This document shows, piece by piece, positions 1 through 64,000 of a DNA stretch of 64,000 nt. Below the pieces are notes generated by a model. That model had not been told where the DNA came from. It worked only from the letters and a program-made list of their open reading frames with translations, and did no database searches. A program made the translations under genes and the position numbers. The stretch is from assembly GCA_001179505.1 (NCBI GenBank), contig CDMY01000263.1:62001-126000 (forward strand). Direction: 5' to 3'. This DNA comes from Vitrella brassicaformis CCMP3155. Lineage: Eukaryota; Protista; Chromerida. Every line of letters begins with the position of its first letter. Positions within the stretch are counted from its first letter, which is position 1.

Positions 1-372
1 ATGAAGGAAGATGCAGACAGACGATGCCGACCGACGGGTAGTGAGGTAGCTGATGTACGTACATATGGGCGGGGCGGTGGGCTGGGTTGTTTTTGTGTGG
101 GGCTGGCGGGAGGGACAGTGACAGACAGCCACGGGTGGGGTGGGTCGGGCCGTAGAATGAATGAATGAATGAATCATGCAGGGAAGACTGGATGGATACA
201 TACCTGCCTCTCGGCGAGACAGGCTGTGTTTTCTTGTCACTCACTGGCAGAAAGTCGGTATGTATGGTTGCACGTGGTCTCCGTGCGTGGACGTCTGTCT
301 GTCTGACTGTCTGTCTGTCTGTCCGTCTGTCTGTCTGCCCGTGTGTCGGTCGCTGTGTCGCTGTGTTTGGTG

Positions 373-405
373 GAGTTCTTAGACACGGATAATGTCTAAG
401 AACTC
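373..405. other. Perfect 13-bp inverted repeat (hairpin) over the modelled MSH5 stop codon
   Basis: GAGTTCTTAGACA (373-385), loop CGGATAA, TGTCTAAGAACTC (393-405): exact reverse complements. Confidence 0.9.
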
Positions 406-2959
406 GCCTCCCTCATCACTCAATGCTGTGATGTGACAGCAAAACGCACACACAACAGATAGACGCCCATGCACCCATCCATCCATCGGTCATGATGTGA
501 GTGGCCACACCTGACCTGAGAATGTCGAAATCGTCTGCCATTTCGTCTTGATCTCTGCGAGAAGGGAAAGACCGTGACGCACCTGAACTCACAATACACA
601 CGAACGACCAATGTACAATCCACCAACCCACCACCCTTGATGCTGTGCATTAGCGGGCCATCGCCCTCGCCCTCACTTCTCATGAGATGGTGTGGGCCCC
701 TGCGCTGCTTGTCGTTCGTGTCGGGTGAGCTGTGCCTGGCATAATGCTGCTGGCTGCCCGGCACATGATCTTGCCGCCGCACCCCATGCTGGGGCTCGGG
801 CTGCTGCTGCTGCTGCTGCTGCGCGACGGGTGGGGGGCCCATGGTGCGGCGCTGCTGGTAGCTCGACTGTGGCTGTGGCTGTGCTTCCATGGCATCGTCA
901 TCGCCACTGCCCGTGTGGTTGTGGTCGACAGAAACCGGTCTGGTGCCAATGGGTGTGGGATTGCCGGCAGGATGCAGCAAGGAGGAGGCCTTCTCGTCAC
1001 TGCTCATGGGGTGATCGTGGCTCTCGTCGCTTCTTTTCTTGTGCGATGATGTGCGGGGCGACTGCAGGTCATCATCGGGCATCTCGCTGTCGGCCGCCAC
1101 CGATGGACATGCCGCCATGGCAGCCTCGCGGATCACCTGCTTGACCGATGACATGTCCTGGATACGGAGAGACACACAGGGCAGGGGAGTGGAGACACTG
1201 CTTGCCTTGCCAGTGGCTTGGAGGGTGATGATAAAGTGGGTGCATAGCATACGGGCAGCTTTGTGAAGTCTGTGTCGCGGAATGTCTTGACAAGGTTGTT
1301 GTACACCTGGGCCCTGCAGGCCAGGCAGACACGCACATGCACATGCAGAAGCAAGATTAACGCTCCATTTCGTTTGTTGGGCTGTGTGTGTGTGTGCGTA
1401 CCTCACCTTCGTTTCTGTTGCTGGACGAGTTCGGGCTGTTGCTCTTGGCCAAGTCGCTTGATGGGCCGGCCGCAGAGAAAAGATTCCTTGATCTCACGAG
1501 CCCTGACACACACAGGCAGCCCTGTTGTGTTGTGAGGTGGCCTGTCTGTCCGTCTCCTTGCCTGATTATGGCAGCAGAGGAGATGCCCTCACGCTCGGCA
1601 CACAACAAACCCTGACACACACACACAGATGTGCAATGCACCCACCATTCAGGGAACCTGTGTCTCGTGTGCGTGCATACCAGTGATGTGGATGCTTCCT
1701 CTGTCCATGGTTTCAGGTCGAAGAGGAACACACAGTCGCTGCGCTGCTCGTCGCAGTGCACTCGCATCGCATACACACGAAGGAACGACGGCAGCGGCTC
1801 ACCCAACTGCAGAATGGATTGCACAAAGGATGCACTGTCTGGGTGACACTGGTGGCATCACGCCCATACACCCCACCAGTTTCTGCTTGAGAATCTCGTG
1901 GTAGTGCGATGTGGCCAACACCTTCAGACTGGTTGCAGACAGCTCTTGCTGCACAGACACACGCGCACAAATAAACACCAGACACCAACAATGTGCAACG
2001 GGGTCGCCTGGCGTCCGGTAGGCACACACATACATCGAGTGTGGATGCGATCGAGCAGAGGTGTGACAGGACGCCCGCTAGCAGTGCGATGCCGTCGATG
2101 CTCGAAGTGCCCTTCCCAAACTCATCCAACAACAGCAGAGAGCGATCTGAGTAATGGGACACAGGACCGGGTGTCAGGTTTTCCTCTGCGCGTGTCTGAC
2201 TGAGTGAACAAATGGATTACTTGTGCAGTGGTGGAGTGCGAAGGACAGCTGAGTGACATCGATGCCGAACGACGAGCCCTCCACAGACGCTGCCATTCGC
2301 CAGCCAGGAGATGCGGGTGTCTGCCCATGAGTGTGTGCCTCACCTACCGCTCTCGAGGCTCTGCAGCCTCGTCAGTATCTTGTCACAGTAGCCTATGACA
2401 GCCCTCTGCTCGCAGCCAAGGCGAGACACAGCAACAGTAATGAGTCGAGCTGGTATGTAGGGCTGCGCATACTGACCTTCGCCGGCACGAAGGACCCGAT
2501 GTGCTGCACGCACAAAGGGAGGGATACATGACGAGTGGGACGGCTGTGTGTGTGCCGTGTCCTCTCTGTTTTCCTACCGCCAGGAATGTGATAATGCCGA
2601 CCATCTTGATGTACACCTGCTCGTACAGGAATACAAATGCGTCGATATGCCATCACCATCATGAACGCGCGGGTGGCATCTACCGTTTTGCCTGATGCAT
2701 TCGGCCCGAGCAGCAGATAAACGAGACCTCCATGGTTGGCCAAATCGGCACAATCCACACTGGAAAAGGAAATGAAGAAGGAGATTGAGTATATGGGTGT
2801 CTGTCTGTCTGTCTGTCAGCTGTGCCCCCAGCCCACCCGTATTTGTTGAGCAGCTCTTGTGTGACTTCACCGCCCATGATGCAGTCGTTGGGCACCACAG
2901 ATGACGTGTTCACCAGCTCCTGCAGCCATATGCACACAGCCGAAAGCTCTACAGCTATT

Positions 2960-3003
<44 letters not shown>

Positions 3004-6000
3004 GCACCAGCAGGGGATGTCTGCCTTTGTCGATGACAATGATGTTGTCGTTGGTCATGACAGGCCTGTGATGACATCCGCACACACCCACACCCTCAGT
3101 ACACGTGTGAGTGAGACGAGCGCAAAGGACCGTCTCCAGTTGAATGTTTTGGCGACTTTCGAGAGGGCTAACAAACAGTCCAGACTGCACACCAAACCTG
3201 ACGGAGACACAGGATGGCCTGTGCATCCACGTACGCTATCCATTAATTATTGCTGGGGGCTGCGCGCACTGTTGACGTCTGCGAGTTGGCTTGTGAGAGG
3301 CAGGATCTTGTTTTGCAGATCTCTTGCCAGTTCGAACTCGACCTCCCCCAACTTGCTGTGCAGGTCTCCGAAGTACGCGTCCAGCTCACGAGTGCGGCCG
3401 TTCTGCACGGAACACACAGCCAGATGGGGACGGGACCCTCGTGTGTGTGTGCGTGTGTGCGCGTGTTTGTGTGTGGCCAGCAAGTAAGTCACTCTGAAAT
3501 GCGTCTTGCCTCCGTCCGTGTACACATACTGCCAGCTGCAATGGAAAGAAAGGTGGGCCGGTGTCTGCCCGTCCGTGAGTTCGGTACCAGTCAGGGTGGC
3601 CTTCGGGCAGGGATACAGGTGGGTCGGTGGTGACTGCTGCACTGCTGCTGCTGTCGTTGCCCTCATTCTCAGCGGGGACAGGAGGGCTCACCTCCATCAG
3701 AAACCCTTTGACACGCAAACACATGCACACGCAAGTATGTCACAGAAGGATGTGAGCAAGCGTGGACATGTATATGTATCGTACTACCCACCCAGATGCG
3801 GGCTCCAGATCACGTCGAGTGAGGATGGCATGTAGACAAGTGCATTGGAATGCTCGCCTACTAGTCGCTCCTTTTCGCGGTTGCCGAGGATGTCCATGAA
3901 CTGATCGATAAATGCGTTAAGTGAACCTCTCTCTCTTCAGTCATGTTTGTGTCGCTTGTCTGTGCAATTCGTACCTCCTCCATGCCGTCAACAGCACGTA
4001 CGAGATCGTCATACTTCTCAGATATCCCACTGAGGGCCACAAGAGGGAAACAGGGACGCATCGGTGGGAGATGTGTGCGTCATCCTTGCACGCAAACATA
4101 CCTGTTGAATGAGAGTCGCCCCTTCTTTGCGCTGTCTTGCAGGTCGATGGTGCCGGATATGATCCCCTCAACAAACCTGAACAACACACCAGCCCACGAG
4201 CAGCGCCATGAACCACCGAGCCTCGCTTCCATTCTGTGGTCATATTGTATGTACGATATCAACTCGGTGTGCCTGCAGATCTGACAAGGGGAGGGAGGGA
4301 GGGAGGGAGACGCATTGATGTATGTGTGCAGGTGTTTTGTCGTGCACAGGTGTGCTGACGTCTCTGAGAATGGGAACTTTGCGCATCAAATGCGGGAAAG
4401 CGCTGATCGCCCTGTGGATCTGCTGCACGTGACCTGGCCAAGAGAGAGAGAGACGTGGATACAGGTATGTATCAGCCCTCACGAGGGCGTGCGTGACTTG
4501 TGTACGTACATGCGAAGTTGTAGAGGATGCGATGGTCCGCCAGCTTGGGCTGAAACGTCGAAAACCTGCCAACGACATCGGCATTGTTGGTGTCTTCGCG
4601 TTGCCGGTGGGTGAGGTGAGCACCTAGCGAGTGTGCGTGAAATATCCCTGAGCGGGCGGATGTTGTTGAGCATTTCTTGGTTGAGCTCCTGCGCGTTGGC
4701 AGCCAGGAACGCCTCAATCGCCGATGCACGAGTGCTGATCTCGAGGTCATTGCGGCTCGGCTATTGCAAGCACAACACACCACACACTGAAAGACCAGTT
4801 GCGATGAATTGCACATGCTGGCCAAAACCACCTTGAGGAACCACTCCTTCATCTTGGCCTTGCCGCCTGCGAATGCGCAGTAGCTGGAGCAGAGTGCGAA
4901 CAAAGACAAACCCTCCTTGGCCCGGCCTCTGCCCTTGATCTGGGACGGCTGCACACACACACAGATGGGGGTCGTTCATGTGTGTGTGTGTTTGGTGTTC
5001 GTTGATCGGCTGACGTGTCGCTCCTCATCGAACAGCTGAAGGGCTTTGTGTGTTTGCTGGTCGACGAACAGCGTAGAGTCGAATGAGAACGACCTCACCT
5101 TCGTCACCAACGGCATGCCAATCTCTGGAACACACACAACACCAACCACAGACCGTCAACCCTCATCATATGCCCGGATCCTCTCTCTGTATTCATGTGC
5201 ACACCGACCGTCCAGTTCGGCGTTGATGCGATGTCGCGACATGAAGTTGAGGAGCCCACCGGCTGCCCGCACCGCCTCAGTCTGCGAGAGGTCGATGAGG
5301 CCCTCCAGCGCCAGCTTCCGCTGCTGGGAAGTCGAATCTAGCCGACACATGACATACATACGTGACCCACCGCGCACCGCACCGCACCGCACAGAACCCC
5401 CATCAATGACACTGCGGTGTGCACGGCATATGGCGTGTGCATGGATGGGTACCTCTGCCCATCTTGAGGCATGAGAGCCCGAGAGAGTTGACGGCATTGA
5501 TGTCTGCCAGGACAAATAGACAGACAGACAGACAGACAGACAGGTGCCTGCTGCCTGCTCATTCATTCATTCATTCATTCATTGTGCGTGTGAGTTGACC
5601 TACAGGAGAAGTCAGCGGATTTGGAAACGAAGACCTTGAGCGAGTCCTCAGTGGTGGCCACGTCGCCGTCCATGACTGCATGAGCAACCAACCCAAATAA
5701 ACCAGACCCGTCAACGCGCTGTCGCCTGTATGTGTTTCGGTCACTGACGAGGCTCTCTGGCTGCTTCCACCACCTCAGGGTCCGTTTTGGTCGGGACTGA
5801 TTCATTGATGACAGGCAAGCACAAACAAAACAAAACAAAGCAAAGCAAGGCAAGCATGGGGTGTCGAGGTGTGCTTGCCTTGCTTTGTTTGTGCTTTGCT
5901 TGAGTACTTACTGGAGATGGAGCAGGGCATCGGGTCTTGTCCGTCAGAGAGCAGCATGACCTTCAACGCTCGAAGCAAGTCACCCTTGACATGGTGACCC

Positions 6001-6550
6001 TCGGCAAGATTTAGAACGCCATCGTTGGTGAACAAGTAGGCCACGCTGCACAATCAATACACACGGACGAGAGATGGATGAATGAAACAGAGAGGAACGG
6101 TATGCATGAGCTGGCTGGAGATATGGTGTGGTGCCGTCAGTCAATCAATCAATCAGCGTCCGTCCATCAATGCATTACATACCCGAGCATCCCTCGCTGG
6201 TTGCCGCAGCAGGCGATGACCAGCTCACCGGGCTGATCCTCGATGTCGGCATTGAGTCCCTCAGCCTCACCAGCACCGCCCTCCTCCCCCACTCCGCCCG
6301 TCAGAGGCACCATCGGGCTGGACGCCCTCGACGTCTGCCGCTGCCGCTTGGGCGCCTGGCCATCGGCTGACTGTTGTGCCTCGGCCGTTGCGTGGTGCGA
6401 TGAGAGGCCGCCGCTCTCTCTGACCGTGTGATCGCGAGGCCGGGGGGGGAGGGCTGGTGTGACGGTCGGCGGGATGTGCGATGATCTCACCCCGCCATGG
6501 GGTGTGCCGGTGCCGCGGGGAGTCGCCGACACGCTGCCGCCAAGTAACAT
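379..6550 (-). CDS. MSH5: MutS homolog 5 (meiotic MutS-gamma subunit), multi-exon
   Basis: Spliced exons give the Walker A region LLGPNASGK|SVYIKMVGIITFLA|HIGSFVPA, Walker B SLLLLDEFGKGTSSIDGIALL (DEFGKGT is typical of MSH5), ATSHYHEIL, and N-terminal LIDLSQTEAVRAAGGLLNFM. ATG at 6550. The stop at 379-381 (…FLDIIRV*) depends on two small hand-modelled terminal exons, so the 3' end is less certain. Confidence 0.85.
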
Positions 6551-6760
6551 GATTTAGCCACCGCTGAACGACAAACCCATCAAAGCCCACCGCTGCGTGT
6601 GATTAATCTGGTAAATGGTGAAGTCGAGCGTTTCACGGAAAAAGATCCGGACGCGCGTAACGGCGTTCCGGATCTTTCCGGATCCTCCCGTTCATTCATC
6701 GGATCTCCTGGGAGTCCGCCCTCCTCCCCAGGTCTGTCGTGTGTGAGTGCACCGGCCGTC
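6551..6760. promoter_or_regulatory. Putative 210-bp bidirectional promoter (MSH5 / repeat polyprotein) containing an inverted repeat
   Basis: Divergent ATGs at 6550 (-) and 6761 (+). AAAGATCCGGA (6641-6651) pairs with TCCGGATCTTT (6667-6677), followed by further CGGATC copies. Promoter function is inferred from position only. Confidence 0.55.
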
Positions 6761-8602
6761 ATGAAGGTCTTCGCCTGCGTTGCCCTGGGCCTGCTGGCCT
6801 TCGCATGTGCCCTCCCGGTAAGATCTGAGTGCATGAACGACACAGCGAGTGCCTGCACCCCCGCCCTGCGTGGATGGGTGTGGGGCCATGAATTTGAATG
6901 TGTGGGGTGCATCTCCCAACGCGTGTGCCCTGCCTGGTGTGTTGTGTGCTCCAGGAGGAAGAGCCGGCCAGGGAGCTCACGGAGACAGCCGCCGAGGACC
7001 TGACTGACGTGGTCAGAAGAACACTTCACTGTTTGTCAGACAAAGAGGCCTCACAGTGCACACGTCACACGTCTTCGTTGCGTTGGATCTTCGAATGAAT
7101 ATGCAGGCGGCCGATGACACGATCATGACGGCAGATGGTCAGCAACCGACGGCACGCTCTGCCCACATCCATCCCATCCGTATGTTCTTGGTATGTCTTG
7201 TGTGTGGTGCAGATGCCGACGCGCGTGAGCTCGGCAGGGGTCACGGCTCTTCCTCTTATTACGGCAAGAAGGCGCCACCCCCACCAAAGAAGGTCACCAC
7301 CACGCCCGCGCCCAAGAAGGAGCCGCCACCCAAGAAGGAGACCCCGCCGCCCAAGAAGACCCCGACTCACACCAAGAAGAGCTACTCGTACGGCGGCAAG
7401 AAGGGCGGATACAGGGAACTCGAGGAGGAGGATGTGACTGACGGTACGTACGTGTATCATGGCACACACATTGCACGGTTGACGGCCCGCCCGCCCGCAC
7501 ACACATGGATGGATGGATGGATGGATGGCGTGACACTCATTGTTCACTCTCCCCCTCTCTCTGTCTCTGTCTGTGTCTGTCTGTCTGTCTGTGTGGTGCA
7601 GATGCCGACGCGCGTGAGCTCGGCAGGGGTCACGGCTCTTCCTCTTATTACGGCAAGAANNNNNNNNNNNNNNNNNNNNNNNNNNNNNNNNNNNNNNNNN
7701 NNNNNNNNNNNNNNNNNNNNNNNNNNNNNNNNNNNNNNNNNNNNNNNNNNNNNNNNNNNNNNNNNNNNNNNNNNNNNNNNNNNNNNNNNNNNNNNNNNNN
7801 NNNNNNNNNNNNNNNNNNNNNNNNNNNNNNNNNNNNNNNNNNNNNNNNNNNNNNNNNNNNNNNNNNNNNNNNNNNNNNNNNNNNNNNNNNNNNNNNNNNN
7901 NNNNNNNNNNNNNNNNNNNNNNNNNNNNNNNNNNNNNNNNNNNNNNNNNNNNNNNNNNNTCTGTCTTGTCTGTCTGTCTGTGTGTGGTGCAGATGCCGAC
8001 GCGCGTGAGCTCGGCAGGGGTCACGGCTCTTCCTCTTATTACGGCAAGAAGGCGCCACCCCCACCAAAGAAGGTCACCACCACGCCCGCGCCCAAGAAGG
8101 AGCCGCCACCCAAGAAGGAGACCCCGCCGCCCAAGAAGACCCCGACTCACACCAAGAAGAGCTACTCGTACGGCGGCAAGAAGGGCGGATACAGGGAACT
8201 CGAGGAGGAGGATGTGACTGACGGTACGTACGTGTATCATGGCACACACATTGCACGGTTGACGGCCCGCCCGCCCGCACACACATGGATGGATGGATGG
8301 ATGGATGGCGTGACACTCATTGTTCACTCTCCCCCTCTCTCTGTCTCTGTCTGTGTCTGTCTGTCTGTCTGTGTGGTGCAGATGCCGACGCGCGTGAGCT
8401 CGGCAGGGGTCACGGCTCTTCCTCTTATTACGGCAAGAAGGCGCCACCCCCACCAAAGAAGGTCACCACCACGCCCGCGCCCAAGAAGGAGCCGCCACCC
8501 AAGAAGGAGACCCCGCCGCCCAAGAAGACCCCGACTCACACCAAGAAGAGCTACTCGTACGGCGGCAAGAAGGGCGGATACAGGGCGCTGAGGGGGGACT
8601 GA
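6761..8602 (+). CDS. Secreted Lys/Pro/Tyr-rich tandem-repeat polyprotein with RxL sites (silaffin/extensin-like)
   Basis: Exons 6761-6817 (MKVFACVALGLLAFACALP, signal-peptide-like), 6955-7011 (EEEPARELTETAAEDLTDV), 7107-7137, 7213-7443, 7602-(gap), 7993-8223 and 8382-8602. All boundaries are GT-AG and phase-compatible. The repeat exon encodes DADARELGRGHGSSSYYGKKAPPPPKKVTTTPAPKKEPPPKKETPPPKKTPTHTKKSYSYGGKKGGYRELEEEDVTD. Confidence 0.85.
7213..8585 (+). repeat. Tandem array of 389-bp exon+intron units (at least 4 copies, one interrupted by an N gap)
   Basis: Exon starts at 7213, 7602, 7993 and 8382. The unit is a 231-nt exon plus a 158-nt intron; introns 7444-7601 and 8224-8381 read identically. 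Confidence 0.95.
7660..7959. other. Assembly gap (300 N) inside the repeat array
   Basis: Run of N. The flanks imply 298 + 389k missing bases. Confidence 0.99.
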
Positions 8603-9330
8603 TGTCTGTTTGGCTGCGTGTCGTGTGGTGTATGTGAGTGATGTGTGCCTGCGTGCTGATGCCCAGACAGGTTGGTCCGTCAGCCAGCCAGTCGACATAG
8701 TGTCTTGCGAGCCGCTTCCTGGGCATGTCCTATGTCCTGTCCTGAGTCCTGTCATCTCATTTTTCTTTCTTACGTCACTTTGCCAGGTCACACAGCCAGC
8801 CAGACAGTGTGGGAGCGGGGACCCCTTTCTTGGAGTGGGTGACACCCGCCCTCTCAGACTCATCGTACGGATGCAAGGCAGACAGCTCATGCATGGACGC
8901 ATCCGTGGCATGCCACGGATGCGATGCTCGCGGTGCCCTGCCAGCCATCCATCTTGACTACTGACTGACCTATTTGTCGTTTTTCTTGTTTGTCTCGTTT
9001 TTATTCATCGGCCTCATGCCTGGGTGTGTTAGCGATACGGCACACAAGCGAGGGCTGGCATGCAGGGGCAGGCGAGGACGAAAAGCATCAGTGTTGTGCC
9101 ACTCGTGCTGCCTTCTGGCAGCCTCGTTTGTGCGCACTGGTGTGTGTGTGTGCGTGTGCTGATGTACGTATCGTATATCATGTACGATGGATGGATGGAC
9201 GGATGGTAAGAGTAGGTTGTCCAGCCACAGCTAGTCGGCTTGGCGTGCGTCGAGTACGGTGAGTGACTGACTGACTGACTGTGTGACTATGGTCCATGGG
9301 GGGGTCGTCGTGACGTCCTTTCCTTTTGAC

Positions 9331-9472
9331 TTTTTTGGCATGCTTGGGCAGCTGGACGGGGTTTTTTTGGCATGCTTGGGCAGCTGGACGGGGTTATGGT
9401 CAGCGACACCAGGGGTGGGATGGCAAAGACACGTATGGTCAGCGACACCAGGGGTGGGATCGCGAAGATACG
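9331..9472. repeat. Two adjacent short tandem duplications (periods 32 and 39 bp)
   Basis: TTTTTTGGCATGCTTGGGCAGCTGGACGGGGT at 9331 and 9363; TATGGTCAGCGACACCAGGGGTGGGAT at 9395 and 9434. Confidence 0.9.
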
Positions 9473-9907
9473 TATGTATGTATATCCATGGACAGACAAA
9501 CCGCACAGCCCAGTTTTAATGGACCTTATCCACTCAAAGCATGTATCCCAGACCGCCTTTTCGTGCAGCTCAAACATTCATCCTTTCCGTTCATTCATGC
9601 AGCATTTGTCACTCATCGACGCAGACTCCCACGCACACCCCAGCCCATTCGGGTCAGCGAGTGACAGCTCCATCACCCATCCCATCCATCGAGAGGAAAC
9701 ATGCAGACAGACGCACGGACAGATGAGTTAGTTGATTCAGGCAGGGGTATGCACGGTTCATGGTGTCAGGCAACAACCAGGGTGTGTCCCGCAGCAGTTT
9801 CCGGGACGACACAATGACCAGACAGACAGAAAAATCACAGAGAGCTGAAAGGCCATCCATCCCTCCACCCATTCATTAACTCACTCGTCTTATCACCTCA
9901 CTCCCCC

Positions 9908-10238
9908 NNNNNNNNNNNNNNNNNNNNNNNNNNNNNNNNNNNNNNNNNNNNNNNNNNNNNNNNNNNNNNNNNNNNNNNNNNNNNNNNNNNNNNNNNNNNN
10001 NNNNNNNNNNNNNNNNNNNNNNNNNNNNNNNNNNNNNNNNNNNNNNNNNNNNNNNNNNNNNNNNNNNNNNNNNNNNNNNNNNNNNNNNNNNNNNNNNNNN
10101 NNNNNNNNNNNNNNNNNNNNNNNNNNNNNNNNNNNNNNNNNNNNNNNNNNNNNNNNNNNNNNNNNNNNNNNNNNNNNNNNNNNNNNNNNNNNNNNNNNNN
10201 NNNNNNNCCATCCCCCCCCCCCCCCCCCCCCCCCCCCC
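9908..10238. other. Assembly gap (300 N, 9908-10207) flanked by poly-C tracts
   Basis: N run followed by a 27-C homopolymer at 10212-10238. Confidence 0.95.
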
Positions 10239-10610
10239 TTGGAAGGTCAGTCTGAAAATGATGCCCTCTCCCCTCCCTCAAAAGATTGTATCATCCGTTG
10301 GGTACATGAAGCAGCGTAAATCACACCGACCGACCACACATGGAATAAGCTAAGCTACCACCGGACAAATGCATGCCATCCATCTACATCTCATCACATA
10401 GGCTCCCAGCCCACACGGACGAACATGTGCGGCTCGGCGGGTGGCTGACTGCAGGCTAGGATCAGTTAGCACCATAACACAGCAGAGCACAGGGCCTCTA
10501 TCTATGTCTGGCTACGCTACGGACCTATCAACCCTACCGCGGTACTCTTACGTACTGCAGCCAGGCCAGGCAGTCGAGCAGACCAGTGGCGCCCGCCCCT
10601 TTTTTGTTAT

Positions 10611-13506
10611 TTATATTTGTGTGTCGAGCCACGACTGGAATACCTCCCATTTGGCCGTGAAGGAGTCATCCCCCTCCGCTTCTGACGACCAGGCCGGGTA
10701 TTGATCGTCCCCTGACCAGGTGATCTGGGTGGCGCCCCCTCGTGCCTTCATGGTCCAGAGCTCAGATGTCACGGAGGTGTCCGACTGGTCCTTTGGGATG
10801 GCACGAACGACGCCGAAGAGCACCCCGGAGATGAGCTCCTGCTCGTCACCCACCTCCGTCGCGGCAAAGAGCGAATTGTATCGGAGGTCGCAGCCCGTCC
10901 TGCACACAGAGAACACAGACAGCCAGCTAGGCAGACAAAGATGCATACGTTCTTGTTTGTCCATCCATCCATCCATTCTCATTGATGGGATGGCGGTTTC
11001 GTGCTCACTCACTTGATGAAGAGCTCATCTGCTCCCGTCTCCGCGTCCTGTGTCGTGTGTCAGGGCGGGATATAAACACACGGAGACACACACAGCAGTA
11101 CACAGACCGAGATACATGACATGAATGACCCATTCATTATTCTGTGTTCTTGAGTGTGTACGAATGCTTCAAATGTCCAGCAGCCCTTCGCAAAGCCTGC
11201 AGGCTCGAATGTCACGGGATTCCGTCGACCTACACCATACAACAGCTTCTTCTGAGCTGCAACATAGCACAACAGAACCCAACACGCAGCATAAGCGAAG
11301 AGGCCGGCTCAACACGGAAGCACCTGGCTGAAGCGCTTGACGTCAGTCGGTCTGTCCGTCAGTCTGTCTGTCTGTCTGCGTGTCCTTACTTTCACTTCTG
11401 CTGAGTGTGGGAATGCCGTTAGCGATGAACGTGTCGTTTCTTGTCCATATCGACTCGAGAACAAATGAGTCCTGGTCCTCCGGGTCCCTTTTGAACTCGA
11501 ACTTTTGAATCCCCAGAGGGGAGTCACCCAGCAGCACCGCTATCAGACTGCGGAATTGAGGATCCAGTAGCGACTGCACATCCACACGAGACACACCAGA
11601 TTGACGGCCGATGGGCTGTCTCTTCTACGTGCTGTGCTGTGCTACTCTTAAGTGTGCGCACTGACTGCAACCGTACGTACGTACAGGTGGAAGGGCATCG
11701 CCGAGTAGTTGCGTGAGGAATGCAGCCAGCACCTCAAAGAAGGGTTCTGCACCTTCGGCCACCTTAATGCCCTCGTCAGTCAGGGCGTCATTCACCACGT
11801 ACAGGTCCGTGCCGTCGGCTAACACGGACTGGTGAACACACACAAAGGCGACAAACAGACAGAGAGAGGTAGGCAGGTGAGACGTGGAGACATCCATCAG
11901 GTAGTATAGCTAGTCATTCACCTGGTCCGAGAAGGAAGAGAGCCCGTCTGGGAGACCCCCGAAGGTGACCTCCGCAAAAGCAGCAACCGAGCCATCATCC
12001 GCATGGTAGACCACCAATTTCTGTGGATCTGACCCATCCGTGATGACTGCAGGCAGACACATAGCGACCCGACCAGGTAGATAGGTAGACAGCTATGCAG
12101 GTAGGCAGTCATTTCCCTTACCGATGAAGAGTTCTCCGTCAAGATCGATAATTGTTGGGGAGCTGCCGCTGCCTATGGGAGTGATCCTGCCGATGGCCGG
12201 CTCGTCGACGCTCTCGTAAGCCGATGCCCATATCACCTCCAGGACCCCATCGGTGGGATCCGCCGACGCTGTGAACTGAATCCTGAACACCTTGTTGTCT
12301 TCACCATTGCCGGCAGCCGACGCCCCCGTCACGGCATAGATGTTGCCCAATTCATCCACTGATATCGAGTTCGTCACAGCTGTTCGTTCACATACAAAGT
12401 AGCGAATGTCCACACGTATCGTATCTGGCAGTGCAGCTCATGTGTCGGTCTGCCCGTCTGTCTCGTGGTTGACGGCCGGCTTACCCGGGAGCTCGCCGCC
12501 GTCTTCCTCTTGGTCCAATGCGACGACGTTGGACACCTCCGTAAACGTCTCTGTCTCCCTGTCAAAGCTGAGGACTCCCACCTGGGCCCTGAATGTGATG
12601 TAGGCCATCAACAGAGACGACGAGTCCGTGTCCCCGGCAGCAGGGTACAGTGGCACCACCGCATAAAATCGGTCGTCCTCTATGGTCGTATCCAGCCTGT
12701 CGGACCCGTCGAAGAGGAACTCGGCGGCCACTCTGATATCGGAGAGAAACTCGCCCTCCTCTGCGTCAGAGAGAGCGAAGATACGGCGGCCATTCGGATT
12801 GAAGTAGTAGTTATCGCTTGTGACGAACGAGTAGATGCCGTGAGGTGTGATGTCGATGTCGGAGTCCGGCTTCTTGAAACAGTCCACGATGCCCAGATCC
12901 GTCGTCGTCCGCGACACCTTGCAGATGTCCTACACACCCGCATACACACGACATGGTGATGGTCAATCAATGGTATCTTTGTGTTTCGTAGAATCAGTCA
13001 GTCCGTGAGTCAGTCATGCAGTAACTGACGGTGAATGAGGACGACCAGAAGCCATCGGAAGTGTCACCCCCCTTTCTGTCGGTATAGAGGAGGGACGTTG
13101 GGCCCAGGAGCACTATTGGGTCGAACAAAGACTGCCTTGCCACGTCTAGCACTGGACCAAAAGGCCCTGACTTGAAGTCGCCTCTGTCGATGCTTGGCAG
13201 GTCGGTGCTTGAGGGAGTCAGGCACACAGCACAGGCAGACACAGCTGGAACGTTGATCTTCCGTGCCTCTCACCTTTGATCAGAGTATGAGTTTTGTAGA
13301 GCGATTGGCCACGCTGTTGTGGCGGGCACCCCAAGCCACACCACAGACAGACGAACCCATCTTGTCTTGGGGTCCGTGAGTGTATGCGAGTGCTGATTGA
13401 TTCACTCACCGAATTTCGCAAGATTGTCGTTTTGCGGCACCTCTTCGTTGATTTGTGAGCTGGCAAGGCCGCAGAGGGCCAGCAGAAGTACGATGGATGG
13501 ACGCAT
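10611..13506 (-). CDS. Secreted acidic protein of an uncharacterised, mainly bacterial beta-propeller-like family
   Basis: Exon 1 (13410-13506) encodes MRPSIVLLLALCGLASSQ (signal-peptide-like). Later exons give TNSISVDELGNIYAVT, WASAYE…GRITPIGSGSSPTII, VITDGSDPQKLVVYHADDG, CWTFEAF|DAETG and YNSLFAATEVG…SGVLFGVVR. Stop at 10611. The family assignment is from recalled motif order, not a search. Confidence 0.7.
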
Positions 13507-14077
13507 TGGCTCTGGGCAGTAGGTCGAACTTGGTCAATCTGGTCGGTACGCTGCGTAAATTCTCTTGCCGCGAGATAAGCGTGCACGTCTCTCTTGCCGC
13601 TGGTGAGATTGCACGTCAACAAAGAAGTGTCTTGTGTAGTTCGAGTAGTGTCACGAACAAACAATGTCCCCCTGTCTGCCTTCCTCCCTCCCTCCCTCCC
13701 TGCTGTCACATGATGGATGACCCAATTCACGCACACACTAAGCTATCCAGATGTCTGTGGGCACGTGTCGACTAAGACACTAATGTCCGTCTGCCGTGGG
13801 ACACAAACGATGCACCATCGGCTTGACCACAAGAATTATCAAACAACACTAACAAACACGTACACACCACCCACCCACCCACGTACATGTCATTCATTTA
13901 CCCCATACTATGGGTGTGGAACGGAACACCACAGCACGGAATAACACGAACAACGACACGCATCACGTGACAGAAAAAAGGATACTAATGCCACTAGCTG
14001 ATACTGCAGACTAATCACTTAAAGACAAAGAGGCAGACCAGTGTTTGTGTGTGTGCGTGTGTGTCCCCTTCTGCCAC

Positions 14078-15608
14078 TCAGTGGTGGCTGTTGGAGCCTC
14101 CCCTAAAGCTGTGGTAGTCGTATATGCAGCACACGGGCTTTTTCTTGCCAGAATGGTCGGCGTCGATGAAGGTCAGCTTGCCCTTGGCACACTTGTAGGC
14201 CACCGTCGCGTAGAGGGGCTTGACGCACTTCTTGTCGGCCTCGAGCAGCTCGTAGCCATGAGGGCACTTGTACTTGTAGCTCAGCTTCTTGCTGGCGTAG
14301 CACTTGCTGCCGTCATCAGTCAGCTTATACCCATACTTGCACTCGTAGTCGACGTCATAGGTCTTCTTGGCCACACACTTGTGGTCCTCCAGGTAGCCGT
14401 GCTTGCAGTAATGCGCCTTAGCTTCGTATTCGGTCGTCTTGCATCCCTCAGGCGTGAACTTGAAGTGCTGAAGCAATGACACGCAGACACACAGATGAGT
14501 ATGTGTGTGCGCGGAATCGTCCAGTGCCGTGTTGGCGATGTTCTCACTCGACTCACTCACCTCTGAGCAGTAGTACTCGAGGTCGGCATAGTCGTATTTG
14601 ATGCACTTGTGCGTCTCGTCGTCGAACTCAAAGCCGTAGGGGCACTTGGTCTTCTTGTCTTGATACTTGTCCGCCCAGCACTTGCTGTAGTCGCTCGTGA
14701 GGGAGTAGCCGGATGGGCACTTGTAGTCGGGATCATAGTAGGCCTTCTTGACACACTTGCGGTCGTGCAGTGTGTATCCGGCCTTGCACTTGGGGTAGTA
14801 GAGGGGGTAGCTGTCGATGATCTTGAAGCACTTGTGGCCCTCGAGGTAGCCGTGCTTGCAGTAGGGCACCTTCTCCTCGTACGTCGTCGTCTTGCAGCCC
14901 TTCGGCGACTCATAAGAATGCTGCACACACACACACACACACACACACGGGAGAGGGAATGAAACACGCCCATCTGTCTGTGTGGCGTAGTGTGTTCACA
15001 CACTCACACACTCACTCACCGCAAGGCAGTAGTACTCGAGGTCAGCATAGATGTACTTGAAGCACTTGTTCTTGTCGTCAGTCAGCTCGTAGCCGTAAGG
15101 GCACTTGTAGAGCTTGTGTTCATACTTGTCGGCGTAGCACTTGGCCCTGTCGGCTGTGAAGCCGTAGCCGTAAGGGCATTGGTACTCGACGGGGTAGTGC
15201 TCGTAATCGATGCACTTGTGGCCGTCGAGCTCGCCGTATTTGCAGTAGGGGGTTTTCTTCTCGTAGACGTACCTGACGCAGCCCTCGGCGGTCTTCTTGG
15301 TGCCCTGCACCCACAATCAAAGGATCAAATCAAGGAATCAATCGATCAGCATAACACACAAGTGTCGGGTTCTGCTTGCGTCTGCATACCTCAGGGCAGT
15401 AGTACTTGATGTCCTGGTAGTCGTATTTGACGCACTTGTGTGAGTCGGCGTCGAACTCATACCCGTAAGGGCACTCGTAGTGCACATCAGCCTTCTTCTC
15501 GCACACACCGTGTGTGTAGCCGTAACCGCCGTAACCGCTCTGGGCGGCAGTTGGAGGCACACATGCCAGCAGCAGCAAGGCCGAAGCACACAAGGCAAAG
15601 ACGCCCAT
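14078..15608 (-). CDS. Secreted Cys/Tyr/Lys-rich repeat protein, oocyst-wall-protein (COWP/OWP)-like, 417 aa
   Basis: Four exons (15390-15608, 15020-15304, 14561-14920, 14078-14467), all phase 0. Signal peptide MGVFALCASALLLLACVPPTAA. Repeated CP[YSH]GY/F-x(7-8)-KC units resemble apicomplexan wall-protein Cys repeats. Confidence 0.85.
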
Positions 15609-16173
15609 AGTGACAGCTGAGAACTGGCGGATGGCAGCCAAGCGGGGCGGCAACAAGACGAAGAGTGCAGGGAAGTCGCTGTACTGGCTGTGTGTGGGTC
15701 AGGAAGAAGCTGTGTAAGTGTTTGTTTGCTGTGGTTGATGTCGGGAGCGGAAGGGGGCGAGTGATGAGGGCTGTTGTGAGGCAGTGGCTCCACTGCGTCG
15801 CCATGTGGTCCTTGGCGCTGATCCTTCAGGCTGAAGGACGCACAGAGAGAGGGTAGAGATCTCCCATGCGAACTCCGCACCCATATAATCCCTTTTTTTC
15901 CTGTCAGAAAGCATTGTAGCAGTGCGTCAGTGCCTTTCTACCCATCCCAGGCCAGAAAAGGCAACGCGACGAAAGAATTTTGCCCGATCGAGTGAGGATC
16001 GAACTCGTCTTTTTCTCGCTTTTCGCGAATTCGTTTCCGGACTTTTTGGCGCGAATCCTTTGTCCGTGGCAGGGCACCCCACCTCGAGCGAAGAAAAAGA
16101 GCGGAGCACCCAGAAAGCATGGGACTGGGGGCTGTGGGGGCCCCCAGCCGAAGGCAACCAGCGGTCCTTCAAG

Positions 16174-19100
16174 ATGTCGTGGAAGATCAAGAGGGCATCG
16201 GTAGGCCAGACATCCACATGAGCGTCTCATCTCCTCGCCGTGTCGTGTGCTCAGGAGTACTATGCGCGCCATGGCATCCAGGAGCTGCTCACCAACATGC
16301 TGGTGGAGCTGGGCCGCACCCTGCCGGAGGAACCCATCGATGCCATGGTGAGTCACGCCCACAGAACGCATGAGGGCCACTCGAACAGAATGAGCGACAC
16401 GCACAGGTCACCTATCTCCACGAAGCCAAGGCCCAGCGTGAGGCACAGTCATCGGCAACTGCGGCCGAAAAGGTCTCAACAAGGGGACAAGAGATTCGAC
16501 AACACCACTTGACTACCGTGTCTTCAGTTGACCCAGGGCATGAGTGGGCTAAATGGCGGCCGAGGGTCCAACACCGAGCTGTCACAGCGGGGATCCGACG
16601 CGGGAATCAACTATGACAGCCCTGGGGAGGCCTCACCAGTACATGAGCCTGCGGGGCCCACCTATACACGCAAAAGAAGAGGTGAACACAGTCAATCATT
16701 CACTGTTACCACGCCGTCTGGAGCTCGATGCCTGCCTGCCTGCCTGGCAGAGAACGTGTTTTCGGAGACCACAACAGACGAGGATCCTGACTGGAAGGCT
16801 CCAGTGTACGAAAAATCAGAAGAATCAAAGGATTCCATCCTGAAGGTCGCCACTGTAGGACAAGTGTACCTTGAAAAGGGGGCGGTCGACCATTTTCTTC
16901 TCTCTGTGGCATCAGAGTTTGAACAAGAACATCCTGTTTGCCGAATTGGAGCCCGAGGAGGAGAAAGTCCTGGTCGACGCCTTCTTCGAAATCACATACA
17001 ACGAGGGAGACCTGATCATCAAACAAGGTGGCACCACAGCGCCACTGGCAAACCATCTTATGCCTAGTTGCTGCTGCTCGTGGACAGGCGATGAGGGCGA
17101 TCAGTACTACATATTGGAGGATGGTGTGTGCGAGTGTTTCGTGCGCATCCCGGGCAAGGAGGCCGAGTACGAGAGCGAGCACGGCAAGTTGGTCTTCACC
17201 TACAACCCCGGCATGGCCTTTGGCGAGCTGGCTTTGATGTACAACGCCCCCCGTGCGGCCACCATCCAGGCCAAGACACCCGCCAAGGTCTGGGCCCTCG
17301 ACCGCAAGACATTCAAGAAAGTCCTCCAGGTGTCGTCCCAGAAGGCTCGCGACGTGCAATTGGGCTTCGTGGATAAATTTGAAATGTTCAGTAAGCTTCG
17401 GGCCACAAGCCGGGGCCATAGTATGTATACCGAAGCACACACGTGCATTGCATCGATCGGTGAATTGCAGGCAGCCTGAGCCGTTTTGAGAAGCTGCGTC
17501 TGTTGGAGGCCCTCCGTGCTGAGCATTTCAGCGAGGGTGAGCGCATCATCCAGCAGGGGGACCCGGGGGACGCGTTCTACATGATCGAAGAGGTCACGCA
17601 GACACACAAGACATGACTGACACACAAAGATCAGACAGAGACACGGGTGGTTGATTGCATTGGCCTGCAGGGCGAGTGCATGTGTGTTGTGGAGGACGAG
17701 AACGGCAATGAGGTCGAATGCTTCAGAAGGCTGCAGGTAGGCAAGTCACGTTATCTGACTGGTGAGTGATGTGTCTCCGTCTAAATGATGGATGGGTGGA
17801 TGCAGGGTGGTGATTTCTTCGGCGAGTTGGCTCTGTTGAGCAACAAGCCCCGGGCTGTCTCTGTGGACGCCGTGGTCGACACCAAAGTCTACACACTCGA
17901 CGCAGAAGCATTCGGTCACACAGCAAAGCAACCTGAACAGTCATCGGACTCTGTGTATGTATGTTTGCTCGACGTGTTTCCCGATTGATCTTTGTTTTGC
18001 AGAGCGCTTGTTGGGCCCTCTGAGCGACGTTCTTCGCCGCAATATGGATTTGTATGCCAAGTGGATGGCCAAAGTCAAGAAAGAGGACGAGGGCGACGAA
18101 CAGAGCCCGTCGTCACGGGACGTCGATACGACTCTCTCTGAAGTATGTGTGTATTTAGCGTCAGTGAATCGTCATTGAATTTGTATCGTGATTCACAGGC
18201 GACTCGTTCGCGTCACGATGACGAGGATCAAGAGCAGGAGGAGACCGACGAGTCGCCCGCCTCACGCACCGCATCACCCGAAGCGCAGAGCATTTACACC
18301 AGAAACAGAAGAGGTCACCACCAGATTCGCCTGGAAACAAAGTGTGATGTGTTGTTCTATGTATTGCCTCACCAGCGAATGTGATGGGTGAGAGTCTGGA
18401 GGACGACGCCGACTTCGTGCCGCCGGTGATTCCCAAGACTGCCGAGGACGAGCAAGTCATCTTCTCGGCTGTCGGCAAGAACGTGCTCTTCAGCCACCTG
18501 GCCAAGGAAGAGACGCGTGTCATTGTCGACGCCATGGAGGCCAAACACTTGGAGCAAGGGGAACTCATCATCAAACAAGGTATATACATATATACGTGTA
18601 TATAGGGCTCAGACAGACAGACAGACAGGCCAATGGTGGCCTGATGCGATGCGACACACCCAATGGACTGGACGGACACATTCATTCCTTTGTCGGTCCG
18701 CGCATGGCATGGCGGCCGGCCAGGGATGGCCTGCGAGATACGCCTAGAGACAGAGAGAAAGAGATAGGCCAGCTGTGCTTGCCCCGCCTTCACATGTTTT
18801 TGGGGGCTCACTGAGCTCACCCGCGCTGCCAATGTGTTGGTGCAGGTGACGACGGCAACCACTGGTACATATTGGAGGATGGTGTGTGCGAGTGTTTCGT
18901 GCGCATCCCGGGCAAGGAGGCCGAGTACGAGAGCGAGGACGGCAAGTTGGTCTTCACCTACAACCCCGGCATGGCCTTTGGCGAGCTGGCTTTGATGTAC
19001 AACGCCCCCCGTGCGGCCACCATCCAGGCCAAGACACCCGCCAAGGTCTGGGCCCTCGACCGCAAGACATTCAAGAAGGTGCTGCAGCAGACGTCGCAGG

Positions 19101-21739
19101 CGACGCGCGACGTGCAGATGGACTTCATCAACCGCTTTGAGATGTTCGACGAGCTGTCCAAGTTCGAGAAGCTGCGGCTCCTGGAGGCACTCGAGGCCAG
19201 GTATGTCGAGGCCGGACAGCGAATCATCCAGCAGGGCGACACCGGACACGAGTTCTTCATGATCGAATCGGTCAGCCAAGCCAGGGAGTGGGCTGGGTGC
19301 ACTGCACCCCTTGACTTAGGGAGTCGGGTCGTGTGTACGTACCTACCTACCTACATGTGCATTGATTGCATGTACGCATACGAATACGCATATACGTGTG
19401 TGTCTCATGTGTATGTACGCAACGCATGTGTGTACATACATATACATCCGTGTGCCTGTGCGTGTGCAGGGCGAGTGCAAGTGTGTGGTGACCAACGAGC
19501 ACGGCGAGGAGTCCGAATGTTTCAGACGACTACAGGAAAGTGGCACACATTCATTGGTCGATCAGTGAATGAATGCTTCGTATGTGTGCCTCCCTGTGTC
19601 TTTTGGTAGGGTGGGGATTTCTTTGGCGAGTTGGCGCTTCTGCGCAAGAAGCCTCGTGCCGTGTCTGTGGATGCCGTGACGGACGTCAAGGTATACGTGT
19701 TGGAAGAGGAGGCCTTCGAGAGACTCCTCGGGCCCCTCGAGGAAATACTTAGGCACGTACACATGCATACACGCGTGCAGGCATGCTTACCGATGGCGTG
19801 GCGGGACCGCCCCGGCACTGCACTGCCTGCCGTGTGCATTTGGTGTGTGTGTGTGTGTGTGTGTGCAGACGCAACATGGACAACTATGCCGTCTACATGA
19901 GGAAACTCGGCCTGCAAATCGAAGACGCGGGCGAACAACAGGTAGGCACGAGTTGTGCTGGCTGGGTCAAACACGCCAGCCCAGCAACAAGGGAACGTAT
20001 TTTAAGAAACGTTTGTCGGAAGGATCCAACACGCCTTTCTATGTGTCGGCGTGGGTGCAGGCAAAGGAAGATGAGGCGCAGCAATACTCGGTGAGTGAGT
20101 GAGCAACGAAGGGTAGAGCCCGCTGAGGGGGCCCTGGCTGGTCGTGAAGCGGTCCGTGTAGCATCAAGCACTTCGTGCTTTTGCATGAACCCTGAGATAT
20201 TCGGCACCTTCAGAGATTCGCCACTCCATTCTTTCCCCTCTGTGCTGGCTGCGGGGATCTGCTTTTATTGGTTGATTCGTGCAGGCTGTGTCCATGGCGG
20301 ATGAAGGTGGTGAGGGCCAGGATGGCGATGCTGCTGATCTCAAGAGCGAATATGACGAGTCGGCACCGCCATCACCGACCGCAGCATCGGGGTAAACCAG
20401 ACACGCACTTACAGCGCCCACAAAGGGATGCCATGATTGTTCTTGCTGCCCTTTGCATATCAGGCCGCCTCCTGCCGCAGTGCGATCGAGGAGAGGTAAG
20501 ACATGGACTCATATTTGAGACTGACCCTGATCGATGGAGGCAAAACCCGCACAATAAAGACAGATGAATGCACACGGGTGCATCGTACGTCCCCAGCGCT
20601 CTGTCTGTTCATTGCTGTGCAATGTGATGACATTGCCCTCTCTGGCCTGTGGTTTATTCACCAGCGAATGTGATGGGTGAGAGTCTGGAGGACGACGCCG
20701 ACTTCGTGCCGCCGGTGATTCCCAAGACTGCCGAGGACGAGCAAGTCATCTTCTCGGCTGTCGGCAAGAACGTGCTCTTCAGCCACCTGGCCAAGGAAGA
20801 GACGCGTGTCATTGTCGACGCCATGGAGGCCAAACACTTGGAGCAAGGGGAACTCATCATCAAACAAGGTATATGCATATATACGTGTATATAGGGCTCA
20901 GACAGACAGACAGACAGACAGACAGGCCAATGGTGGCCTGATGCGATGCGACACACCCANNNNNNNNNNNNNNNNNNNNNNNNNNNNNNNNNNNNNNNNN
21001 NNNNNNNNNNNNNNNNNNNNNNNNNNNNNNNNNNNNNNNNNNNNNNNNNNNNNNNNNNNNNNNNNNNNNNNNNNNNNNNNNNNNNNNNNNNNNNNNNNNN
21101 NNNNNNNNNNNNNNNNNNNNNNNNNNNNNNNNNNNNNNNNNNNNNNNNNNNNNNNNNNNNNNNNNNNNNNNNNNNNNNNNNNNNNNNNNNNNNNNNNNNN
21201 NNNNNNNNNNNNNNNNNNNNNNNNNNNNNNNNNNNNNNNNNNNNNNNNNNNNNNNNNNNATGTGTGTCTCCCTGTGTCTTTTGGTAGGGTGGGGATTTCT
21301 TTGGCGAGTTGGCGCTTCTGCGCAAGAAGCCTCGTGCCGTGTCTGTGGATGCCGTGACGGACGTCAAGGTATACGTGTTGGAAGAGGAGGCCTTCGAGAG
21401 ACTCCTCGGGCCCCTCGAGGAAATACTCAGGCACGTACACATGCATACACGCGTGCAGGCATGCTTACCGATGGCGTGGCGGGACCGCCCCGGCACTGCA
21501 CTGCCTGCCGTGTGCATTTGGTGTGTGTGTGTGTGTGTGTGTGTGTGCAGACGCAACATGGACAACTATGCCGTCTACATGAAGAAACTCGGACTGCAAA
21601 TCGAAGACGCGGGCGAACAACAGGTAGGCACGAGTTGTGCTGGCTGGGTCAAACACGCCAGCCCAGCAACAAGGGAATGTGACAAGTGAGGACTGCACGA
21701 CTTCGTCTGGCTGTATTTATCTCGCAGCAAGCAGAATGA
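16174..21739 (+). CDS. cAMP-dependent protein kinase regulatory-subunit-like protein with a Dpy-30/RIIa-type docking domain and three tandem R cores
   Basis: MSWKIKRAS|[31 protein letters not shown] is docking-domain-like. Three RRxNV linkers each precede a CNB-A/CNB-B pair, with cassettes [15 protein letters not shown] and FGELALL(SN/RK)KPRAVS. Most of the third CNB-A lies in the N gap. The 3' end is uncertain (21689 if read through, 21739 if spliced). Confidence 0.85.
18369..21677 (+). repeat. Recent intragenic segmental duplication 18369-19995 / 20658-21677
   Basis: Exons and introns are near-identical with scattered substitutions (ATGAGGAAACTCGGC vs ATGAAGAAACTCGGA; ATACTTAGG vs ATACTCAGG; one extra GACA unit). 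The copies share ends at TCACCAG and CAAGGGAA. Confidence 0.9.
20960..21259. other. Assembly gap (300 N) in the third PKA-R core
   Basis: The flanks map to 18662 and 19582 in copy 2, so about 919 bp would be missing if the structure is conserved. Confidence 0.95.
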
Positions 21740-22363
21740 GCGCAGCGCCACTCGGTCTCTGGAGCAGTCTTTAACACACCAAACTTTGTTCTCTATATAT
21801 GGTGGGTGTGTGTTTCGGTTCCATCAGGTTGCATCCATTGAGTCCGAGGCACCAGAATCGTAAAGTGGATTGGCTTTTTCCGCTTCCATGTTAGCTGCGC
21901 TGCACTGCGGTGAATGTGCCACCCAATAAATGATCGGGTAAATGGCGGGGGAACTATGGGCTGCAGTATCTTTGAAAGGCTGAGGGATTCCAGTTCACCA
22001 TGTCGCTCGCACGAAGTCAAGGCAGCCAGCCTTCCATGCAGTCAGTCAGAAGCAGACCTCTACTGCCCCTCCCCCCGCGCCCCTCGCCCGTCCCGCCTTT
22101 GATAGGCCACAGACAGACCCCATCAATTCAATTAAAACGACCATCCATCCATCCATAAATTCACTCATTCAGGTACACGGACACGGACACACAGAAAGGC
22201 GGACAGATGGACTCATTCACACGGCACAGACCCCCATGGCACAAAAGTCACACGCCTCGCCTCACACGCGCGTCGGGTCCGTCCACTCAGCCAAGCCAGA
22301 TGTGCACATAGACACGTCGATGACGTCAGTCACGGAATTGATAGTCCTGCACGGGCCAAATGA

Positions 22364-25300
22364 CTAGTCCGCCTCCTGCAGTGCAGTGCACCCACCCACA
22401 CGTTCACTCTCAGTCATTCCCTGCAGTGAGTGTGTGCGCTTGCTGGTGGTAGCTCCCTCACCTCGATTTCGTCGACCTTGCCGACGGCGATTGTCTTAGC
22501 TACAAGGCACCACACACAGACCGACGGACAGCAGATGAGATGTGCTGGCGGTGTGCATCGAAACCACGAGTGCTTTTCATTGATTCATTTCTTACCTCCA
22601 TCCCGCAGTGTGAATCTTCCGAGCTGAGGTCGGATCGCGTAGGGCTCCAAACACATAGGAGACACAAGCTGCCCCGCCCCACACAACAAGCAATAACACG
22701 CAAACGCATCCATCCATCTGCCTGGCCAGCTGTCTCGGTGTTGGTGCAGGTGTGTGTGTGTGTGGGGGGGGGGAGGGTAGCCACCCACCTGCATTCTGCA
22801 TTTGACCATGCAGCTGCTCTTGATGAACTGCGGGTTGGTCTTCTTCTTCTTGGTGGCGCGATCCGTCGACTCTGGTCAACATGACCCCAATCACGTGCCC
22901 GTCCATCCCGCCCACCCAGTGTGTATGTCCTTCTTTGCGGTCATTCCCTCCCCATCCCTCACCGAGCAGCTGTAGAATCTGGACCTCCTCACAGGCCGTG
23001 TGGGCATGGAATACTGAAGATTGATCGATGCGATGTACACACAGACAATGGTTTTCCTCACTGCTGCGCTGCGGAGTTCCAGCACTCCCCGTGTGAGTGT
23101 GTACCACAAGAGTATCCTGCGGTGATTATGGGTGGGTGCTCCGGCAGCTCCACAATATTCACCTGCAGAGGAGGGGATAAGTCGGGAAGGACCAAGCCAA
23201 GCAACCAATGGTAAGTAAGAGGAAGCTAGCCCTGTCTGTCTGTCTGTACCTACCGTGGCTTTGAATGTGGATATGACAGGGCAGGGGTGCTTGGCGGTAC
23301 ACAGCACGTAGCCCTTGCAGATCTGGTCCTCCTCAACACCTGACACCTTCAGCTGCGCACACACGCACACACACACAAGATGGCGATGGACAAGGGTGGA
23401 GAGGTGCTTCGGCTGGCTGGCCGGCTGGCTGGGTGGTGGGTGGTCCGTCCTACCGCCACGTTTTCTCCAGGTCTGGCGATGTCTACCTCGTCTTCATCGA
23501 CAAACACACTCAAAATCTTGACTCGGTTCTTGTTGGGCATCAGCAAACACTGAACAAACAAAGATATTAGGCCCTCCCGTGATTCCTGATCAGTCGGACT
23601 GTCTGTACTTACGTGTGCATTGGCCTTGACGACTCCTGCTTCGACCTTGCCCATGGCCATGACGCCCTGGTCCTTGTAGCCCGACAGCAGTGGGATCCTC
23701 AGGGGGTCATCCACACGACGGTCGGGCGGGACCAAACCATCAAACAACTCCCACAACGTCGGCTGTAGTGACCACCAGCCAGGCCAGCAACAGATACGCC
23801 AGTTAGTCCATGTAAGCATACCGTGGACGTGTTTATGTGTGTACGTTGGCCTAGATTGACTGACATGATTGACGTACGTACCTTGTCCCTTCCGTACCAG
23901 CTGCCTTTCGCATGGTAGCTCTTCGGGTTTGAGGCGTCACTGACGTGATGCTGCAGCATAGATAACATCGATCGATCGATGCCCACCCCACCCCACCCAA
24001 GGCAGGCCAGGCCAGGCCCCCTCCATGCCATGCCATGCATGTGTGTTGTGATGTTGTGTGCTGTCTGTCTTGTGCTGTGCCGACCTTGAGGTTGGATCCG
24101 GTGAGTCCCGATATGGGGATGAAGAAGATGTCCTTGGCGGGGTTGAAGAACTGACGCAAGTACGGAGTCAGCTTCTTCTCGATGTCAGTGTACCTGCGCA
24201 ATGCGGGCGAGCCACAGCCCATCCTTATGTCTCAAGCAGGCAACCGATTTCTGTTGTGTGCCTACCTGTTCTCATCCCAATCGCACGTTGGGTCGTCCAT
24301 CTTGTTGATGGCCACAATCAACTGGGTCACACCTGCCCGTCACACACACACAGACAGACAGACAGACAGCAGAAGACGGGAGGGAGGGAAGAGTCAGACA
24401 CGTCCGTCCATCCGTGTGCACATTCGTCGCTGCTCAGAGTACACTCACTCCCTCCTGCAAATGTGTGTGCGTACCTAGTGTCTTGGCCAGCATGGCGTGC
24501 TCCCGCGTCTGTCCGCCGCGCTCGAAGCCCGTCTCAAACTCGCCCCTGCGCGCTGACCCACACGCGGCAAGACAGAGAGATCGCTTCAGACACCGAGGGG
24601 GCGTGTGTATGTCTGTGTTTGTCTAGGTACAGGCGGGGCGGGCAGCGCTCACCGGAGATGATGAGCACTCCGACGTCAGCTTGTGCGGCGCCAGCAATCA
24701 TATTCGGAACAAAGCTCTTGTGACCGGGAGCGTCCTGACGCCACACACACAAGCTCGTTCACACATACATACCACGTCATGTCGTGTATGTCCTTGTTCC
24801 TTCCTGTGGTGAATGAGAGTGATTCACTCGCTGACCAGTATGGTGAATCTTCGGTTGTCTGTTTCGAACTTGGCCCTGCCGACCTCCACAGTCTTCCCCT
24901 GCACACATTCGACAATACAATGCATACCCACCTGCCCGCCTGACCATTTTCCCGCCCGTTGACTGACTGACTGACTGACGTACGGCGCACCTTGGCCCTT
25001 TCCTCCTCGTTGATGTCCATGATAAAGGCGAGGAACCAACTCTCGCGGTTCTTGTCTGCACACACCACACCACACCACACCACACATGCCCTCATTCCGT
25101 CCACCAATGACTGACTCATTGATTGCTTGGTGGGTGGGTGATCGATCGCCTGGCCCGGTGTCCTACCTACCTTTGGCCTCCTTCTCGTACTTTTCGATGG
25201 TACGCTGGTCCACCTGGCCCGACAGATACCTACACACATACACACGGGGGAACAGAGACACACAGACAGACAGACATTTATTGATTGATGCTGATTGTTG

Positions 25301-26878
25301 ACTATGAGTGAGTTTGATGCTGATTGTTTGCTATGAGTGAGTATGGGTGCTTGCCTTGCTTACAAGATGTTGCCGCATGTTGTGGACTTGCCAGCGTCTG
25401 ATGGGCGTCGTGCAGCCAGGCAGCCACATCGACACGTATGAGATACATACTAGTAAAGCCGACTGGGTGTACGTTTAGGTGAGTGAGTGAATCCTCGCTT
25501 GCTTACCGACGTGTCCGATGAATACGATGTTGAGGTGAGGCCTGTCATCTGCCTGTCGGATCTTCTTGCCCTCAGCGGTCGATGCCTCGCCGCCCTCGTC
25601 CTCATCGTTTTCCTCGTCGGCCTCGTCATCCTCACCCTCCTGATCCACACCCTCATCCCTGGCGACTGGTCCATCGCCCACTGGTGCACTACCGTCGGTC
25701 GACCCACACACCGCCGCACCTGGTGGTTGGTGCACCCCCACCCCATCGATCCCCGCCGCAGATGACGGGTCGGCCTCAGTGGTGGCCTCGGCAGCAGACT
25801 CCTCAGCCGCACCACCCACCTTAGACCCCGACGATAGGGGAGCGGGGGGTTGCTCGACGGGGGCTGGCGGCTGTGGGGTGGCATTGGCATTGGCATCTGC
25901 CTCGTCCTCCTCCCATGACTCACTGACGTCTGCGGGGTGTGCGTGTGTGGATGGGGTATGCTGGGCAGCCGACGGGGGGACGGACGAGGGCGGAGGGGGA
26001 GGGGGGGCGCCTGGGGGGGTCGGGTAAGACCCCGATGCGACCCTCTCACCGCCAACATGACCGTTGCGGGGTCCACCATACATACCGTACCCTATTTATA
26101 TATTGACACAAATCAACCAATGGTACGACAAGCCAAGCAACAAACAAACAGTGCACTCAACCAGCCAGCCCATAGGCAGGCAGGCAGGCAGGCCGGCCAC
26201 ATGCAAGACAAGCATGGTCTGACTGACTGACTGACTGATGGACAGACAGGTGTGTGTCTGGCCTGCATGAATGACCTACCGCCAGGAGGTTGGTTGTGGA
26301 CCTGCTGCTGCGACGGGAGGCCCATCTACACACAGCAGTAAGTAAGGACATACGTTCGTGTGCAGCACAGGCAGGCAGGCAGGCAGGCAGGCAGAACCAA
26401 GATTTGTGTGTGTGCGTATGATGTGTGACGGCACCGCCCGTCTGCGATTCGATTTGTATGCACCCCAGGTGCGTGCGTGCGTCCATCCGTACCTGCTGTT
26501 GCTGCTGCATCATGTTGATGTTGTAGTGGTGGTTGTGCTGTCCCCCCGGTGCGGGCGGGGGAGGGGGAGGCATCGGCCGCCCATAACCCTGCTGGCTGTA
26601 ACCCTGCTGCTGACCACCAGGGGCGGCAAAACCACCTGTTTGTGTCACACAACCAGCCATGAGTCACACCGCAAATGGAATGAGCCGAGGTGCCAGAATG
26701 ATCGGACGATTGAGTGGCAGCCGCCACGGCCAACGGTGCTGCCTGCCTGCCCTGCCTGCCTCGTCTATCTGTCTGCCTGTGCGACATGCGACGAACTCAA
26801 GACTGACGTAGCAAGTGTGCCTGCCTGCCTACCGGGTGTGAATGATGCCGCATTGGGATTGAAGTTGAAGTTGGACAT
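22364..26878 (-). CDS. GSPT1: Eukaryotic peptide chain release factor GTP-binding subunit eRF3
   Basis: N-terminal PAM2-like [16 protein letters not shown] and a Q/G/P-rich and acidic N region. G domain: [10 protein letters not shown]|[24 protein letters not shown]|[43 protein letters not shown]-terminal QLGRFTLRD…KTIAVGKV. Last micro-exon at 22364-22375. Confidence 0.95.
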
Positions 26879-27482
26879 CGTGGTTGTGATGTCCGCCCTC
26901 GCGATTCAATAGGGACAGGCAGATAGATAACCAGCCTCTCTCTCTGCAGTCTCTGAACGACACCGCACAACCACGAATCGCCAGACATATATATACTATA
27001 ATTCAGTGTGGAGGTACCTCTGCGTCCCCTCGCGTCGGGGATCCACGCCGTTTTCGGCTGGCAGCTTCAAAAGCTCGCCTTCCAAGCTTAGCTCGCAGTC
27101 TGTTTCCTTCCCTTCCTTGGGATAGTTTTTCGTTGGCAGAGGGCTTGTCTGGTCGAGAGCACGCAGTTGATCAGATCAACGCGCATCGTGTCGTTACTGT
27201 TGGTGGAATGCACATCCCGCAATTGATATGGTGTTGATCTTGGAGCCCTGAACGGCTTCCAACAGGTCAGAATCTCTCACAACTCGACACACGTGACACG
27301 CATCACCAGCCAGAGGCGTGCTTGGATGCGGGCGGGCAGTCGGTTGGGCTGCTGGTCCGTGCCATGGCTCGTGTGAAGTGTGTGTTGTGTTGTTGGTTTT
27401 TCATTCAGGTCAGTCAGGTGTTTGTTGTTTTGCTTGCTTCCATTGTAGCTAGCGTCAGCCAGTCAGTCATCGGTCGGCAGGT

Positions 27483-30400
27483 ATGAGTGGCCCGGGTGGC
27501 CCTTCCCCCGCGTCGGTGGGCGGGTCGGCAGGCAGCCAGCCGTCCCCGCCAGCTGTAGGTGCCGCTGCTGCCAGTCAAGTCAGCCAAGTCTCTCCCCCAC
27601 AGGCGGAAAAGCGCTTGGATAATGAGGAGGGAGAGAGCATCGCAGACACACACGACGACGAACCCGATGGTACGCACGCACGCACGGATCTACTGAGGGA
27701 GGCAGGCAGGCAGCGAGGGAGGGAGGGAAGGTCAGCCGGCCTGTCTGCCTGTCTGATATCACTGCTACACACACTCATACACCAAGCAATCACAGGATAA
27801 TACCTCTCTCTGCACGTCTGTCTGTCTGTCTGTCTGTGTATGTGTGTCGGCACAGAGGCGGACAAGGTTATCGAGAAATCGCCCCGCGGCCGGTACGCCC
27901 CCCACCCACTCGCTCCCTCACACGCTGTCAATTCAATTCAACCCGTTAGCACGCGGCTGGCTGTTTTTCGTGCTCCCGTGTGTTCTTTTCAGGTTCTTGC
28001 GGGTAGGTCGTTCAGTCAGTCCATCAGACAGACATGTGAATTAGTCAGTCGGTAACGTAAGGCGTATCCATCGACACAGACAGACAGAGAGACAGAGAGA
28101 GAGATTCCCGGACACGTCACGTCACGTCTGTGTGTGAGTTGGATGATGTGGTCGCATCCCTCCCTCCCCCATGTGTGCTGTGCTGTGCGTGTCGTCTTGA
28201 TGGGTTTGGTCACTCAGTTCAACAAGCGTTTGGGTTCCGGTGCGTACAAGATGGTGTATTTGGGTTTCGACAGCGAGACTGGTCGAGAGGTGGCGTGGAA
28301 CGTGATATCGACGGTTCACCTGGACGCCCAGGCTCGCCGCCGCATCTGTGAGGAGATCAACATCGCCAAGGCACTCAAGCACAAGAAAATCATCAGCTTC
28401 GTCAACGCCTGGCAAAACCGCAACCAAAAAGAGGTCGTCTTTATCACTGAACGAGTCACCGGCGGCAGCCTCAGACAGTAAGGGAAGCGACCACCCCATC
28501 CATTCATCCAACACACACTCACGCAGACAGACAGACAGACAGACAGAGGGAGGGAGGAGAGTCAAGGCAGCGAGCCAAGTGAGTGAGTGGGTGGCTGACT
28601 TGCGTGCTGTGTGGCTGACTGTCTCGTGTCAGGTACATTAACCGTGTGGATTGCAACTTGAAGGTGAAGGTTGTCAAGGACTGGAGCCACCAGATCCTCG
28701 AGGGCCTGGCCTACCTACATGCCATGGCACCCAGCCCTATAATCCATCGCGATCTGAAGGTACACACACATTCCAACACGTCGATTCGATACACAGTAAG
28801 TAGACAGACAGACGTGAGGTCGAGTCGACCTCACCCATCCCATCCATGTGTCGTGTCCATCCCATCCACCCACCCACCAAACCAATGATTGCAATGTCTG
28901 TCTGGCTGGGTGCCGCTGGTTGGGTAGTGCGACAACATTTTCATCAACGGCAACGTAGGTGAGATTCTGATCGGTGACCTGGGCCTCTCGACCTACCAGC
29001 GCTCCACCGCCGCAAGCATCGTCGGCACACCAGGTGGGTCAGTCAGTGGGTCAGAGGGCCGGGTTTAGTTACTCATACATACATACACGCATACATTCGC
29101 GTCGCGTCGCTTCGTGTCTGTCTGACCCCGTCCCGTCCGTCCGTCCGTATTTGTCTGTCTGTCTGTCTGTCTATTCACCGTCAGAGTTCATGGCTCCTGA
29201 GCTGTATGATGAGCAGTACGGGACATCAGTCGACATCTACGCCTTCGGTACGATAGGCCGGCCGCTCACCCGTTTTCACGCACACGCATTCGATGGTGAC
29301 GTGACATGGTTGGGTGTGCCGGCAGGCATGTGTGTTTTGGAGATGGTGACGAGGCGCTTCCCGTATGAAGAGTGCAAGACAACTGGACAGATTTATCGCA
29401 AAGTCATCTCAGTAAGTACTAACGCCCTGTGCTCCCAACTCACACCACACGGACGGCCTGGGTGTGTATCCCACATGATTGTGTATGTATGTGTGTGTGT
29501 GTGTATGTTGTCTTGTGTGTTTGCGTGGTGTGTAGGGTCAGAAGCCATCCATTCTTTACCGCGTCAAGTGGGACGACCTGCGGGAATTCATCGCATCCTG
29601 CATCGGTCAGTGAGTGAGTGAGAGGGAAATTAACTGACTGACTGGCTGGCTGGCTGGCTGGTTGCCATCCATCCATCCATATATCTATTCATTACGTGTG
29701 TTGGTGTGTGGGCGTCTATCAGCTATCCCGGCCTCCATGAGACCTACAGCGCAACAGCTGCTGCAGAGCGAGTAGGGTCACATTTATCCACATACCTACA
29801 GTCCCACAGAAGAGAGAAAGGAAGACACACCACAGACAAAGCCAGCCAGCTAGACATACACACGTTGCGTGGTCATGACGTATTATATATATCTTTGCTG
29901 ACACACGACATGACTGACATCTATGCGCCCGTGTGTGTGGGTGTGCAGCTTTCTGACACAGAATTTGGATGACGATCGGGAGTGCGATCTCCTCGACGAA
30001 AGCGTAGGACACACCACCCACCCTACAGTCGTGCCGTCGGACCGCATCGCATCCACCCCGTATGTTGTGTGTTGGTTGGTGGTGCAGCAAGTTGAGATCC
30101 CTGCCCCCATCCATGCCGGACGAGCCGCCGCTCAGATGGTACGCATACCCACGTGATTGATGTACCCACCCGGGGGGGTACCTACCTTACTTACACCACA
30201 CCTTTCCTCGCTGTTCGCACAGTACAGTCAGTCCTTCGTAGCCTAAGTACACTCATTCATTGTTTTCTCTCTGTCCGTCTATTGTATGCTATGCTATGCG
30301 TGTGTGTGAGCAGGCGCTTCCTCCGTTGGGTGAGGAAAGCGAGGTGGATGTGAGCAGCCTGCCGCAGCCCCAGCACGGCATCATGGGACCCATTCCCGAC

Positions 30401-33400
30401 ATCCCACTCATCAACACTCACACCCACGACACCATACAGGTACCGCACCGTACCGCACCGTACGGAAGTGCCTGTCCTGTCCTGTCTGTGGACGTGACGT
30501 CCCTACGCATACCATACACGAATGAATGACCTGACTGTGTGTGTACTGTACTGTACGGGTGGGTGTCTATCCATCAGACGGCCGAGACGCTGCTGGACCA
30601 GGTGCCAGCAGTGTATCCTCCCAGCGGCGTGGCTTTATCTGTACTCCCCGAGGATGGCTATGTCAGCGGGGCCACCCCAGAGCCCGCATCGCAGCAGGTG
30701 GTGGGTGTTGCGGTGGTCGAGGGCCCCCACCATGGTGCCGCTGGCAGAGATGAGGGTGGTGGTCGAGACGTCCCCGCCGACCCCAATGCTGCCCTCGCTG
30801 CCAGCTCCATGGACCTCGTTTTCACCGCTGTCGCTGCCATACAGGCCTCACCTATCGGACAGGTAAGTAAGGATGTATGTATGTACCTTGGCAAATATAC
30901 CTACACAGCAATATATATGCACACACCACACTACTAACGCCTAGCTATACGTCTTGTAGCTAGCCATACTCTTTCACACGCGCGTGCACGCACACCATGT
31001 CATGATCGTGTGTGTTCCATCTGTCTGTCTGTCTATGTCTGTGTGCAGGAGGCGTTGCCTCGCGGCTTGGAGCGTGAGGATCAGACCGGTGGAGGGGTTG
31101 GGCTGCGTGGTCCGACCCCCGAGCAGCTGGTGCCAGCCGCCACTTACTCGCCATCCCTGACGGAGATCAGGGCCCCCACCGGCGGCTTGTCCATCACGGC
31201 ACCCCCCAAGAGCGTCAAGTCTGATTCCCGCGATGCGTCGCCGCTAATGGGTCTTCATCCTTATAGCGAGACCACTGGGGACGGCAGCCGATCGGAGCCC
31301 GGCGCCGTCCCACCGACCACCGAGTCGCTACTGGACTCGGTCGGCCCCGGCGCTTTCACCAGTCCCCACCCCCCGCCCTCAGCATCCTTCACCTCGCCTC
31401 TCGTACAAGATGCCTACTCAGAGGCGGCAAGCCGGCCGCGCGGCACCAGCCAAGGCTCCTCCAAGTCAGCACCCGATCGGCCAGTCGCCGCACGCGCACC
31501 ATCACGAGGGCCGCAAGAAGACAGCCGACTAGTGGACCTCATCGGGGGCGACCAACACCCGACAGGACCGCGGGGCGGGGGGGCTGATGCATTTTCGCAG
31601 GAGGGGTCGACCGGTCACCGAACTCTTGCATCAAGTCCAACGTTAGCAAACTCACACACAACCCTGCAGACAAAACACGGGGGGNNNNNNNNNNNNNNNN
31701 NNNNNNNNNNNNNNNNNNNNNNNNNNNNNNNNNNNNNNNNNNNNNNNNNNNNNNNNNNNNNNNNNNNNNNNNNNNNNNNNNNNNNNNNNNNNNNNNNNNN
31801 NNNNNNNNNNNNNNNNNNNNNNNNNNNNNNNNNNNNNNNNNNNNNNNNNNNNNNNNNNNNNNNNNNNNNNNNNNNNNNNNNNNNNNNNNNNNNNNNNNNN
31901 NNNNNNNNNNNNNNNNNNNNNNNNNNNNNNNNNNNNNNNNNNNNNNNNNNNNNNNNNNNNNNNNNNNNNNNNNNNNNNNNNNNNCGGGGGGACACGGACA
32001 TCGGAGTGAGGGACAGAACAGACAGGCGAAGGAAGAGTGCAGCCCAGCCAGCGACTGCGTGTACTTACTTCCTGTGTGTATGTGTGTGTGCAAATGCATG
32101 CCTGCAGTCCGGGTCTTCCTGTTGAGGACCTGCTGATGGGCAAGGAGCGCCCTCCAGTGGCGGACAAGGTGCCTGCGCCATCATCTCAGCCGGTCCTGAC
32201 GGCCTCGCCCCCACTCCCTACCGTCACGGTGGTCAGATCTCACACGCGAGAGAGCGTCGCACCCGTCTCGTCACAAGGGGCAGACAGTACCACCGCAGGA
32301 CAGCCGGGACAGCCTGGCATCGACGCCACTGCCGTCCCCAAATCCACCCCTGCGGCCGTCATCCACCAGCAGTCTCTGCCAGCACGACCGGACCACACGG
32401 CAGCCGACATACACAGCGTCGCCGTCAGGCCCCCTGCCCAGCCGCCGCCCGCTGCCTCCCCACCGCAGCACCACCCTCTTCCTCACCCCCACCCCCCGCC
32501 CGGGCGCAGCCAGCAACAAGCCAGCCAACCACAACCACACCCACACCCACACCACCAACCAGCCGATGTCGGCGGCCACGTGTCCTTCGACGCCAAGTCC
32601 CTCAGTCGGCCGCCATCGACGGCCAGCACACCTAACACGCCCTCCACACGCGAGGGGGACCTGGGAGGCCCCGCAGTTGCGCCGCACGGGAGTGGCGCCG
32701 GGGTGCGGGATGGAGGCCGCCACGGCACGACCAGCGGTGCACCGCCAATGGAGTCACCTTCCAGGGACATGCCTGGAGGTGGACCCGTGGGTGGAGCGGC
32801 CCTCGAGTCGCTCACCCCAAACATCGTGGTGGAGTCAGCCAGTCATGGCAGCAGCGGGACATCCCTGCACCAGTCCACTTCCACTCGACGAATAAGTGTC
32901 GCAGTGGAGGAGGGCGACGTGGGAGAAGAGAACATTTTGAAAGTACTGACCAACACAGACGCACTCAGACAGATAGACAGACAGGGGGCACCGCAGCTCT
33001 TTATGTATATCTCTGTCTTGTTTGTTCAGGACGTGACCATCCACTTCCGTTTGACCAGTGGCAAATTCAGGCGAGTACAGTTTGATTACAATCTCGGTGA
33101 GTGAGACATGCATGCTATGCCACCACTCATACATACTCTACGCACGTCGATGTGCAAGTATGGAGAGCCCTCAGACATGTGCGGTGGGTGGTGTTGCTGG
33201 TTGGTTGCAGACTCCGACACCCCGGTCCAGGTGGCCGCGGAGCTCTTCAGGTGTGTCACAACGCAGGCAGCTTCGGATGTCTTCGATTATGTGAGTTTCT
33301 TGGTCCAACCTGCGTTGTGTGTGTGATATCGATGCATGGGTGCATGCCTTCAGCCAATTGCACGGGTGCGGGCTTCCTCCCCTGCTGGCTCCAGGGCACT

Positions 33401-34521
33401 TCGTGGTGGCTATTCAAGAGGAAGTCAGCTTCCGGAAGAGGGAGATGCGAGGCGGCAACAACCCACCACCACGCATCCGTACCGACCGCAGGGAACAACA
33501 ACCCACCACCGACGCAGCCTCAGTCACAAGCCCTCTCCCCCCACTCACACCCGGGCTAGGTCTCCGCGCCCAGCACGACCACCAGCAGCAGCAGCAGGAA
33601 CCCACCTACGCGCACCTTGAGACCAGCAGGAACTTTGTCTTCACTTCCGAGAGACCACGATCCGACACAGTTGTGCACCAGCCGCCATCGCGGCCATCAC
33701 AGCCATCGCCGCCCTCACAGCCATCGCCGCCGACGGAGGTGGAGAGGGCAGTGGAGCCTGATAGCAGTGCACAGCCCCAGAAAGAGCAAAGCGGCGACTG
33801 GACGGTGTCGCAGCCGCAGGTGGACACCGACACGCTTGTCGCCGGCAGTGAGGAGGAGACACAGCTGGGCGTCGTGTTCCCAACGGTCGATAGGCCGCAC
33901 ACCGATCAGCACATGGCCGTGCCTCACAGCGCATCGATGGGGGACTCTGCTGCTGCGGCTGAGCCCCTCGCTGGTGCTGGCGCCGTCGCTGAGCCCCAGA
34001 GGAAGCCCGTGGTGGTGCAGTCGGCCACGATCGGGGATGGCAGCAGGATGACCATGGGAGGGGGTAATGACTCATCGGTGGGGGGCGGGACCACAGGAGG
34101 AAGCCTGGCAGGCTCAAACTCGCTGCCCTCGATGGCACCAACGGAGACTCCTGGCAAGGCGGCAGGTGTGATGGATGCGTCGACACCGGCCAAGCCAAGA
34201 CCAGATGTGCCCTTGCCACCGCCCGGCAGCGGCACCCCTGTGCCTTCGTCTGTCAAGAAGGAGCAGAAGGAGCAGCAGCGACTGGAGGCTCGGAAGGAAG
34301 CCGACAAGAAGCGAGAGGAGCAGCGACGGATTCAGCGGGAAGAGGCCAAGAAGGCAGAGGAGGAAATGGCACTAAGGCTGACCAACCTCGACGAAAAGAA
34401 GGAGAAAGAGAGCGATGCACAGGCACAGCCCCGTCAACAACAAGCGACTGTGAGCGCTAAGACAGCAGCTCCTGCCCCTGCTACGAAGACAGCACCAACC
34501 CCTGCGAGCCCCGCCGTGTGA
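27483..34521 (+). CDS. WNK: WNK-family Ser/Thr kinase with long low-complexity tail, CCT-like domain and C-terminal coiled coil
   Basis: [24 protein letters not shown] (catalytic Lys in the Gly loop, the WNK hallmark), IIHRDLK|[17 protein letters not shown]|EFMAPELY. Later [21 protein letters not shown]|[12 protein letters not shown] is CCT-like. Stop at 34519-34521. The gene spans the N gap at 31685-31984. Confidence 0.93.
31685..31984. other. Assembly gap (300 N) in the WNK tail region
   Basis: N run flanked by G runs. Confidence 0.99.
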
Positions 34522-34841
34522 GCGGGGGAAGACAAGCTGGGTAGGGGTTCTTTTTTCTTGTCTTCTTGTTGACTGCTTGTTTATGGGAAGGTAATGGATC
34601 TGATGTTTTGTGTGTGAGTGTGTGCGTGCGTTGTGTGTGTGCGTGTGTGTGTGTGTGTGTGCATGACATCGTGGATTGATTGAACAAGGCCTTGACGAAG
34701 TCCGATCATCGAGTAGCGAATCTGTGCCTGTCTGTGTCGTTGCTCCATTCCGTGCCATTCATACAATGCAGCGTTGTCTCAGCACCAAGTCACGTAACTC
34801 TCGCATCTCCTGGTTTTCGTCTGGTCCCTCCCCACCCCTCC

Positions 34842-35367
34842 TCATTCGACAATCGGGACCGACTGCTCCATTGCCCACTGCAAATCGCGTTTGTATGCAC
34901 TCTTGATGATCTCATTGAAGGCGTCAGCTCCGCGCATCAGAGTTGACTGCCTCTCAGCTCGGTAGACATCCTTCGTCCCGCTCGGCGCCAGAACGAAATT
35001 CCATCTCTTCTTCTGCGGCGCAGCCGTGCCCAGAGAGGGGTCACCCTGGTAGTCCTTAGAGAACGCCTGGTCACCGTAGAAGACAAATGCCGACTCTCGT
35101 GCCTTCACACCGAAGGCGTCCTGGATGCGCTCCCTCTGCACCGCATCAGACCGATATATGGACCACCATCGGTTGCGGGCCGGAAACGGCAGAAAGTGGG
35201 TTCGAAACTCCCAGTACACTAAACATGCAGATGACCGCTGATAGAAGTGCCATACCTTCCTTCCATCGCGTACCCGCATTGTATTGTAGGCCGTGATTCA
35301 CATCTCCCGCTTTGAGAGACTCCTCCTTTATGGCATCGACATCAGCAGCACTCACAAAATCTGCCAT
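34842..35367 (-). CDS. Hypothetical 162-aa protein (2 exons, 37-nt intron)
   Basis: Exons 35256-35367 and 34842-35218 join in frame through the GT-AG intron 35219-35255, giving MADFVSAADVDAIKEE…VYWEFRTHFLPFPARNRWWSIY…SVPIVE*. No family recognised. Confidence 0.6.
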
Positions 35368-35699
35368 CTTCGCTTGGAGAAGTGGAGTGCCGGCACCACA
35401 GCCCTCTGGGGTATCCTGTGAAAGCTTTCTAGTGGAGCACGGGTATCCGTAAAACATCAATGGCGAATAGTTAGGGATTTCGTGAAACCGGAAGGGATTG
35501 CATTCGTTTTCTTTTCTCCCTCCTTTGCTCGGCTGCCGAACGACATGCGAATGGCATCAGAAGCGAGAGCATGCTGTCTAGTCTTGCTTAACCAAAACAG
35601 CTCTCGCATACACTGCCGCTTCAAAAGTATAACGGAAGCAGACGTTCTGTACATGTCAGTCACTTCAACAACAGCTGTACAATACTGAACCACGAATCA

Positions 35700-38600
35700 C
35701 TAGTCTGAACCAGGCTGCCCTGGTACTGTGGACGTAAAATATGTTCCGATCGCATGACGAAACCTGTAGTTGTACTCCTGAAACAGCACGCGCAAACATT
35801 CTTGTCTCATCGCACGGACGAATGTCTGTTCATTTTCCTGACTCGTACGTACCGTTGGACTGATCACCGTGGGGGACAGACCTGACCGCGTTCAAAGAAG
35901 GCACCAAATGAACCCACGTCTGATTCAAACTCGTTACGTGGAGACGCACCCGTTGCTAAAAGAGACATGCTCTTGCCGATAGATTCCAGCTGCTTGTCCA
36001 GCGTGTAAGGCCTGATCAGATGCCGCAGACGCGAGCCAGTCATCTCATAATTTGATTGATGATCTTCGCTGAAGTGAATCGCAGACCTGAAAAAGTCTAT
36101 CATTCCCATCGTGATTTCCTTTGTCCGCTCGTTCACTAAAAGCAACAGCGAGTAGTCCACAACATCAAGCTTTGACAGCAACAAGGTATCGTTGAAGATC
36201 TGAGGGAAAAGAAGATGGATTCAAATCGCGCAGCTGGTTGGAAATCACTTACCGCGCTCTCAATGGTCCTCATGTCACGGAGGGGCAGCGCAAGAGGGAA
36301 CCCTTTCGTATACTCACGAAAGTTCTGATCCCAAAGGACCATCGACATGACTGGTGCCCCAGCCTCCCTTTCCTGTTGCTGCTGTCCAGACGGGAGGCTT
36401 TCAGAGCTCCCTCCGCTTGCTGTTTGCACGTTGTCAGCTGAAGCGGACACCGAGACATCCTTGGAGACGCCTCGCACGACCACGTTGTACTCCGGCGGTC
36501 TTTGCTGCTCCGGATCACTCAGGGATCTCGCGGATGAGGTATCCTGAGTCTCGGATGTGGTGATCTCGGTGGTGGTTGCGGTGGTCTCCTGCTGGAGTTC
36601 CTCGCCAGACGGCTCTTCATCTGCAGGCCTCTCCGCGCTGTCAGGCCGTGTTGGAGACGGAAGTTTTGTTCCCGACCCAGTAACATTGACATAACGATTT
36701 CTACCGACTCCCTGCAGGTTGAAATTCGGCATGAAGCCGGAGATCAAATGCTCAGGCGCGAATCTTACCTTCAGGTCGAATGCTAGCACATTCTGCTCAT
36801 CCATGTTGAACCGCAGATTCTGGAGCACCACATACTGGCGTCTCCACCTTTGGTTCTTTGCTTGGTTCTTGTAGGTCACCTACGAGAAGGCAAAGACAGA
36901 AAGAATGGAGCATAGAAGTGTCACCGATAAGTAACGCACTGAAAAGAGCCCGTAGACTGAGGTAAGGGTGCTTGGAAGCTGGTGGAAGAAGATACGCGCG
37001 AAGTAGTGGAAGAAGGCGACCCCGAAGGACAAGAACATGCGGAGCTCGTATCTGTTAACTTGCTTGAATATGTATCTCCTGAGGGCATGAGGATTCAATC
37101 CTCAGAATGATAACAACTCTCTGTCCGCTTGAACTGCTTACTGATCATGAGAAATGGAGAACGAAGCCCCACTTTTTCCTCCCGATGTCTGGAAGCTCGT
37201 GCACCGACAAATTGACCGAATGAAACTCAAGTCGTCTCCACAGAGCCAATGTCGTATGGCATGAAATTGCTGAGAAGACAACAAGCGTCAAGTCATCATT
37301 GTTCGTTTGTACCACAGATCGTCTTTGGTCGTCTACCGGTGCAAAATAAACTTCAAATCAACAGGACAAGGAACAAGAAGAAATGCACGGTGAAAAAGAA
37401 CCTCGTGCTCTCATGCTCACCCGTGACAGAGAAATCTGCACCGCTGAAGGAAATGAGGAACAGGAAGAAAAGGATCCAAGGTAACGTGCTGTTTCATACA
37501 TCGCATAACGTGATAGTCCTACCCGTCATCAAAATCGACTTTGATGTGGGACTTGGTTGGCGACATCAGTATCTGTTCCATAACACGCTTCTCGCTATCT
37601 CCCCACTCTCGACCAGAACTCGCCTTAGGAGCCGAAGGAGGCTCGCCTCGAGCAGATTCCGACCCCGCCTTCTCGGTCGACGGAACGCCGGGAACCGTTG
37701 GTGCCTCGGTCGAGTGTTGCGATGGAGAGGGGACGTTCTGTTGCTGCCGTTGTACAGAGTCCTGTTGGGTTGTTGGATGGTGTCGAAACTGCTGAAGCAG
37801 TTCCTCCGACAAGGAGTGCACGTCCGAAGAGCCACCCTGGACCTCCGTCGCAGCTTCCGAGTCACTGTGCACCTCGAGTCCTTTTCTCGCCTTGGGCTGT
37901 GGTTTGGGGGCGAGGGCGTCGTTGGTGAATCTCCGGTGACTGTACGTCTCTCTCAGGTTCTTGGAAGCCTCGTCGGCCGACGACGTCTCCAGCATTGCCT
38001 CCTGTGGGCCGCTGAGGAAAACGGGCGAGTGCTCCGGAATACTCTCACAGACAGCTTGAAGCCGTGCCTTCTCAGCCCTCTCCTTTGTCAAGTCTGGGTT
38101 AGCTGGAAGTCCATCCGACCGGATCTTCTGGTCACTTGCTTCGACAGCCTCTCCTTCTTGGCTCGCTTCTTTCGCCGGCCGCGGTTCTCCGACAGGAAGA
38201 GGTGTCTCCGAAGGCTCACTCAGAGCATGGACGACTCCCCTCTGGTAACAACTGTCTTGCGATGACGGTGTACTGCTAAGGGACACAGATTTCGAAGCAA
38301 AGAGGGGCAGCGAGAACAAGCATGTGTTGGAAATGGTTGCATGTGCGACGCTGTCGTCGGTCCCGGTGACTGGAGACAGGCGACTGAGATCGAGCTTTCC
38401 GGGAGCATCAGTCGCCTCCAAAGCCGCATCGCCATTGTCGTTGGCCCCTAGAGAATCCGGTCGAGGCTGATGAAGTCGTCCTTCACTAGGTTTTGCCTCG
38501 TCTGAAGCCCTGGAGTTGCGTCGTGACGAAGACGGAGGGGCAGACGCTAAAGGGCATTGAGGCGTTCCACTCATTTTCCTCCACAAGTGTCGCATTTGAC

Positions 38601-41600
38601 CCCACAAAGGCGCGCACAGCAGGGCATAAGCGATAATAGAGCCAACATCCGCATCAGACACCGGGATGACGATTGCATGGACGCAGCGCGGCAAGGCCAA
38701 GTGCAGCTCCGCAAGCGGGCTCGTGGTACTGAGTCGCCTCTTGAAGCGGTCATGAGCACGCGACGAGAGAATCTCAAGGGCAGCGGCGCTATCAAAAGTA
38801 GTCAACGAGAGGCCATCAATGCTGACGGTGTCGTGTTGCAGAGGTTGCAGAGGCGTGGTGGTTCCGGGTGTCTCTGGGATCCCGTCTGCACTTCGACCAT
38901 GACCTTCGGAAGACGGCCCGTGTTGCGGCTTTGGAAGACCAGCAGGCACGGCTGACACACATAGAAAAACAGGAAAAGACCTCTAGCTCCAGGCAACTCA
39001 CCCCTTGCAATGAACAGCTGCTCACGTGGTGTATGTTTTTGAGAAGCAGCAGACCCGGGTACCGGGATCTTTGCGCTCAATGCAGACGACTGCACGGGTA
39101 ATTTGAAGAGGTTTGCCGTAAGGGTTGAAAGGATACCGCAATCAACGGTTAGGGATCTCATCCGCCTCCTTCCAACACCTAAAGCGAAGGGAAAGTACGC
39201 AACGTACCCGGAGCGTGGTGGTCCTCATCGCTGCATTGTTTACCATCCTTTGAGAAGACAGCCGACGTTCGGCGACTGATTTCCGCCGTCGTCCGTTCGG
39301 CCTCATGAGAGACTGTGTACACAAGAAGGGTTAGCAACATGGCATGTTTTTCCCGACGCACCAGTGCTTTAATTACCTGCAGGGAGATCTAACGCGCTCT
39401 TGGACTTCCGAGCGAGGGGATGTTTGGGTAGGGATTCGGCTGCGGAGTTCCTGTTGCCGAGTGAAAACAGGATGAATGCGCGCATGACCTTCTGGTTCAG
39501 AAGGCGATTCCACTTCCCGGATCCGCGGAAGGTGCCTTCCAGAGATAGCTGGTCACGAATGAAAGATGACAGACGCTCGCTGGGGGGCCGCTCTGGCGGT
39601 GCTGGTGCTGCTGTTGCTGCTGTTGCTGCTGCTGGTGCTGTTGCTGTTGCAACAGCGGAGGACGAATTAGGCAAGCTGATCCTCCTACCCGCAACCAGTA
39701 ACTGCACAAGAGCGAGACAAAACTCGACATGCACATGCCGTGACTGAGTTCAAGTTTAATTTCGCTCACACTTATGGCAGCCACTTCTCGAAGGAGCAAC
39801 AGATCCGAGAACTTCATTGCTGGGATTCGAGACGCTGCAGACTGGCTATTGGTGACCGAGACGGCAGAAGAAGGCGGTGGCAACACGGCGTAGAACTGCT
39901 CCTTCATAGTAAATGTGCATCGAACAAACTCCCTTTTCAGGATGTTCAGGGACAGAATGTCGAGATGCTCCCGCAGAGCATCGAACCTGAGATACCGACG
40001 CATGATCGAGAGAATTCAGACAAACGCTTATCATCGATGTACTTCATGGGGAAGGCTCGGAAATTCAGGGCAACGCGTCTGCGGATGTCCTCGATGCCCT
40101 GCAAAACGCGTTGGACCTTTTCTCCACAGAGAGGTTTTGTATTCTATTTATGGGTGCGACCTTTATGGTTTTCTGCCACATGATCCGCTCGCTACTCGTG
40201 CACCAGACAAGGAAATCAATGACCTAAAAGAAGACAAGAGAAGAATTTTCTTCCGAAGGACCGAAAGCCAGCAGAGCACTTGCCTGTTCCTCAATGGATT
40301 GGAACAGCTCCATCATGTCTCGAAACAAATCCGTAGTCAACGCCTCGAGATTCTCCAAATCTTTTGCGACGAGTTGAGTGGGCTGCATCTGCAAAACTTG
40401 AGGCGCTTTTATCGTCTCCAAACTCGGTTCCGTTTCTGGAGGGTGCCTGTCGACGGGTCTGGGCTCGTTTACTGGTCGAGGCTTCGACGCTCGAAGGTCA
40501 CGCGAACTCAGCACTGGCACACTGTTGATGAGTGGTAGATGCTGAGTAAGCTTAATCTTGTAACATGGCATTGCCTCCCACTCGAAAGCGACCACCTGAG
40601 CCAAGGCATGAGATGTCTTTGTTGGTCTACGCGAGTTCATTTTCTACCAGGCTCGAAGTCGCAAAACACTTCACATGATTCCGGAACACAAGATGGTTGC
40701 ATTCTCTTAGCCTACAAGAACAAATGAATTTCACGGTTGACGCACTGAAAAGCATGAAGCTTCACCTGCAGGTGTAGCTCTTGTTGAGGAAGAAAATGTT
40801 GAGAAACTTCGAAAACGGTAGCCGTCCACTTGCTTCACCAGAAGAGCACGAACAGAAAGGACATAGGATCAGAATTTTAAGTTTTGATTCGTGCCGAAGA
40901 CCTACCCTTCGTGAGCGGATTTCTCGGTGTGACCTCCTTTTGACATAGTTTGCACCAATGCCAAGTCAGAATTTGCGAAGGTTGCCGCCTGGAAGAAGTC
41001 TCGGCTAGATGGTCACCGCCGCCCTCTGTCACTTGAAGAGTGAAAGAGTACGCTGACGGGTTCGATGAAGAGATTAACGTGTCCTCAACATCGGTTCGGC
41101 TGTCGTCGGATTGATCCGGCAACGACGCTGATGGCGTTAGTCCGCGAGAGTCATCTTGAGGCTGTTTCAAATGACACTACGATACTTGTGGCCGCATCAT
41201 GATTCTGCATTCGTACTTACACGCTCGCGGATAGTGACGAGAAGCCGATGATGGAGGTGTTGGTAGCAGAGGACGTGCCTTGTTAGAGGCAGCCTGCAGC
41301 GAGACTGGTTGCCGGGACACTTCCTGAAAGAGATTCGGACAAGAGCATGCGAGGTGCTTCAGAGCGTTTGCATCTGCAGTAGTTACCGAATGTCTGCGTT
41401 GAAACACCGATTCTCCAGGAAGCTGGAAAGGTGCACATGGACATTTATGCACAAATCGGGTGCTCTCAAGCATTTCTTTACTCCTGAAGGGTCATGTCTT
41501 CGGGAGCCAGGAAACGCATGGTGTCCAACTGCAAAACGATAGTGAACAGAATGTCAGTGTCTGATGAGTTTCTTACCCCAGGAATGTCAGTGTCTGATGA

Positions 41601-44600
41601 ATTTCTTACCCCAGGTTCGACGCATTGATTCTGTTTGCCAACCTAGTGAGACAAATCAAAGAAGCAATACCAAAAAAAGCATTTCAATTCGAAATCTGGA
41701 AGTGATAATCCTCCTACCCAAAAGAACAGGAAGTCAACACGTTGACTCGCTTCCCAATGGAAAGCATGGTCGAAGACCTTCACCCAATCCAGGCCCGTTC
41801 CATCAGCTCGCATGAAATCCTGAAACAAATAAACTTCGAAGGTTAACCACGGCAAGATGTATGGCAAGGAGCATACCGCGACAGGCCGCCGACCACACAG
41901 GCGCGCAAGCATGTCTTTCTCAGAGAGCTCCAGACAGGGCGAAGACTGCGCCCAACGAAGCCACCTCGCTGGGCTCCCACGCTTAGAAAATGCTCCCTCT
42001 GCTCTCTTGTCATCAGTCTCTCTCTCAGGGGCGACACTGCTGGGAGCCTCATCGGTCTCTCTGTCCGGGGCGGCAGTACTGGAGTCTTGCAGTAAAACAT
42101 CGGCATCAGATGGGGGAAGCTTTTGCTTTTTGGTGATGTTCTTCTGCTTCCGCCTCTTTGCTTTTTCCAAGATGGTCTTGTACGCGCTTGTACGCACAGA
42201 GGGCCGGTCGCTGCAGAATGCTGCTCTCGCCAAGGAATCAGCGGGAAGTTTCTTCACCGGGGGAGCAGCGGGACCTGACTGTTTCTTGATCACTCCCAAG
42301 CGTTTTCGAAAGAGAAGCATGCCCTCGCTGGGAGTTGGAAGGTCCATCGGCTGCTGCAGTTTGTCCAGCCACGCGAAGGTTGATGATGCCTTCCCGCGAT
42401 CCTTGAGTGAGGAAAGGCAAGATGATGATGATCTTGAAACCGTGCAGAAGCTGTCGAAACAGAAGCTGCAAAGGAACAACAATGGACAGAGCGTCAACTT
42501 GCTTCTGCGCGCTGTCTCTCTTTATTCTTACTCGGCCTCTAGTTTCAGACAGTAAGCAAGACGAATGGCCCAGCGAAGAACTTTCTTTGCTCTCGACAGC
42601 ACGCCCTCCTGAGACATAGGGTCAGGATCGATCTGGTCAGAAGACCTTTCCCCACGTGAATCATCCCCACGCAAGCAGATCGTGCACCCCCGATCCGGAA
42701 GGCAACCTGCGTGAACGGAGAGTCGTTTTGATTAGGTCTCTGGTTGCATGTTTGTTTCACCTTCCAGAACGACGAGAGGAACTTGGTTTGGGTCCTCCTC
42801 GAGACGCAGAACTGAAAACCGACGACAAAAGCCTAGTATCTGCTGCTGCTTTGGCTACAAATCCACCGAAAAAGCCCAATACTACAATCCGCTCGCAATT
42901 ATCCACATTTTCGTCGTGGCTCATACCTTGTCTGACAAGTCGATTGAAGGAAGAATCGTCGCCCCTGTGCACTGACTTATCCGTTTCAACGTCTTCGCAG
43001 GCACGTTGACGATCAAGGTGACTCCACTCTCCCTAAGAGCCAGTGAAGACAATTCAAATCACAGTGTCGAGGCGCTTATTTCTTCTTCTTCTTAGTTCTT
43101 GGCCACCGCAGGCGTTCTTGGGCTATCCTGGCAACGCTCTTCTCGCACTGAAGAACGAATGGGAAAGCGGACAGAAACCATTCGCTGTTTTATTCACGGT
43201 CCATTGCTTCACTGCCGCTGACAATCAGGAGGTTAGGGCGTAACTCCACGATCTGAACGGAACCAAGACCAGACCCCTCGCGTTGACCTGTGTTGCTGTC
43301 ATGGTTTGCCAATTCGAACCTTGTTCACAAGAATGTCGACATAATGCAGCTCCTGCTCGATCAATGAATCTGTTGAAGACATCGTCACTTAAGATGTCGC
43401 AAGCAGTGATATCACATGCCGCTCACCCAGGGACGTGAATTTGTTTTGTCCGCGCTGAAATTCCAACTCAGACGAAAGAAGGAGGATCCTCACGTTTTCA
43501 ATACTGCAGCAAACCATACTCAAGGTGTGTCCTGTGGCCACCGGTCCCGCCTTCCTTTGTTTCGACCGTGGCTCCGTCTTCCTTGCCTGTCCATCATTTT
43601 GCGGTGACACAAGTTTTTCGGAAACACCACGCCGTCGACGTAGAACGAGTTCGATATGTCCGCCCCTCGAATCCTCTTTATCTGCACAGTCCACCAAGGT
43701 GGGCCGATCGTGATGCTTGCTGATGCCTATCAGCTAATGATAATACCTTCACATTTCGTAAGACATCAAGGTCTGAATGGTCGGTGCATTGAATCCTCTC
43801 CACACACCTCAAAGCCATTCCGCGGATAACATGAGCATATGTGTCACTCAGTCCCAACAACCGACAGAAAGTCAGCACACTTCCATCCAAATACCCCCAC
43901 GCCTCGCTCTGATGAAAGACATATGCACCGTCACCTAAATTGCCGGTATCTACTGCTACACTATAGTATACTACCGTCAGAGCTTTCTTTGCGCTCGTCT
44001 CGGAATCTGTCACCTGGGGGGTCGCCTCCTCGACCTAAACAGACCAGCAGACCAGTGCACCTCATGAGTGAAGCGGCAGAACGCGTTGTCAGCCGGTATG
44101 GTGTGGACCTGGGGCTCAGATAGCGTGTCACTGGACTGCTCAAGGCCATCAAAAGCCTCGCTCTCTCTCGCGACGCGATGCGGCTCGACATCTGCGTGTC
44201 TCGCCCAGAATGTCGCTTGCGGCTGAATGTCATCTGCTGAATCGTCGTCTGCTCGAGCCGATGCTGCTCGGACTTCTCCGCTCGCAGACGACGATTCGTC
44301 TTCGCTCTTCAGAGGCCAAGCAGGGACCGTCAGTCGCGCTCGTGATCGCATATGTTCATCCTTCTCCGCAATGCGGCGACAGAAGTCGCACACCCGGACG
44401 CTTCCGTGAACTCCCAGCTGCTTTCCCGGAAGGAAGTTGGAGCAGCAGCTGTTGCAGAAAATCTGCAGAAAGCACACCGACGACCTCTTTCATGACAGCT
44501 CTTGCTCGTCTCAGACTACCTGGCCGCACAGCCGACAATGATGTCGCCTTCGGAAAGTGTGGAAGGGAAGCGAGCATTGATAGCAAGCTTTGCCTACACG

Positions 44601-44854
44601 ACAAACACAAATGAGATATGGATAGCTGTCAGAACTTCTGCTTACACTTTTTGTCGGGCATCCAAAACTTCTTTGCATGGGCTTGCCCTGCAGCAAGCAC
44701 AGTACACACGAAATAATCATACACTTACATTATACCCAGTGCGCAACCTACCTGATTCTGTCGGCGCCAGGCTTCTGCTTGAGCGTGCGACGACTGGCGG
44801 GATAAACAGTCGCGCTCCCTCATCGTCAACATCACCACCATGCTCAGATGACAT
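35700..44854 (-). CDS. PIKFYVE: 1-phosphatidylinositol-3-phosphate 5-kinase PIKfyve/FAB1
   Basis: FYVE domain KFWMPDKS|GKACYQCSLPFHTFRRRHHCRLCGQ|IFCNSCC. Chaperonin-like segment near 43400-43950. Conserved CVEPG|LDTMRFLAPEDMTLQD…CFN and WHWCKLC. PIPK domain FKQVNRYEL, LAFDLK, VLWDQNF, VVDYSLL, GMIDF, RPYTLDKQLE, PTVISP|EYNYRF. The start is the nearest plausible ATG. Confidence 0.93.
41549..41614 (-). repeat. 33-bp tandem duplication of a PIKfyve 5' splice site
   Basis: GAATGTCAGTGTCTGATGA(G/A)TTTCTTACCCCAG x2. On the minus strand each copy contains CTGGG|GTAAGAAA. Confidence 0.95.
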
Positions 44855-45125
44855 TTGGGGGGACAAGATCTGCGAAAGCTCGCAATGTCTGCGAGCTAAG
44901 CGAGGCGAAAGAGTTTCTTTCCCTAGAAGAAGGATCTCCTGTTTCACAGAAAGGTAAGATGGATAAGAGATACATTACCAGCTGCTGTTGCTCTCTGTAT
45001 CTGTGCGCGGTTCTTGTTGTTCAGGTGATTTTCTCGGCCTCTCTCTGCTCATTGACTCAAGGTCAGTGTTTGATCGGCCTAGCGGTCTGAGAGCTTTAGC
45101 TTTGCACTATCAGAGCCGCTCACTG

Positions 45126-45941
45126 ATGGGGCGCCAGAAGGCGCCCATCTATCTGCACAGTGGCTGGTGGGCGCAGTTGCAACCGGACGGCCTGTACATT
45201 CAAGCGCATGAGCAGCAGGGTATAGCTGTGCAGGACGGGCTGCTAGACGTTCGTGAGATCTGCCTGTGTGTACTGTGGATAGGGAAGAGCGTTGATCGCG
45301 TTGTGCTGCGAGGTGAGTGAGAGAGAGAGTGACGTGACGGTGGTCTTAGGCGGTCGTGTGCGCGAATCTGTGTGTGTCCTCGCACTACTCTACCTACACC
45401 ATCAACAGTTCACGACCCCAGGTATTACCGGTGCGATGACCAGCTTTCCCATTCATCCATTCATCCAATCATCCAATCATCCATGCATCTGTCTGTCTGA
45501 TTATCAGGGGGTGCCAACGCTGCAAATATGGCACGATGCGGGTCCCTCTATACCGTGAAGAGGGAGGCATCTTCCACCTCAGTGAAGAAGTCCCAGCTTC
45601 TCACGAGTGCTTCATGTTCAAAAAGGGTGAGGTGCTTGTTGTGTCTTGGTTAGCCAGTCCTCGCCTATATGTCTGCGTGACTGTGTGTATGCTTGTTTTC
45701 AGTGGAGCCGTCCACGTCCTGGCAGGTGACGGCGATGTGCAATATGCTATGTGTGTAAGTGATAAAGGTGAGATGCGTTGTGTCCATTCAGATATGTCCC
45801 TACTGTGTCCATGCGAGGGCGATCTCATACAGCAACTTCTCGGAGCATGTGGCCAAGATGCATCCCGGGTTAGCAGAAAGGCACGGCAGTGAAAACAAGC
45901 AAGGCAGGATCTTTCTCCTCTCGTCGCCAACAGGCAGGTAG
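45126..45941 (+). CDS. Hypothetical 163-aa protein with a C-terminal C2H2-type zinc finger
   Basis: Phase-consistent exons 45126-45312, 45409-45421, 45508-45626, 45703-45725 and 45792-45941. Contains GCQRC and ICPYCVHARAISYSNFSEHVAKMHP (CxxC-x13-H-x4-H). Confidence 0.55.
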
Positions 45942-46090
45942 CTGGGCGACGACAGCGGGAGAGACAGGTGCCTCTCAATCACTCGTCAACCGGTACGTAC
46001 GTACTGCCGAAAGTCTGACGTGACGCCCTCGCTGACTTGTTAGTCAGCTTTGTCCTTGGTCGTCGTTTAGACTCATCGGCCGGCCAGCCC

Positions 46091-47960
46091 ATGAGCCTGC
46101 CGGGCATGGGATGGGAAGTCGACCACAACGGTGTGGCCGAACCGGAGCTTTTTGGTGCATACTCACTGCAAGTGAGGTGGTGCACAGCACAGATGGCCTG
46201 ACATTCGACGATACCCCTGCCTGGTGCTGCTCAGGAGTGGGGCTTCGCCAGCGAAGTGCAAATGCCAATGTTGGCATTTGGGGACTCGCTCAGTGCTCCG
46301 TCACAGCTGTCCAAGGGGCCAGCTGATGGAGACGACGCTGTCCGGCCCAAGAGAGAAGCATCTGATGAAGCCGAGCTCGAGGCCGACCCGTCGGTTGAGG
46401 AGCTCTGGTATGTGTGTATGTGACACGCACACCCCTGCCATTTACATGCAGTGTAGTGTGCCCTTTCTTGCTTGCAGCTCGCTCTTCAAAGGCTTTATGA
46501 GTCCAATCGAGCAGCAGGCGTCTTCGTCGAAGCAGCACCGGACAGAAGGTCGTCCCCATCCAAACTGGGAGAGTGACACGACCCGTTCGCGCACCGACAG
46601 TGACCACGAGTGCATTCGTGTGAGGGTGACTTCAGAGCTCCGACACGGCAGCTGTTCAGTCGTGTTGCTTCGTACCTACGATGATTCACCGGTCCGTTCA
46701 TCCGTTGTCTTCTCTATTCCGCTGGCAGTGCACTGCACTGACGGGGTGATTCGTCGGCTGGGGCCCTGGTTATTGTATCAGATCGAGCTGCATATCCGAC
46801 CGGACGGCTCGCAATCAATCGATGAATTGGCATTCACCGTGGCCATGCAGGAGGGCAACGGCGTTTTTGCCGTCAATATCCAGCGAGTCGATCTAAGTGA
46901 GTGGTGGACGGACAGACAGAGGGAGGGAGGGAGGGAGGAAGGAGGATGGTCAGTCGATGATCTCTTTCTTTTGTGTGTTGCGTTCCGCGTGTGTAGGTGG
47001 TGCGGCGTGCGAGAAAGATCCCACCATTGAAAGCATGGTCAAGTGCCATCCAAAGGAACAACTCGACTATGTCATCTCCTTCAGGTGGGACTGCACGGAG
47101 AAAGAGCGAATGGTGTCCGATACCGTGTGTGTGTGTTTTGACTTGCAGGGATTTGGCTTTGTATCACCGTGATGCACTCGTTTCCACCAACAATGTGGGT
47201 GCCGGTGGAGTACACTCTGCAATCAATCGGAAGGGGAGGGAACGACAGAGAACAGCACTTTCTGTCTTTCAGGTGAGGAAGCGACCCGATAAGCATGAAT
47301 GGTGCAGCTATCGGCGAAGTGTCCTCGGGGACTGTATCGAGGTTGGTGAGCTTGATGTGAAGGAGTGCCGCGTCGCACTGGCCTGTGGGGACACAACCTG
47401 GCGTTTCAACAAGATGAACGCTGAGGTATGTTTTGGCACTGAGGAGGGAGGGAGGGGGGGAGGGAGGGAGGGAGGAGGCAGCGAAGCGTTTTGACATCGA
47501 AACAGGGATGTTTGGTCAGTACATTCAAAGCGACTTAGCAATTGCCTCTCTCTGTTTGTTGTATCTGCCTACCATGATCTGCACTTCTGCAGTACCTAGT
47601 TGGCAACCTGTATGGCGCTGGAGCCCAGCTGTACTTGAAGCCCCCGCGGTCCCATCACGGCGGCGTCGTCACATGCCTGTCATTCGATAGGAATTGTTCC
47701 TTTCAGCCTGGCGGCTCCTTCCAGCCTGGCGTTTTCCGGGTACAGTCGGTAGACTGGGAACTCGGGGACTGACTGACTGACTTGTTGTGTCTGGTGTATC
47801 TGGTGTGTATATGCAGGTTGACGGGTGTGTGTCGTGGGCGAGAAGGAGCCAGCTGACGGTCCAGTCTGCTTCGATGAAGCTTGTTTTCAGCAAAAACATT
47901 TCTGTGTCGTCGCTCGAGGCGGGCACGGGCGTGCTAATGCGCAATCTGCTGGGCGATTGA
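46091..47960 (+). CDS. Hypothetical 445-aa protein
   Basis: Seven phase-consistent GT-AG exons (46091-46171, 46235-46407, 46478-46896, 46997-47084, 47149-47425, 47593-47748, 47817-47960) total 1338 nt. No motif recognised. Confidence 0.6.
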
Positions 47961-48425
47961 TAGAGACATCATCGGGGCTTTTCGTCCACGTTATGTTCAT
48001 CGGCCTGTTTGTCTTTTGTCATTTCCTGACTGCGTTTCACATGAATGACGCCCACGGGGACGACGAGGCGTGCATTAATTGCCCGGTTTGGTACGGTGTG
48101 TACATAGCGGTGTGGTGATCATCGTGGGACGGTGCATGATGACATTCGTCTTATTTGCCCTCAAGTCTCTCCAGCAAATCACCTGTCAACTTGAGCAATG
48201 TCGTGGTGCACACAGCAATGGGCTGAAGGCAGGTTGACAGGAGGCGCCAGAGGTCATTGGAGTTTGTAAGGCCAGGGTGGAGCGTTTGGCGTCGAGTGTG
48301 CCGACGCAGCAAACCAGGAAAGTGTTGCAAAGCAGCAAAGCCATCATATTCCTGTATTACTATTTCCTCCTTGGGAATAAAAGGACGGTGGTGGTGCACG
48401 CTTGACCGCTTGAGGCGATTATTAT

Positions 48426-49965
48426 ATGACGTGCCATGGAGAGAGGAACCGCGTGAGAATCCATGGTGACTTGCTTCGGTGTTTGCGTATTTGTGGTGGT
48501 GTGGTGGGCATGTGCGCTCCATGAATGCCCTGTACGAGCCTCTTCATTCATCCCTGCAGCTGCAGCACCGCCCATCAGGAGCAGCTCACATCGGCACATC
48601 CGATCAGCCATCACGCGACGCGAAGCGCTGAAGCCCAAGCCGTCCAGTCGAGGCTCAATGACCGCACAGGAGTTGACAGGCCCTCTCTGGGTGAAGCAGA
48701 GGTTTGCGGAGTTTGCGAAGCTCTGTGCGAGATCTGGTGGGCAAGGTGAGATCTGGTGGGCAGGCAGCACCAGTTGGAGTGAACAGAAGTCCCCTCCGAA
48801 GCACCCAGACGACAAGGTGCGGTATTTGTGGAAGCTGGCTCACACCATGTCGTACCCTCCCCCCTCTCTTTCTCTCTCGCTGTGTGTCTGTGTTTGTGTG
48901 TGTGTATTTCCTGACTGGATCAGGCGCCACAGCTTCATGTCGACGCTTCTGTGTCAAGACCTCGAGTCACGAGGTCGGAGGTGGTCAGGGCCAACCGAGA
49001 AAAGCCGCTGCCGAAGGTCGTGGTGCCGCCGGAGCTGCGTCAGTACATCCATGATGCCGCAGTTGACCCATACTTGATCGATGACACGTGAGTGGGTCAG
49101 TGGGCAGGTGCACTGGTATGTCATGTGTGTGGTGCGGTTGGCGTCCGTGTGATTGATAGGTATGGTAAATTGAGGTACCGGCAGTGGACAGTCACTCACG
49201 AGGGCTATTTCTTCTGGCCCTTGGTAGGCATTGATTGCAGTCAGGCAGACTGATGACAGACAGACAGACAGACAGATCCACACACAGACGCGTGCCTGGC
49301 CATATCATACATACATCATACGTGTGTGTGTGTCTGTTCGTCACTGACTCACTTACTTACTGACCGTCATTCATTCATGTCATGCAGATACATGAGTTGG
49401 TGCGTCAGACCGAGTGGCGTGTCGTCGTGTGGTGTGCTGACGGACCTGATGACAAACGCGACGTCGATATCGAATACGGAACGGCTGACGAGTACAACCT
49501 GTTTCTCATTGAGAAGGATGGCCTCAACGTCTCCCTCGACATCGACAGCGATCGGTAAGCGACCGCAGCGCATTCGCCTTCACATATATGTATCGATTTA
49601 TGCCACATTCATTCCATGCGTCTGCCAGGAACTTCAAGTTCGACGGGACGTTGTTTGCCGTTCTGAAGGGTATCGTTGGATGTCGCAAGGGTTGGGCCGA
49701 CCTCCGATGGCTCGTGCGTCTCCACGGCATCAAGCAGTGTGCCAGTGTTGTCGGCAAGAGGTGGCGCTTTTACTACTACGACCAAGAGACGGACGAGTTC
49801 ATGAAGTCTATGAATGATGTCCTGCTGACCCCACGGACTGGGCCCAGAGGGATTGGCGCCCAGAGGGTTATCGACTATATTCTAGACCGCCTCGAGCACC
49901 CACACAACGTGAAACAAGAGCCTGACGGACCTGGCATGGCGAGTAAGTATGGCGTGACTCACTGA
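48426..49965 (+). CDS. Hypothetical ~342-aa protein with a C-terminal alpha/beta domain
   Basis: Phase-consistent exons 48426-48465, 48560-48816, 48924-49087, 49160-49223, 49388-49554 and 49629-49965. The start is uncertain, and a possible extra donor at about 49944 makes the end uncertain. Confidence 0.6.
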
Positions 49966-50367
49966 CCCTCAAGATAGACAACAGGCAGGCCGTCTGGTAG
50001 GTGGGTGGGTGATTGTTTTGTGCATGTATGTACATAAATGGGGGGTGGCTAGGTCGGCCAAAAGGAAGGAAGAAAGGAGCAGGAAGCCGGTCGGCAGGGT
50101 GTTGCTGCCGGTCGTGTTGAGATGAAGGGACGAGTTTACCGAATTTACAGTACGGCCAGGGCAGCCCTCCTTCCGCGGCGAGAGGATGCGAAGGATACGT
50201 ATATGGATGGATGGATGACTTCTCGTCGTAACGCACACACGAACAATCAAACAACTCACAGATCCACGGTGCACAAGGCACATGCACAGCTGACACGTAC
50301 ACTTGGGTAGTGGCACTGCCTCATGTGCCACCCATCCCATCCCTCCACCATCCATCCATAGCCTCCT

Positions 50368-52229
50368 TCATGTAGCAACTTGGGAGGGCAAGACAGAATT
50401 GTAGTGCTCACCTGAAAGCGAAAAACAGACCAACAGACAAAACAGAGACAACCGTGGCGGCGTGTGCACATCCATGTCCGTCCCTCCGTCCGGTTGTGTG
50501 TGTGCGTGTGTCTAATCTGTCTGCATGGAGTATGTCAGTACCCACCCACCCACCCAATGCGAATAGATGTCTGTGGTATGAGACCCTGAGGGGCTGTGTG
50601 CGGCCCCCGTCGATGAGGTCCTCCCCGTAGGTGATACTAGGCTTGTCGATGCCACAGTACACCCTGATAGGCAGCCGCATGGCCTCGCTCAGCGCTCGCA
50701 GCTCCAGGTCACCGCCCCAAGCAGCCGTCTCCGCCACCTCATCGCAGTAACGCTCGAAAGATGCTGCCATACAATGCAAACCACACCACACAGCCATTGT
50801 GATAAATGGACCGACGTATGCCGTGCGCTACGCTTATTTGTGGAGTACAGTACGTCTGCCGTTCCTTGCGACATACATGCATACATACATACCATCGTCG
50901 GTCAGATTGTCGTCCATAAAGGGCAGGAATTCGTCCCTGTGCTTCCGGATGTAGTCTGCGGCCATCCGCCGGAGTTGCACGTGTGTGTAGGCCTGGTCTG
51001 CCCCCCCGCCCACCCCGATCCCCTCTCCGCCCGACACACTCCCCTGGTACAGCCGCAGCTGGTGCTCCAGGGCTCTGATATATGAACCAACCAAGAACAA
51101 GCACACACACACACATAAGGCAGGAAGGAAGACGATGAGAGGAGGGCTGGTCGAATACCTACCTACTTACCTGTAGAGGCAGTTTCCATCTGAGGGTATG
51201 TTGTGTATGGCAAGTGCCTCCATCTGCAGCTGCTTGACAATGGCATCCATCTCCAACGCACCTAAGTCGTCGCAACCTGCATAAAATCCATCCATCCATC
51301 CGTTGTGGACGGCAGACAGAGTGCTTAGTGTATTGACGGCAGGCAAGGCATGGCATGGCATGGTGGGGGTGAGCGAGGTAGGTAGGCAGGGGCGGCCACT
51401 CAGAGAGAAGATTAGCAAAGTGGTCTTCTCGTCAAGTAAGTGCGAGGCACACACCTTCAGGCTACACCAAACTGACTCTCATCCTCGGAGCCCTCCCCTC
51501 GCCCTCGCTCACGGCAGTCAGGTATCTACCTGACTCCATGTCTGCCTGTCTGCCTGCCTGCCTGCCTGCCTGTCCGCCCGGTCTACCTCTCTGTCACTCT
51601 CGTCTCAGATATCCCGTTCTGAAGCTGGCTTGTCGCGTGAACCGTCCATCCACCCACCTGCGACGGATGCGAGTATTTCGTTCCTCTTATCCTGTTCCCG
51701 CTGCTGCTTCCTCTGCCTCTTCTTCTGTGCCTTGGAAATCTCCCCAGACCCATACACAAACTTCCCTTTCTCGCCATCAGTCCCTTCCGCTTCTGCAGCC
51801 GCCGACGGCTCATCCGACCCCATATCCCCCGCAACGGGGGTCGCTGCTGATGCCCCACATGTGGGGCTGTTCTTGTCGGTGTGGTTGGGCGGGTCCGGCA
51901 CCCCATTGGACGGGTGGTGGGGGGGCTGTGAGGCGTTGGAGTTGAGCTCCTCAGCATGGCGCCTTAGCATCTGCGCTTCCAGCTCCCTATACGTGGCATC
52001 CACCTCTCGTTTCTCCGCCTTGCTCTTGAGCTTCGAAGTCTCACGCTTCTGCCTGTCACGCAACTCCTGCTCACATACGTACCACACATGGTGCACCCAC
52101 AGGCAGAACTTGGTCGCCGTGCTGTCGATCTGATGTCAGTCGTCAATGGCGGACCTTGAGCTCTCTCTTCTGCCTCTGGGTGGTCCTGCCCACATTCCTT
52201 GATGCTCCGTCATCGTCAGATGACGACAT
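50368..52229 (-). CDS. OTUD6B: OTU-domain deubiquitinase, OTUD6B/Otu2-like
   Basis: Charged N-terminal coiled coil (ELRDRQKRETSKLKSK…QMLRRHAEEL), catalytic Cys loop IPSDGNCLY|RALEHQL, AAWGGDLELRALS and His loop YHRHLFALG|EHYNSV. Confidence 0.9.
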
Positions 52230-52777
52230 GACATCAGCCTCGTGCCACTCGCCGCGGGACCAAAAGAATAAAGCCTACAGAGAAGTATGCGCCGTGTGTG
52301 CCTGCGTTGCGTGAAAGAGCGGAGGGAGGGTCTAAACCTCAGTCGATCGTAGGTCGATCCGGGGAAGGAGCCGCGTAGCTAGAAGCACGAGAGAAGCAGC
52401 GGGTGTGGGAGTGTCTGGCGGACATCGGCAAAGCACGGACGCATCTCGGACGCATCTCGGACGTGAATTTTCCATTCGGTGAGTTGCGCACACTGACGGA
52501 TGTGTGCTTGTGCAGCATCTGGCCATCATCAGTTGTCGTCTGCTTGTGTGCCTTGCAGCTCTGGATGGCCATGGCTGGAGGCCTGGACAGGACACTAGCG
52601 TCCTCTTGATCAGTTGCAGGTAGTGACACACCGGCCAAGTGACCATTCGAGATGGCTGTGTGCACGGCAGGTGGCTGTCGGCTCTGTGAGTAATTCTGGT
52701 CCACCGCTAAGGTTGGTCGTCGGGTCGGCTGTTGTCGTCATCCATCCAGTCATTCATCTGGTTGACCATCAAGCGAG

Positions 52778-62104
<9,327 letters not shown>

Positions 62105-62366
62105 CAGCCAGGCAGGCGGGATGGATGTGGATGCAATTAACTAAGGTGATGCAACGAACAAGTCGGGACACGCTAGTGCGGCGTCTGTCTCTGTCTGTCC
62201 ATCTTTATACATGGCTGGATGCTATGCACGCGCATATGCATATCTATGATCGAGTAGACAGTGTGTACACGTGACATGACAATAATTTGTGAGATCCGTC
62301 GACGTCTCCCTGTGTAAATGCATGCGAGAAATGGGGGCGTCTCACAGGGCGGTCGTGGAAGCGGCG

Positions 62367-64000
62367 ATGGAGTTGGAGAGGGTAGCAGGGTGGAATGCGC
62401 GACCCCGGTGGCCGGTGGCAGCCGATCCACGCAATGGCACAGCCTATGCCGTCGGCGTGTAAGTACTGACTGGACAGGGGATGTCATACATACACTCCCA
62501 CCACGCATATGAGTGTGCATTAAATTTCGTTGCTTTATCTGTCTTCACGGCAGCGGCGCTGTCGTCGTGTACAGCTACAATGGCACCGAACAAGTGAGCT
62601 GACCAGAGAAAGACAAGGGTCACCATCTTTTTCTTTATTGGCTGCAGGTGTCGTACGAGGGTCACGATGACATGGTGTCTTGTCTTGCCTTCGCTCACGG
62701 CACCCATGACCCTGACAAGGCCTTGCTGGCCTCGGGGCAGGTCGGAGCCAATGCAGACGTCATCGTGTGGACTGTGGGCGCACCCGACAAGAGAGACGAC
62801 CATCCGCCACTCAAATACAGATTCAGGTAGCGTGAGGGATCTGACGATGTGACTGGGGAGGAAGGAAGGCTTGGCACTTGTCAACAGAGAGATTCATGGA
62901 CCGTCTGGCCACTACCGATGTATGTATGTATGTCAGTGAGCACGACGGCGGCATCCGTGATTTGTGTTGGAGTCACGATGACAAGGTGTTGATGACGCTG
63001 GGCGAGGATCAGCGGCTGTTCTTCTGGGACATGCAGACCGGTGGCATCGTGTGCTGGCTGCCGGCCCCCCCATGCACCGCAGTGGTTGCCTCGTGCGGCA
63101 TTTCTGTCAGGGACGTCAAGGGCAGGGTGCTGCCGGCCATGTACCAGTTTGCCGTGTGCGGGGGCAGGACTGTCGACTTCATCTCTCTCAAAAAACCTAC
63201 CGGCGCTGCAGAGAGGTTCGACGTCGCCGGCTCCCAGAAACGGGAATGGCTCTCTCTGGTACGTGGATGGGATGGCCCACTGTCTAACCCGGGTAGAACA
63301 GGGAGGGGGGAGCAGATAGCGAGAAAGAGAGACCCTGTATATCATTCACGCCTTGATGAATGCAATTAAGCTGCCAATGCAATGCATGGGCTCCACACCC
63401 ACGACCGGAGGAGCTCCTCCCTCGGGGCAGCCCAACCTGTGTTGTTTGTCAAACATGTGTGTAGGCGTTTGATGCGTCGGGAGAGTTGCTGTTTGCGGGT
63501 TCGCAGTCGGGAGACATCCATGTCGTTCTGGTCAAGACACGAGCCCTACTCTACTCAGTGTCCGTCTGCTCCAGGGGTACGGATGTGCGTACTTACGGAG
63601 GGGACAGAGAAATGCTCACCCAAATCGGCTTCACTTCAAACATACTCACTCCGTGCGTCTGTCTGTTTCTCTGCCATACATGACATGCATCCATCAGGTG
63701 TCCGCAGTCTGGTGGCTATGCCCACTGACAAATTGCTGTGCGGGGGAGGAGACGGGTGAGTGGGGTCAGTGGGTGGATGGGCGGGTGGGTGGGGCAATGT
63801 CAGTCAATCATCGGGCCGGGCCGCAGACAGCGGCTGGTCGACTCGACTGGCAGCATATATATAACCAATTGCTCCCTCTCTCACTCAGTCACCTACCTAC
63901 CGTTCGTCTGTGTGCATTCATTCGTTCATTGTTCGATGTTTTGATGTGATGTGTGTGTGTTGCAATGCATGTGCAGTTCGTTGACGATGCTGACGATAAT
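62367..64000 (+). CDS. WD40-repeat protein, CFAP52/WDR16-like (5' part, runs off the window)
   Basis: MELERVAGWNAR…, SYEGHDDMVSCLAF…LLASGQVGANADVIVW, EHDGGIRDLCWSHDDKVLMTLGEDQRLFFWDMQTG, LFAGSQSGDI. The overall pattern resembles the CFAP52 N-terminus as recalled. Confidence 0.7.

Follow-up and report, generated by a model that had tools for sequence, protein, structure and literature searches.

An expressed orphan gene of Vitrella brassicaformis encodes a precursor-like tandem-repeat protein with R-x-L motifs at its charge boundaries

Introduction

A locus of the free-living alga Vitrella brassicaformis CCMP3155, a member of the sister lineage of the apicomplexans, raises the question of whether its repetitive, lysine-rich product is a precursor cut at R-x-L motifs, or a secreted protein in which such motifs are carried along by the repeat. 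In apicomplexan parasites, plasmepsin V/ASP5 licenses export and constitutes a drug target, and we know of no protease assigned to the R-x-L processing of diatom silica proteins. According to two reports, the parasite enzymes are clade D aspartyl proteases that cut behind the Leu in the ER or Golgi (PMC8540915; PMC13505904), and the former includes Vitrella and Chromera proteases.

In the diatom Cylindrotheca fusiformis, the silaffin precursor Sil1p displays a signal peptide (residues 1-19) with an RXL motif close after it, an N-terminal acidic domain and basic repeats that terminate in RRIL or RRNL, and its mature peptides are released by cleavage at the RXL sites; silacidins, cingulins and frustulins are also among the RXL-processed silica proteins of diatoms (PMC4557024). 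Siliplant1 (Slp1) of sorghum is a secreted, basic and disordered protein with seven Pro/Lys/Glu-rich repeats; it comprises sub-domains of positive and of negative charge, some of its repeats end in RXL, and its Pro/Lys-rich peptide precipitates silica (10.1101/518332). Further, GAM56 and GAM82 of Eimeria are secreted oocyst-wall precursors that are cut to small peptides believed to be cross-linked through dityrosine (PMC2726925). In this work, we report that the Vitrella locus is a real, expressed, orphan gene of precursor-like layout, and we weigh the functions that its product may have.

Results

Gene structure and transcription

The gene model is proven by spliced RNA contigs from two RNA runs (X10 and X11), which bear out the expression that the original prediction presupposed. 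On the forward strand of the window (the whole 64-kb stretch of DNA that was analysed, whose coordinates are used throughout), the gene consists of a signal-peptide exon, two acidic exons and then unit exons of 231 nt, one per unit, ending in GYRALRGD and a stop codon. The 5' UTR covers at least 6668-6760, an interval devoid of ATG, with RNA contigs starting at 6668 and 6678. Exon 1 (6761-6817), whose 3' boundary follows from the RNA joint 6817|6955, begins with the ATG at 6761 and encodes the 19 residues MKVFACVALGLLAFACALP, including the signal peptide. Exon 2 (6955-7011), also defined by the RNA contigs, encodes EEEPARELTETAAEDLTDV, an acidic pro-region segment of net charge -7 that contains RELTE (R codon at 6970-6972), and exon 3 (7107-7137) extends the acidic stretch with AADDTIMTAD and the first base of an Asp codon. 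In the RNA contigs this third exon runs from 7106/7107 to 7137 and then continues into ATGCCGACG, which is the start of a unit.

Three GT..AG introns are removed in the RNA contigs and present in the DNA runs: intron 1 (6818-6954, 137 nt; seen in the DNA contigs of X1 and X2) and intron 2 (7012-7106, 95 nt, GTCAGA..ATGCAG), both omitted from X10 and X11, and intron 3 (7138-7212, 75 nt), placed by the RNA loose end at 7137 that joins the start of the unit exon. Unit exon 1 (7213-7443; 231 nt, 77 aa, phase 1 at both ends) encodes, in order, DADA, REL (7224-7232), a 60-aa core, a second REL (7413-7421) and EEEDVTD. The RNA contigs step back by 231 nt at its end (7442 -> 7212), so that unit-to-unit junctions are in frame and self-closing with a period of 231 nt. 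This exon is followed by a unit intron of 158 nt (7444-7601, GT..AG, with runs of (TGGA)n and (TCTG)n) that is identical to 8224-8381, and by the first 58 nt of unit exon 2 (7602-7659, identical to 7213-7270), at which point an assembly gap of 300 N (7660-7959) conceals the remainder of unit 2 and possibly more units.

Behind the gap lie the tail of a unit intron with a variant (TCTG)n run (7960-7992, differing from 7560-7601), unit exon 3 in the numbering of the assembly (7993-8223), a unit intron of 158 nt recognised by comparison with the other one (8224-8381), and the last exon (8382-8602). The latter follows the unit up to GGY, departs from it at 8586 and continues with RALRGD to the TGA stop at 8600-8602, the C-terminus thus agreeing with the initial reading. 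The terminal CGCTGAGGGGGGACTGATG is present in the RNA contigs (loose end at 7416) and is followed by the 3' UTR, for which 8603-8830 represents an approximate lower bound, as the RNA contigs extend a median of 255 letters past the divergence point.

Repeat array and second gene copy

The array repeat measures 389 bp, exon plus intron. By direct comparison, units 1 and 3 are identical at 389/389 bases (7213-7601 against 7993-8381), and the initial parts of units 2 and 4 match unit 1 exactly. All four gaps in the window are exactly 300 N, hence the size of the gap at 7660-7959, which has sequence of this repeat on both sides, is conventional. Because both ends of each unit exon are in phase 1, the reading frame survives however many units are hidden. 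The (TCTG)n run in the intron tail behind the gap (7960-7992) differs from that of the other units, so that the hidden unit is an imperfect copy. Depth ratios of the DNA contigs, which provide only a rough bound for copy number, suggest roughly 3-5 units per gene copy. As the gap interrupts the 389-bp array, Tandem Repeats Finder did not report it.

A diverged second gene copy is visible in the DNA runs. In this variant, RELTE is intact, with one silent change inside the motif; the sole Leu outside RxL is replaced by Ile; and RELEE reads RELQE, which still fits RxLxE/Q/D.

An artefact of assembly or annotation, whether a repeat that was collapsed or joined chimerically, or repetitive non-coding DNA that is open by chance, would be in keeping with the gap inside the array, with copies that are 100% identical, introns included, and with the absence of the protein from the searched collections. 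Against this stand the spliced contigs in two RNA runs, the in-frame unit junctions, the stop codon with its 3' UTR, and the coverage of the introns by independent DNA runs from 2012 and 2015. The artefact reading is largely refuted, and we grant it hardly any credence.

Protein composition and charge

The N-terminal signal peptide of the original prediction was recognised by inspection from a Lys as second residue, a core of 13 hydrophobic residues and A-C-A, after which (residue 17) the signal peptide is likely cut. The acidic pro-region with ARELTE is as it had been read and comprises 30 aa of net charge -11, and the same holds for the 77-aa unit, made of REL, 60 aa, REL and 11 aa. A plastid bipartite leader was considered and rejected: the 30 aa that follow the signal peptide begin with Leu-Pro-Glu and carry a strong acidic charge (-11), features at odds with transit peptides.

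The 60-aa core contains 14 K (arranged as 7 KK pairs), 13 P, 8 G, 7 T, 5 S and 5 Y, i.e., 23% Lys, 22% Pro, 8% Tyr and 20% Thr/Ser, with a charge of +13 and a pI of 10.2. Its ends are rich in Ser, Tyr, Gly and Lys and flank a Pro/Thr rod; KK recurs every 6-9 residues, and PPPPKK occurs once per core. The acidic spacers (-7) had been proposed to neutralise the basic peptides until release; this idea did not hold up well, because they offset only about half of the charge, leaving the whole 77-aa unit at +6 and the last unit at +12. The AlphaFold model, made from unjoined exon sequence, is without secondary structure (pTM 0.14), according to which the protein is predicted to be intrinsically unfolded. 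A histone-H1/SPKK-like DNA binder was also considered, and it is contradicted by the signal peptide and the acidic spacers.

R-x-L sites

Wherever a basic core (+13) adjoins an acidic spacer (-7), an RxL motif is present, with REL or RAL following every core, and 4 of the 5 Leu residues behind the signal peptide belong to such a motif. The 112 non-redundant residues of the mature segments contain 4 sites versus 0.44 expected in shuffles (P about 1.5e-5); as the units are identical copies, the repeated RELs are not independent observations and only these four sites are, and even the four site types (ARELTE, ARELGR, YRELEE and YRALRG) may share descent. RELTE is located 7 residues behind the likely signal cut, corresponding to R24-E-L26 in the precursor. 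The agreement with the apicomplexan RxLxE pattern stands in part: RELTE and RELEE fit it, as does RELQE of the variant copy under the broader RxLxE/Q/D form, but RELGR before each core and RALRG at the C-terminus do not, these two of the four site types being without the acidic or amide residue seen at P2' in plasmepsin V substrates. The RRL of Toxoplasma TEXEL was found nowhere in the protein.

Searches for relatives

Exons were searched separately in the homology searches. The unit and the open reading frame of the last exon gave only a sub-threshold mucin match in Pfam, and word searches over the 281-894 aa and 58-184 aa ranges returned no match, not even the protein of this gene. A HMMER search against 1.84 billion representatives yielded no accepted relative; its single match, P0001, was rejected, because it is due to a SYGGxKGxYR motif of 23 aa, of which an unrelated repeat protein devoid of RxL contains seven copies. 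A feature-based search of the ESM Atlas produced no usable match, and among the JGI metagenome contigs 600 patterns matched and none was confirmed. Judged by these searches, the gene is an orphan and appears lineage-restricted, and conservation cannot serve as evidence because there are no homologues to compare.

Discussion

Comparison with known R-x-L and wall proteins

The likeness to silaffins that was first noted holds for composition and architecture (signal peptide, RxL fences, acidic N-terminal region and Lys-rich repeats), and it does not extend to homology, since the Pfam, word, HMMER, ESM Atlas and JGI searches found no sequence relationship to a known silaffin. The absence of such a relationship weighs little, because the silaffins of different diatoms are themselves unlike one another in sequence (PMC4557024). 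The Vitrella protein and Sil1p have in common a 19-aa signal peptide or signal-peptide exon, an RXL behind it, an acidic region, and tandem peptides rich in Lys, Ser, Tyr and Gly that end in R-x-L. They differ in unit size (60 aa with a Pro/Thr-rich centre, versus 15-33 aa in Sil1p), and whereas the repeats of Sil1p abut directly, those of the Vitrella protein are separated by acidic spacers and carry a second RxL before each peptide. With Slp1, the protein shares predicted secretion, basic and disordered repeats, sub-domains of opposite charge and RXL at repeat ends; Slp1, however, belongs to a plant proline-rich family, possesses His/Asp-rich domains, displays RXL at only three repeats and serves silica deposition in silica cells, and no similarity between the two was detected.

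The resemblance to the PEXEL/TEXEL motifs of apicomplexans resides in an R-x-L shortly behind the signal peptide with an acidic P2' (RELTE), and in the RELEE or RELQE that ends each core. PEXEL, however, is a single N-terminal site, whereas in the Vitrella protein R-x-L marks one module boundary after another; moreover, RELGR and RALRG carry no E/Q/D at position 5, there is no RRL, and the alga has no host into which proteins would be exported. GAM56 and GAM82 are processed secreted precursors from a related lineage, but they contain long Tyr-rich regions as opposed to 5 Tyr in the 60-aa core, they are not built of identical tandem modules, and no RxL fencing has been described for them; the HMMER search found no homology to either.

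Extensins, proline-rich wall proteins and mussel foot proteins are secreted, extended repeats rich in Pro, Lys and Tyr, and the Vitrella units may be compared with them by analogy in composition and in a potentially cross-linkable SYSY. To our knowledge, neither acidic spacers nor RxL fences occur in these families. The extensin-like label of the earlier reading was not sustained: the defining Ser-Pro4 is absent, there is no SPPP(P), and Pfam gave no extensin match. PPPP occurs once per unit, after Ala, the other Pro runs following Glu or Thr, and the Y-x-Y motif is present, with one SYSY and one YY per unit.

Proposed function and alternative explanations

We tentatively favour the view that this expressed gene encodes a secreted, unfolded polyprotein that is cut at R-x-L and releases extracellular polycations. 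The layout is that of a precursor: behind a signal peptide and an acidic pro-region come four or more identical modules, each encoded by its own exon. An R-x-L endoprotease of the secretory pathway would cut behind the Leu at every charge boundary, and the expected products would be several peptides of ~63 aa (GRGHG...GGYREL), equimolar acidic 14-mers (EEEDVTDDADAREL) and the propeptide. Once released, the polycations may serve extracellularly in the matrix, the wall or an adhesive, in which Lys would bind anionic polymers and Tyr would perhaps be cross-linked; the cross-linking chemistry is a guess, given that Tyr amounts to only 8% of the core and Ser-Pro4 is lacking. Support for the cleaved-precursor reading is provided by the enrichment of RxL and its placement exactly at the charge boundaries, by the signal-peptide features, the acidic pro-region and the charges of cores and spacers, by the model without a fold, by the layout shared with Sil1p and Slp1, and by the variant copy, which keeps RELTE and whose RELQE still fits RxLxE/Q/D.

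It is also conceivable, if rather doubtful, that the protein stays uncut as a secreted, disordered block polyampholyte (+13/-7 blocks) that forms part of the wall, of mucilage or of an adhesive, with RxL playing no role in cleavage; such a role could be likened to that of plant proline-rich and extensin-type proteins or mussel foot proteins. The composition in Lys, Pro, Tyr, Thr and Ser, the absence of a fold and the signal peptide fit an uncut protein, the weak mucin-like match below threshold points the same way, and the identity of the units makes the repeated RELs non-independent. Nevertheless, an RxL enrichment with P = 1.5e-5 that falls exactly at charge boundaries speaks against this view, the motif is found behind the signal peptide and at the C-terminus as well, outside the repeat proper, and the variant copy retains RELTE though neighbouring residues change.

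The same architecture could belong to a multi-copy precursor of cationic, Pro-rich antimicrobial or defence peptides directed against the bacteria around this coral-associated alga, which we consider unlikely. Multi-peptide precursors of insects and plants carry acidic spacers, and the arrangement of signal peptide, acidic propeptide and n x (basic peptide + acidic spacer) would suit this function, as would a core of +13 and pI 10.2 that is Pro-rich and unfolded; the unit contigs also display high word depth in the RNA assemblies, an unreliable measure of expression. However, most antimicrobial peptides differ from this core, which is 60 aa long, has no Cys and presents neither an amphipathic nor a hydrophobic face. 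Lastly, a functional analogue of silaffins and Siliplant1, whose Lys-rich and co-released acidic peptides would condense a mineral (silica or another) or a polyanion within the wall or a secretory compartment, would account for the KK clusters, the Ser/Tyr/Gly ends and a Pro/Lys-rich centre like that of Slp1 (10.1101/518332), as well as for RxL fences and an acidic N-terminal region like those of Sil1p (PMC4557024). This possibility seems very improbable to us: we found no report of silica or mineralisation for this alga in the literature and no homology to any silica protein, and silica precipitation in vitro, of which many polycations are capable, would prove little.

Significance of possible R-x-L processing in a free-living alga

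Should the cleaved-precursor reading be correct, the gene would constitute a natural substrate with many identical sites, with which the protease and its specificity could be defined in a culturable alga. Independently of this, the predicted product would be a new type of secreted polycation, a Pro/Lys rod with Tyr/Ser/Gly ends. In a broader and more speculative sense, which we regard as possible although doubtful, R-x-L cutting behind Leu may be a general code of secretory maturation in the free-living sister lineage of apicomplexans, releasing tandem wall or adhesive polycations and other peptides, from which PEXEL/TEXEL, and perhaps the RXL processing of diatoms, would descend or on which they would converge. 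A culturable, free-living relative of the parasites with RxL at every module boundary offers a route to the role that R-x-L processing had before parasitism. The product may be a component of the thick wall that surrounds the alga, on whose wall proteins nothing was found in the literature; if the protein is uncut, the gene would encode an ordinary orphan repetitive protein of the wall or mucilage.

The module itself is a single exon of phase 1-1 with identical introns, therefore its copy number can grow and its copies can homogenise, via unequal crossing-over or conversion. No cluster of similar genes surrounds the locus, whose neighbours are an exon with a MutS domain and a cEGF exon on the other strand.

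Structure and composition of the putative precursor gene

The putative precursor gene lies on the + strand of the window, which is eukaryotic DNA (56% G+C). Exon 1 starts at the ATG at 6761, comprises 19 codons (MKVFACVALGLLAFACALP) that give the protein a signal-peptide-like N-terminus, and closes at a GTAAGA donor. It is followed by exon 2 (6955-7011), which reads EEEPARELTETAAEDLTDV, and exon 3 (7107-7137), which encodes AADDTIMTAD plus one base. The 231-nt unit exons are found at 7213-7443, from 7602 onward (cut by a gap at 7660) and at 7993-8223, and the last exon (8382-8602) is unit-like as far as GGY and then encodes RALRGD and a TGA stop. Inspection of the splice sites revealed GT..AG borders in every intron.

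Each unit exon encodes 77 residues, namely D-ADA, REL, a 60-residue core, REL and EEEDVTD, and the 11-residue spacer between two cores is made of EEEDVTD and the DADA of the following unit exon. The core contains 14 Lys (arranged as seven KK pairs), 13 Pro, 8 Gly, 7 Thr, 5 Ser and 5 Tyr, with a computed charge of about +13 and a pI of 10.2; for the acidic fragment EEEDVTDDADAREL the computed charge is about -7. Every figure in the original numerical description was reproduced on re-reading the sequence. In the core, Ser/Tyr/Gly/Lys ends (SSSYYGKK and KKSYSYGGKKGGY) surround five Pro/Thr-rich segments punctuated by KK, a plan that would suit a rigid linker whose two termini are putatively adhesive or open to cross-linking.

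The gene is transcribed and spliced

Contigs assembled from four public sequencing runs were compared with window 6500-7659: X10 and X11, from one study and labelled as probably RNA, and X1 and X2, DNA-like runs from other studies (2012 and 2015). The X10 and X11 contigs begin at 6668 and 6678, respectively, lack 6818-6954 and 7012-7106, both removed exactly at GT..AG, and pass from 7137 to ATGCCGACG, with which the unit exon begins, with zero cover of the introns and of the DNA upstream. Furthermore, both runs yielded a self-closing contig of 261 nt that returns from 7442 to 7212 with a period of 231 nt, this joint being the in-frame link of one unit exon to the next. A further X10/X11 contig departs from the unit at 7416, reads CGCTGAGGGGGGACTGATG and continues for a median of 255 more letters, which corresponds to the close of the coding region (RALRGD and stop) followed by 3' UTR. 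Conversely, the introns are covered in the X1 and X2 contigs and the RNA joints are absent. The gene is thus real and expressed, and the transcript, splice pattern, start codon and stop are established; the known 5' UTR contains no ATG.

Word depth over the unit contigs (7212-7443) is 11-22 times that over the 5' exons (6668-7137) in the RNA-like runs, the DNA ratio being only 4-5. Possible reasons for this excess are a 3' bias, other transcripts that contain the unit, or an effect of assembly, and the expression level is not inferable from X10 and X11 because contig depth is unusable for that purpose.

Number of units and the assembly gap

The assembly shows four units, interrupted by a gap at 7660-7959. 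All four gaps in the window (the others at 9908-10207, 20960-21259 and 31685-31984) are exactly 300 N, so gap length is a convention that carries no information in this assembly. Both flanks of the gap are parts of one 389-bp unit of exon plus intron: 7213-7601 agrees with 7993-8381 at 389/389 positions, and units 2 and 4 begin exactly as unit 1 does. Since all unit exons start and end in phase 1 and the RNA unit junctions are in frame, the reading frame is kept whatever the gap hides. The DNA-like runs gave a depth of 96 for unit contigs versus 18.7 for unique 5' contigs in X1 (a ratio of about 5), and 54.4 versus 13.3 in X2 (about 4), and the contig bearing the internal intron-exon junction, counted alone, gave approximately 3-5. 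We therefore place the gene at about 3-5 units, with contig depths read as something looser than strict copy numbers.

The intron tail just 3' of the gap (7960-7992) carries a (TCTG)n run unlike the other copies, which indicates that the hidden unit is not a perfect copy. Both expansion and homogenization of the units, by unequal crossing-over or conversion, are explained by a module that is a single exon of symmetric phase accompanied by identical introns. The unit intron bears (TGGA)n and (TCTG)n microsatellites (within 7480-7600), the (TCTG)n pattern at 7960-7992 being the sole difference seen among the assembled units.

RxL sites are enriched and mark charge boundaries

Because the units are identical, each distinct segment (exon 2, exon 3, one unit and the RALRGD tail) was counted once. 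Four RxL motifs were observed in these 112 residues, whereas shuffling the segments gave 0.44 (P = 1.5e-5); one unit alone holds two (P = 0.001). Behind the signal peptide, 4/5 Leu residues fall within RxL. The precursor is built of a pro-region of charge -11 and then n repeats of core (+13) and spacer (-7), with RxL at every boundary, and in the charge map the RxL sites coincide exactly with the changes of sign.

X1 and X2 both contain a second, diverged copy (allele or paralogue) at roughly equal depth. It carries V3L, F4L and L18V in the signal peptide, and L16I and T17N in exon 2, where RELTE is intact with a silent change; in the unit, RELEE becomes RELQE, which still matches RxLxE/Q/D. 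The sole Leu outside RxL is the one replaced in this copy. These changes point, anecdotally, towards RxL retention. At the nucleotide level, the diverged 5' part (6626-7078) differs by 12-15 substitutions and by small indels, 49 nt of intron 1 are replaced, and the unit variant (7376-7462) shows 7418 A>G, 7422 G>C and CA inserted behind 7462.

Comparison with known precursors

The original prediction of a silaffin/extensin-like, RxL-cut polyprotein is partly supported. The nearest architecture is that of the diatom silaffin precursor Sil1p. There, a 19-residue signal peptide is followed by an RXL and an acidic N-terminal domain, and then by basic repeats of Lys, Ser, Tyr and Gly whose ends carry RRIL/RRNL, which are removed during maturation; diatom silica proteins are believed to use RXL generally as a signal for processing (PMC4557024). 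The silaffin likeness holds for this layout but not for descent, as zero homology was found; moreover, the Vitrella cores are longer and Pro-rich, each is preceded by an acidic spacer and a second RxL, and silica is not known in this alga. Sorghum Siliplant1 (Slp1) resembles the Vitrella precursor in its Pro/Lys/Glu-rich repeats, in its sub-domains of opposite charge and in having a few RXL (10.1101/518332), although Slp1 is a member of a plant family. The claimed fit to the apicomplexan PEXEL/TEXEL pentamer is correct for RELTE and RELEE (and RELQE in the variant), which match RxLxE/Q/D, and the signal peptide is followed at a short distance by the first site; however, RELGR and RALRG do not match, RRL is absent, and the multi-site fencing is unlike the PEXEL pattern (PMC8540915, PMC13505904). 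Eimeria GAM56/GAM82 are much richer in Tyr and unrelated in sequence, and the extensin comparison fails on Ser-Pro4. From these comparisons, the gene is therefore placed in no family; should the protein be processed at all, it would function as polycation precursors cut at RXL do.

Homology searches were carried out with the exons queried separately rather than as one joined chain. Pfam assigned the unit to no family (a match of mucin type, E 0.019, is well short of the cut-off and in part covers intron-frame residues), word searches in two length ranges and JGI metagenome contigs gave zero relatives, the ESM Atlas gave no usable matches, and the protein itself is absent from the protein collections searched. 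The lone HMMER match among 1.84 billion representatives was rejected as an unrelated repeat protein devoid of RxL, with a 23-residue SYGGxKGxYR motif repeated seven times. A single-sequence AlphaFold model displayed no secondary structure (pTM 0.14), as would be expected of an extended, disordered chain. The gene is a real, expressed orphan.

Proposed working of the precursor

In the most likely scheme, the precursor would be imported into the ER and a secretory-pathway endoprotease would cut behind the Leu of each RxL, releasing n polycations of ~63 residues together with n-1 acidic 14-mers, a pair of acidic pro-fragments and, from the end of the chain, the tripeptide RGD; the polycations would be used extracellularly as wall, matrix or adhesive material. 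The putative cleavage and wall role are argued from motif position and analogy. The proposal that the spacers neutralize the peptides is only half true: the spacers are acidic (-7), but the net charge remains +6 for a unit and +12 for the last one. As far as literature searches show, an RxL-fenced secreted polycation precursor is unpublished in this lineage, and the gene makes the RxL-processing question testable.

Genomic neighborhood

The window holds no cluster of similar genes. Upstream, an open frame on the - strand (1713-2159) matches MutS domain V just under the cut-off (E 4e-6) and probably belongs to a MutS-type gene. Downstream, also on the - strand, an exon-sized open frame (14078-14941) slightly exceeds the Pfam cut-off for cEGF (complement Clr-like EGF) and probably encodes a portion of an extracellular protein with EGF repeats, and a short open stretch (13405-13533) with a clean signal-peptide-like start (MRPSIVLLLALCGLASSQ) and without RxL may be exon 1 of a further secreted protein. 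At 9331-9476, ~730 nt 3' of the stop codon, a perfect short tandem repeat of 32 nt x 2 adjoins one of 39 nt x 2.1, and the open stretches at 19610-19897 and 21288-21686 share their first 25 residues and are repeated units. In four marine sediment metagenomes from 2025 (X12-X15), 15-27% of the sampled words of 6500-7659 are present, so the organism or a close relative may occur in marine sediment.
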